Shown: positions 1 through 64,000 of the stretch, in pieces | How positions within the stretch are numbered: the first letter of the stretch is position 1 | Layout of the letters: each line of letters starts with the position of its first letter | Source: Vermamoeba vermiformis | Taxonomy: Eukaryota | Reading direction: 5' to 3' | Assembly: GCA_045837725.1 (NCBI GenBank) | Contig: JBEWZL010000076.1 | Span: 310,001 to 374,000, forward strand | Length of the DNA stretch: 64,000 nucleotides | Notes under the pieces: model-generated | Told to the model about the DNA's origin: nothing | Database searches by the model: none | Seen by the model: only the letters and a program-made list of their open reading frames with translations | Program-made: the position numbers and the translations under genes

Positions 1-887
1 TTGGACCTCTTTGGGAGTGGGCTCTTTGTTGCCACGGAACACATGAGCACGGGTCATATGGGTGAAGGCGAGCTCGTATACTTGCACCTGACATTAAGAG
101 CTTTAGTTAATCATATTCAAGCCTAAGATAGCCGTGTACTTACGACGGTACCGTAGGCAATGAAACCGACAAACGCGTTTTGAGGCAACAATTCCAAGGT
201 TTGCACCAACGAGTCTTTCAAAGCTTGAAGCTCATCGGCACTAATGCACGTGTCTACCACGAACAAAAATACGGGTGGCAAGCTTCGTTGCTGTCTTGTC
301 AAAACGTATTCGATGGTTGTAACGTTGGGCAATAATTCTGCTGGGAGATTGCTCTCGGTCATGCCAGAGTAGTGCGGAGGGAATTGATTTCGTTGCCCAC
401 AGAATACGCACGTCCATAATTTAGCATTAATATCCACGGGGCTACATCCGAAATTGGTAAGTAAAAATATCTTTGCTCTTAGAAAATTAGCGTATTAATT
501 TTAGTAATTAAATTACATAGTGGTTGCGTGCTCAAAAAAAGCTTTGCACGGTTTAATATTAAAGTGGCGTAATAATTTTAAAAATAATTGAAAATTTTCT
601 TACGGTACCATTATCCATTTCATTAATTTATCGACGTAAAAAAATCATAATATGATCATATTAATTAAAATTGTCAATATTTACCAGTAAGGGTTTAAGC
701 AGATTTTGCACGTCTTGCATGTGACTGGATCATAACCAACGCGTGGAGCTGTTGTGCCACGTCTCAAAGGACTGTACATACAACCAATTGGAATGGTTGC
801 CTTGGTAGTTTCGGTTTTATTGCTGGGCCAGACGTTGAACGAGAAACGAGCTCCATCTCGCTCTTCAATCTGGTAAAAATAATCCAT
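1..887 (-). CDS. SEC23: Sec23 COPII coat subunit, paralogue A (5' part; continues beyond window start)
   Basis: Exons 887-685, 441-144 and 87-<1 with GT-AG introns give [21 protein letters not shown]...CKTCKICLNPYC...WTCVFCGQRNQFPPHY...PPVFLFVVDTC...VQVYELAF, the Sec23 zinc finger and trunk start. Confidence 0.96.
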
Positions 888-982
888 TTCGCCTTGACTG
901 ACACGAGTCGTGCTAGTGGTAGTGGTACTCGATCAGAGAAAAATAATTCAAATATGACCGACGTCGGTTTCAGCAACCTCCG

Positions 983-990
983 TGACGTCA
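983..990. promoter_or_regulatory. CRE-like palindrome TGACGTCA upstream of Sec23 A
   Basis: Perfect TGACGTCA about 96 nt upstream of the ATG at 887, next to the palindrome ACCGACGTCGGT (957-968). A similar TGACGTCG lies upstream of Sec23 B. Confidence 0.35.
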
Positions 991-1318
991 GATTCACCAG
1001 GGTCAATTTTCTTGACTAGTCAGCAAAATATTTATGGACCATTCAAATCTTTAGTGTAGCTTCGAACACTATGAAGAATCATCTTTAGTTTATTGACTAA
1101 ATGCAATAGGAAGCGAACGCCAAATCAACAAGCACCGCCAATTGCTTCACCGAATTTCTTTTACTTAAACTTTTGAATACAAAAACGTGCGTTATTGGTA
1201 GGAAACTCATTGTGCTGCAAAAGAATTTTGGATGTGTAGGTCAAAATTTAATTGGCTAATTATCTTTAATTGTTACTCCAGTATACTCGATTATTTTCGA
1301 TTAATACTTAATATTAAT

Positions 1319-3459
1319 TTAGAGAATGCTCAGTAAAGCCGGTGCAGTAGCCTTGGCGATATCTGCCGCAATTGGCACTGCAGTCTATTATTAAATATTA
1401 ATAATGATAATTAAGAATAGCGTTCTTAAAGCTATTTACCTTCAAGAAATCATTGAAGTTTCGAGGACGCACTTCGAGGCCTTTCTTGAGCCGGTAGAGA
1501 TGCACCTTGTAGAGGATCTCTGCGGTTGGGTGATCAGCGATCATATTAGCCACCGATCTAATACCCATTTCAAGCGTGTTTTGACGAAGGGAATCAGACT
1601 GTTGTAAGTTAATTAAATACGCTCTATAAATAGTAACCTAAACTTACATGTTTCAAAATTCCGTCAGTCACCAAGTTGGTTGCACCAATGTCAGTAACAT
1701 TGGAGAAAGTCGGAGATAAATTAGCCACGGCAAGAGCGGCCAAGCGGAACTTATCACGAAGCTGTTTGGGCGGCTCGTCTCTGGAAAAACCAGGCGGCAC
1801 TGGCGTATTGTTGAACGTATCGAGAGTCGCCTGGGCACCGAGGTTACATGCGCGGTCCGACAAATCACTGATAGCCTTGTCAGTCACGACTGTGGCCTCG
1901 GGATTGGGCGTCCCGTTCACAATGCGTGAGGCTAAAACGATCTTAGTCGGAATATCGAGCTCATGGAAGCCCTTGCAAGAAAGGACGACTTCGCTAGGCA
2001 GCGTGGATCCAAGGGCATTATTCGCATTGGCCGAGTTGATAACAGCGTTCAAGACAACTGGTGCTGCTTGGATAACGCCATTAGCCACAGTAGTGCCAAC
2101 GCTCTTCAAGAAATCAGTAAAACCACGGGCACCGACAGCGACAAGCTCTTCGTCGATTGGAATGCTATTGGTTTGCCATAAGTCGGCAATTTGATTGCCC
2201 GTCGCCTGGAACAGGTAAGATTAATATGCTTGAAAAAATAAATAATTACTAACCTCAACGGCAGCACGTGTCGAGTTGGCGATAGTATAGGCCACTCGAA
2301 GTTGCTGAGCGCGAGTCAAGTCGACCATTGCTTTGTTTCCGAGCGCGTTGTAGACAGCGAGCTGAGCTACAGTTTTGCCAGTAGCAGGCATTGAATCCTT
2401 AATACCTGTTGGTCGACGAGTAAGCAAGCTGATTCTTTACAGATAATTCTTAATACCTTTAACTACAGTAGCAGTTTGACGGTCGCTTTCAGAGTCCGTT
2501 GAAGGCCTCTTACGGAAAGTTGCCAAATAGTCCGCCAACCCTTGGGCCGCAGATTCAGCTGACCAACAAGTTAATTTTGGTGCCCGAAGTCAGCAACGAC
2601 ACTTACCAGCGGATGTGACGGCGTCCTTCAAAATGGTAAAGAGCGCGGTTGTCGTCGAGTCCGATACCGTTGCTTGCTGCTTGCTGAAGTTAAAGCTGGG
2701 ACTGACGGGCACAGTGCTCATAAAGTTAACCGCAATTTGGCCAGCCATGGAGCCGTTGGGACCTCCGGTGGTGATGCGATTGAAGATTCCCTTGGCCCAA
2801 GCGTCTATTTGAGGGTCATCGTTGCTTCCAGTGCCTGTGTAGTCGCCTAGATCGGTAGCATTCAGCTCGGATAGCAGCGCACTCATGGGCTGCATTCAAA
2901 AATTTAGAATGGTAATTTCACTTTGCACGTTACTTACACTTTCTGGAGTTCCACGTTCCCTGTTCAGCATCAGAAGTGTTTCTTGGATCAAGTAATCGCA
3001 GCTTGGAAGCATCTGGCGGAAGTTGAGCAACGTCAGCAGTTGCGCCGGAGTAAACTCGCGGTCGAGAAGAGCAATGTTCGCCGTCAGCGTGTTGTTATTT
3101 TCGTCCTTCCATTCGAGGGCCGTTAACTGCGCGATGGCTGCAGTCATGTCCACAGGAGAGCAACCGAAATTGGCTAGCAAGATGACGAATTGCGTGTGTT
3201 CCGTCGGATCTGCATCTCCAAGTTGGTTGCCAGGAGGCTTGACGATTCGAGCAATAAACGAGCCCAAGTGCTCCAACTTGCCAACAATAGCGACAGCGAT
3301 GTGGCCCAAAATAGTCACCAGAGTTACTTCGCTGAGCGAGATACTCCCGTTGAATGACCACGCGCTAGGGTTGAGAGGACTACCCGCCAGCGAGAAGGAA
3401 ATAGTCAGGCCGCGAGTGGCTAGAGGAGGAACTTCATTTTGGTTTGACGACATTCTCAT
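1319..3459 (-). CDS. Multi-exon hypothetical protein with two amphipathic R-x-F-x-DFLK helices
   Basis: Seven exons join in frame with canonical GT-AG introns, from M(RM)SSNQNEVPP to ...RNFNDFLKTAVPIAADIAKATAPALLSIL-stop (TAA 1319-1321). No family recognised. Confidence 0.8.
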
Positions 3460-4471
3460 GGAAAGCTGTTTTTTGCTGGTTTGTGGCAAAAAAAACTGCG
3501 TTCTGCCCTTATATCTCTTTCCTCTGATAGATGACGCTTCATACAACTGGCCAATAGGATTGCAGCATTCAGCTGGCACGTGGTCTGCCGCAATTAAAAA
3601 ATGGATCTAGACGTTCGTCAACCGCTGTCAGTTGCGCCGGAATTTCTATTCAATTGGTTAGACCGGCGGATGTCCACTTAATCCCACATTCACTCAGACC
3701 GAAGAAAGGATAGTGAGGAACCAACCCTTCAAAGCGGGTCGGCGATCCGACGCCTAATACCTCTGCGGGAGTTGCTTCAAACATGATTCGGTAATACCCA
3801 ACACGTGCAACCTACGCGGAAAAGCGCTGCTTTTTATTCGATCTTTCGTAAAACCCGCCTTATTAATATCTTGAGGCGGGCATTAATTCCGCCTTCCCAA
3901 ATTTAGCTCAATCTGTCACGCAAGTAGCACTTTCCAATTATAGCATTCAATGGGCCCATACCTGGTTTGACGAAGTAACAGCTGCATAGAGTTCAAAAAG
4001 GGAGTCCGTGCATGAAGCATCAAAGTTTACCTTTTTTCGTCCGGCCGTTTGACAAACGAGCTTTTGGGAACAGGCGCATTGCTATGTTATCTTCGAACCG
4101 AACAACACCAGGCCTGAACTATGATACATTGTATAAATTTATACTTCATGCTCATACATAAGCCACCAGCAAACCCAACCGTTTAAGCCATCGATAGAGT
4201 TGAATGCAGCTGAAACGATCATGCTTTACCTTTGCTCGATTTACCATCGACTTACATCCACAAGAACTGATAGTATACACGCGCTCACGGTCGGCTTTGC
4301 GGTCAGTGAACAAATCTGCTTTTTCAATAAGTTACCGTTACACGCCAGACTTAGTTTTAAAAATCATACTAGTCTCGTTAATTATAACTTGTTCTTACGA
4401 CAATTATGTTTGGTGTATTTTTAGTATTTTATTCGTCTATCAGAGAGGACTTTAGAAGCAAGTTGAATATT

Positions 4472-5632
4472 TCAGATTGCATCCAGGTCCGCATAAAACA
4501 TGTCCTTCTTTAAATGACACACAATACCACTCGGACAACTTATGCGAGTTGCACCAATATCCAACGAGTCAAATTTTGAATAGAGCAATGCTCGATCAGC
4601 TTCATCCACCGTTGGCACGCACTCTTCGACAACCATTTTCAGCTCATCTAGTAAAGTAGCATAGATGAAAATATCGTAAATCTTTTCTAACGCTAGTATA
4701 CTCTTATAATAAGCAATTGCGCTGTCCAACAAAAGCATCGTAAGAGCTCTAGGCATTTTCTCGGTGGCTTGCCCACGAGCGGATGTGATTGTCTGGAGGT
4801 ACGTAGCTCGATCTTGGAACATTGGTATATCTAATGGTAATATACTATCCAATAGGTACTTGCTCAAAAAGCGGCACATGCGGCCATTTCCGTCTACGTA
4901 AGGGTGGATGTCGACAAAATGAAACTGCGTGAATGCAGCTAGAGCAAACAGGGCAAGTATTTTATCGATAGGTCGTTGATCGTAGTCTATTTTATCGATC
5001 TCTCCACTAATAGCAGTTACTATTACAGTCAGTGTATTCAGCGCTTCTTTGATTACAGAATGGTGAGGAAACAGATGCGCATCTGAAATAGCTTTGCCAT
5101 TGACTACTGATGGCTTAGCCTCGACACCTGTCCTTCGAAACTTGCCAGCGCTATCAATTACTCCTTGGAATAAGCAATGGTGCCATTCGTGAAGCAGATC
5201 TGTGCGTATCTGGCGCGCAACTAATTTTGCGGATGTGGTGCGCGTGCTTTTAATCAGCTCGTAAGTCTGCGTCGTTTCTTTGATATCGAGAGTATCTCCG
5301 ACTATTTCCCCCGTAATTACGAGCTCAGTTTCGTCTACAGAGTTCATTCCTGCAAATTCTATTTTGTTCGTTGTGTAGATCCGTTCCGAAGTTGCTCTCA
5401 GCTCCAATTTACTCCTTATTTCGTTTTCTTTGTAGTATTCATTATAATGTTTAACTAAATCGTGCAGTTCGGCTGCACGCTGCTTTGCTTCAAGATCTTC
5501 GATTGCGAATCCCAAGTAGAAGAACAACGCACGATCAATGCCGTAGCCACGGTCATAGAACCGCTGAGACAAGGTAAGAATATTACTGGCCTTGGGACCG
5601 TTATCTAAATTAGCGAGGATTCGTTGTTCCAT
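4472..5632 (-). CDS. Fic-domain protein (probable AMPylase), intronless, 386 aa
   Basis: Fic motif HPYVDGNGRMCR. The upstream IYTTNKIEFAG resembles the class II autoinhibitory (S/T)xxxE(G/N) helix. First ATG (MEQRILAN) at 5632. Confidence 0.92.
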   Translation of the reverse strand: MEQRILANLDNGPKASNILTLSQRFYDRGYGIDRALFFYLGFAIEDLEAKQRAAELHDLVKHYNEYYKENEIRSKLELRATSERIYTTNKIEFAGMNSVDETELVITGEIVGDTLDIKETTQTYELIKSTRTTSAKLVARQIRTDLLHEWHHCLFQGVIDSAGKFRRTGVEAKPSVVNGKAISDAHLFPHHSVIKEALNTLTVIVTAISGEIDKIDYDQRPIDKILALFALAAFTQFHFVDIHPYVDGNGRMCRFLSKYLLDSILPLDIPMFQDRATYLQTITSARGQATEKMPRALTMLLLDSAIAYYKSILALEKIYDIFIYATLLDELKMVVEECVPTVDEADRALLYSKFDSLDIGATRISCPSGIVCHLKKDMFYADLDAI

Positions 5633-5663
5633 CGTTGTTTTCAATTGCAACAATAATTTATTT

Positions 5664-6667
5664 TTAAAAGAGCGCAATAGCACCGACCAAAGCTGAGGCA
5701 GATAAGGTCAGTTTAATGGCATCGCTCGTCTTTGCAACGGGGGTGCTCTTAGGAGTACTTGTCGGCGTAGCATCGATGGGCTGGCTTGTTGGTTCGTTCG
5801 AAGCAGGTTCGGATGTGATCGGAGCAGCTTGAGGAGGAATCACTTGGCAACCGTTAGCACCTATACCGTCACCAGTATAGCCATCGGGACACGTGCAAGT
5901 AAAACTTGTGCCAGCGTTGAGGCAAGTAGCCAAGGGATCGCACGGATTTAAACTGCAAGCTGTAAAACAAAGTTATTTTTGGCACCAGCCGTTAAATTAA
6001 ATTTAAATTACTTACAATCGCAGTATTCGGTAACTCCGTCGGTTTTGTAAGTGTTATCAGGGCACCAAAGCTCGTACAAAATATTATCAACGGCTGTCCA
6101 GGCATTAGCCCAAAGAATTTTATGGATCGGCCTGTTTCCAACGAATCCTCGCATTTGGTAATTATTTTCACCAGCATTAATAGGGCAGTTAGTAGAACAA
6201 TCGAACATGGTACCATCAATGGCGTAGATGAAGAACGAGCAAGTGGTGCTTGCAAAGCTGTTTGTGTAGGCCACAAAGCTTCGAAGAGGAGGGTCGAAGA
6301 TTAATGCACATTCTGTAGTAGACAGGACAGTGCTCATATAAAAATTGGGAACTTCTGCGGAGTTAGCCCATGGATCCGACCCCTTCCAATATTCATCATT
6401 TATGTAGCTAAAATAACTGCCGCTACCAAGTTGGCAACCAGAGCCAGAAAAGGTAATTAAAGTACCGTTGGCGGTTAGATTCAAAGACCCGTCCACCGAC
6501 GTGTCCCAGGTAAAACTTTCCACCCATTCTTGATCGTCGAACGTAATTTTGCTGGTGAAGGTATTGCCCATATCGGACACTAAAACAAGACCATTGCTGC
6601 CCGGGCAATCCAGGCAGAAAGTGCCCGCCACTAGAATTCCAACCAGAAGTAATATTTTGAAATGCAT
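5664..6667 (-). CDS. Secreted surface protein with EGF-like domain, Ser/Thr/Pro stalk and probable GPI signal
   Basis: Signal peptide MHFKILLLVGILVAGTFC; intron 6015-5960; EGF pattern CSLNPCDPLATCLNAGTSFTCTCPDGYTGDG...C; hydrophobic C-terminus. Confidence 0.85.
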
Positions 6668-7128
6668 ATTGATATAAACTCTTCGGTATTAAAGTCGTGT
6701 TGTGCTGCTCGTGGAGTAAAGAATAAAACAACGTCCAAAGATTAATTTAACGATTTTTTTTTTTGCTGTCTGAGGAACCTCAAAAAGGAAATTTAAGTAA
6801 TTTAATAATAACCTATTTCCTTGAGGAGCTTGATTTCTTGTACACCGGCAGAAAGTTGCGGTAAGAATGCTGATCAAGTAATTTGACTCCTGACTTCGCC
6901 TACTTCCAAAGTGTCCTCTAGAACGCATGATCGAAAAGATTTTTTTTGAATAATTACGAGGATCAGCAATTAAATGCTGCTTGTTCACACCGATCTTTCT
7001 AAGCAGGATCGAAGGCAAATCCACGTTCTCTAACCTCATTTATCCATTTAATATTGATAAGTGTGCTAAATGATGCATTTCTTGCTTCTTTATTAACAGT
7101 TGTGCTCGGTCAACGTAAGCAAAAACGA

Positions 7129-7136
7129 TGACGTCG
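7129..7136 (+). promoter_or_regulatory. CRE-like TGACGTCG upstream of Sec23 B
   Basis: About 115 nt upstream of the ATG at 7248; mirrors the motif upstream of Sec23 A. Confidence 0.3.
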
Positions 7137-7220
7137 AAAAATTAAAAAAAACCAACGTGTTGCAATTCATTTCTTATACTTATTTATTTAATATCCACAT
7201 CTGATTGTATATAGTGCTAA

Positions 7221-10459
<3,239 letters not shown>

Positions 10460-10752
10460 AACACGAAAGAAAAATGAAAGTTCCGTTCTGTTGTACCATT
10501 TAGAGATAAATCTGCACTACTTGCACGCAAAGAAATTGACCATTACATCACCTTGGCCTTGGTGTGCTTAACGTCCCAAATTTCGAACTCAAAGAGGAAA
10601 CGAGATTTATTGACGGTGCGAATTGTTCGCTTACTACAAGACCAGTTTTCCACTAATATGATTAGAAACAACCGCCCCAAAAAAGTTAGGTAATTCTAGT
10701 TAATTTTTTTTTATTTTGTTTAGCAATTTGCGCCCACCAGTATAATCAACAA

Positions 10753-13700
10753 ATGGAACATTATATTGATCTCGTTGATGATATTTGGCAAAGGATCTTT
10801 TTGAGTTTCGGATCTTACAGAGCCAGATTGACCCAGGTAAATTGCTTAGAGATAAGATTTAATTTTAATTTTTAAATAGCATATATTTCATCGTTTAAGT
10901 GTTGCACTAAAGGCTAAAAGTTGTGACAGATCCTTACCGCCAAATTTAAATTAATTTCCAATTATTTATTTAAAATTTACTAAGCCAAATTTAGGTATCT
11001 AAAAGGTGGAGAAATATTATATTAAACCCTAAGAACTGGAAAACACTCGATAGCGTCAGGATCGAAAGAGCGGTTTTTTCTGGACCCAACTCTGTAGGGC
11101 TACATCGCTCGCGCTCTTTACTTGATTTCGTCAAGCTGCGTCTTACGGCCTTAGTCGACGTCAACATAACACTCTTCATCGACGCGGATCTCGAAACTGT
11201 CTTGGACACGTTTCTGCAGATCAAGACCCTACGACGTTTCCGCTTGATTCATCATTTTGCTACAAAGAAAGAAAACGAAGGCGAAGAAGCCCCACCTAAG
11301 CCCATATCAGTGCCTCAGTGCAATGATTTAGTCTTACTCAACCTTGCAAGCTCCTCTGTCCTTTGTCGTGAAACCTTATCTTCGATTGTTGCGGTAAGTC
11401 TACTATTATTTAATTGCAAAATAATTCGATTAGAACAAATGAAATTTCTAATTTCATAGGGTACGCCTAATTTGGAGGAGCTGTATGTCGAGTACGCAGG
11501 TGATTTGGATATTTTTTATCCCTTGAAGAAGTTGCAGCGAATCTACGTCGATCAATATGCCAATATCGATGAATTGGTGAAGCACATGCCGCAGCTCAAG
11601 TTCGTTATTAAAGAGAGAAAACTGTCCGGCTTCTCGTTCCTTCCCAAGCCAGCGTGTGAATTACGAGAGATTGGCACCACGATCGTTGTTGAAGAAACGT
11701 ACATGGATTCAAACGATGCTCAGCTCGTTCGCAAAGTCAAAGATTTGATCACACCAGCACACGCTCTTCATTTGTGCAATATGGCCGATCACCCCTATTT
11801 GGATCCCGAATTTTTCACGTTTTTGGTCAAGGAGCTCAAGCTTGATATCAACTACGAGTAAGTGCTTAGCAATATGTCAATATGGTTAAACGCTTAATGT
11901 CTATGTGAAGACCAGGCCCTGTATCGGAGTACAGACCTACGCCCAGTTCCTCAGGTTGGCGCCTACACAACCCCTTATCATCTCTTATGTGGAACATCAA
12001 AAATCTTTTAGAAAGAGATTCGATGATTTCCAAAGAAGAATGTTTGCAAAGGGTCAAGCTATTTTTGGAGTTGGGAGCTGATCCGAACAAGTTAAATTTT
12101 ACCAACGATGAAATACCTTTAGTATGCGTGCCTAAGGAAGAATTCATCATGCTGCTTATACAATACGGCATTGACATTCACAAAATGACTCGCGATTCTA
12201 CGACCGATCAGGAGATACCAGCTTACTTCCACGTATTCGATGCACTCACGGAAGGTAGCTTGCTATTACACACACATATAACGCAAGTATATTGATTCTT
12301 TTTATTCTATAGACTCGCCTCGCCTGCTCGCGGAGATAATTAAACGAGTTGATATTAACAAAGTATTCGACGGTTGCACTTTGTTGCAAGTAAGCCCAGC
12401 TCTGATTCATTGTACTATATACTAAACTTATAATTAGAAAGCTGTTATTCACCAAAGGCACTCTGCGATCAAAATGTTGCACAAGGCTGGAGCACAGTGG
12501 ACGCGTGAGGCGATTGAAAGCTCGATCTTCTGGACCGGTGAAATGGTAATGACATATTGTTAGTGAGGTCCAATTGACTGATACGACTGACACGATTGAC
12601 GTAGTTTGACCACTATCTGGTTACAAAAGGGTTCGATGTCAAACTTTTGTCTCCAAGTGCAATCTTTAGAGCGCTTGAACGAGGGTTGCTTCCCGAACTG
12701 TAAGTACTAGTAATTGAAAGATATATTAGCGAAATAATGAGTTAATTCAAATGTAAGTTTAATGTCGATATATTAACAAACGATGTAGTACGGACGTCGT
12801 TGCTGCAATGCCCGATGAAAAAGACTTGTTGGGCTGGACACCCATGCATCACGCGGCGTTGGCTTATATGTTCAAAGAACCGTCACCAAAGATCAAATTT
12901 TCAAACGATAAGGATGGTGCAAATGACGTAAGTTTTCAACGATGGTTTGAGAACGAACAAAGCTTCTTTGGCAAGAAAAAGGAGGAGCCTGTAACGAGAT
13001 TTGTTGGTGAGTCAAACCCTTCATTCGATTTGCCCAAACAATTCGGAACTACATCCAGTTCAAGCGATCCATTTGGTACTACATCAAGCTCAGGCAATCC
13101 ATTTGGCACCACTACAGCCAGCACCCCATTTGGCGGGAACGGCACCGGTGGATTTGGTCCTGCAACGAGCGGTGGATTTGGTTTTAGCGGGAACAGCAAT
13201 AACGCAGGAGCATTTAATAGTACCACTACCGAACGAGGTTTTGGCAGCACTCCATTCGGAGCTACATCAACTTCAAGCAATACGTTTGGTACCACGACAA
13301 GTTCGAGGAGTCCATTTGGAGCTACACCAGTAACATTTAATAGAACTACCCCTACAGTCAGCAACTTTGGCGGGAACAGCACCGGTGGATTTGGTTTTGG
13401 GGGGAACAACAATAACGCAGCAACCGTTAATAGTACCAATACTGGCGGCTTATTCAACAATAGCAATAATGGGTTCGGAAGCAATAGTGGCGGATTAGTA
13501 CACAATTTTGACGCTGATGATGTGTCGTTTAGTTTTGGAAACAATAATGATGACGATGGTGCATTTAATAACAACACACGCGATGAACAACAACCGCAAC
13601 AAGAAGATGCCACGGAGAAAGAATCCGATGACGTTAAGGACCTTAAACGAGTTTGGATGTGCGATTTAAACGCTGTCTTGCCGCTCTTGAATCATTGCGA

Positions 13701-16311
13701 CATCAATGCTCGGACTTCATATGGCGAGACACCGTTGTTGCTGTTGGTCAAGTCAAACTCCGGCGGCAATACTATATTGCACAATGCGTCTATCTTGCTC
13801 AAGCATGGTGCTAACCCCAATATACCGGTACGTGCAACACCTTTGTTTCAAATTTAGTTCAAACCATGACAAATTTTCTGGCTCACGATAACATTTTAAC
13901 TGTTTTTGTTAACTATTTTGGTTCTTGAATGCACCATTTATTCTTTGCTATGTTGAGTATTTCTCATTTACTTTGATTTTTCTCAGGATAACAACGACTG
14001 GACACCACTCCACGCAGCCCTGTACATCGGAGCGTGGGCAGTCGCGTCAGAACTGATGGCTCATGGTGCTAATATCAATGCACAAGACCGACTCGGCATT
14101 ACTCCGCTCATGACCTTGTTGCTGGGATTCTGTCATAATCGAGACCTGCAATTTACTGACATGGAAGACGAGTGCCTCAAACTCATGACGAGAGGTGTCA
14201 ATTTTGAACTCGTGGACAAGTCCTTCAAGCGCTCGTTGATGCATTATGTCGCGTGTATTGGTTCGCCAAATATGGCACAATTCATCTGCAACGAATGTCC
14301 TAAACTTATCAACATGCCGTAAGTTCTATTATTTTTGCTCTTAATTATTCGAGTTCAATAATACCTGCAAAGATTGAATTGAGTTATAATTCTCTTCTAA
14401 CTTGGATTAATAGGGATATCGAGGGCTTTACTCCATTACACTACGCAGTGATGTACTGTAATCGTGACATGGTTGAGTTTTTGTTGAAGAACGGAGCGGA
14501 TCCGAACGCCCAAACAGCACTGCTTCGACTAACACGTAATACTAACAATTGAAGTTGTTACCTTATTTCTCGACCTAATTGTATCGTTTGACAGCCGCGA
14601 TGTTATGCACGCATATTCGAAAGGAAGGGTTCATAACCAGTAATTCTCTGGGTCATTTCTTGGCAACGCAGAATTTGTTTTTGTTGGCCACGTCAATTAG
14701 CACTAGAGAAGATGAAAAATCACTTCTTTTATCCAAATTTCAATTTATTGAGCCTCCATGGACTCAAACACCACGTAAGAGATGCTCAGAAAGATTGACA
14801 AAGTAAGTTGTACCGGCCATATTTTTCCGTTACAAATTGCATTTTGATTTCTGAATTTTCTAAATATTTATTGATTCGGTTCTTATTAATCATATTATTA
14901 TTTCTAAGTACTCTATGGACTCCAAACATTAATGGCATTCTTCCGATGCTGGTGCCGGTGTCAGATCCGCACCTAAAAGACATCAACAACTCGACACTGC
15001 TTCATCACTTGGTACCCATCGCCTACCAAGGCGAGCACGTTAAGGTTATAGACCTCATCCGGGCCCAAAAAGAATTCATGCCCTATTGGTCCGTTGCCGA
15101 TGACCTAGGGAACGTTCCCATAAAAATGTAAGACGTTTTGTTATGTATATTATTATATTTGGTACTAATATTGTATTAAGGTTATTAAATTTGGTCAGCT
15201 ACGGTGGTTTTGGAGGAAGTTCCCATATAAGACCCGAGCAGTACGTTTTTGAATTTGACAAAAAAAAAGTAATTTGTTTGGTAATGTTATTATTATTAAG
15301 GGCCATGTCACTTTGCAAGGATCATCAAATTAAGATTTATAACGACGACAATGACTTCTCTGTCTTAAATATGGTGTTGCAGAAAGAGAGCTTAAAAGAA
15401 CTCTTGAATTTAATCGGTAATTTATAAAATACTTAATTCTCTAATAATTACCCTCATGAAATTCTATAGGCTAGATTATTTCTAATTATCTGCTTAGATT
15501 TCTCCAAGGTGCCAATACAAGTCCGTTTCACGCCACCTGAACAGTGCCACACATTAATGGATCCGCTGATCACTTCACAATCTTCACCCGCGTTAATCAA
15601 TCAAGTTCTAATTATGCAACCACAAGCTTTGAATGCTCAAAATGCCCAAGGAGATACGCCTTTGATATTAGCCACTGAGGTAAGATCAATCACATTTTCA
15701 TTTGTACTGGCGCGAAGTGATGTTCGAATGTTTGGTCAACGTTTGGTCAAACTAACAATTGTACTTCAATATGAGCTAATATATTCGGTTTATAGTGTCT
15801 GATTCGCTTCACGACAACTCATGGTAGTGTAAGTATCATTCTGCAACAACGCTGTTAACTCGATCTAACTCCTTTATTGCGCAGATTTTACAACAAATGG
15901 ATGTCCTCGATTTATTATTGTCCAAACAAGGTAATATCAATAATTGATCTGCATTACGTACCAATAATAATTAACATTCTAGGAATTGATTTGAACAAGC
16001 AAAATAACGAAGGAAATACCGCACTTCACGTAGCTTCTACCCTGTTCCATCTCGGAGTCATTGATGCTATTAATGGAAATATGAAAGATACAATCTTATC
16101 CTTAGTGCCGTTCTGTGTTGCGGCTTTCAAGTTACTCGAAGCTGGATCTCGTACCGACATCAAAAATAAGGCTGGCAAAACACCACTCGATTATTGCCCG
16201 AGATTGGTCGAGTACTTTAATCAGTACAACGATTTAATTAAGAAGACTATAGAGGTAGCGCGTCGAACGTTTACAGCAGCAAGAGCACAATTCTTGTTTG
16301 GAGCAAAATAA
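10753..16311 (+). CDS. Large F-box plus ankyrin-repeat protein with internal FG-repeat region
   Basis: Exons 1-2 give F-box-like MEHYIDLVDDIWQRIFLSF...LTQ|VSKRWRNII. Many ankyrin motifs follow (GWTPMHHAA, GETPLLLL, WTPLHAA, GITPLMTL, GFTPLHYA, GDTPLILA, GNTALHVA). Ends FLFGAK-stop. Some internal exon borders at 14540-15500 are uncertain. Confidence 0.85.
12960..13545 (+). repeat. FG/PFG low-complexity coding repeat with an internal DNA duplication
   Basis: About 16 FG dipeptides in S/T/G/N spacers. Near-identical DNA copies TTTGGCGGGAAC(G/A)GCACCGGTGGATTTGGT at about 13129 and 13366. Confidence 0.85.
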
Positions 16312-16486
16312 CGGATCTAGTCTTTGTAAGCCATGCTTGTCCAAACATTATATTGTCGGTATTTCCTGTGTAATAAAGTCCAAGAGTAGCATATTGTATT
16401 GAGTTTAACTGATGAATGAGGGTTTTATTACAATGCAAGATCCGTTACAATAAAAAAATACTCTACAACTACGACGTGTAAGGTCA

Positions 16487-17723
16487 TTAATAGTTCTCTT
16501 GTTTGAAGAAAAAGTCTTTAACAGCTTGTTCAACGCGCATTTGTGGGTCAGCGGCGATAGCATTGAATATCTAAGCCAAAATTAAGTTAGTTCTTCGAGA
16601 AATATGTTAGAAGGTATTTAGCAAGCTCTTACATGTTGGAACTTGTGCAATCTGTCATTAATAACGTCGGTTTTAAATCTTTAAAAGGAGTTGTTAGTTA
16701 CCTCGCGTACTGGATCAGATTTCGAAAACTTACCGGCCAAAATTGTTCTTGGAAGGAAAAGAGGGCAACTTGCTTCCATATTTCTTTTCTAATCGATCGT
16801 ACATGCGCTTAACGAGGTTATATCGCTTCGATATCCTGAGCGCTGGATGCACGCCCCATTCTCGCAAGTTTGTAGTCAAAGTGAAGTAATATTCCGTTCG
16901 CTCTTCAGGCGGTACACCTACACGGCGAGGTTCTGATACGACAATGCTGAAATCATAGCCGAATTGAGGAGGCGGGGTCTGGATGTGGTGCGTGGTAACA
17001 ACTTGTTGCGTAATCATGGGCTGAGGAACGCCGACGTTGAATGATACCTATAATGACATTATTATAATACTGTACAACAGAATATTAATTAAAGGTCGAG
17101 CATTATCGATCGCCAAATTGAAAAGTTTGTATTTTAGTTGCGGATGCGATTGTGTCGTCTGCCAATCTTTTAATAGTTGATGCCAAGTAAAGTTTAGTAA
17201 GAGCACAAATAGGAGGACCCCCTATCATATGCCTGCGATTCAAAGATGGTCGCTTCAGAATTTAGTTCAACCTACCGATGCGTTTGGAACTGAGATGCCA
17301 ACGCTAGGTACACCCATCGAAAGATTAACGCTAGGCTGATTGACCTATAATATACAAATAAGAGTTAGGAACATATAGTTAGGGGGACGCAGCAGTCCCT
17401 TTGGTGACCAAAACGAATCTTGGAGAGCGCTTTCATTATTATAAAGAGGTGTTTTTGGCGTAACAATAGTATTAACGTACTTGAAATGATACATCAGGCA
17501 TGCCCATATCAACTTTCATCTTCGCATCGCCAACTTTGACCTTCATCTTGGCGTCGCCCACATCAAACTTCATTTTCGCTTCAGGCATGCCCATATTCAT
17601 ATTCATGCCCATATTGCTGTGCATACCCATATTCATTCCCATGCCCATGTTCATGTCGGATTGCAATTGAGCAGCGAGCGCGGGATCTCCTTTGACTTCG
17701 ACGCGAGATGAGAAGTGAGCCAT
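16487..17723 (-). CDS. PX-domain protein with Met/Gly-rich and DAKMKV-type N-terminal repeats
   Basis: Five exons. PX features RISKRYNLVKRMYDRLEKKYGSKLPSFPSKNNFGRF...INDRLHKFQH...AVKDFF; N-terminus MNMGMGMNMG and VGDAKMKV twice. Confidence 0.85.
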
Positions 17724-18207
17724 GGCTTGGTTTGTCGGATCTGACTTAGTAATATATAGATTATGTGTCTTGACACTATGCGATGAGATTTTAAACAAAA
17801 ATAAATGCTGTTTAAATAATAGAGCGCTTGTCCATAAGTTTCATTCCCATGTGATTCGTCACGTGGTTGTTTTCAGTTCACAGATCCAAGCGGTACGTTC
17901 CCAAGATTTGATTTTTGAGGAACGTAAGTATTAAGCTCATTATTTTAACTCAATAAATGACTTTTGTAACCGGGTGCTGGTCTTTTTGATCCAGATCCGG
18001 ATTGAAAATTAAGATCTAGAATTGTCAATGATTTGCGCTATTACGCGGAGCATATTTTTATAAATTATTAGAAATATTGACAATTAATAAGGACGTATTT
18101 TCAGTTTAAAATCTTTGACAGGATCTGACAGAAAAAAGGGGTAAACAATTCCAAATTTATAGTACATCGAATTAAATAGATTGATTGAATATAAATATTG
18201 ACTTAGC

Positions 18208-20899
18208 TTATTTAGCATCAGTTGCTGGCGCTGCCGTCGCTTTCTTTTCTTGCTGCTTTTTCTTGGCTTGACGCTTAGCCCAAAGTGGCGAATCTTGTGG
18301 CTTATCTACAGGTAATTCGGCAATAACAGGGTTGCTCTTTTCTTGGTTTAATCGTTCTCGGTCGATCGCTTTGTTGATTGCATTTTTGGCCTGGATCGAG
18401 GATCAGATCAAAAAAACAATTCAAAAATAATTCAAAATATTTAGAATAATTCGCAAATAATATTCTTTAGGCATATTTAATTGATTAGTATTCTTACCAA
18501 AGCGATCTCTTCATTACTCAGACGAATATTGTTTAGTTGTTCGGTAACACTTTCGGTCTCCGCCTGATCCATTAAATATTATCAATATCGAACAATTCAT
18601 ATATGATTATATTAGGCTTGCCACCTACCTTAATCCATTTATGTTCTAAGATCTGTGCGGCTGAATAACGCTTCAACGGATTGACGTCAAGTAAGTGCGA
18701 GACCAGATCTTTCGCTAAAAATTGTTACGTTAGTATTATATTAATATATTTGCGTATTATAGTACCATCATCGGATACGGGTCTACTAGTCGGGAATGTA
18801 TATTTGCCTTCTGACACTAAATCTTCAAGCTCGTCATCATTGTCGGAATTGAATGGTGGACGACCGAACAACCTAACGATTACAAATTAGGCCTATATAA
18901 TGATACTATATTATTAATAATAGTACTTACATGAAGTATAAGATGCAGCCTAGTGACCACATATCAACACTCTTGCTGTATTGTTCTTGGTTGAAAACTT
19001 CAGGGGCTGAAAAGTAGATCCCGTCAGAATTTTATCCACAGTCACAGTACACTATAATATTATAGTATATGTATTATTATGCTTACCAACATAAGCGACG
19101 GTGCCTAGCGGTGTTTCTAACGCATTGCCCGTGTCTCTCTTGGCGAAACCAAAATCGCAAATTTTTATCGTGCAGTCATTGTTGGGACTATCACACAACA
19201 AATTCTCAGGCTATAATAGCGCATTAATACTAAGCATATATAAAACATTAGTATAGACGTTCTTACCTTTAAGTCTCGGTGTGCAATACCTTTGTTGTGG
19301 ATGTACTAAAAAAAAACCAATCCGTTAAGGAGATATTTATAATGATCGATTGAATAGGACGATATTAATATGGATCTATATTAATAAAGTAATCATTAAC
19401 ACGTACTTGAATGCATTGTGTCAGTGATTTCATGTGGTGTCGTGCAATGTCTTCAGGAAGTGCTCCTTTCTTTGCAATTCTTTCGAATAATTCTCCGCCG
19501 CTCAAACTAATATGGAATTATTAATATATATGTAACGTTAATATTAATATAGTTAATAAGCGTGGTTGGCTCGATCCAAATAATAACTTCCCCGTCAGAA
19601 GCTTGAGGACGGAGTTTCGACCGGAGTTAAATTTCTTATTAAATTTTATTAAGAGGGCAATTTAAGCACCAATTTTATTAGCAATTATATTTTAATGATG
19701 GAGATAATGGTTCGTATTATTTTAGCGGAATGCAACTGGTACTCAAGTGGTTGCATTCTAATTATAGTCGCAAAATTGAGGGCACAAAATATCGTTGCTT
19801 CCGAACGAGTGTCCTCATTACAGCAATGATTATTGGGAAATTAAAACCAAGAACTACGATATAATATCATATATGTACAATCTGAACCGAAAACATACCC
19901 TTTTTTTTTTCATATAAGCAAAATCACATTTTTTTGACCCTCTTTTTTGGGTCAGATCCGCTAATTTTGAGTTTAACTTTTACCGGATCGAAAAAAAGTA
20001 GGACCTTTCGGTTCAAAATATAGATATTTAAATAACTATTAATATATATATGCCAACCGCCCGATTACTTGCTTTGTAACAGAGGTCTTACTTAAATGGC
20101 GGCAAATTTTGCCTCCCTAAAAAAAACGACCAGATCCGCGTTTGTTGAATTAGAAGGTTGAATCTGACGAAAATTAATAAAGAAAGTAGTACAAATAGGG
20201 TACTATAACGATATAGTCACCTTGTGAAAGTTTAAACCCCCAATATAATTAATTTTGATTGAAATTATAACTCCGGTCGAAACTCCGTCCTCAAGCTTCT
20301 GACGGGGAAGATAAAATAAAATAATGTACTTACAGTTCCATGACGAAGCTAACGTCTTCATTTGTAATATATACTTCGTATACTTTGACTATATTAGGAT
20401 GATCTAATATTTTGTTAATTTCAATCTCGCGGCGCAGTCGTTCAGCACTAGTGTCGGTTAATTGAGATTTATCGATAATTTTGATCGCGTATTGCTTCTT
20501 TGTCTCGTTATGCGTGCCTAATACTACGGAAGAATAGCTGCCTCTATAATAGAAGAATTTTTAATGCTGCTACAAAAAATTTGATGGCTGATCCAAATTT
20601 CAATTTTGAAATCGCCAATAACCTCGAATAAAATTTGATTATGATAATATAACGATATAAGTGTGATAATAATGACGTGGAGAATCGGTTAAAATGATAA
20701 ATAACAAACAGAAAGCAAGATGTGAATTTTAAAATTTATTCCTGCGTTCAATTTTTATTTAATTGCGAAATAATGCTAAATTAGGCAATAAATATGATCG
20801 TATTAATTAATAATAACAGTAATAAACTACTTACGTGCCCAGAATTTTTTCGAATTCGTACACGTCGTAAACTAGCGGTCCATTTGTAATTACGTTCAT
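18208..20899 (-). CDS. CaMK-group Ser/Thr kinase (CaMKI/MAPKAPK-like)
   Basis: Spliced exons give LGTGSYSSV, YAIKII, LDHPNIV, GGELFERI, IAHRDLKPENLL, ICDFGFAK, GTVAYVAPEV, VDMWSLGCILY, FGRPPF. Confidence 0.93.
19587..20310. mobile_element. 724-bp non-autonomous TIR element (MITE) in kinase intron 2
   Basis: Perfect 43-bp terminal inverted repeats (19587-19629 and 20268-20310; CTTCCCCGTCAGAAGCTTGAGGACGGAGTTTCGACCGGAGTTA), ATAA on both flanks, no ORF. Removing it leaves a typical intron of about 99 nt. Confidence 0.9.
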
Positions 20900-21076
20900 C
20901 AGATCTGCTTGAGCTTTAGCTGTATATGAATAATATAACTATAGTAATCAATTAATGCTTGATTTGTGTTTGCAATGGTGATCTGGCCGAGAATAAGAAT
21001 GGAAATGTTTTGCGCGGGGAAAATGCCAAAAAATGCAGTAGTAATTTTGTGCACGTAAAATAATACAAATACAACA

Positions 21077-21868
21077 ATGGTAAGTATATGTGTATTAAAT
21101 AGGACCAATACCAATGGCTACAAAATAATTCTGCGGATTCGATCGAACGCGAGATGAAAAAAATATCAATAGCAAAGTTAAAGACTAGTCAGTAACTAAT
21201 AGTTGGATAATAATAGAGCAAGGTTAAGAGACACACTATTGTTCTTATTCAAGTCACTCGTAACAAAAACACCAGAACTTACAGCGACTATGAAACTGTT
21301 TCAGAGGCTATGGGAGGTCAGTAATAGCTATTTACCGTATTATAATTCGAAGAAATAATTTTAGGCGTATTATTCTGATTTTTTTGGGCGTAAAGAAAGC
21401 GCAATTATTTTTCGGATCAGATTTATCCAGTTTTATTTGCAGATATTTTATTTGCTTAGAGTACGTATATTAATTCTATATTAATTAGGTATCTGCCAAT
21501 TATTCGAAGAAAAGTTGAAGAGAGACAACCCCAACGTGCGAAACATTACTTACGATATTCAAGATCTGTACAAATACATCGATTCGCTTGGCGACTTGGC
21601 TTGCTTAGTGTAAGTATACTATAAGCCCTATTAATTATTTTCACGAGAATATTTTGAATTTTCTACTCGAGATCCAGTGTATGACGTCACCATCCAGAGC
21701 CTCAACACAAATTTTCAGCTTGTGAACAGTATTTATGCGTTTATCGTACATATATTAACGTTTATATACAGCTTTTCTCCAGAAACTGCTTCATACGTCC
21801 CTCACAACAAGGAGTGGATCAAGGAACGCGTTTTGAAGCACTTGAAGAGCCTTGCTGGTCAACATTAA
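21077..21868 (+). CDS. ERH: Enhancer of rudimentary homolog
   Basis: ATG-only exon 1 (21077-21079), then SKVKRHTIVLIQ...TRTYSDYETVSEAMGGICQLFEEKLK...NITYDIQDLYKYIDSLGDLACLVF...YVPHNKEWIKERV. Confidence 0.95.
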
Positions 21869-22172
21869 ACTCTCTTCATTTGATAGTTACGCGTAATTAT
21901 AATATAACATTTAATATTGCGAGCAGCTCTCTTTCATTTAATCTGACAAATTGGTTCGATCTGAATCTCGAAAATAAATTGCATTGTATTGATAATTCTC
22001 AAATAAATCTAGTATTCGAGATTACGTAGCGTAAATTCTACGACAGCAGGATCACTCTCCGTAACTCCAGCAACATTGTAACGAGATCTGAATTCATTCA
22101 GCCTGATTTCAGACGGTGGCTTAGGTAATAGATGTTCTTTATGAAATTCTATCAATACTAATAAACTTTGTT

Positions 22173-23355
22173 TTAAAAAAATAGATCATTCAATTCTGTT
22201 AAGCTGAAGCCGCTCAACACTTTAGTCCTCCATTGGCTCATCTGCTTCGTCTCCGTCTCCTTCTTCGTTCTCTCCTCATCATCCTCATCATCCTCTTCGT
22301 CTCCTTCATCGCCTTCTTCATCTTCGTCATCACTTTGGTCCAAGCAATCACTTCCGTAGTGAGCACATCTGCCGCAGAGTTTTTGATTACAGCTCGAACA
22401 CTCCTCAGCGTGACCAACGACCTTCAAATAAGAAGTTTAGACGATAGATATGGCACAGGTATTACTTACATATGCCCAATCGCATCCGTGGCCGCACTCT
22501 CGAACGCATCTCGTACAAACGTCTTCCGCCCATCCGTACGCGTTCAGCGCTTTGTCGTAGAACTTACAGTTCTGACAATAGGTCCTCTTACAGTTAGAGC
22601 AACTGAATCCTTTGGGCAGCTTCATTCTGCAGCCAGCACAAGCCACAGTATTGAACGAGTACGACCAAATGATAGCACATCCGTAAGCTTCTTCGCATAA
22701 AGAGCATTTCATCGTCATTCCTGCCGAGGTCTCTTTGATGATATCCATCTCCTTAGATTTCATGCACACGGGACATTTCTGATACCAGTAGTAGTTGTTG
22801 CTGCGATCCAGTACACGAGATTTTTCGTCGAATTTCATTAGCCTATTAAACATAAGTTATGGTTAGAGGTTTGTAAACGCTCGAAGTATATGGATGATAG
22901 GGTGGTTGGCCATATTTTAGTCAACAGTGTTGTTAGTCAAAGCGGATCCGAATCCGATGTCTGCTGAACGAAAAAAGAACTTCATATAGTGCCAAATCTT
23001 ACGTATCACAAATGTTTTGATATTCTGCAGGCTTTTTCTTTTGTACAGCAGCCATAAACTCCGGCCACTTAGTTTGACTTCGCAGAACGGCTTTAACGAG
23101 CGTTTGGAACCCGCGAGACGCTACCTGACAGGTGCATTTGTCGCGGTATGTCATATTCGTTACTATTCCCTCCATAATTTCATTTGGAAATGAGCTCGAG
23201 ATGGGATCTAGAAAAATGTTATTATTTCCAATAAAAAATAGAAAAAATCCGGATTTCTTTTAAAAGTGTTTTCTACGTCTTTATTGATTACCTTCAGTTT
23301 TTGTAGCTTCATTCTCGCTTCCGATTTTCTTTATTTGACTTCCTTCTTGATCCAT
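22173..23355 (-). CDS. F-box protein with multiple CxxC zinc-binding motifs and acidic tail (3' end uncertain)
   Basis: F-box-like DPISSSFPNEIMEGIVTNMTYRDKCTCQVASRGFQTLV; many CxxC pairs (CPVC, CSLC, CAGC, CSNC, CQNC, CTRC, CSSC, CGRC); poly-D/E tail with a probable 1-nt indel near 22274. Confidence 0.75.
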
Positions 23356-23843
23356 AGTTTCTAACTTCGTCTTTTAAAGCCGTTACCTGGTAAATCCGAT
23401 AAAGCAACACTAGTGTTATTGTACTCCTTGGTCGACGAGTTGCGATGTAGTCTACCGATACTTTTCCAACCAATATTTCTTTAACATCACGTGGCGCTTC
23501 AAGGAAATAAGAGCCCCAAATGGCCACCAGAACAGCGTCGCTTCGTAAGTAATACCAACCTCTGAACTCTCACGCGCATTTAATGAACATAATGTGCCTG
23601 TTTATAATCACTGGTACATTATTTGGATTATGAAAGAAGAGGCATTTATTTTGTACTAGAATAATTGTATATAATTTTTTACGATATATATTAACCATTA
23701 TGACTAGGATTTGGTGCCTTCGGAATTAAAAATTGTTTTCCATTTTTGGATCGAGTGCCAAGATAATCGTCGGACATTGTGTAAAAAATTCTTGCTGCAA
23801 TTTGCCAGGCGTGTAGATTTATAAACAAAGGCAATTTGCTTCT

Positions 23844-26320
23844 CTATTCATTTAAATCCACAGGTGCCCATTCGCCGTTTATCAGTTTTTCTTTGTACAA
23901 TAGCGCAGCACCGAACACTTCCTTCAAGACAGCTCGGCGGTTCCCGGTGGCGACTTTGTTGGGTGTGTCACTGAGGCTAAAGTGTTTAATTAGCTTAATA
24001 TGTTTCGTATAGCGTAACTTGTCAAATATTTCTGTTTGTTTTAAAAATATAAATTGTACGTACTCTACTGGGAGCATATTAACGAACAATCTTGTTCCAC
24101 TAGATTGTGCGAGTAACTTGGCGGCTTCTTTATTCTGAGCTGAGCCTTTTGTAGCTTCCATTGCACTGTATATCATCGACACTCTGCCATGAAATTCGTT
24201 AGTAATTGCCAAGAAATGCACTGGTCTAAAAATTGACAAAACTGCCTTATTGAAGGGCTTAGAGAAAGTTACGCTAGAATGACACGTGTCAAACTGCTTT
24301 AGCCATCAAGTTTGTACGAAAGGTTCGTGGTTAGATATCATTGTTGAAAATGACACGTGAAAAAATTATCGTTGGCACGTGTCATATTTTTTCACGCTTC
24401 AAAACAAAAATGCGTACCTTTCGTTTGTTTCTTTGTTTTGCGAGACAATGACTGACGCGGCGTTGGCTAATTTGGCGCCACGTGAAATTTCGTGCCAATA
24501 ATCAAACATCTTGCAGAAGGTGATTTTAGGGAAAGTTATTCCGTCGTATTGCAGGGCTTTGACTTGCACTCGTTTCGTTAAAAATTTGGACTCATAGTCG
24601 ATTATATGTGTCGATATTCTGCTGGTGTACAAAAATTTTCCCGTGCCGAGCTGGAATTGGAAGTTAGCGTGGTAGGCATACAAAAGTATATTTGGCACTT
24701 ACCAAATATAGCTGACCTTTGTCGGTAGTATAATTTGCATTGACGCAAAGTAGTTCAGCGCTTCTCACGTCAAAAAAGTAAAATCGAATGCCTCGCAGGT
24801 ACACGACAATATCGCCAAAGATCCGGACCAATGAGATCGAATAGGTTTTTTCTGATGGCTTGTCGCTATTATATTGTTGAATGATCTTTCCATCAAACGA
24901 TTTCAACACCCATTTTACTCCCTCGCTCCAATGATCTGCAAAAATGACCTGCAAAAATAAGATTTGGTTAAACCCGAAGCTTTTTCACTGAAAAAAAAGC
25001 AAAAACGTACTTCATTATTCTCGGTAATATCCCAATCAACGAATTGATCTGTTTTTTCAGTGAAAACAGTCTGACCAGTCTCCGTATCCAACACTACCAA
25101 ATATAGCAATCGTTCCTGATTGTTGTATCCGTTCTTCAGCTGCGAATAAGCGAGATATTTGCCTTTCAATCGAAAAAGATTGACTAAATTGCGTGAAGGC
25201 ACTAGCTCGTCATATTTGAATTCTTTCCAAGTACATTTCTCCACATCCACCACGTAAAAGCTTGATGTAGCTGAACTGCAAGCAAAAAATACAAGAATTT
25301 ATTATAATCATAATAATTTAGGCTCATATAACTTACTGGTAAATAACAAAAGTGTTATAGTCAGGATTGTCGTTCGCTCGGCCTATTGGACGACCACTGA
25401 ACTTATCTGAGTAATAGGTAATATTAATCGCGCATTTTATTAATATTTTCTTAGAAAAACTTACATCGATTTCCAATGCCTTCGATTGTGGTCACTTTTT
25501 GAGTGGCTCGATTGATGATCCGAATTTTATTTTCAACTTCAAAATCGTCGATGCTTGGGTAGCCTCCCTAATAAATATGAATAAGAATTTTAATTATTAC
25601 TAGAATTTTAATATCAATTACCGAGGTGACTATGTAATTTTTCATGAGCAGCACATTAGGAGCGGATTGTAGATCCAGCATTGTTTCCTCGAGAGTATGT
25701 AGATTAACCATTTTGTAATGAAGCACAGTGGTAGAAGAATAAGACCTAAATATATAGCTTAAGGTCAGTTCTATGAATTTTCAAAGCCACATCCGGATCG
25801 TACGTATCAGCCATGTAATCGTACGTAGCAATTAAGACTTCGTCGCCTACAACCATGCAGCGGTGCATTATTTGATGGTATCCTTGATATTGTGCCGTTC
25901 TAAGTACCCGAATAACACAACTGCAGCGGATTTAGCAATGAAAGGCAAAATAAAATCAAAGACTACCGATTCATTTTCATGTTCTGAACGACCCATAAAT
26001 TCTTTAGCGCATATTCGCGCCAATTTGTAATATTTTGGCATTTAACTAGGCTTGGATGCGCTGCAACAGATAGAGCCTAAATCGAAAAATTCCACATTCA
26101 GTATTTTTGCCATAATAATACCAATAACGTTGATATGCATCATTTCAGACGCTTTGGATAATTTTTCAGATTTTTTAAAGAACCATACCTGCCAGATCAG
26201 CGGCGAGCCCAAGCAGTCTTTCCAAGACTTGCAAACTCCCTCCAACATTACGACTTCTCGAGGTTCTAGCCAGGTTAAAATACCTGAAAATAACTCTAAA
26301 GGCATATTAAGCCAGTCCAT
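23844..26320 (-). CDS. F-box protein with beta-rich (propeller-like) C-terminal region
   Basis: Canonical F-box MDWLNMPLELFSGILTWLEPREVVMLEGVCKSWKDCLGSPLIWQ; about ten further GT-AG exons ending at 23844. Confidence 0.8.
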
Positions 26321-26425
26321 TGTTGCGATCTGTTCGGTGTACAGAAAAATGAAGATCAACATTTGTTTTCTACTATTTACACATTAACGTATTATTGTTA
26401 CAATATTTAGGTATTATCTTTACAT

Positions 26426-28359
26426 TTAAACCACATTGCTTGTTTCCAAAGTCACTGCATCGTTCGCCGTGTCGCGGGATGTGGAGCTCTTCACTGAACT
26501 GGTTGAGTTGGCTCGTTTAGGAATTTTAAATAGGTAAATTCTCGACCAAGAGTCCAGCATTATCATGGCGTAAATAAATACAGAGCCTACAAAGTTTCCT
26601 AAAGCAACTGTAGCAACTTCAGGAACGATGAAGATAATAATCGGAATCAACGACAGAACTCGGATGATTCCGTTCAAAATGATCTTCTGATTGACCTAAA
26701 GAATAAAAAGATTATTAGCGAATTAATGATTTTACGGTTCATAACGATTTGTCTTCGAAACGAGTTACCGATCCAAAATAAATTTCGCTTAGATAGGTTG
26801 CTAATGCGTAAATAAATTGTGAATATAGTATACTTACATCGCGAACGAGTTTAGTCTTCTTTTGGCGCAGATTATTTGACTTTGCGATTTTCTTGACGAT
26901 CTTGCCAACGGTGACACTGTAAAATATCAAGAAGGCAAGCGAGACTATGACGTAGATGATAATCAAAGGCGTTGTAACGTCAAATCCGAGGGCATAACCG
27001 AGACCGCTAACGAGAATAATAACGCCAATGAACAGGATGCAGAACACAAAGAAAAAAGGTTTGAATCTGGCCAAGAATGGATAGACTTCCAATGAGGCGT
27101 TGGTTACCGCTTCATACCTACATAAATAACGTTATTATTCAGTCCGAATATGGAAAGTAAACCGAAACGTACCAGTAAAAAGTGATAAGAACGAACGTTG
27201 AAACTTCGAACGGAAAACTGATCGTAGTCATGAAGCTAAGGGCAGTTCCAAAGTATCCAAAGCACGCAAAAGGGTCCACGGCAAAGTAAGCAATTCGAAC
27301 TATTCCGAAATTTGAATGAGAAATCGATAAAAAAATTGGTGTCATCGAAGATTTGACGTTACATCACATTATTTAATACCAAAATTGACTTACGAAGGTT
27401 AGAGATTATTTCCAATGCCAAGCAGACTTGAGGTACGTTAAATTGAGATTTTTGAATTCGAATGAAACCGATCAGTTTGTACAAAGCGAATCCGATCAGG
27501 CCAACCGCAGCAGCGGTGAATATCGCTCGAAAGACTATTACGACGGGGATTCCTCCCAATATGTCGTTCCAACGATTGCCTGTCAAATAAGATTAATCAA
27601 CATTTTTGTTTCCTTTTATGGGAAAGGGGCCTTTTCAACGTGTCAAGATCTGTTACCTTCGGAAGTAAGAGTTGCCTCAATTATAGTACCATTGAGTATA
27701 GCTTGGCTAATTTGAGCGAATGCTGCTTGATTAATTTCAGCAACTGGAATTGTAATGTCTCCGAATGGAACGGCCGAAGTTAGAGCACATCCGTATTGAC
27801 CAGATTCGACTAAAACTATGTTAGTATGGCTTATTTGCATACATTACTTATTCAATATATATATGATCTTCCATAAATGGCAACAAAATTATTAATTTAA
27901 TTAGGTTTCTCAAGTATTGCATGACCATCCTTTGGGAACATTAAAACTTACGAGCATCGGTTCCATATAAAACTGCAATAGCGCCCGCTTCTTGAATTAA
28001 TTTAATTCTTCCGAGCCAGTCCCGGATGGCGATGTACGGCTGAAAAACGATTTTGCCTTGAAGATCTTGCATTGAGGAATGCGCCAAAACCCCAGTAACG
28101 TCTTCGAAAAAAGTGCCATCGTCCCCTATAATAGTATTTTAGCTTTTGCAACAAACACTTCGGATGCCGAGAGTGACTCCTGAGGGAGCAAAAAAAATCA
28201 ACGCTCTTTCGTCTTGAAACACGTACCTTTATAAAAGTATTGTGCAGTGGGAATCGGAGCCGAAGCAAGAGAGTTGTTACTGATGATGAGGTTCGCTGTG
28301 GCCAGATGTAGCAACGTTGCAAGCACGACAAGTGTCAAATAGCGACCGCTCAATATCAT
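26426..28359 (-). CDS. Signal peptide + PA (protease-associated) domain + 7TM protein
   Basis: MILSGRYLTLVVLATLLHLATA; PA motif DLQGKIVF...RIKLIQEAGAIAVLY...ITIPVAEI; then seven hydrophobic segments (THH1/TOM1-like LRIAYFAVDP, FVLITFYW). Confidence 0.8.
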
Positions 28360-28660
28360 TGTCGTGGTTGCGTTTGTGTTGTTCGTTGAAATATTTTGAA
28401 ACGTATGTGATCATAAAAACGTCGGGATGAATTTCACCGCGGGTTAAAAAATGACACGCGAGATATCAACGGAAATATAATTTCTGCGGTATTCATGAAA
28501 AATTAATTACGGCAATTCGATTTATGCTTTGGTTTGCCTATTATAGTATTTTTGAGGCGGAAGAATAAATGGTAGTACTTAATTACGTTCGGATCTCGGT
28601 TAATTGAAACAATATTTATATACAAACAACAAGGACAAAATTCTGAAAGATTTCTGAAAC

Positions 28661-30455
28661 TTACAAAATTGAGAGGAATCCAATAACAAACATCGAGAGC
28701 GAGAGCGAGCTCCATACTGAGGTACCAGCACTGTGGTTATTATGTTGCGTAGTAGGAGGTAGGTCCGTAATAGGAGTGATTTGACCTGAGGAGGAATTAG
28801 TATTCGGTTGAGTTGCGTCTGGAGTCGTAGGACTAGCAAGGGGAATATTGCCAGTACTAGGAGCATTACCCGTACTCGGCACATTACCATCACTAGGACT
28901 ATTGCTAGTCGGTGAATTACTAGGTGTGGTCGTACTTGGAGTGCCCTCAGCAAGATCCGCAACTACTAATCGCAAGCGCCAGTAGCCTTCGATGAAATTG
29001 AGCGTGAGCGAGTGTTGGCCCGTGGTCAGCACGTCTGTAATGAACGCGTCGCTGTTTTGCCAGTCATTGTAATCGCCGCCCGCGTACAACAACATTGTTC
29101 CGACCTCATTTCCGTCAATTGTAAGGCGGATGTGACGGTTTTCTCCAGCCGGGGCATCTGACGGGAAGGCAGCACGTGCCACTAAAGAGTATTTGCCTTG
29201 TTGTTGAACGTTGATGTTGTATTGCAACCATTCAGTAGGCTCGATAAGACTGATGCACGCGCACTTGTATTGATAGTCGTCCGTGCAATTTGAAATGTCC
29301 ACGGCGTCGTTGCGATAAAATCCACCTTGATTGCCCGCAGTAGTGTCAGAGAATGTCGAATAGAATGCACCTTCAATGACACCAGGGATGTTGATTACGG
29401 ATGGTGGAGGCACGGGTAAAGGTTGAACACTGCCTGAGACAGGAGGTAATTCAGGGACTGGTGGACGTTCGTTGACTGGTGGAGGTGGGGCCCAGTCTCG
29501 TCTGCAAACGTCGTAATCGATAGGAGTCAACGCTGTAAGAGAAAAACAGCAGTTAGATCCGTAACTTTGGAAAAATAAATAAATATATCGTCGCCTAATT
29601 ATTATGAAGCTATTAAATATTCATACCTTCAGCAGGTAGTTCAGTATAGACGCCAAACATGAGACCCAAATAGTAGTACGCTGCTTTCGGCTGGCCGGAT
29701 CAAGCGACCTGAAGTTTTAAGTTGAGCGAAATCACACCCCACACCTACCCCCAAGCGAGTAGCACCTCCCAAACACGCGATGCCGAGCGACTTCTAGATG
29801 ATTGTCGATAAAATTCCTCGCTGCACGTCTCTATCATTCGTTGCGGATCAGTGTCTTGGTTAATCGACCACCATGCGCCCTAATCGTTTTCCTAATTAGA
29901 CTTTGTAATGTGTTTGAAATTTTTAAGACTTACATCCTGAGTTTGGAAAGAGTAGCCAGTGTCAGGCTTAGTAGCATGTTGAATATAGTCCCAGTTAGCA
30001 TGTAAGGCGTAGGTCAGCCATACATAGACCGGATTCTCACCGTTGTTCCAGCAAATGTCCAAAAACGCTCCGTGATCCCTGAACGAACCATCAGCAATTG
30101 CTATTATTTAAACAAATATATATTTTACTTACAATGGAGTGTCGGTATTAGGATACGCCAATAGTATCTGATAGACACGAAGGTTGTTCACGCCGACCGC
30201 TCGCATCAGGGCCAAATCCCGCGTGTGGACCACAGTGAAGTCCTTGTGGAAGACATCTCCCCATTCAGTATATTCGGCGGGAGTAGTACCTGGTGGTAGC
30301 GGACTATAGTTGACGCCTTTGACCGTAAAGGGCTCTCCGTTCAACTGGATTTGTCTGCCTTGTACAGTGAAAGTAGTCGTAGTCTGACTGCGCGCCAAGT
30401 GTAGAATAGCACTAAATAAATATAGTGCTACGAGTATATGCCGCCTTTGAACCAT
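28661..30455 (-). pseudogene. Secreted GH2/GH5-like TIM-barrel glycoside hydrolase + CBM6-like module + stalk/GPI, disrupted in the middle
   Basis: N-terminus FTVQGRQIQLNGEPFTVKGVNYSP...RDLALMRAVGVNNLRVY and barrel end QPKAAYYYL are present. Between them, 29700-29880 has stops and frameshifts and is too short for the catalytic core. CBM-like EWLQYNINV...GKYSLVARAA...GGDYNDWQ...LTTGQHSLTLNF. Confidence 0.65.
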
Positions 30456-31099
30456 TTGTTGCCGCTTGAACGATGTTGCTATTGAACTGAAGGTGCTCGC
30501 GAAAAAATTTTAAAGCTGCATTGAATTTCAATCAAAATCCTTTCTATAGAAAAATTTGAGGTAATTAATGCTGGTTTAATATACCCCTTCGAATCAATTA
30601 AATCTCTTCGGTCTGTTTGCATTATTTGGTCATTTTCATCGATTTTTTCCTAATTTAGAAACTGTCTAAATACGAAACCAACAGGCGAGGTGAATTTAAC
30701 AGAATATTGCGTGGTCTCAGTACAATTCAACAAATTGAGATTGATAAAACTGAAAAACCATGACTGAATATTATTGAACGATTTCTATAATTTACAGCGT
30801 GCATCTCAGAAGAAAATTGCAGGCTACAAAATAGATACGCACAATTTTTTGAATATTATAAGATGTGAATAAGGAAATCGAAATTTAACGAGTCGTTGCA
30901 ATAGAAGATTGGATTCTAAGCTCGGTACGAAGGAATCCGGCAACAGTCTCGAAAATAGAGTTATGATCGGTGTAAATAGGGAATAATATATTTAGGTAAG
31001 CGACTTTTCTTACCTTTATTCATTTAGCTAACTATTGTACATGGATTCGCCTCGCGCATCTCTGCGGCCAGTTGTTCGTTTCCTCGGATCTCGTTGAGC

Positions 31100-32021
31100 T
31101 TAGTCTCGCAATACTTCTGCTATTTGATCCAAGAACTTCACCTTGTCGTCAAAGTCTTGAATAATTTTGTTCATGAGTTCTACTTCGGTAACTGGATTCT
31201 CGAGATTTAGACCCAGCAGATCTTGCTCGATGTCTAAACTATCCAAATCTGACGCTATTGAATCGAGAGTCATATCTTTCTTATTTTTTGCTGCAGCTTC
31301 TTGTTGTTTTCGAACCGCATCTTCTTCGGCTTGTTTTTTCTTTCGATCTGCTTCTTCTTTTGCTCGTCTTTCTTCCGATTCTTTTCGCTTCTTTTCTTCT
31401 TCCTTTCGTTTATTTTCTTCTTCTATTTGCTTAATTCTAGCCTTCTCTGCCTCTTCTTTTTTCTTTACTTCTTCAGGATGCTTCAATTTAAATATTTCAG
31501 CCGTTACGTCCTCGATTTCTCGTTTCTTCTCTTCAAGTTCTTTTTCTATTTGCTTCATACGATCTACTTTTGCATTCTTTGATCGTTCAAATTGCGTTAT
31601 TTGATCTAGTTGTCGTTGCAATTCAGTTTCGGTCCATTTCTTGATTTCATCTTTGACTTTCTCAAGGCGACCCTATCCATAATAATGTTATTATTGATAC
31701 GACGAAATATAAAATCGCTGCGGTTTTTAAGTGGCAATCAAGCGAGATGCCGAAAAAATCTTTTGAAATCAAAATAAATCTTCAAATAACTTCAAAAAAT
31801 AAACTAACCTCAATAGGCTGCATCTCTTGCTCTAATTTCTGATCTTGCTCCTTCTTCCACGTATCTGCAATTGTTTGGACGCGTTCAAGGTTGGCATCGT
31901 AAGTCAAAATCTGAGCTTGAAGCTCTTTCACTCGTGCAAGCTCTTCCTCGTATAATAGCATAAATTTAGGTCCATTGGGATAATTATTTAACTCGTCTTT
32001 CTCCTGCTGTGTCAAATCCAT
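31100..32021 (-). CDS. E/K-rich coiled-coil protein (3' end possibly frameshifted)
   Basis: Two exons joined by a GT-AG intron (about 31809-31673) give a continuous charged heptad-rich ORF. Protein-like sequence continues past the stop in another frame. Confidence 0.7.
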
Positions 32022-32407
32022 TGCGTGGAACGTTGAAATGAAATTTTAGCGCGTAACGAGGGAAAATAAATTTCAGTTGAGAAAACAATAATCAACCTAA
32101 ATATCATAACTTGGTACGTATTATCATTATTTTGGTCCTGTACAGGCCGAATTTTTACTGGGCATACTGTTGCCGCGGATTTCCAAAATTGTTTTTACCG
32201 CTCGTATATGCAGCTTATTTCTAATTTCTAAATAAATTAACAACAATGTATTTTTTTGGTTGATTACTGGCCGAGTTCTTATCCCTACTTCAAATTTAAA
32301 TCCGCTCGACAAGTTTAAACTCGTCTAAATTGCTTATAAAATATATTCTTTCGCGCGCTAAAATACTACCATTTAAATTGACTCAATTTTCGCATAGGTC
32401 TTCGAAA

Positions 32408-33203
32408 ATGAGTTCAGCCATGGAGATCTTCGACATTTTCAATGCCAACAACGAGTTCTTGGGCAGAGAATACAGAAAGAACGTGCATAAATTTGGTTTA
32501 TATCATCGCGCAGTCAGAATGTTCGTCTTCAACTCTAAAGGCGAGATCTTGACTCAGCGCCGCGTACCCAACAAAGACATTGCTCCTAATGCTTGGGACT
32601 TATCAGTAAGCTCTATATTAATTTAAAGACACTCAAATAATAATATTATAATCATTATACATGTCTATTAAGATGAGTAAGCTCGTGTAACGACGAGTTA
32701 GTTCTGATCGGATCTTCTACAGGCTGCAGAACACTTGAAGCCAAGCGAATCATATGTCGATGGTGCAGTGCGTGGTCTTAAAGAAGAGCTTAATATTGAT
32801 GTCAAGCCTGAACAAATGATTAAGCTAAGGTAAGGACAGCACATCCGCTTAATTCTCGAACTCGTGCTACCTCGTTCGTTTGATTATAGATCACCTTTAT
32901 TATACACATATGTCAATAAGGAGAAAGGCATCAAGGACTTTGAATACAACGAGACATACAAAGTTATTTACGACGGAGAATTCACCGTCGATCCGGTGGT
33001 AAGTTAACATCAATGTTTAGCTAGTTACAACCGCGATATATTAATAACGTGGTATATAGGAAGTAGCTGAAGCTAAGTTTGTGAGCTGGGACGAGTTTGT
33101 TCGTCGTTTCGAAGAGCATCCGGAACAGTGCACGCCGTGGTTGATTCAAGAGATGAATTTATTCAAAGCTGAGCAGTACAAGTCTCTTCTCGAACATAAA
33201 TAG
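32408..33203 (+). CDS. Nudix hydrolase of the IPP-isomerase-like group
   Basis: Four exons: RKNVHKFGLYHRAVRMFVFNSKGEILTQRR...WDLSAAEHLKPSESYVDGAVRGLKEELNI...EVAEAKFV...TPW. Confidence 0.88.
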
Positions 33204-33522
33204 AACTTTATGTGCATTCAGCGTTTTCCTCGAGTATTTACTTACTCACGCAACACAGCAAACTTTTTCACTCGTTCACCTTTGTCGCTGACGCTCACTC
33301 TCATGACGTCGCGTTTCAGAGTGAGGGCCATTATTTAAAGCTTAATCAATGTTTGGAACTTTGTTTGACGGGAAATTCGTGTGTGCAAGGTACCACAAAA
33401 ACTTCATAGCTTTTGGGAAATACGCGCAGTAGCGCCAATTTTGATTCATTTTATTCGAATCGTTTCCTTGTGTGAGAAAACATATCGACTTAATATGTTG
33501 GAGGAATTTTAAATACCACACA

Positions 33523-34755
33523 TTACGCAGGAGGAATAATTTCAAATACACCACCACAATATGGCACTCCGTCCCAGAGATTGTAACCCATGTACTCGAT
33601 GTGATCAGGAAGGCTAGGAAAATCGACTGAGTCCGAGCAGTTCGGATCTTCACCACTCGCATTGCACTGAATTAATTTGCCGTCGTGTTGCCAGAATTCA
33701 ACGGGAATGTGGTGGAAACCGAAGAGCTCTGGAGGCACGTGCGGCACAATGTCTGCTGCGTGGACCTACTCGATAATAATTATAATCAAATATTCTGATT
33801 TCCATTGTAAGATAGTCTTACGACGCGGGTTGAGTCCGAGAGTACTTTGGTGACGAGACGCGAAAAGGCACGATTTCCTAATTAGGCAAAGTATCAGTAC
33901 GCGTACTGAATGCTCTTGAAAACACATTGTCCGTTTCATAGTATTTTTAATATATTGCGCAAGTGCTTACCAACACGAGGTGAGCCAAAATTAACGAGTC
34001 TAACTGGCAGCGCGGTAATGCTTTGAATTTCAATTGCGACGATTGTAGCGACTGCAGCACCGAGTGAATGACCTGTTACGCGCACTTCCTTGCATGCAGG
34101 ACATAACAGCTGATTTAATTTAATTAAGATGAGCTGAGTGCATGAGGTAAGACGAGTAACGTACCAGCGTTTGGTTGAAAGCGGATTTGAGATCCTTTTG
34201 GAGACCTTTGTACACCGAATAAAATCCGAAGTGCACGTCAACGCCAGGTAAGCCTTTGTAATTAACTTGATCTGTACAGCAAGGTAATCAATAGATGTAA
34301 TTCAACAAGTAACGATTTACGCACCAAATTCAAAGTCCTGTAGCCAATCTGTAATGCTAGTAGCGATAGTTCCTCTGACCGCTATTTGAACTATAAAAAA
34401 TCGTATCAACATAAGTTGCGTATTTCAAGCTGCTTTCGATCTGATCGCGAAATTTGTACCAATTTTTAGAAATTAGGAAAAATATAATAAGCTTACTATA
34501 GCTATCGGTATATCCAATGTAAGCGAATGAATCGTCTTTTTTGTTGTAAATTGTTGCTGAAACGGTTAACTTTTGCGTATCCGGATGGTTGCACCAGAAA
34601 CACGTCCAATGGCTAATGTTTCCAATAGGACAATAAGAAGTAAACGCAAATAATAACTGCTCTTCTAACAGCTTGCTAGTTTGAATTGAACTAGCAATAC
34701 AGCAGGCTATTACTACAAAAAATATTATGACCTTACTGCCGCCTTTGTCTGCCAT
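33523..34755 (-). CDS. Secreted class 3 lipase (tandem copy 1)
   Basis: Signal peptide; AVRGT, VHFGFY, VTGHSLGAAVA, NFGSPRVGN, VHAADIVPHVPP, DHIEYMG. Confidence 0.93.
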
Positions 34756-34951
34756 AATAAATATTGCTTTAGTATTGCGATAATTATATAGTGTATGGAT
34801 GTAAATATAGCAAGGATAAAAATTGCATTCGAGCACGGCACACGTGGATCTGCTTATTTTAGAAATTTACCCGTTATTGAGCTTCGAAATGTACTTTTAT
34901 AATTTACAAACCTTTATATATATATTCTATTGTACACCTATGCAATATGAA

Positions 34952-36274
34952 TTAAAAATCGGTTATTTCACGTTCCGTTTGCTCGAGTACGAGAGCAGAT
35001 GGCGGATTCACGCCGAAGACTCCAGCGCAATCTGGCCAGCCACTCCAAAGCTTATAATCCATATATGTCACATGATCCGTCAGAGAAGGCACTAAGACGG
35101 ATTTAGAGCAATTCGGATCTTCTCCGGACTGATCGCACATAATGTCCTCGCCCTTGTGCTGCCAGAGTTCCGTCGACACGTGGTGATAAAAGCCTAACTT
35201 GCTAGGCGGGAGTTGCGGTACGACATCAGATTCGTGCACCTGATCATTGTCTCAGCATTAGGATCCGTTACAAAAAATAATAATTAATTTTCTTACCACG
35301 CGAACAGAGTCATCAAGTTGATCGACTACAAATGTTGCGAATACACTGTTGCCTAGTATGAATAGAATGCTATTAATCGTATTTCTTTCAAAAGGAAGGC
35401 TCTTCCGCAGGGAGATGCGGATCGAGTTTAAAAAATTAGGCGAACGCCGATTATAATCGTAATAATAAATATGTCATAGCAATATGAGTGCTTACCAACA
35501 CGAGGTGAGCCAAAAGTAGCGAGTTGAACGGGCAACTTGGTAACATTTTGAATTTCCACTGCCGCGATTGTCGCCACTGCTCCTCCGAGCGAATGGCCCG
35601 TTATACGAATAGAAGAGCACTTAGGACATAAACTCTAATATAACAAGAGTCAAAGTTAATTAGGCCGGAGAGATCCGAGTTACTAATTTTGTTGAACCTA
35701 CCCTAGTTTTGTTGAACGCAGCGAATAGGCGATCCTTGATGCCATTATATACTCTGTAAAATCCTATGTGCACTTTCATGCTCTCTATTCCATTGTAGTT
35801 GGCTTGACCTGCGGCGAAGATGTGATCAGATCATCTTAAAATTTTTGGGCGTTGGCTTACCAAATGAAAAATCTCGTATCCATGCTGTTACACTTGTAGC
35901 AATTGTTCCTCGGATCGCAATCTGAACTAAAAATATAAATCAGCTTAATTAATAAAGCTTGATCGAGAAAAAAATTTGAGTTTGGTATTGACTGCTTAGT
36001 TAATTAATTTTAACGTACTATATTTTTCAGTGTATCCAACGAAAGCAAAAGAATCGTCTGCTTTGTTATAAATAGTTGAAACTATAGTTAACTTGTCTCG
36101 ATCTTGAGCGCACCAATAGCAGGACCAGCTCTGAACCCTTTCGGATGGACAATAGGTGCTAAATGCATGTAATGCTTGCGTCTCTAAATAGTTGCTGGTT
36201 TGATAAGATTTGGCCACAAAGCAAGCAAAAAATAAAAGCGCCAGCAGACCAAATCTGCTGGTGTGTAGCGCCAT
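34952..36274 (-). CDS. Secreted class 3 lipase (tandem copy 2)
   Basis: Same exon layout as copy 1; AIRGT, VHIGFY, ITGHSLGGAVA, TFGSPRVGN, VHESDVVPQLPP, DHVTYM. Confidence 0.93.
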
Positions 36275-36517
36275 AATGCAATACTGCTCTTTATGCGTGG
36301 CGAGCACTTGCGTCGATTAATAAATAACTCCAACGAAAAGGCACGGCAAAAATGCCCAACCGGCACGTGGGTTTTGACCAGATTTGGCAAAAAAGATTTG
36401 TTTGGAACCTAAATAAGACACCGAGGACAATGTGTTGACTGTAACTTACATTTACTAAGCTGCACAAACAGATTGTGGTTCTTCGTGGATGTGAGCTCGA
36501 TCAAAAAAGTTGAACCT

Positions 36518-37318
36518 CTATTTGCACCAGTCCTTCACCTTAGTGCCTCCGTCGTATTCAACAGCGAATCCTTGTTCGACCATTTGCCTATAATTAATTA
36601 TTAATCTCTTAATTCTATCATTTTAACGGTCAATTTTGAGTTCGCGTACTTGTTGATGTTTCTGCCATTGATCCAAACCTCGCACAATATTCTGAAATAC
36701 TTGTCGCGACGAGGCTTTCTATAGTTAATTTATCAAGGGTTAATTCAAGTGTTTTTGATTGAGTTTAAGTGATGAAAAATTAGGTGCGCATCCAATCGTA
36801 CCTTAACTCGATAGTACGAGCGTTCTCAAATCTGGAAACAAGAAAATTGCGAGCTTCAATAGCCAAATTCTTCTCTTTGGAGCATTTGCCTATATTTTGA
36901 ACGTCAGTATTGTAATGGCTGATTGATTTATTTTTGCTCCGTGGATTTGCTTTTAATACCTTTCATTTCGGGTGTATCGATGCCCCATAGCCTGAGCGAT
37001 ATCTCTTGACCAATAATATTGGGGTAACCTGATTAATAAAGCGAGATTAATCCAACTGTCATTCGGGTATTATTGACATCTAATTCAAACGCAACGCAAT
37101 TTCATTATATTTACTTTTAATATTCACTGTGCACGTGTCTCCGTCATAGCATCGAACATATTCAACGCCAGTAATAGTATCAAAATAGTCGCTGACATCC
37201 GGAAGGGTATCTGCAGAATCACCGTTAGATCACGCACAGAGCGAACTTTAGGTTACTTACCAGCCTTGACTATATTAATCACAATACATGCGACTAATAA
37301 AATTAATATGGCACGCAT
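36518..37318 (-). CDS. Secreted single-domain staphylococcal/micrococcal nuclease (SNase-like)
   Basis: Six exons: signal peptide MRAILILLVACIVINIVKA; YDGDTCTV, LRLWGIDTPEMKG, RDKYFRILCEV, MVEQGFAVEYDGG. Confidence 0.9.
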
Positions 37319-37463
37319 TTGTGGTAGTGAAATGCTGCAGAAAATTTGAAAACAAAATTATTGATTCTGAATCAAATTCACAACAAAGCTCGCGATATTT
37401 TGCGTGCATTATAAGGACATATTTCATAGTACCAAGCTGATTTAATCCGAGCGAGCTTCCCAG

Positions 37464-39502
37464 ATGCGATCTCTTCTGCAATCTCGCGGTTTTTGGATTC
37501 TCGTGGCTATTTCAGTCCTACTATTTGTAAATAATTCACAACAAACCCCAGCAGAACAAGGTAGGTAAAATTAATCCATATTCAAATAAATTAATGCTTG
37601 CAATTGCGAATCTAGATGTGCAATTAGCCGTTGTTTTGTAATTCACATTTTGTATTTAGTATTAGTAATTTTATAATTGACTCTTGTTACAAAAGTATTT
37701 TTAAATAGTAGCTTGGAATTTTAATTAATTTTCTAATTGCGATCCAGTCGATTTTCTGGTACAGTTGTACACAAGCTGCAATGGCACCAATTGGCCTGAT
37801 AGTCGGTCCTGGAACACCTTTCCCTCTGGCTCAGATAGCGTGTGCGATTGGGAGGGCATTGTTTGCGACGATGGCTTTCGTGTAACGGCTTTGTACGTAA
37901 CTTTGATCTATTAATTAAGGAGACCATTCGATGGTGAAATTACGAAATAGTGTAACTTAGTAGTATTTTATTGCATAACTGGTAAGATTAATATCGAATT
38001 TTACAGGGCTCTACCAAGAAAAAGACTAGCTGGATGTCGGATCCCAGCATCAATTGCGAACTTAACGGTATTAACCACGTTGTACGTAATCAACATAATA
38101 AGACATATTATTCTTCGTCCGGTTATATTAATTAATTTGTTTTTAATAGAGATCTAAGTAACAACAACATTCTTGGACCGTTACCTGACTCACTGTGGTC
38201 TTTAAGGTCGCTCAAAACATTGTAAGTCATTTAATTTACTATCATATCATCAATATAGTATGCTAACATCGTTATAATAGGTCATTATCGAACAATAACG
38301 CGTTGGAACATACTTTTACCAATCATTCGGACTTGAGTCAGTTAGTTTCGCTAGAACAACTGTATCCTTATTAATCTTATTTATATCATACTCTATGGAT
38401 CTATAATGTTCTATTCCTATTTAATTCTTCCAATTTTTATCAATTTTATTTTTCCTTAATTTTCGTGTACCAGTAAAATGAACGATATGAAGCTCTCAGG
38501 ACCTATTCCTGCCTCATTGTTCCGTATTGGTACATTGAAATACGTCTATTTGCAGAATAATCAATTGACTTCGCTATCGTGGGCTGATAGTAGCGTTCTC
38601 GAGCAAATTGTAGATCTGTAAGTCACAATATTGCCTAATTAGGAATAATATTATAATCTATTGGTCACTAATTTGCTTATGTAGAAACGTTCGAAATAAT
38701 TTGCTCGATTCTTTCCCGGATCAAGTGGCTCGTTTGGTCAAGTGCGAATTGCTGTAAGTTAAACCTGGTATTGATTAAACTTTATTATTATTAATACGCT
38801 TATTATTAGAGATTTATCGTACAATCAAATATCAGATTTCTTGCCCGTTGGAATAACGCAGATGGTCAATGCTGAAGAGATTTATTTGAACAACAATCAG
38901 CTCTCTGGCAACTTGCACGACTTTAGAGTATTGACCAAATTAGTGGAAATGTAAGTGCATCTTCAATAATTAGCATTTAGAAGCCCTGGGAGCAATTCAA
39001 CTGGATCCGATCTAAGATGTAGTGAAATTCCACCGAAATTGAAATCTGCTAAAGAGCAATTTTTAATAAACCGCATTTTTAAATATAAGTTTATATCTTT
39101 GTGTCATATAGAACTGATTAAATTCAATTTAGGGACTTAAGTGTCAACAAATTGTTGGGCCCGTTGCCCGAATGGCTGCCATCACTCTCGTTCAAGTTGA
39201 ATCTAGCCAATAATTCCTTCGACTGTCCATTGCCTTCATTTGCTGCTCAATTCCAAGTCGTCGATTGCGTCGATCGAGCGAATCTGCCAATGATTTTCAT
39301 CTTTGTGGCTTTAGGCGCAGTAGTTGTCGTGGTTATTATAGGCGGTATAGTATATGGCGTAAGAAGAAAGAGGAAATTGGCGAAGAGAGTACCAGAGCCC
39401 TCGTTGATTGTCAGCGAAGATGTTGCTTACACGAAATTGGAAGATCCGAGCAACAATCCAGACGATGCAAAGCGAACTACGGCATTAGAGCCTGAAATTT
39501 AG
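37464..39502 (+). CDS. LRR receptor-like type I membrane protein
   Basis: Signal peptide; N-cap W...VCDWEGIVCD; LxxLxLxxNxLxGxIP repeats; C-cap NSFDCPLP; TM helix IFIFVALGAVVVVVIIGGIVYGV followed by RRKRK. Confidence 0.9.
38362..38473 (+). other. U12-type (minor spliceosome) GT-AG intron
   Basis: Donor GTATCCTT; branch TTCCTTAAT at 38452-38460, 13 nt before the intron end; removal keeps the LRR frame (SLEQL|KMNDMKLSGPIP). Confidence 0.85.
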
Positions 39503-39785
39503 ATATCCATTTAAAGTATGTAAATCGATTGTATATAATAAATCATTCAAGCTCAGAAATTTTTCTTGAGGTGCTTTTGTAACAACTTCGATCTAACTTC
39601 AAAACCAACTTCAAGATTAAACGTCTTGTAGTATTTGATTAATATGATGTGTATTGTGATTCTTTTCGCTTTTTAATCTGAAAATTACGCCTCTTCATTA
39701 ATTTTTTATTTATTCTCGTAGACAACACATACGAGGATCCCAATTAATGAAGTTCGATAAGTAACACTCACTTATACCTATAATC

Positions 39786-42227
39786 ATGGCGTCTCAATAC
39801 AAGGATCAAGCGCACCGTAGAATCGTTCAGTACTACCGACATCTTCTGCCTGAATTGTTTCAAGAACTAGATGCAGGCCTCGCGCCCAGTAAGTCTTACC
39901 AAAAAATAGTAAATCTTATTGCATTAGTATGCCACGTAGATTTGCGCCATACAGCGATTGAGTGCAGATGTCAAAATTAATTTTCTGAAAAGGCGCTTTA
40001 AAGTCTTGTTTACCTTATAATTAATAATCTGCCTATAATTATATCTGTATAATTCGTAATTAATTTAATGTATAATTATTTATTAATATTTGAATTCAGG
40101 CGATGTTTCTGGCAAAGATGCGGAACCGACCTTGGCTGACTATCAATTGGGTTGGGCTTCACAACCTGAAGTACGTATAACTTTTAATGCTTAAATAATA
40201 AAATTTATCGAATTTCGGATATCTTTTGGCGACTCTTATTCGAGTTGCAATTCGTTTGAATTTTCATCTGATCTTCGTCTTGTTATTTTTTCAGAATCAA
40301 ATTCGCTTTCAAGATATTTCTCTTAGCATACTTATATTAATAGTATATTATATTAGGAATTCGACTACGAGTTGCGAGTTACAGGCCGCATCCCGAAAGA
40401 ACTGAAAGGCACGTTGTTCAGAAACGGGCCTGGTTTGTTAGAAGTCTATGGAACTCCTTTAGTACATCCTATCGATGGCGATGGCATGGTAAATACATTA
40501 TTACTACAATTTAGAAATTTTAAAACGAGATCTGATTTTCGATCGAATTTTTTAGATCTGCTCGATTGCCATTGAGGACGGTAAAGCCCATTTCAAATCA
40601 AAATTCGTCAAGACTTCAGGCTATGTCACCGAGCAAACCAAGAAAAAAGCTGTTTTTAGAGGCATGATGGGAACTATCCCTGAAGGCGCGCAAAAACTTT
40701 CATACAAGTAAGCGGATCTCAATGATCAATTTTTGCAATAATTTATCGATACTTATGCTTGCCTTATTAGTTTTAAGAACCCTTCTAACACCAATGTGTT
40801 CGAATGGAACGGCAAATTGTTATCTTGTTGGGAATCCGGTTTGCCCTACGCACTGGATCCGGTCACACTTGAAACTGTCGGCAAAGGTAATACAATATAC
40901 TATAATATATTAACCTATACGTATATTATTTACTATCGTCGATGAATATTGGAGCTTCAGAATATGAATTTTGATTTTTTTGCTAACATGACACTTTTGA
41001 CAGATACCTTGGACGGGGCATTAGACGAATCAAAATGTTTAGGCGCGCATTTTAGAGTCGATCCCGTGACCAAACACTTGTTCGTGTTCAGTTTCAAGAT
41101 GATTCCTGGTAACCCAACGAGCTTCTTGTACTTCCACGAGTTCGATCAACAATACAAGTTGTTGAATCAATGGAAATTCCCCTTGGAAAATTACTTCTAT
41201 TGTAAGTCCTACGAGAATAATACTCGTACTGCAAATTACTTAATTTTTAATATTTATTTTTGCAAGGCCATGACTTTATGTTGACCGAGAACTATTTCAT
41301 CGTGCATCATTCACCGTTCTACAAGATGGACGATCAGATCTTGTTCAAGATGATCTCTGGTGAAGAATCTCCGGGCTCGATGGTCCGTTACCACTCGGAC
41401 ATGCCGTCGAGATTTTTGGTCATTGCACGCGACAAGAACTGCAATCCCATGGAAAAAATTCGTCAATTTGACATTCCTCCGTGCCATATCTATCATCACT
41501 GTAAGTATACTTCAATATACCTACGAGTCTTTGCAATAATTTCTGTAAGTTCACTCGGTCTAATCAAACAAATTTTCAGTGAACGGCTTTGAAGACCACG
41601 GCCACATTCACATCACGAGTGTATGTTTCGATGAAAATTTCACGATGGAATTTGAAGACAAAGTGGGCCTGTCCAACGGCTCCGTGAGTCCTGGCCGCGT
41701 GATCGACTTTGACCTGGACTTGACACAGATGCAAGCGCGGCACATTCAGGCTGATGACTGCAGCTGCGAGTTCCCGACCATTCACACTGGTTTGAACGGC
41801 AAGAACTGGCGCTTCGGCTATTTGATGGCCGCTGCAGCCCCCAACAAACCATTGCCTTATATGGAAGTCGTGAAATACGATCGTTGGAAACAACGCAGAC
41901 AAGTACGCTTTGACTTGCCTAATATAGTAATCGGCAATAACTAATTTCCTTATTTAGGTTTGGAGTGCCCGCAAAGAGTTCGGTGTCATTGGCGAGCCCA
42001 TTTTTATTCCGCGAGTGGATCCGTTGGAGTATGATCCAGCGCACGGTCCCGTTGACGAAGACGATGGCTGGGTGATGACGCAACTCTATGACGCGCGTAA
42101 TCACGTGACTCAATTCATCATCTTGGACGCTAAGAAGGTGGATGCAGGCCCCATTGCCAGATTGCATCTGGATCGTCATATTCCGTATGGATTCCACGGC
42201 ACTTTCTCGCACAATGTCTTTAAGTAA
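39786..42227 (+). CDS. Carotenoid cleavage dioxygenase (RPE65/ACO family)
   Basis: [82 protein letters not shown]: all four iron-binding His contexts present. Confidence 0.95.
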
Positions 42228-42441
42228 TAACAGTAATGATGAAACTGGTGTGGCATAATTAATCTTAATAATAAATGTTCTGTTACGAATGCAGATCGCA
42301 TGTCACTCGTCAAATTCGACAAAACTAAATTTAGTAGCCGCGAAAACACTAGTCAATAGCATTTTAATGAAGAGCACAATATAGTTTCATTTATGTAAGC
42401 CATTATTATCGTTACTGCTGAGCGAAACGGATCTGCGGTAG

Positions 42442-44372
42442 ATGGAAAAAAACGAGAAAGATTCGTGTGATATCGAAGAAGATCTGAAAGAAATTAATCA
42501 TATAGTATTTAACGAGCCTAATGATGATAAAAATATTCAATACGACTATAATGGACGGATCAAACTGCTTTCGTTTGGAAAATTAATGGAAAAACTAATT
42601 TCAGCATGTAAGTACTAATAACAGAAGCAGCACGTAAATATAATTATTATATTTTATAGTAATTAAACTTTAATACGCAGATCCAAGCTTCTCAAAATCG
42701 GTTTTGCTGACATACAGAGGGTTTCAAACTCCCAAAGTGCTTTTGTTAGCTCTAATTAAGAGGTAACATTCACAGATGATATATTTGTAGTGTTTACGTA
42801 ATCAGTAATATGATATTTAGATTTTTAACGGCGCCAGAGCAAGATCGACAGGTTGTTCGATTAAGGTATGCAATTTAACGTAAACAATGTTTTAATATTT
42901 TATTTTAGAGTATTATCAATCATTAAATTATGGATAACCAGCTTTTGGTCTGATTTTAACAAAGATCTGTCAGTACTTTTGCCGATTTTACAACGCTTTC
43001 TCGAAAAATGCTCCAAAAGCGATGAAAGTAGTATTAAATCGCTTAATACAGTGATTGATACTATTTCTGCCAAATTGGCGAATCAGGTAAGAGTGTTAAG
43101 CGGATATAGAATCTTAATTTGAAATCAAAAAGCACTCTCGACAATATGAAGCATAATGAATATAGCACCAATTAATTGACATCAATTAAAATAATTTTCT
43201 GTAGTTGTCGCTTTGTTCCAACCCAGATCCAGTCGATTATGCCAATCAAGCAAATTTACAATGCTCCATCCTCGAAGATGCGAATCCAATACAGCTACTT
43301 GATTATATTACACCTAAAGAGCTTGCTGAACAATTAACAATGTATGAATGGTCAACGTGGAGTAAGATCCAGCCGAGCGAGCTAGTAAATCTGGGTTGGA
43401 CGAAAAAGAACCGCCATGAAACCTCTCCTAATGTCCTTAAAACAATGTCCATTTTTAGTACAATATCTTCTTGGGTCGCAATGTCCATTTTGGTCCAAGA
43501 AGACTTGCATCACCGAATTTTACGAATGGAATACTGGATCTGGACAGCTCAGCGCTTGATCAAACTCAATAATTTCAATACTGCTTGTAACAAAACCAAG
43601 AGTTTGGTTAAGGGGTAAAATATGTGTTTATTGTAGTAAAATAATAAAAGAACGAATAAAACAGCGTTCGAATCGGTTTTGTGCGCTGAGTCACGTGATT
43701 TATTGCCTACGTGGCAATAAACACGAGTTTTGTTACACTGCTGTGGCCATAATGTCTGGTCTAATTAGAGGACCAGTCCAGCGCTTAACAAATACAAGAA
43801 AGGTACGGAAAACAACTTGGCACGCGTCATCCGTAACATTTTAAATTTAATTTTGTAGCGCTTTTGGACGCTTATAGATTTGACTTAAAATGACCAAATT
43901 AATAATACGATCTTAATGTATTTTCAATAGTTAAAAGCTAAATTAACCATCAGATCCTTAGAGTCTAAGCGAAGATTGTAGAAGGATCTTAGGAGAAATA
44001 GAACGGCTCTGTGATCACAAAGCATTACGAGACGAGTTAACCAACGCAACGCTGCCGTGCATTCCTTATTTGGGACTCTATTTGAATGACTTGACTTTTC
44101 TGTACGATACTGGCTATGATTACAATGGGCCTTTAATAGAGTGGAAAAAGCATGAAATGGCAGCAGAATTATTAACGACGCTGTTCTACTATCAGGAAGT
44201 TCCTTACACGTTCACATCCACCCCGCTCGTTCCACAAAAAATCGAGAATTATGAATTTTTCGGTGTAGAAGAATTACAACTTTGCAGTCAATATTTAGAG
44301 CCTGGAAACGGCAACAAACCTCAATGCTTATTTGATTATCAGGAAAAATTAAAAAATAAAAAAAAGGAATGA
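42442..44372 (+). CDS. RasGEF (REM + CDC25 domain), interrupted by a 152-bp insertion
   Basis: SFGKLMEKL, LLTYRGF, LRVLSIIKLWI, ELAEQLTMYE, WTK...SPNV, LNNFN[insertion]TAVAIMSGL...VQRL, PCIPYLGLYLNDLTFL. Confidence 0.88.
43586..43737. mobile_element. 152-bp TG...CA insertion with 11-bp TIR and 5-bp target-site duplication
   Basis: Ends TGTAACAAAAC / GTTTTGTTACA; CTGCT duplicated at 43581-43585 and 43738-43742; deleting the element plus one copy restores the in-frame RasGEF consensus. Confidence 0.9.
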
Positions 44373-44398
44373 TTTTCTATTAATACACTTCTATCCAT

Positions 44399-45540
44399 TT
44401 ATTTTCGCTTATCCTTTTCTTTATCAGTACCAGCGCTATGTTTCTTCCTTATTTTATCCAATCTATTGCCAGTCTCTACTGACGTAATGTTCTCCCAAAA
44501 ATTTCTGGATGCGCCTTTGTCGCTAATTCCCGCAATTTGCTTGTAATATTTTAAAATCTTATTTGGCGTATCTGCATCGATATATTCTTTCGGATTATTC
44601 GGGTTTTTGACGCGCAGGAAGTATCTGTCCGAATCATCGGGATCTTGCATCACCACGGCTGTGCCTTCGACTTTTTTGCCTTCCGCGCCTAATTTACATT
44701 TGAATTCTTTGCCGACTGCAAACTCCTCTTCGGTCATAATAAAATTAGTACTATACAATTAATAACAAAAGTATTCATAGCGAGATCTACCTTCATGTTT
44801 GCCGAGGTAGGCAAACGTTATTCCGTGACAACTGTTATCGCGACGACGTTTCTCTCGTGGTCCTTTAGCAGCTGGTGGTGAAATTTCATTTTGTTTTCTC
44901 TTCGTAGCGCCTTTGCTGTTTCTGCGCGGGGTTTCTGGGGACGGTTGATCGGGAATCCAATCCGGATCTTCGACGGTTTTGTTTTCTTCGGTCTTTGTTG
45001 CTGGTTCTGGGTACAATTTATCGCGCAAATCATCGGCTATATCACCCATATCAATTTTGTCGTCTTCTAGTACTTCTAATAATTCAGCGACGGTAATGTT
45101 TTTGGATTCGAGCTCTTCGATCAGTCGTTCGCATAAATAACCTGCGCCACCCATCATAGCATATTCAAAATATCGACTCTTTAAGTCTGCTTCTGTTATT
45201 TTAAACTTATGGCTCTTTTCAAAGGCGCATCCGAGCTCCCGCCAACTGTCGTGTTTTGCGATCTGGTGCGCTAGATTCGTCTTAATAGTCTTTGAAATGC
45301 CTTTTAAATATTCTATATTGCCTATACAATATGTATAAATTAGAATAAGGCCAGGACAAACAAAATTACTTTCGATCGAAAAATATCTACCGATGAATTT
45401 TAATTTACATCACACGTATATTTATGGCGTAAAATTATAGTAATAAATTAAAATTACTAAATAATTATCGCTTGATATGTTTTCCGGCTTCGATCGATCT
45501 GATCACCGAAACGTCCCATCCGCTTACCTTTTGCTGCCAT
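44399..45540 (-). CDS. Death-domain-like N-terminus + RAMA-like C-terminal domain protein
   Basis: Exons 45540-45528, 45321-44791, 44727-44399. N-terminal YLKGISKTIKTNLAHQIAKHDSWRELGCAF...RYFEY...ERLIEELESKNITVAELLEVLED...DIADDL; basic NLS-like linker; C-terminal DTPNKILKYYKQIAG...SRNFWENITSVETGNRLDKIRK. Confidence 0.7.
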
Positions 45541-45726
45541 TTCTAATAATACGTTCTATCGCCACATAATAAATATACACTATATTGTTGCGTTAAAGGC
45601 AACTGTTTTTCATAACAAAAAACTTCGGACAATAAATCTGAGAAAGACCGACAAGCGAATAAAATTGATAAAAAACCACTATTTTACATTTACCAAGGAC
45701 TATTTACACTATTAGACGCATTATAA

Positions 45727-47398
45727 TTACGAATAATAAGAAAATTTCCTTCGTTCTTCGGCCAATCTCTTCCGTTTCATATTCGTGTGGAGTTTATAGC
45801 CGCCATAAATAGGCCCGCCAATCACTAACGCCGGCACTGCCAATGCGAGGGCTAATACACCACCTACGACCATGCCCGTGCCTATCGCGACTTTCATTCC
45901 GAACCGCTTGCCAGGGCTGATCTGTTCCATGCGCTGGCCTTGCATGCCTGGACAGCCGAGCACGTTGTACAGCTGGAAGTGAGCGGAGGTGTACTTGCCG
46001 CCGCACAGCCAACAGAACTGGTACTGACAGTGCGTGCACGTCATGTGATTGCAGCCGCTGTTCTTCTCAATGGCAGCACGGCACTGCGGACACTGACGCG
46101 TGTTGTGTTTGCGCCACTGGTCGAAGGACTCGTCGGCGTGGCCGTTGACTTGTTTCCACTCGCGGTACTGCTCGCACGTGCCTTGGTGCCATTCCTCGTG
46201 GCACAAGAAACAGAACTCAAATTGACACCTGTCACAACGCATCTGACGGTACTCGGGGTCACCAATCATCGCGTTGCCACAGCTAGGCTTCGGACACCAC
46301 CGTGCATTGGGCTCTTGGCTCAGCGCTGCGTGCAGTGTGAAGTCCTCGTACTTGTGGAAATGTTCTGCCGACACTGCACGCTGGATCTGCTCACAAAATA
46401 TCAGCATCAAATCACTATTATACTGATATAGTATAATATAGGTTATTAGGTTATAATCGTACCTCTGTATAAGAAATTGTTTCGTCACATCTGGGATCCG
46501 GGCACGGAATGTCCAAGACTTGCTTCTCGACAATTTTGAGCTGCAAATATTCAGTGAAACAAGCATTGCAGTATAAATGTTTGCAATGTTTCAATTTGAT
46601 CATTTGAGACCGTGGAAATTCGTCGGTACAAATCGGGCATTCATGAACAGCATTCCAATCAGTATTATCCAGCTCTTCTTGGTCTACGACTAAATAAGAG
46701 TCGAATGTGTCTACTATTTCATCCCTATTTTCTTTCTTTTCGTTGTTATTGGCAAGATCCAGATCAAAGCTCGGATTTGGTTCGTTGACATCTGCGATAG
46801 ATTGTTTCTCGGGATAGTGCAAGTGGTGAATATGCGTGTTAACACGTTCGTGCTGCATGAGGAAATCGGTATCGATCAATTCCTGAAAAGGTATTAGAAT
46901 TTTTCTATTTTTCAAATAATAGGATCTTACGTCAGTAAAGATCCAAAAGAATAATTCAAAGTTTATCTTTATCGATATAACATATTTAAATAATTAGTCT
47001 TACGTGTGCCCAGCCATTTTGAAGCTCGTCGCTCTGTTTCTGAGACGGATTTCGATTGGTACCGTTTTCCAATTCTTTAGAGAAAGCAGGCTTTCTTGCC
47101 GATAATAGAGAAAATTGATAGTCTTCATCAATGGCATCAATTCTATCGTTCAACTCCAGTAAGATCGGCAACAGTTTCGAGTTTTCGATAAAGATCTCGA
47201 TGAGGACTTGAATGCGCTGCTTTACATCGCCGAGTTTCGATCCAAATACAGCAGTATTCTTAATACCATTATCGATATCTGATTTTAGCTCGTTAATTCG
47301 CTCTTTGAGCTGTTGAACTTCTGAATCCAACTCGAATTCCTAAAGTTTCGTTAAATCTCTGTACAAATACAAGTCGTATTGAAGTAACTTACTTCCAT
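45727..47398 (-). CDS. RBR E3 ubiquitin ligase with C-terminal TM helix and GAT-like N-terminus
   Basis: RING1 CPICTD...CKHLYCNAC...CPDPRC; IBR WCPKPSC...CDRC...FCFLCHEEWHQGTC; RING2 CPQCRAAIEKNSGCNHMTCTHCQYQFCWLC; hydrophobic segment near the C-terminus. Confidence 0.93.
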
Positions 47399-47937
47399 AT
47401 TTATATTATGTTAGAGGTGTGGTCACCGTCATTGAGCTAGTTCTGAATTCCCTGCAATGATTTTCTGGTTGTGCTTTTTTGGGCACGTGGCCGATTTTCT
47501 TTTAATATCCATCATTGTTGAAAATACAGGACATAATAATTTGAGCTGCACGACGAATAGATACAAAGTACAATGCATTAATTATGAAAATAAAAATTTG
47601 GTGCATCTTGTTGTTTTACAATTCTTCAAAATTAGCGCTCTAGACCCGGATATAATTATTTACTACAGTGTATAATTATTACGGCGCATTCTATGGCACG
47701 AAGAAAATTACGTCATAAAGGGAAAACTTTTGATGCATCTTGCCAAAAGTAGCCGTTGAGCTCAAATTCAAACATGAGGTTCATCGTAGCTTACCGCAGA
47801 AGCAATACGATATACATATATATAAGGCAAAGATATGACGGTCCGTGGTCGTGTGGTACATCCGCGGGCCGCTTGACACAAAAAAATTGTTGCTCTCCAG
47901 TTTTAACCTTTGAATGTACTGTGATCAATAGACCACC

Positions 47938-49258
47938 ATGCAAGCACTATGGGATAGATATATAGCACTGTTTCCTTATGAGGATAAGTGGATCTTTGCG
48001 AGTAAGTTTTTGAACGGATCTTGATCTCGAAATCAATCGGTCGTATTAACTTGATTATACAGTCAACTCATTTATTATACACGAAATAACATTTTGGACT
48101 GCAAATGGACTGTTATTTTTGTGTCATTACATGGGATGGTTTTCAAAATACAAAATCCAAGGCTCAGAAATGCCTTCAGCTCGATTAATTAAGCAGTGCC
48201 TCATAGAGTCAGTCATAAATCATTTTATCGTACAGGTAAGAATATCATTAGCGATTTTTTCAAAAATCAAATCGAAATTGAATTCCTAGCCAGATTTGAC
48301 ACTGGTGTTTTGAAAGACACCATCAATATTCGCAATAATTCAATAAAAATATAGAAACTTAATTGAATTACTATTTCTATCCATTGGCTCACATTTCCCT
48401 TCGGGATTGACTCTCCACGGAGATCCGAAACTTTGACATTTGACCTGTAAATCATTAATAGCAGTATTTTTATATAGATCCCTACTCTACTGCTATTATA
48501 CCCGCTCTTCGCCAAGACAGGCCTCAGAATACACGAGCCACTGCCGAGCGCCTTTGAAGTTGTTTGGCAGAACGTAGTCTTCTTTATATTATGTGATTTT
48601 ACGTTCTATTGGTCTCATCGTGCATTCCACTCGCCGTTGTTGTTCAAAAAAATTCATTCGCAGCATCATCGATTTGTAACTACGATTGGTATTGCTTCGG
48701 AGTTTGCGCATCCGGTATGAAACTTGAAACTAATGCTATATCATCAGGTCATATACTAATAGCATATAATATGCAGGTCGAGCAAGTTGTATCTTCACTT
48801 ATTTCAACTCTGGTAAGCAATTCAAAAGATCCTAAATTCTTTTTCGCTTATTATTTTTCGTTCCGTAGATTGGCCCGATGCTATTAAATATTCACTTATT
48901 TACATATATAGTCTATATGTTCATAAGAATATTAGAGACTATTGATGCGCACTCAGGATACACTTTTCCATTAAGGTACGCGGATCTCTCTTGTAGCGAA
49001 CGATTCTAACTAAATTGTATGATAGTCCGTTTAGACTATTACCTCATATATTTTTGGGGCCTGAAGGTCACGATTTTCATCACAGGTAAGCTCGTGTAAC
49101 GGATCTGTTATTTTGCTAGGAACCAGTCTAATGATTTTTTCAGCCATAACGATGGAAATTACGGCATGTTGAAGTTTTGGGACTGGATAATGGGCACTGA
49201 TAAGGCATTTAACAAATGGAAACGAGATCAAGCTGAACCAAAAACGAAAAAGGCCTGA
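47938..49258 (+). CDS. Sterol C4-methyl oxidase / fatty-acid hydroxylase family enzyme
   Basis: His boxes YWSHRAFH, IHSQHH, EFAHPVE, DAHSGY, HDFHHSHNDGNYG...WDWIMGTD across seven exons. Confidence 0.92.
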
Positions 49259-49560
49259 TCGAGACCTATGCTAACAAATTATTAAATAAATATTCTCGTA
49301 CGGTTATTCGAAATGCTAATTACATTGAACGCTATCCTTTAATTTATTTTACGAGAATTTAAAGGTAATTGATTTTGTTGTTACCTTATATAAAACGCAG
49401 AGGTCCTGGGCATGCCCTTAGAATATACCTTCGTACAGGCAGTGCCACCTAAGTTACAGTAACTGCAGGCAAATTTGCTGCTCGGGCAGCGGAGTTGCAG
49501 AAACTAAACTCGATCGAAGCTAAAACCCAAATTTAGAACGAAAGTTCAGTCAGTTCTAGA

Positions 49561-49566
49561 CACGTG
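49561..49566. promoter_or_regulatory. CACGTG E-box/G-box upstream of the Crinkler-like gene (one of six similarly placed copies)
   Basis: GACACGTGAC about 90 nt upstream of the ATG at 49652; see the finding on recurrent placement. Confidence 0.35.
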
Positions 49567-49651
49567 ACTTTTTGAAATTATTGCTGCATTTCTAGAGCAA
49601 CAAAAGAAACTCGACCACTCCACTCTTATTCACGCAACCAAGCTGTCGAAC

Positions 49652-52299
49652 ATGCTCCACATCCTCACCACCGCATGCAAAAAGGTTTTCGGGGCAAGCC
49701 GACCATTCTCGGTTGGTTTTAAGAACTACAGGAATAAACTGCACAAAAAGAAGCGTAGTAATTTTAAATAATTATTTAGAATATGCGTTAATTTTTGCGC
49801 AGCCGAAATGTTTGTCAAAGGTGTCATCTCGCAGATTAACCGGTAAGAAATGCATTATATGGCCGTAAACGTTGCCAATTCCTCGCACATTATTTAATTA
49901 GACCGCTGGTTAAATTAACAATTTTTAGGGAATTAATTTACGAAAAACCGAAATCTGGATTCCAAATTCGTTCCTATTCGGTAAATCAACGCTCAGACGA
50001 TTTGTACAGCCAAAGAGGTACGAAGAATAACAATGTTCGAAAGATTTTAATCATAAGCAACAGATGAAGTACGCCATTGGCAGGCCGAACAAATTGCCGG
50101 CTGGATGCAACGCAACGCAAATCTATTGACAAGCCAAATCCAAGTAATCTTGGACCAGGCTATGACTGGCAGAGACATCTTAGCCAAAGAAGTGGTGTCG
50201 TTCCAAACACTTCATGCTGAGCATCCTAAAGCTACCCGCGAGTTGTGGGAAGCCTTTCAAAAGTTTCGGATGGGTCAGTACTGAAGTCACAAATGATCCT
50301 GTTGTTAACAATATTTGCAGCTTATATGATTCCCACTGAGCTACGTCCTGAACAAGCTTCATTCTCTCCTGACACCAACGTACTTGACATACCTTTTGTT
50401 GGCCGTGCTGCTTCAATTAAAAAAGCTCTTGTTGCTGTACAAACACACGCAAACACTGCCATCTACTCAAAGAGCAACAGCAATATTGATGAAATTCGTG
50501 TTGGAAACTCTTGTCTTTTTGCAGTTGGTGCACCTGGAATTGGCAAGACTAGATTTGGAGAAGAATTTCCACAACTGCTAGCTAAGCAAGCTACTGGCAA
50601 TCTGGAACAAAAGTTACAGAATGTTAGAACTGTACGACTCACATTCAAGGGTGGCAAAAACATTAGTGCTCAGGATACCAAATGGGAAGACTCTACAGAC
50701 CAAGTCAACTGGATTTTGACGTCCAGAGCAATTCATGCTGTTTACAACATCAACCAACCTTATAAAGACTGGGCACTGGAGCTTTCAAAATTGTTAGGCA
50801 ACGACTTGCCACAGCACTTCAACATGAACAAATTCATTGAAGAGTTGCATCGCAGAGATCAATCGGCAACAACAATTTATTTTCACTTAGATGAAGTTCA
50901 ACAGGTCAAACTACTACCACCAGTGGTTGGTGCAGATGTGATTAGAACACTCTCAACTCTCTATGCCAAGTACAACTCAGAAAAGCTCTTGACTCTACTG
51001 CTCTTCACTGGTACAATACTGTCTGATATTAAGTCTGTACTTGAGAAGCAACTTGGTGTTGGAAGCTCTGTTGACTTTCCTTTGGTTAGCTTGCCGATGG
51101 AGACACTAGAAGAAACGCAAATAAATGACATTATTTCCTCAATGAAGAGAGATGGCAAATTACCATGGTTGCGGGATGATTGGAATGAATCCACATCTTT
51201 TAAGAAGCTGGTGGCTTACCTTGGTGGAGTGCCACGTCTTCTGGAGCTGTTGTTCCTTGCTGGCACCATTACCTGTGACATAAACGACATGGCAACAATC
51301 TTGAGCACCTCAACTGAGGAGAGATACTCAATTAACACTGGCCAGCCTTCAGTCTACAATGCATGCTGCCTAGCTCTTTCTGGCAAGCAGTTTGAACTCA
51401 CTGATAAGCTTCCAAACGCCCCAGAACTGACAGTGGAGCAGCTATGCTCAAATGGCTATCTTTTCTTGGCTCCTGGTGGGCAGCTAAAGGTTCCATTTGT
51501 TTATGTTGGCTTGACAGTGTTGCCTGGAGACTTTGCTAAAGGAGATTTTGAAGATAAAATCACAGCCATGCGCCAAAAGCTTCTTACTCCAACTGGAACA
51601 TTGCTTTGGCAAGATTTTGAGGCATTCACATTGGTCTACTCTATGGTACGAGTCAAAGCCCTTCTACACCTCAAATACACAACATTCACAGTCAAAGATT
51701 GCTTCCATCATGCCCATACAATGTCCAAAAACATTGAACCATTGCAATTTAAACTGGCCGAACGAGATTATGTTGAACTTGGCAGTAGATGGCCAGAAAG
51801 TGGATGGCCAGTTTCCAGATTAAAAGGTCCAGTTAATGTGGAAGATATCCTTGACTCTGTATTCCTCAATGCTAGTGGAGCTTCATTTGATGGCTTTGAA
51901 TTTGTGGAACTGGCTGACAAACAAGAATATGTCATCTTTGCACACCAAAATAAGTACACAGCTGATGGTAAAACAGTTTTGTCATCAAAATCTATTGCTG
52001 AAGAAGCAGAGAAAGCACAAGCAGCATTTCAGAAATGGAAGAAGTCAGTGGAGCCTAATGACAAAAACTTGATGGCCCTAAAGGAAGCCACAAAGCAACT
52101 TATTCTCGTTATCTTCACTAATTGCAATGTAGTACTAGACCCTGTCCATCCTATGCCACATGAAAATATAATTGTTATCAACAATTACAAGCACTTTGGT
52201 CCATTCCAAGCTGTCACTAAATTTTTTCAAGTGCGAGATGACAAGGATGGAAAGAATGTGCTTGATGGATCAAAAACTAATTCTGTTCCCAGCCCTTGA
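49652..52299 (+). CDS. Crinkler/RHS (CR)-type protein: presequence + SAM header + P-loop NTPase + PD-(D/E)XK REase
   Basis: Five exons (49652-49755, 49803-49842, 49929-50017, 50064-50273, 50321-52299). SAM-like EVRHWQAEQIAGWMQ...AMTGRDIL; Walker A GAPGIGKT; Walker B YFHLDEVQ; LFTGT; LGGVPRLLE; nuclease WQDFE...NASGASFDG...HQNKYT. Confidence 0.85.
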
Positions 52300-52379
52300 A
52301 ATGTACATGTCTTGCAATGTTCATAACCACCTGGTTTTTTTTGAATAAAGTTAGCCTTTTTTCTTTATTTTGAATAGCA

Positions 52380-53753
52380 CTATCTAAACTGTCCACTAGT
52401 TGAGTTTGTTTTCATCTTCATGTGGTTGGTGATACGACAGGTAAGAGCTGATTTGAGACAGCAGGGCTTGCACAACGAGTTCGAGCAATTGGCATTAATT
52501 GAACATCCGCAATTGCATTGATAGCTTCGTATTTCAATAAATCACTGATTAGTGTTATTTTCAGGCACTTTGTCATCTTCAGACACTGACATTTCAGGTT
52601 GTGGCATGGCTGTAAATGTTTTGAGATTTGTTCGTCACATACAAGTCATCAAATGTTGCCTTTGTCTCAGCTTTCCATAGATCTTGTAATAGAGGAGTTG
52701 CTATTACTGACAGCTCTTGGCCATTGAATCTCCGTAAGTACTTCTTGTTGTCATACATAAAGTGAAAACTGTCGCCTAAGACATTGGCACGAGGAAATGA
52801 CGTCATGCAGGCATTGCGCAGGGTTTGTTCAAAGCCAGCTAAGATGAATTCAGGTCGCCATTGATTTCGAGTACGTTTAAGCAAGAGACTGAAGAATGTG
52901 TTGTAAGTTTCTGCCGTTCGCTCTTCTGATATTAACCAAGCGACGCCCAGAGCATACTTGGCATCAGGAGGCTTGATTAAGAGTGATGCTAAGTATAATT
53001 CACCTTCAATGACATCAAAAGTACCATCGATAAATGCTGTACGACCAAATTTGACCAGGAGACTGACAGCGTCGGGATCCATGCAAACTATCAACACTTG
53101 GGGGTGAAGTATAATTGACAATACGAAGTTTCCATGCATCGATTTGATATTAAATAGGGCATCGGAGCTAGGAAAAGCTTTGTGGCGATGTCTGTAAGTC
53201 ATTTGCCGGATGTTGTTCCCAGAAGTTACATTCTTCGCTGAAATATCTTCTCCTGCATTATCCGCTTCGAGAACTAAGGTCTTGTGAATACGTGATGGAG
53301 GTACTCCGTGGTCTATCATTGCTTTTTTGGTTTTTTTTCCTGCGATAGGTAAGTGCTCGCTATCACCGCCAGGGCAGCTGTAATACTTGCGAATGACTGA
53401 TCGGGACTTATTCCCCTTGAGCTTTTTACTTCCGTAATTCCACCAATTGAAGTCCGACCTATCTAAAGTAATATTATTAATTTATGGTTATTTGGCTTAT
53501 TTAGTTGAAGACCGCTAATATTAATTTTAAAAGAAATCGAATAAATAATTCAAAATATATTGATACTTGAAATTAATACCTGAATCGGAGGGGGTTATGT
53601 ATCCTTGACTATCTTCATCACTACTAGATGCTATAGAGTGCGAAATACTATCGTGGACCGTGTCGCGATCTAGATGCTGATTCGCGAAATTAGTATTGAG
53701 CGCAGGAATGTAACTTTGCTAGTACCGATAAGCGCTGAGACGTCATTGTGCAT
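52380..53753 (-). mobile_element. Decayed Mutator (MULE) transposase gene with WRKY-like and SHI/LRP1-like zinc fingers
   Basis: Exons 53753-53726, 53669-53580, 53462-about 52630. DFNWWNYGSKKLKG...RKYYSC; MULE core AFIDGTF...ERTAETY...ILAGFE (second Asp lost)...GDSFHF; third catalytic region absent; out-of-frame tail CNCGCSINANCSNSLCKPCCLKSALTCRITNH. Confidence 0.8.
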
Positions 53754-53949
53754 TATTTGAGATAAAGGAAGTGACATTTGTGGCCTTCTGTTCGTGAGAG
53801 TTGGTAAAATGAAATCGAATTTTTCATGAAAGAAGACCAAATTTCAGGACAGCAATTTAATGAAAATTTTGTGATCAGCATTAATTTTCAATCATAATTT
53901 CATAAATACCACACGCAACAATATTTGTTGAAGATCTAACCGATCTGCA

Positions 53950-56194
53950 ATGGCAAAAAGAAGTAATAGTGTTACAGGCCTGTTTGGCGCGATTACCGAT
54001 GAAAATAAAGTTCCGCCAGTGATAGAAGAGTGCGTTGACTTCTTAGTGGACCATGGTAATTAATATACGATACGAATCATCGAAAAGATTTTGTGTAACG
54101 GTTATTTTATTGCAGCATCCACGAAGAACTTGTTTTTTGAGACCGGAAATGAGACGAGATTACAGAACTTGAGAGATGAAATTATGAGAGGTAATTAATA
54201 ATCATTTTAATCAATTTAAAATCGAAAATTTGATCCCTAAAATTTGCCGGCGCGATAGATCTTGCTTAAAATAAAAGTCATAAATTGCATAATATTACCC
54301 TCGTGTATTAATACTTTTTATAACTAGGACGAACGAAAGAAATACCCGATGAAGAAGATCCTCATACAATCGCACAACTTTTCTTGCAATGGTTCAAAGC
54401 AGCAAAGTCACCCTTAATCCCGTCTTCATTATCGCTAAAATTATACGCGGCTAGTCTTAGTAAGTCACACTTATACATCTATCGGCAATCGTACGCAATT
54501 ACAGCGGATCCGAAAAAATCTTTTTGATTTGACAACTCCATTTCAATTTGAAATAATACTTGATATAATCTATATTAAATTTAAGTAAACATTTACTTAT
54601 TTTGAGCTCATATGATCAATTTCTGTGAACGAAACGAAATTTTTTTTTCGATCGGATCTTGCTAGCTTAATTCCTCGTGAATAGTTAAATAATCTAATAT
54701 CATTTCTTAGAATCCACAACGGAATTGGTCAAAATGTTCAAAGAAATCGTTGAGTTCTTAACACCTGCTCGTCGCGGCATTTTGAAGCGAACATTGCGCG
54801 TGCTGCACATGATTTGTTTGCACGGAGAAACCTCCGATAAAGACGGAATAATTGCAAAAGAACTGTCTAAGGTATTAACACACGATATTTAATTAAGTAA
54901 CAACAATATAATAATTTTTTTTGATAGTTGTTCAGACCGTTTTTGTTGGATCTGGGTGACGGTAAGTAATTAATTTTAATATGATTAATGGTCTAATTAT
55001 GTTCACAGACGAGGCTAGAAACAAAATAGGCGAACAAGTTGTTATGCAAGCCATTATCAATTACAAAGAGTTGTTCAAATATCGCACGGTACGCGCACTT
55101 TTCAACCACGAAATCTCATTTTGATCGATTTTAACTCCGATCTCTTATCGATTTTTCCATATTAGGCAAGTGCTCCTCCACGTGTTATTGTCCGCCAAGA
55201 CACTGAACCAACCCCACCGAATCCAGAGCTCGAGAAAGCGATGGCTGAAGGCTCGGTCATTTCTCCAAAAAGAGCCAAGAATTTCACCGCTGAAATTGTC
55301 AAATATTACCTCGCACACAAATACAACGAGCTGTTTGCTAAAGGCGTGCCTAGTCCGCATCCGTGGTGGAAAAATGTACCCGTGTTCACCCCTGACTCGT
55401 TGAAGGCCCTGGTCGACTCGTGGAAAGAAAAAGAAGAAGTTGCACAGTTGATTGAAAAGGCGCAGAAGAGTCCTTTGATTGGTAAGTACAAATAAGGAAA
55501 TATCGGTCGAAGACATAGTTCGACAGGTGTCACAAGTTGTACTGCCAAATTTTTTCACGCACTCGAAGCGCGAGATATTTTTCGTTTAAATATTTTCTTA
55601 TACCATTATTATTGATACTAATATAATATTATAGAGGAGCATATTGAAAAAGAGCCTGGATCTCTCAAGGCCGAGAAGAAATTGCCGGACACAGCCCTCG
55701 AATGGGTCACAGAAGAAGCCGTGGGAGATTACGATGCAGATTATTTCCTAAAAAAGCAACAGGAAGAAGAAGAGCTACGAAAACGCGAGCAAGATGAACG
55801 AAGAAAAAAAGCCGATGAAGAATTTGAACGAAAAAAACGCGAGAAAGAGGAAGAAGAGAAAAAGAAACTTGAAGCGAAACGAATTGAAGAAGAGAAGAAA
55901 AAAGAATTGCGAAGAATTGCCAAAGAACAAGCGGAAAAAATCGTCGAAAAAGAACAGATCGAGAAAAAGAAAAAACACGAAGAAGAATGGAAAAAACGTG
56001 AAGAAGAATTGGCACGTCAACGAGAAGAATACAAAAAAGCACATCCAGAAGAAGATAACGATGAATATGAAGAGGTGATTACTGTAGTTAAAAAAGTGCC
56101 CGCCAAAAAATCATCGAGTCCAACTTCACCGCGAGATCTGACTGGTGCCACTGATGCAGGAGACACAGCTAACAAAACAAGTCCTAGAAATTAA
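53950..56194 (+). CDS. RhoGAP-fold protein lacking the arginine finger, with E/K/R coiled-coil tail
   Basis: LFG...VPPVIEECVDFL...TKNLFFETG...DPHTIAQLFLQWFK...PLIP...AKELSKLFRPFLL; long charged C-terminal exon 55635-56194. Confidence 0.8.
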
Positions 56195-56292
56195 ATTAGA
56201 CTACTAGTCGTATCATAATGTACAGATGTATTTAAACCAACACTAATATTTTACGATTTTTATTTTTGCCTACAAAATTTGTAACGGCTTTC

Positions 56293-57645
56293 CTAATTAG
56301 GAAATATTTTCTTCAGTAAAGGACCATAACCTAACAATTCGAATATGTCAAGCCAAATCTCGTGCGGTAGTAACTGCCATACAAAGCTATGTACGAAATT
56401 ATGCATTAATATCACTACGTTTCCGCTAGCAATTTTTTTGTTAATTCGACACTCTTCTTGGATCCGCTTCAATCCTCTGCTCGTCAATGAGCAATTAAAG
56501 AATTGTAAGGATAATATTAACCGATTGGTTTGGACTAAATTCAGCCATTGACCTTCTGATATTCCTGCGTTGAATGGTAACATGATCCGCTGCATGGATC
56601 TGCTTTGTACCAAGGCGTTGGAAATTGGCGTCAGATCCAGGCTGAAATTTTTGACGTCGAACCAGAGTTGCTGTAGTGTGTTATTCTGATGTATCATATT
56701 CGCAATGTCGTTAATGCCTCTTTGAGTTATATTATCATCGCCTAATGTTAGACTTCGTAGTGTTTGATTGACCCTCAGTGCGTGAGACAAATACTTGCAA
56801 AGCTTGTCGGAGATGCTTCCGTTGAAATTCGTGACTGTCAATTTAATCAATGAGGAATTATACTGCAGGATATTGCCCCATGACTTGCACGTCAAAGTGG
56901 ATGCTGCGGATCTAATCTCAAACGCGAGACTTGTGTATTGCAAGGGCTTCTTCTCCATGAGCTCTATCAATTGATCTGCTACATAGTCGTATCCTAATAA
57001 GGTTATTTGGTTCAGATGCTGATTTGCCATTATCCCGCGAATTACAAGTTGAGTGCATTCTTGCGACCGAACGTCTTCAGAATAGTAGTGTGCAAGCCTA
57101 AAGACCTTCAAGCTCGGATGATTCGCTAAAACATCGCGAATAGCTTCATAGTAGATCATACTAATTGAGTTATACAAGTGCAGATCCAAGCAAGTCAAGT
57201 TTGATTTGTTGCGTATGACGTCGCACAGGTCAGTGATTGAGTGGGGAGGGTAGCATGAAAAATTAAAACAGACTTCTTTAATCGCTGGATTAGTTTCTAA
57301 TTCTTGCAGGAAAATTGAACTCGGTTGCGGTTCTTTATCGCTACTCCAAATTTTAATTCTGTCGAATGGCTCAAAATTTCTTCTTGCGTTGATGACTGAG
57401 TCCGTATGATTATTGAGTAAACCTTCAAGAATTAATGACCGCGGCATCGGGAAATTGTTTCTTATTAGTTGCAATATAAAGTCTGTTGCATGGACGGTGT
57501 CGTAGGTACTCAAATAGTCTAGCAAAATGAACTTCTTCAACTGCTGGTCCGTCAAGTTAAATTTCTCCTGGATGCTGCGGTAACGTTTCAGATCCTGCTC
57601 TCCGAATTAGAATACAATTCGAAAACAATTATAATATCCTACCAT
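56293..57645 (-). CDS. RNI-like LRR protein with C-terminal F-box-like motif
   Basis: ATG-only exon 1, then one long exon; repeats NSSLIKLTV, NQTLRSLTLGDDNITQRG, NNTLQQLWF; ends LLPHEIWLDIFELLG. Confidence 0.8.
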
Positions 57646-58162
57646 ATTGTTGCTATCAATTGATTGTAATTGATTATTATTAGCCGAACAATAAAGTATG
57701 TTCTGCGGGTTCTCAACTTTTTCGTGTCACAAAACGAGGAACTGGTGGAAATTTCTCGTTGAATTACAACGGTTAAGTATACTTAAGATTCCCCTTAAAT
57801 GTTTTAATTCAAGGAGAAAATAAGATTTATACTCCAAAACAATGTCAGAACAAATCGACAAGATATATTCGTCGTGCTGGCAACGTAAGCTTGCCATTAG
57901 TTCGAGTGGCAATCTGACAGGAAAACTTAATACCTTCAATTATGCGTAATATAATCACTGCATGGTACTTACTTGTTGCAACGAGTGCTTGTCTGCGTCA
58001 GAACCATAACATCGATGGTGAAGATCTGGATCTGATCCGGTGATTCGCCATTCCCTAAGACAATCCAATAGGTGATCGCTCCATAGTAGTCTGTGGGTCC
58101 ATATGATGTCACTTAGAAGAAGTCCTTGTGCGTACCTAACGCGAGATCCAGATCCAGTTTTT

Positions 58163-61100
58163 TCACGTCCTCACATTAGAATGTAGTGCGGTTCTAGTTC
58201 AAATAGAAATACAATTAATTTATTCAAAATGACTAATACGCACCACTTTTGAGGTGAGTAGTGGTTCTGACATCAGTGTCTATAGTCGTTTTCTTCCAGC
58301 CTTTGTTGCGCGAGAAGTTGACGAAAATGGATGTGGCCTTGAAAAGCAAAATGAAAATGACGGCAGGACCCAACTCTACGATGTATATGAATATAAGCAC
58401 TCCAATAACACTTCTGGCGGTGGCTTGTTCGAATGAGATCCAGATCAGACTGGCGGATTGAGCCAGGAGGCAGATGGTGCAGACCGATGAAATTATAATC
58501 AGCTAAATAAATAGCGTTAATAAATATATATATATTTAGAAGGCATAATGCCTACCTTAAGGAGCTTTCTGTATCTTGCAGTTCGTCGAATTTTGTCTTC
58601 AGCATCCAGTTCCATCGCGAGCTTGTTCGACTCTCGCATCATCTTGATAATCTTCGTGCCATAAACAGCAAAGAGTATCGAGAAGGTCAAGCAAAATGCG
58701 GAGAATACAATGTGATAAATGATCGTCACAATCTCAGCGCCAGTTTGTTCGACGACAAAGTCCGAGGCACAGCTGAGCACGTCATTGGGACCATCAGGCT
58801 GCGCTAAGAATACGGCCAATAAGACTATAAAGGCTGCGGCAATAAAGGCGTTGACGGCTATGACTACTGGCTTGAGTCTATTGAACGACTTGTCGTGCCC
58901 TGAGGTCATCGTAAAGTGACAGATCTCGGCCCTAAAAACAACTCGTGTTAATTACATGAGACTACAAAACACCTTCCTACGTACCATCGCAACACGATCA
59001 ACGAGTAGATGCACAAATAGAACATTGCGGGCAATTCGGAGAATAAAACATCCGCGACACGTGACTGCTCGAGAATGCCGTTGGGAAGCAGCATCAAATA
59101 CAAGAACCGATCTATAATATGCATTAATTAAGACTTCACCTAAGGACGTATATGATGATTATTTACCTAGTAACATTAAGCCAAGGACGATGAGAGCCAA
59201 GCGACCGACGCGACAGAAGGACTTGGTGTGAGTTCTACGGTGTTCCTGCGCGTGATGATAAATGTGCCAGATGGTGAGTGCCATGCCGAGCAAGTACAAG
59301 AAGGCACCAAAGTAAATCACAAAGATCTCGCCAGGTTGCAATGTTTGAATGAACGACGCGCTCTCCCAGTCTGCAATCAAACCTACTGGGAACACGACCA
59401 AGCCTGATGACGTGACATTTGCACACGCGTATCTTGCACTCGAGTTAGCACGTGCAAATTAATGGGAATAGTAATAGAGGTACTTACTGATCGCCAAACT
59501 TCAAGTTCAATCCGAGAGCTGTGAAAGAAGTCCAATCTTCGTTTGGCATGGCAAGGTCGAGCACTGTCAAATCCATATCGGAGTTTTCATCTGCTGGCAA
59601 CTTGACGCACACTTTCAGGGTGCCTGTGGCGAAGTCACCTGGCGGATCCACGCTCAAACCATCACCAAGAATTTCACCGACAGCAACACCGTCCTCGTTC
59701 TTGATGAATCGAACTTGTGCAGCTTTGCCTGCTTGAGACAACGAGACCGTCACGCTGGATAAGGTCGCCAGACGTCTTTGCAAGAACTGAGACTGCGGTA
59801 CTTGTGCCACAGTAATGTCCATGCAGTCACTCGTGCGACTCGTAAACGATTGCTAATAACACATTAGAACAAGGCTCTCATAGTGATAGTCGGTCCTTAC
59901 CTCAACAGTGAGGTAGCCTAATTGAACGTCGTAGGTGGTAGGTACGTTATTGCACGCTTGAACAACAGAAATGACGGACTCAGTGATGCTGGAGAAACAC
60001 TGCGCAGAGCCCTTGTCGAGGCCACAGTCACACGCTAAGAGGTCCAAGGAGGAAATGAGCTTGTTGTAGCGGCAGTAGATGTTGGTCGTGACAATGTTCG
60101 AGTACTTTCGTGCAGTAGCACGTCTGAACATTGACTTGAACATGGTTTGATTGAGCGCTGGTGTCCAAGTGTTCGCTGTCGTGAAATTTCGCGTGGCCCA
60201 GCTGAACGGGATAAATTGTGACGGAACCCATCGAGACTATGAGGGTTAATTAATTAGCGATTGTCGAATGCAACTACAATAGTACTTACTGGTCGATAAG
60301 AGTATATGGACTCGTAGCGTGCGTTACACTTGGTGCACTCGGACTCGTTCTTGAATGTCACGCCACTAGGTCTTTTGTAATCAAATGACTCGGTGTACGT
60401 GCCCTCAATGCACACACTGCCTGCTCGACGACAAGTTTCTTCACCGCGTTTTTGCGTGCTGATCCACCAGCCACTCTCTGCTGCACAATCAGTCTGGTTC
60501 AGCGTACCATCATAACAGCCTTCAGGAGTCCATCGCTCGCCACTGAAACAATCGCCATTGGTTCTGAAGGGAAGATGGCAGCCGACATGATTGCCGCATG
60601 TGCCAGTAGTGGTGCAATTGTATTGATCACACGTTGAACAACCGTCGCAGTAGAAAGACGACAAGCACGTGTCCTGTACTTGGTAGTTAGTACGGAGTTA
60701 ATTCTATTGCAATAATAGTAGTTCCTACTTGAGCAACGAAGCTGTAGCTCGGAGCACAGAATCCAACACTCTCGCAGCTCGTTTTCGTCATCAAGACGTC
60801 CGTCAATAAAGCACTGCCAGGCCACCAACTGGTCTTGCCAGCACCAGCAGCCATGCACAATTGATAGTTGCCAATAGTGACGTCAGCGCAGAGTCCATAA
60901 GTCACCGAGTCAATCGACCATTGTTGCCAGGTCAACTGCAGTCCAGTAATATTCGCAATGGTGCAGCCTGTTTGCGTGGTGATTGATGGCACGTAACACA
61001 CAGGGTCACAGGCACCAGCTAACTGTTCGTCAGCAGTGCAATATTGAGCCGGGAAACACACTGAATGCGCGGTACTGTTTGCCTTGCACTTCTCTTGGAA

Positions 61101-64000
61101 GGGTCGCAAAGGATTGTACAGACCACCCACGACAGCGCACGCTTCCTCTTCATCGGCGTCAATGTACACGCACGTTGCAGGAACCGAGACCTACGCTGGA
61201 TTAACAACACTGTCGGGAACATGTTCGCCAAACATACCTCGTAACATTTGCTGCCATAACAGACTTGACAGAACTGCTCGCTCATTGTGGGATCCAAACA
61301 GTTCTCTGCGACCACAGTTAGACGGTGATAATAATACTAGTGTAATATACCTTGTGTGCACGTGGCCGGTGAGTCAAAATCATTACACAAAGCCCAGTTG
61401 CAGCTTTGCGTGGACAAGCACTCAGTCACATTCGAAGCTTGCGCGGATGAAATAGTGCCAATGCCAATGCACGTGTCATCAATGAGTGCGTCATAGAACT
61501 GTGCTCGGTATTCAGTTTGAGGTGCAGTAACTTCAAAAACAAGTTTAACAACAGAAACTAAGATTTTTTAAGGCACTTACGACTAATCTTTAGATCTTGC
61601 TTGATGTAAGCTGTGACGAACGGGTTCATGTTCTTTTCTAGGCACTACAAGACTGGCGTTAGAGAATCAAACGGAAGGTTCAGAAAAGATCCGGATCTTA
61701 CCCCAACGAAGATGTTGGACGAATCAGAGCGGTTGTGAGTGGAGTATTGGTCGTACAACAAACACGTGCGTGAGTTCTGCACAGTGAGGCACGAGCCAGT
61801 CTCGCAATCACTGTCCACAAGACAAGGGATCGTGCAGTAACCTACGCCCAAACACAACGAGTCTTGAATGCCAAGCACATTCTGGCAACCGGTACTGTAG
61901 TAACATTAATATAACGCCTATAATTATTTATTCAAAGAACTTACTGGCTTTCGCAGAGTGTTTGGAAAATGGTGGATGTGCATTGACCCCAAGGATCTTC
62001 CGTAAAGATTGGATCTCCGAGTGCCTGATATTTACCTCGTTAATCATATGCCATGTGATATGTAGGATGATAGACTTACGTCAAAACTCTCCTTGGAACA
62101 GCCGCTGAACAGATCTCCCGTTGTTTCTGCGAGCACGATGTAGTCTTGCGCGCTTTGCTGTAATAATCGAAATTAGCGTCACTCGCTGACATTATATATA
62201 TAAGTAACAGGTGCCTACCTCAGTACAACTAGGGTAGTTACATTGACTTTTGATGCTATCGGAGTTAATGGCGTAGCTCGTGACAGGTGCTTGCACATCG
62301 CGTGGAACACAGCACATTGTGTCTTGAAGACTACAAAACTGTTAATGACATGCATAATGTGATTGTCTATAATATATAAGTGCACTTACGCTGGGTTGCA
62401 GCAAGGATCGGTCAAGTATTCTTCGGATGTGCTGTTGGTCGCGTAACAAGATCTTGTTTGATTGATGTATTGCATGGATACCGAGCTCGTCAATAGACCT
62501 GTTTGAACCATTTCAACGCACCCGAGCCATGCATTGCTAATCGTGTAAGCAACGGCCTAAAAGAGCGGATCAATTAAAGTTCAATAGAAGATTCATGATC
62601 TAAAGCCAATCAACAGTATCGTCGATGCCGCTACTGTAAACGTAAATATATATAAGAGTCAACATACTCTAAACAGATAGTCATCTACGTCTGAGAGCAG
62701 TTCTGTATTCGATTGCTTCAAAGATGTAACCACATCCGAAATGCCTTTCAATACCTAGTAAGTATCTTGTCGTTTATATTGTATAATCTCCGTACCTCGA
62801 GTAGTTACTTCGAAACTTTGCTTCGAGCAAGTTAAAGGACGCTTAGTAAATGGTGCAGTGTTCGCTACGACCTGTACACGAAGAAGATCCGCTTTAGTTG
62901 ACTATAAAAGCTATTCATAGTAATTTGATTGTGCGTTACCTCGCCTCGACTATTGATGACGTAAGGAAATGAGACTAAACAGCTTGGATCCGACAAAAGC
63001 TCGCCAGGGAATGGAAAGGTAGTTACAGATCGCTAAAACAGCAGTAATATTATTAATAATCGTCGCATTATCAACTATGTAACGTACATTCTCGGACTTG
63101 AGGGTCACCAGCTTTGTTACTAAGCCAATGCTAAGCTGTTTTGGGTTGTAGTCGATCTCGGTTTTCAAAAGCCTAAGCAAATTAGCTTTGAATCACATTT
63201 GTATGGTATACTTACGTAATAGTCGCTAAATATGAGAACAGAGGGTCATTTGAAGGCGTAAAAAACATGCAAAAGCCAGTATCGCATTCATTAGCTGAAA
63301 ACGACCTGTTGCTGTTCGGGCAAGTGATTTGTAAAGGGCCTAGTGAGGTTAATATACATATGTGGCACGTGCATATAACTTACTGAGCCAATAGAAGTCC
63401 GTTAAACTCAGCAATGAAGCATCATCTAAAAATATTAGCCGAGATCAACATCCGTTACAAAAGACATACCAAAAAGCGCTACATCGTAAGAAGTATCCGT
63501 AAACGATGCTACAGTAATATATACAGTGCCATTCCACGCAGGATTATCGTTTAGAATCGTGCTGCAACACTTTAAAAATGCTTCAGATCCGACAGCTACA
63601 AAAATAATTGTTATAAACATTGAATTTTATATTTTATCGCATGACTTACTCTCAGATTTGTAATTGCTGCCATCCACACGAGGATTTGGATTGTCAAACT
63701 GAATTGAGACGTAAATGTCCGGATCTCCTGCCCAAGTACGCGCCAAAAATACGACAGAATCGCATGTTTGATAATTATCTACGCGAAATTCATATGTCCT
63801 CGATTGGTCAGCTGCATAAATAAATTTTAGTATGTAGCCGTTACATAATTTTAAAAATTAATGAATTTTCTCGGGATCAAGTAATTCAACAAAGTACTAT
63901 CTCATAGTACTAATTATCATACGTACTAGTTAAGTTTTCTCGTTTAATATTCGTAGTTGAATCCACGCACACGTGGTCAGCGCCAACAGGTGTGTAGCAG
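58163..64000 (-). CDS. Very large Cys-rich ectodomain + 7TM (THH1/TOM1-like) receptor; 5' end beyond the window
   Basis: Many GT-AG exons: PPC-like GDPDIYVS, repeated Cys-rich modules (DPCC...CC), GEILGDGL region, then seven hydrophobic segments including DRFLYLMLLP and FSELPAMFYLCIYSLIVLRWAEICH. Stop position uncertain (58163 or 58113). Confidence 0.8.

Follow-up and report, generated by a model that had tools for sequence, protein, structure and literature searches.

The window, a stretch of 64,000 nucleotides of DNA, was found to carry on its minus strand a gene for a well-conserved, clade-restricted and nuclear-looking protein, the domains of which escape all sequence profiles. In the reading that we prefer, and to which we assign a probability of about 50%, this lineage-restricted gene of three exons encodes a nuclear protein of 290 residues that combines an adaptor with a DNA- or chromatin-binding domain. 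Its back domain would, by analogy with the RAMA domains of MPND and CcrM, bind double-stranded DNA or nucleosomes mostly via backbone contacts, its front helical domain would tether or assemble partner proteins on chromatin, and nuclear import would rely on a basic bipartite motif. What the analysis shows is how the gene is built, that its two halves are joined, that purifying selection acts on it and how the structural matches are ranked, whereas we infer the nuclear localisation signal, the DNA binding, the oligomerisation and any link to 6mA.

The coding sequence comprises 873 nt, distributed over the three exons, and the gene and its features were assigned as follows.

45540..44399, minus strand: the gene, from start codon to stop codon
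45528..45540, minus strand: putative exon 1, ATG plus 10 nt (ATG GCA GCA AAA G), with donor GTAAGC
45322..45527, minus strand: intron 1, 206 nt, GT..TATAG
44791..45321, minus strand: exon 2, with the front domain, an acidic/Pro-rich linker, the bipartite motif and the probable first segment of the back domain (DNSCHGITFAYLGKHE)
45002..45316, minus strand: front domain, ~105 residues, all-helical in the model, a death-fold candidate
44840..44902, minus strand: basic bipartite motif KRKQ-x13-KRRR, invariant in 6/6 aligned sequences
44728..44790, minus strand: intron 2, 63 nt, GTAGAT..CCGAAG
44399..44727, minus strand: exon 3, with the main body of the back domain (a candidate RAMA/SAND-like alpha+beta fold), a Lys-rich tail and the TAA stop (44401..44399)
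44398..44403, minus strand: AATAAA, overlapping the stop codon and read from the sequence as a putative polyadenylation signal

Two long open reading frames cover the locus, one of 216 codons (44759..45409) and one of 119 codons (44399..44758), lying in the same frame with one TAA between them, and the region is eukaryotic in style, with short GT-AG introns and a G+C content of ~40% in the window. All of the peptides quoted in the original prediction were recovered, each in its place, in the minus-strand translation (YLKGISKTIKTNLAHQIAKHDSWRELGCAFEKS, RYFEYAMMG, CERLIEELESKNITVAELLEVLED, DIADDL, KRKQ, REKRRR, TPNKILKYYKQIAG, SRNFWENI and GNRLDKIRK). The 13-nt exon 1 would encode MAAK and the first base of a Gly codon, and this putative exon (45540..45528) is the likely start, since exon 2 lacks an in-frame ATG upstream of residue 54. 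Conservation between the DNA of the window and that of a metagenomic contig, L001, which is described below, began exactly with the base that follows the intron-1 acceptor TATAG. No donor equivalent to the GTAAGC of exon 1 was found in L001 when it was compared with the window. At positions 62-166 of that contig, an ATG (ATGGCGAGAAAAA..) resembling exon 1 of the window shares the frame of exon 2 and is not separated from it by any GT donor; L001 may lack the first intron, or the resemblance of this ATG may be due to chance.

Environmental or Logan assemblies were the source of all relatives of the gene. When the word index was searched with the front half, 5 of 112 candidate proteins proved to be close relatives (E ≤ 0.01, 72-96% identity), these five being ORF-style calls that read on into the intron, with conservation ending after LGK(H/N/Y)(E/D)G, a position that coincides with the donor G^GTAGAT of exon 2 in the window (^, splice site). 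In a metagenome scan one of 595 pattern-matching stretches was confirmed, which was contig L001 (72% identity), and its back-half ORF (726..1052) was 87% identical to that of the window in the A3 alignment and 91% identical across exon 3 alone. The frame of this ORF is not that of the front half, and the ORF has no methionine codon (ATG) at all, so that it cannot be an independent gene. When the DNA of the window was aligned with that of L001, conservation stopped at the donor G^GTAGATCT and restarted at ..AAG^AGGA(G/A)TTTGC, with two indels of 10 and 1 nt between donor and acceptor; among the pairs examined, only one donor/acceptor pair restored the frame in both the window (63 nt) and L001 (52 nt), giving the spliced exon 2/exon 3 junction ..LGK(H/Y)E^EEFAVGKEFKC.. 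in the two sequences. Two other acceptors were rejected, i.e. TTTGCAG (75-nt intron), which reads GCGG in L001 and so is not conserved, and TATAG (40-nt intron), with which the frame is shifted into a stop.

An exhaustive phmmer search with the back half against 1.84 billion representatives gave two matches at E ≤ 0.001. One of them, P0007, is a third relative, in which a single ORF of 309 residues covers both halves and carries, precisely where the intron lies, an in-frame insert of 21 residues; the other, P0008, a repeat protein of 1272 residues (E 5.9e-7, six stretches of ~34 residues), was judged to be a repeat-inflated chance match. A word-index search with the back half at near lengths yielded no match from its single candidate, and among longer proteins (lengths 542-2000), of which 7,997 candidates were scored with the front half (A2), there was no match at E ≤ 10. 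The joining of the two halves, as originally claimed, was thus borne out by the frame-restoring splice pair that the window shares with L001 and by P0007, and these sequence comparisons support the assignment of both halves to one gene.

The ratios of dN to dS, as determined according to Nei-Gojobori for the window versus L001, were 0.17 for the front domain (dS 0.88), 0.24 for the linker (dS 0.75) and 0.046 for the back domain (dS 1.0), showing that both halves are real coding sequence. Both are under purifying selection, with very strong constraint on the back domain. Relatives and dN/dS together exclude a chance ORF, and on these sequence grounds the gene is real.

The front domain has 50 invariant columns across 6 sequences. 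For the two domains, AlphaFold was run with alignments of little depth (6 and 8 close relatives), and the AF2 model obtained for the front domain in this manner, with five helices at a pLDDT of 48, was not usable. When that model was used with Foldseek, death domains occupied 4 of the best 32 of 128 matches at E ≤ 10, being found at rank 1 (3mop_G of the Myddosome, a chain that we take to be IRAK4), rank 10 (TRADD), rank 17 (MALT1) and rank 18 (IRAK4), and they were the sole recurring family among those 32. None of the four was significant (E 2.1-3.6, probability ≤0.10, rmsd 13-15 Å), and they reflect similarity in sequence and local structure, not a folded death domain, being no more than a hint in keeping with the original prediction. 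The Pfam-A searches covered the two pieces of the window, the retained-intron read-through, 6 front-domain members and 3 back-domain members; at E ≤ 10, hmmscan matched none of the 6 front-domain members to any death-fold family (Death, CARD, Sp100/HSR). The best match of the front domain, Pfam MC7 (E 0.08, 3/6 members), was dropped as insignificant, and an NCBIfam match of the front half to LCxxNW (E 0.19) was weak and unrelated. A PDB profile search with the front domain (A5) gave one unrelated match (E 0.53), the ESM Atlas gave no usable match for the front half, and complex prediction with two copies of the front domain had a score of 0.01, with a partner pLDDT <50. The IRAK/Pelle-type death domain that had been proposed here thus found no counterpart in Pfam, and what stood of the proposal was the presence of death domains, at insignificant scores, among the Foldseek matches. 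The front domain is most likely a helical module for protein-protein interaction, with a death fold as a possible candidate.

Between the two domains lies an acidic and proline-rich linker, and the net charges of front domain, linker, basic motif and back domain are -5, -3, +7 and +4, respectively. K139, R140, K141 and Q142 together with K156, R157, R158 and R159 were invariant in all six sequences, and the resulting KRKQ-x13-KRRR fits the pattern of a classical bipartite nuclear localisation signal, its spacer being slightly long. We predict that the motif is likely to be such a signal, and the pattern speaks for a protein that resides in the nucleus rather than for a cytosolic, AIM2-like DNA sensor.

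At the end of exon 2, a segment of 16 residues (DNSCHGITF(A/S)YLGK..) varies hardly at all and is probably part of the back domain, which has ~115 residues and would then span intron 2. In Pfam at E ≤ 10 neither the two pieces of the window nor the intron read-through nor any of the six front-domain and three back-domain members matched RAMA or SAND, and these same inputs were equally without a match to Death, CARD or Sp100/HSR. Sequence and profile searches of the PDB (phmmer, hmmsearch) returned nothing relevant for either half. For a more direct comparison with RAMA, a reference set of 33 loci was collected via the Pfam model from prokaryote genomes (3 of 5, then 85 of 301 genomes), from which 32 CcrM-type RAMA domains were extracted, locus L124 being dropped since its anchor motif was missing. 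Alignment of the back domain to these 32 domains using hhalign gave probabilities of 0.3% (exon 3 alone) and 1.8% (spliced), and with an HMM made from this set the back domain scored ~1 bit. Resemblances to RAMA can be seen by eye, namely an (S/T)P(S/N) helix start, an N-x-W and a terminal G-x-x-L-D-x-(I/L)-R, these motifs thus being without statistical support. Other matches of the back half were weak and unrelated (PHROGs phrog_8256, E 0.1; Cactin_mid, E 0.082; HicA_toxin, E 0.039), and in the ESM Atlas its best match, at 0.81, was below the usable level, with viral hypothetical proteins and DUFs as the matching entries. The sequence RNFW stands where, in our judgement, the KDWK that we take to be the signature of SAND would be placed.

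For structure prediction the back half was folded as the read-through, with the 21-residue insert encoded by the intron and one X, giving a mediocre model (pLDDT 60-72 over residues 62-157) with two long antiparallel strands, three short strands and three helices. With this model, the best E in Foldseek was 0.6; no RAMA chain was present among the best 50 matches listed, nor among the 50 matches listed after re-alignment of 995 of the 1000 best Foldseek chains. In a second structure search, independent of Foldseek and covering 48,161 representative chains, the first rank was taken by mouse MPND (7ydt_A, score 4.7, rmsd 3.2, 85/92 residues aligned) and the second by residues 270-356 of CcrM (6pbd_B, 3.7), followed at rank 4 by a SAND domain (1ufn, 3.2) and at rank 6 by the SAND domain of GMEB1 (1oqj, 2.9). 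Residues 62-156 of 7YDT are described as the RAMA domain of MPND, with three helices, two long antiparallel strands and four short strands, CcrM being given as the sole RAMA structure published before that of MPND itself (PMC9963953). Both solved RAMA structures hence topped the 48,161 chains, so that the fold guessed beforehand took the first two places in an unbiased search. SAND, which had first been suspected for the back half from its motifs, was ranked below RAMA in this search and was thus kept only as a rival. The RAMA-like back half of the original prediction therefore gained these two structural matches, which are pointed although weak on an absolute scale, and no support at the level of sequence, and we regard a RAMA-like (or RAMA/SAND-like) fold of the back domain, with moderate support from this ranking, as slightly better than an even bet.

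The genes around the locus were assigned as follows.

43205..44369, plus strand: RasGEF gene, a neighbour
45730..46993, minus strand: RBR (RING-IBR-RING) E3 ligase, adjacent, with a C-terminal hydrophobic segment
40946..41941, plus strand: RPE65-type oxygenase, a neighbour

L001 also has an RPE65-like ORF downstream, and local synteny is thus partly kept. The solved structures closest to the RBR ligase (45730-46993) are ARIH2/ARIH1 (E 1.6e-18), and its C-terminal end is a Gly/Ala/Val-rich hydrophobic segment with the look of a membrane anchor. No paralogue of the front or the back domain was found within the window, and Death, TIR, NACHT and caspase domains were found in none of the 70 window ORFs scanned.

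Elsewhere in the window, a tRNA-Pro (AGG) at 9366-9437 (plus strand) overlaps a Sec23 ORF piece (8966-9376) at its end and precedes another (9705-10055), apparently sitting inside a Sec23 intron. Two opposite ORFs lying ~7 kb apart (126-494, minus strand; 7679-8050, plus strand) share the same Sec23/Sec24 zinc-finger and trunk-start domains and may represent an inverted partial duplication of the 5' end of Sec23, and the Sec23 beta-sandwich piece scored higher with human Sec23A (75.9 bits) than with yeast SEC23 (53.7 bits). A single frame of 689 codons (50230-52296, plus strand) has the P-loop GAPGIGKT and a weak AAA_22 match only (E 1.4e-4), and it adjoins a MULE transposase ORF (52597-53481, minus strand). 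On the minus strand there are also a single-exon ORF of 437 codons with a leucine-rich-repeat look (56296-57606; no Pfam match at E ≤ 0.001), a Fic/DOC-domain ORF (4475-5707), a carbohydrate-binding (CBM6/CBM35) ORF, the tail of which is rich in Ser/Thr/Pro (28664-29620), and a weak GH72 glucanosyltransferase piece (30132-30509).

The structural resemblances could be accidental, in which case the gene would encode a lineage-specific protein with both domains outside described families, an alpha+beta fold and a helical bundle having found their matches by chance. We consider this unlikely, as two chains with RAMA, the fold predicted beforehand from motifs, would rarely take the top two of 48,161 places by chance, and as the secondary-structure inventory of the back model matches the published description of RAMA. 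Rather less likely still is a minimal SP100/AIRE-like regulator of transcription or chromatin, with a CARD/HSR-type oligomerisation domain in front and a divergent SAND domain at the back: no Pfam match to SAND or Sp100/HSR was seen at E ≤ 10, RAMA chains outranked SAND chains in the structure search, RNFW occupies the expected position of the KDWK motif, PHD and bromodomains are absent, and the Foldseek rows of the front domain were, among the matches listed, death domains and not CARDs. The original prediction, in which an IRAK/Pelle-type death domain and a RAMA reader of 6mA would form a sensor of foreign or methylated DNA that nucleates an AIM2-like filament, appears quite improbable to us. 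It can draw upon RAMA having ranked first in the structure search with the back half, upon death domains in 4 of the 32 Foldseek rows listed for the front model (of 128) and upon a reported pull-down of 6mA DNA by the MPND RAMA domain (PMC6591016), but those four rows had E values of 2.1-3.6 and probabilities ≤0.10 with a model at pLDDT 48, a Death-family match in Pfam at E ≤ 10 was seen for none of the 6 members, and a death-fold partner was absent from the 70 window ORFs scanned. The invariant bipartite motif furthermore suggests a constitutively nuclear protein, and the AIM2-like sensing of foreign or methylated DNA was therefore not supported. That the protein has both a true death fold and a true RAMA domain, and would, in the nucleus of a non-vertebrate eukaryote, read DNA that is adenine-methylated or otherwise non-self and nucleate a death-fold signalling assembly, is in our view a long shot; if true, it would be the first death-fold/RAMA fusion and an independent invention of the logic of SP100, AIRE and AIM2.

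It is barely conceivable that the locus instead holds two genes or a truncated gene; use of the 40-nt intron (TATAG) would then end the protein 5 residues past ..GKHE, with the 112-codon ORF from the ATG at 44737 translated separately or never. The TATAG acceptor of the 40-nt intron does resemble the acceptor of intron 1, and the back-half ORF of the window happens to begin with an ATG. The homologous ORF of L001, however, has no methionine and lies in another frame, conservation begins at EEFAVG and not at the ATG of the window, the exon-3 frame has a dN/dS of 0.04, and the end of exon 2, DNSCHGITF(A/S)YLGK, is nearly invariant, as expected for a part of the same domain.

Taken in our preferred reading, as a nuclear adaptor with a DNA- or chromatin-binding domain, the protein resembles the death domains of IRAK4, TRADD and MALT1 in that its front domain has ~100 residues and is all-helical in the model, but it differs from them in having five modelled helices instead of six (pLDDT 48) and in the insignificance of the matches. 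AIM2 and IFI16 have the architecture of a PYD followed by HIN-200. Were the front domain to have a death fold, the present protein would likewise unite a death fold and a DNA-binding module in one small protein, a likeness of domain layout alone and not of sensing or filament formation; unlike theirs, its candidate DNA binder is not an OB-fold HIN, and its basic motif suggests nuclear residence.

With regard to RAMA, the domain of MPND is reported to bind double-stranded DNA independently of sequence, and also histones, with both the MPND and the CcrM domain contacting DNA largely through the backbone (PMC9963953). A significant increase in binding due to 6mA was not seen in that study, whereas a 6mA pull-down has been reported elsewhere (PMC6591016), and the reading of 6mA by MPND is thus disputed. 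The back domain described here differs from the RAMA domains of MPND (7YDT) and CcrM (6PBD) by having no detectable similarity to Pfam RAMA PF18755 or to the 32 CcrM-type sequences, and the protein is also without their JAB/MPN deubiquitinase or methyltransferase partner domains. The partners listed for eukaryotic RAMA domains include JAB deubiquitinases, Dam, ankyrin, SET, PHD, Chromo and Tudor, and further Bromo, BRCT, ARID, MBD, PARP zinc finger, AT-hook and RING (Iyer et al. 2016, PMC4738411); a death-like or helical front partner is not among the architectures listed there, and our full-text literature search for RAMA and death domains together returned no description of such a fusion. 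If the back domain is RAMA, the combination of a helical adaptor with RAMA and no enzyme would be an architecture absent from that published list, and the protein would offer a compact, tractable case for what eukaryotic RAMA domains read, useful because the 6mA reading of MPND is disputed.

The closest known layout is that of SP100 and AIRE (CARD plus SAND), both domain assignments of the present protein being uncertain. The SP100 family and AIRE have an N-terminal HSR/CARD homo-oligomerisation domain and a SAND DNA binder (PMC4548144), so that the general layout found here is not new and the original statement that no described protein has this pairing was too strong in spirit. The protein differs from them in having 290 residues, with no room for a PHD or bromodomain, in having no Pfam match to HSR/CARD, SAND (PF01342), PHD or bromodomain, and in that RAMA ranks above SAND for its back model. 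It is like them in that SAND structures are found in the top six structural matches of that model and, should the front be a death fold, in having an N-terminal helical domain, a linker and a small alpha+beta DNA-binding domain in the same order as described for that family (PMC4548144). In that case, the union of death fold and small DNA binder that is known from SP100/AIRE and AIM2 would have had a further origin, outside the vertebrates.

Follow-up and report, generated by a model that had tools for sequence, protein, structure and literature searches.

The locus lies on the forward strand of a 64,000-nucleotide stretch of Vermamoeba vermiformis DNA (hereafter, the window) and is an expressed gene of five exons, coding for a rare protein that joins a SAM domain, an ATPase and a restriction-endonuclease-fold (REase) domain behind a basic N-terminal extension. 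A GT..AG gene model spanning 49652-52299 (+) yields 806 codons with a single terminal stop, and introns 1-4 measure 48, 86, 46 and 47 nt. Exon 1 (49652-49754, 103 nt) opens with an ATG and contributes 34 codons for a basic peptide that lacks acidic residues, a candidate targeting peptide. Exon 2 (49803-49842, 40 nt) carries an alternative in-frame ATG at 49808, exon 3 (49929-50017, 89 nt) encodes R-S-Y-S at 49969-49980, and exon 4 (50064-50273) encodes a divergent SAM domain. The first part of exon 5 (50321-51534) contains a PFVGR motif and a P-loop ATPase, followed by a helical and probable winged-helix region, and the remainder (51535-52299) holds a PD-(D/E)xK nuclease-fold domain and the stop codon. 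An AATAAA hexamer read from the sequence 45 nt past the stop (52344-52349, +) is a candidate polyadenylation signal.

Introns 2, 3 and 4 match joints in contigs of run X1, with the 3' junction of exon 2 (49842-49929) and both junctions of exon 3 represented; since X1 joints also fit the upstream gene at each of its four introns, X1 is RNA. A single X1 contig (243 nt, depth 2.8) reaches exon 1; it starts at 49641, so exon 1 is transcribed. This contig is continuous to 49841, keeping intron 1 (49755-49802, GC 0.23), and has intron 2 spliced. In this intron-retaining form the frame opened at ATG 49652 ends after 39 codons at an in-frame TAA (49769-49771), with ATG 49808 as the next start in that frame. 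A spliced exon 1-2 junction (49754-49803) was not seen among the X1 contigs, of which one covers the region and which serve as evidence of presence, not of absence. The initial annotation of this stretch had proposed a series of small 5' exons: the GT..AG model, the RNA joints of introns 2-4 and the transcription of exon 1 uphold that proposal, and it falls short at intron 1, which the only contig retains. All the other sequence features it had named are present in the gene. The reads from raw RNA runs X14-X16 (6, 4 and 7) map without exception to the upstream gene, with 0 on 49359-52500, and are uninformative on expression.

The search for related loci was done with a 6-sequence family alignment. 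Two divergent metagenomic orthologues, L001 and L003 (44% and 33% protein identity), share with the window a layout of three small 5' exons, then an exon for the SAM domain and a single long exon, and the exon lengths modulo 3 are 1, 1, 2 and 0 in all three loci. RNA support is lacking for the exon models of L001 and L003, which were chosen among 21 and 70 filtered models, respectively, with the phase-matching model ranking first for L001 and second for L003. The L001 counterpart of exon 3 is also 89 nt long, with its R-P-L-S displaced by one residue within the exon, and the two single-base indels that separate L002 from L003 both lie inside a modelled intron. An RNA copy approximately 97% identical shows 12 differences, nine of them non-synonymous, for which relaxed constraint is also possible. 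We considered and rejected a pseudogene, since 806 codons are open here and 668 in the copy of 97% identity, and since the catalytic residues are conserved at 33-44% identity.

On its own, the SAM exon of the window scored below the Pfam cut-off (SAM_PNT, E 0.03-0.05; 14.1-14.6 bits against a cut-off of 24), gave one irrelevant match against PDB sequences (E 1.6) and returned nothing at E <= 0.01 in a word-based search against longer proteins. The orthologous exon of L003 exceeds the cut-offs of SAM_PNT, SAM_2 and SAM_Ste50p (25.2 bits against 24), and a three-sequence profile of the exon matches SAM domains of solved structure, including those of ETV6, Aveugle and CNK, at E 7.5e-5 to 1.1e-3, with one match full-length. 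These two results bear out the SAM-like header suggested at first reading, and in the Atlas the two clusters nearest to the exon are both SAM, at 0.89. A complex prediction for two copies of the exon scored 0.03, with its own fold uncertain and the alignment unused.

AAA+ and STAND ATPases are marked by a Walker A motif GxxGxGK[ST], a Walker B motif hhhhDE, a conserved arginine after the core, and a lid with a winged helix. In exon 5, Walker A is GAPGIGKT (50527-50550), the D-E of Walker B belongs to LDEVQ (50890-50895), and GGVPR follows at 51223-51237, so that the motifs from which an intact NTPase had been called are all found. An AF2 model of the whole exon reached a pLDDT of 85.8 and a pTM of 0.84, and its ATPase part gave 92 Foldseek matches in the PDB at E <= 0.001. 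The top matches were the archaeal Walker ATPase PAB2304 (2qen, Pfam ATPase_2), ORC/Cdc6 and CED-4 (E 2.5e-6 to 1e-4), with TnsC (E 1.3e-4) and NLRs also matched. PAB2304 and ORC/Cdc6 are the best structural matches (E 2.5e-6 to 4e-5 over 338-390 aligned columns) and, as here, carry F-V-G-R ahead of Walker A, whereas they have neither nuclease nor SAM domain and share 11-16% sequence identity. Across 18 sequences, G72, G74, K75, R77, D190, E191 and R305, together with E433 and K544 of the nuclease domain, are invariant or at least 90% conserved. Sequence profiles reached less far: Pfam AAA hits stayed below threshold (AAA_22, 22.8 bits against a cut-off of 27), and the profile of the family alignment A1 gave only P-loop-level matches to PDB sequences (Lon, Cdc6; E >= 0.0037). 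The modelled structure supports an ORC/Cdc6/STAND-like P-loop ATPase in the first part of exon 5, and the AAA+/STAND features, when tested, are present.

The PD-(D/E)xK fold has an alpha-beta-beta-beta-alpha-beta core, with the acidic residue or residues and a (D/E/Q)-x-K signature on its second and third strands. The corresponding residues are E at 51619-51621, D at 51889-51891 and Q-N-K at 51946-51954, which locates the D...QNK signature previously read as an REase; E433, D523, Q542 and K544 are invariant in the six closest sequences. In the domain model (pLDDT 84.8), E433 lies within a helix, D523 immediately before the strand 524-530, and Q542 and K544 in the following strand. VIA-align matched the model to many PD-(D/E)xK nucleases at Z 8.2 to 4 (18 chains at Z >= 5), led by 1y88 and then MspJI, FokI, Can2, Avs3 and Hjc, and among the best 50 matches restriction-type or related nucleases, judged by titles, are in the majority. 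The leading match, AF1548 (1y88; Z 8.2, rmsd 2.8 over 106 residues), is a small protein from an archaeon, has no known function, shares 8% identity and, in contrast to the protein described here, has no ATPase. Foldseek by itself was weak, with MspJI first at E 1.1e-2 and no match at E <= 0.001. The models thus support a PD-(D/E)xK nuclease fold with a conserved E...D...QxK, for which nuclease activity is predicted.

The family is small and looks eukaryote-only, as far as its members, found only in eukaryotic or unassigned sequences, allow one to judge. A pattern scan built from the 6-sequence alignment recovered 0 relatives among 595 matches in viral and 58 in prokaryotic contigs, PADLOC and NCBIfam gave no match at E <= 0.01 on eight family members, and a search with alignment A1 added three further matches, all weak.

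Structure models and fold searches place a P-loop NTPase, an HTH and an REase-fold module in the C-terminal part of the protein, the combination given in PMC5289972 as the commonest Crinkler C-terminus. The same source lists helical headers other than the ubiquitin-like one in Crinkler/RHS (CR) proteins, so the missing ubiquitin-like header PF20147 (LxLFLAK), found in 0 of 21 homologues and in none of the three pieces of the window, does not by itself exclude the CR superfamily. In the Atlas, a cluster labelled 'Crinkler family protein' appears at rank 15 with a similarity of 0.95 (211 of 256 shared features), and 45% of its members carry PF20147. The Crinkler assignment of the initial annotation is borne out in the NTPase-HTH-REase architecture, has the Atlas cluster as a lead and lacks the canonical header. 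We read the protein as a Crinkler/RHS-type core in which a SAM header replaces the ubiquitin-like one, on the strength of architecture and one language-model lead, not of direct homology. Phytophthora CRNs and Rhizophagus RiCRNs follow the same order of P-loop NTPase, helical or winged-helix part and REase-fold nuclease; unlike them, the protein described here begins with a basic extension and a SAM header instead of the ubiquitin-like header and is encoded by an intron-bearing host gene, single-copy in the window. A C-terminal HhH occurs in four distant homologues, and PMC6131194 gives HhH alongside REase and NTPase4 for Rhizophagus CRNs. Judged by titles and abstract openings, a scope outside which Zhang et al. 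2016 (NAR 44:3513) falls, none of the papers listed on Crinklers with SAM or REase domains or with mitochondrial targeting reports a SAM-headed or mitochondrial CR protein.

Two other systems offer partial parallels. The bacterial antiviral STAND proteins Avs3 and Avs4 likewise join a STAND-type ATPase to an REase-fold nuclease, and their nuclease domains match the one here at Z 5.7 and 4.4, with NLRs and CED-4 matching the ATPase; the nuclease is C-terminal here and N-terminal there, however, and their repeat sensor domain is absent here. In SARM1, a single chain brings together a mitochondrial localisation signal at its N-terminus, oligomerisation through SAM, and an enzyme with a destructive effect. 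By analogy, the present protein would follow the same logic of signal, SAM and effector, with a putative signal; its effector is a predicted ATPase-gated nuclease whereas that of SARM1 is a TIR NADase, and it has one SAM domain against two in SARM1 and no ARM repeats.

The peptide encoded by exon 1, MLHILTTACKKVFGASRPFSVGFKNYRNKLHKKK, contains 7 K, 2 R and zero D or E in 34 residues, in agreement with the basic, acid-free first 35 residues noted earlier. In the window, L001 and L003, the regions preceding the SAM domain are 72-89 residues long, carry a net charge of +11 to +14 and begin with an uncharged, hydrophobic M-[LF]-x-x-L; their first D or E falls at residue 36, 62 and 39, respectively, leaving them free of acidic residues for 35-61 residues. 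The QIRSYS site that had been likened to a processing site is present in exon 3 and belongs to a wider class, R-x-[FYL]-[SA], which broadens the earlier R-x-Y-S along the lines of the R-3 consensus, overlaps basophilic-kinase R-x-x-S sites, and occurs six times in the three regions against 0.57 expected, a count reached in 0 of 20000 shuffles. Each peptide has two such sites, and a site inside the final 20 residues before the SAM domain in every one of the three arose in 1 of 20000 shuffles. Over residues 1-18, the hydrophobic moment is 0.40-0.48. PMC7723863 describes low acidity, R-2/R-3 motifs and an emphasis on arginine as presequence features. The conserved basic, acid-poor extension and its enriched R-x-[FYL]-[SA] sites fit a cleavable mitochondrial presequence as judged from sequence, and a cleavable organelle-targeting peptide appears to be the most likely role of the extension; the mitochondrion itself is a tentative assignment, at distinctly less than even odds. 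Several observations weigh against mitochondrial import: the one transcript contig over exon 1 keeps intron 1, the exon 1 peptide is K-rich, not R-rich, and the maximum helical moment of the window peptide is equalled by 20% of shuffles and hence not unusual. A signal peptide was considered and rejected: uncharged runs within the first 35 residues extend to 5-6 at most.

Taken as a whole, the locus is best explained as a host gene, not an active transposon, encoding a modular, predicted ATP-dependent DNA nuclease, a reading to which we assign a probability of roughly 0.6. Its order of domains is a basic pre-SAM extension of ~65-77 residues, the SAM domain, an ORC/Cdc6/STAND-like ATPase with lid and winged helix, and an REase-fold domain with E...D...Q-x-K. 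The SAM and ATPase domains may gather copies of the protein on DNA in a nucleotide-dependent manner, and assembly on DNA would then activate the nuclease, in the manner of Crinkler/RHS-type NTPase-HTH-REase modules and of the STAND-nuclease proteins of bacterial defence. Retention of intron 1 could give a shorter isoform starting at ATG 49808, without the N-terminal peptide. A bolder and rather doubtful extension of this scheme is a nuclear-encoded SAM-ATPase-REase family imported into mitochondria by a cleavable presequence, with intron 1 retention toggling between imported and non-imported isoforms and SAM/ATPase assembly leading to the cutting of mtDNA: a SARM1-like suicide or organelle-DNA-elimination device derived from a Crinkler-type toxin core. 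The roles put forward at first reading, namely suicide defence, anti-endosymbiont activity and mtDNA elimination, are speculative candidates.

The protein might instead be nuclear or cytosolic, a minority possibility that deserves serious weight, with the basic, Ser/Thr-rich pre-SAM region acting as a disordered DNA-binding, nuclear-localising or phospho-regulated tail and its R-x-x-S sites serving as kinase or 14-3-3 sites instead of processing sites. PMC5289972 states that every Crinkler protein localised to date accumulates in the nucleus. L001 carries a K-K-P-K-R cluster, S is the final residue in four of the six enriched sites, in keeping with R-x-x-S, and the helical moment is the ordinary one given above; against this, the basic clusters differ in position from one orthologue to the next, the M-[LF]-x-x-L start and the long D/E-free stretch are common to all three, and the other two sites end in A, which is not phosphorylatable.

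Exon 1 could also be non-coding, which we consider unlikely: ATG 49652 would then open an upstream ORF of 39 codons within the 5' leader, and the protein would start at ATG 49808 (MFVKG...) with no presequence. The X1 contig that reads through intron 1 while intron 2 is spliced speaks for this, as does the intron 1 donor, GTAGTA, and unconstrained enumeration produced 520 in-frame GT..AG models, so that such a model alone is unsurprising. That contig is a single one of depth 2.8, however, and the contigs are informative on presence only. GC content drops from 0.47 in exon 1 to 0.23 in the intron, and an acid-free start with a net charge of at least +7 was found in 6 of the 260 ATG-ORFs of at least 34 codons in the window (at least +9 in 2 of 260). 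The best-scoring filtered models of L001 and L003 also open with an upstream ATG exon that is acid-free and basic, phases 1, 1, 2 recur in the first-ranked L001 and the second-ranked L003 model, and the modelled exons 2 and 3 of L003 have no ATG, so L003 needs exon 1 for its start. Exon 1 rises above chance because the three-exon layout and the character of the peptide both recur in two orthologous loci, and the N-terminal extension is in our judgement probably coding.

It is very improbable that the gene belongs to, or recently travelled on, a MULE or TnsC/TnsA-like transposon module and serves transposition instead of host defence: a MULE-domain ORF does lie 295 nt downstream on the opposite strand, TnsC ATPases match structurally, and PMC5289972 and PMC12957317 describe, respectively, a transposon origin of the Crinkler core and hAT elements flanking a Crinkler-like gene, but no inverted repeats bracket the gene within 46000-60000, no second copy occurs in the 64-kb window, the ORF beside L001 has no MULE or other Pfam family, intron positions are kept across 33-44% identity, and the patterns used found no relatives in viral or prokaryotic contigs.

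Most of what is known about Crinkler-type NTPase-nuclease modules concerns pathogen effectors active in host nuclei. Under the host-gene reading, a core of this type belongs to a conserved host gene with introns and is preceded by a SAM domain and by a peptide, likewise conserved, that resembles a presequence. Should import prove true, the product would be a nuclear-encoded, ATP-gated, restriction-type nuclease directed at the organelle genome, which would make it a concrete candidate for the regulated destruction of mtDNA or for mitochondrial suicide defence. If import is not true, the protein would still be a clean and rare SAM-headed conflict nuclease, whose domain logic appears to parallel SARM1 and bacterial STAND nucleases. 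As for the surroundings of the gene, the sole inverted pair in 46000-60000 is short (53880-54199) and does not bracket it, and an Rfam scan of the window returned a single hit, one tRNA.

The gene at 49652-52299 on the forward strand can be fitted by a GT..AG model of five exons: exon 1 (49652-49754), exon 2 (49803-49842), exon 3 (49929-50017), exon 4 with the SAM header (50064-50273) and exon 5, here called the long exon (50321-52299), all on that strand. Their splicing across introns of 48, 86, 46 and 47 nt yields an open frame of 806 codons. The initial annotation, which had described a Crinkler-type SAM-NTPase-nuclease with an apparent mitochondrial presequence, proved largely right in what it observed, and every motif it named was found in its place in the window sequence. 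One NCBI protein is 97% identical to the long-exon protein (22 of 658 residues differ), and its predicted start falls within intron 4, so that the 5' exons were overlooked in its annotation.

Contigs of the sequencing run X1 precisely skip introns 2, 3 and 4, together with four introns of a fatty-acid-hydroxylase gene immediately upstream, and X1 was therefore read as RNA. Expression is therefore established for the nuclease gene or for its ~97% twin. Splicing of introns 2-4 was borne out; intron 1 is retained in the only contig that covers exon 1. This contig (243 nt, depth 2.8, 7 differences) begins at 49641 and runs unbroken to 49841, where intron 2 is then spliced, so that exon 1 is transcribed and intron 1 is kept in that contig. 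With intron 1 kept, the frame from the ATG at 49652 closes after 39 codons at the TAA at 49769-49771, and the next in-frame ATG is at 49808. Such contigs demonstrate presence rather than absence and leave room for a form with intron 1 spliced; we consider exon 1 probably coding. Between 49673 and 51571, the X1 contigs and the window show 12 listed coding-sequence differences, 9 residue-changing and 3 silent; between ~97% copies, this reflects rapid evolution of the protein or else a loosening of constraint.

Relatives of the long exon are few: a word-based search returned 4 matches, and HMMER, run in full over 1.84 billion representatives, found 26 at E ≤ 0.001, 8 of them reaching E ≤ 1e-30. 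A scan of metagenome contigs added three loci with divergent orthologues, L001 (44% identical to the window protein) and L002 and L003 (33% each, 99.8% alike mutually). With the patterns used, viral and prokaryotic contigs yielded no relatives, and neither PADLOC nor NCBIfam models matched the family.

That a model stays in frame is by itself no proof of the 5' exons, since unconstrained enumeration gave 520 of that kind. Under simple splice filters, the three-exon header of the window (103/40/89 nt) recurred in the highest-scoring L001 model (127/52/89 nt) and the second-ranked L003 model (115/37/65 nt), with exon lengths modulo 3 of 1, 1 and 2 in each. The L003 start requires exon 1, since its exons 2 and 3 lack an ATG. 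Two one-base indels between L002 and L003 both lie within the modelled first intron. All six L002/L003 differences fall at L003 429-735, among the 5' exons and introns; the 1.9-kb main exon is free of them.

Exon 4 on its own matched only SAM_PNT in Pfam (E 0.03-0.05) and, at 0.89, SAM clusters of the Atlas. L001 and L003 carry an exon at the matching position, with an intron of equal phase between it and the long exon. We regard the predicted SAM header as real, though divergent, because the L003 exon exceeds Pfam cut-offs for SAM_PNT, SAM_2 and SAM_Ste50p and a profile of the three exons matches the solved SAM domains of ETV6 (7.5e-5), Aveugle (2.9e-4, over its full length) and CNK (1.1e-3).

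The AlphaFold model of the long exon was confident (pLDDT 85.8, pTM 0.84; 18-sequence input). In Foldseek, the first ~400 residues of this model resembled the archaeal Walker ATPase 2qen (2.5e-6), and further ORC/Cdc6, CED-4, TnsC and plant NLR resistosomes; on these matches, this part is read as an ATPase of the ORC/Cdc6-STAND type that has a lid and a winged helix. Across 18 sequences, the columns of Walker A (G-x-P-G-x-G-K-[TS]-R), Walker B (D190-E191), G302 and R305 are invariant or nearly so. Residues 405-658, modelled separately (pLDDT 84.8), gave weak Foldseek matches, the best to MspJI (1.1e-2). VIA-align against 48,161 chains gave Z 8.2 to AF1548 (1y88), followed at Z 6.3 to 4, where by the tool's own caution values under 8 can reflect a common arrangement, by PD-(D/E)xK-kind nucleases, those listed including MspJI, Cdn1, FokI, N.BspD6I, Can2, Card1, Avs3, AspBHI, Hjc, NucC and HamA. 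A PD-(D/E)xK assignment is supported by how consistent this list is and by the conserved E433...D523...Q542-x-K544, which occupies the helix and strands where it would be expected. The SAM, ATPase and nuclease reading of the initial annotation is thus upheld by folds, conserved motifs and the SAM profile. A C-terminal helix-hairpin-helix, additionally present in 4 distant homologues, points to DNA as the probable substrate.

PMC5289972 gives NTPase, HTH and REase as the commonest Crinkler C-terminus, conveys the view that toxicity lies with the REase under regulation by the NTPase, places the class also in free-living eukaryotes and mentions helical headers besides the ubiquitin-like one; PMC6131194 lists REase5/6/8, NTPase4 and HhH domains in Rhizophagus CRNs. 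Around the long exon, the nearest Atlas clusters come from eukaryotes (Rhodophyta, Mucoromycota); one of them, at 0.95, bears the name Crinkler family protein. This name and the published architecture make a Crinkler/RHS-type core likely, and the Crinkler assignment is plausible. The Pfam Crinkler header was found in no homologue scanned. The N-terminal ~140 residues of the distant homologue P0023 comprise a basic start and then a ubiquitin-like-looking stretch, which Pfam does not recognise, with L-T-L-F-H-N-G, reminiscent of the Crinkler LxLFLAK motif.

Import into mitochondria is tentative, at roughly one chance in three; comparative evidence strengthened the idea, and the intron 1 kept in the sole transcript contig weakened it. 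PMC7723863 names a scarcity of acidic residues, positive amphiphilicity and R-2/R-3 motifs as features of presequences. The peptides encoded by exons 1-3 in the window, L001 and L003 do not align in sequence but share a character: each starts M-[LF]-x-x-L, is rich in S and T and carries a net charge of +11 to +14 across 72-89 residues, with the first acidic residue at 36, 62 and 39. As a background rate, 6 of the window's 260 ATG-ORFs have an acid-free start with a net charge of at least +7. R-x-[FYL]-[SA], a motif class broadened after the R-3 consensus, occurs twice per peptide (6 in total against 0.57 expected; reached by 0 of 20000 shuffles). All three have a site in the last 20 residues (1 of 20000 shuffles), which in the window and L001 falls on residue 14 and residue 15, respectively, within an exon of 89 nt. 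Four points speak against a presequence: the motif class was broadened, lysine rather than arginine is abundant in the window peptide, the helical moment of that peptide is ordinary, being attained by 20% of shuffles, and 4 of the 6 sites equally fit R-x-x-S kinase sites. By eye, the N-termini (first 20-68 residues) of the predicted gene models of P0023 and a second distant homologue, P0024, are basic and acid-poor and lack R-x-[FYL]-[SA].

The nuclease gene has the traits of a host gene, given introns conserved over deep divergence, a single copy within the window and no bracketing repeats found. An ORF with a MULE transposase domain (52594-53481, reverse strand; 295 codons, Pfam 1.2e-6) lies convergent with it, 295 nt beyond its stop, with no terminal repeats seen nearby. 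The upstream fatty-acid-hydroxylase gene (48478-49258, forward strand; Pfam 6.8e-10), whose four RNA-confirmed introns measure 50-62 nt, has a higher X1 depth than the nuclease gene. Long open frames on the reverse strand carry a Fic/DOC domain (4472-5707), CBM6/CBM35 modules (28661-29620) and IBR domains (45727-46590), and a tRNA gene (9366-9436, forward strand) is the sole Rfam match in the window.
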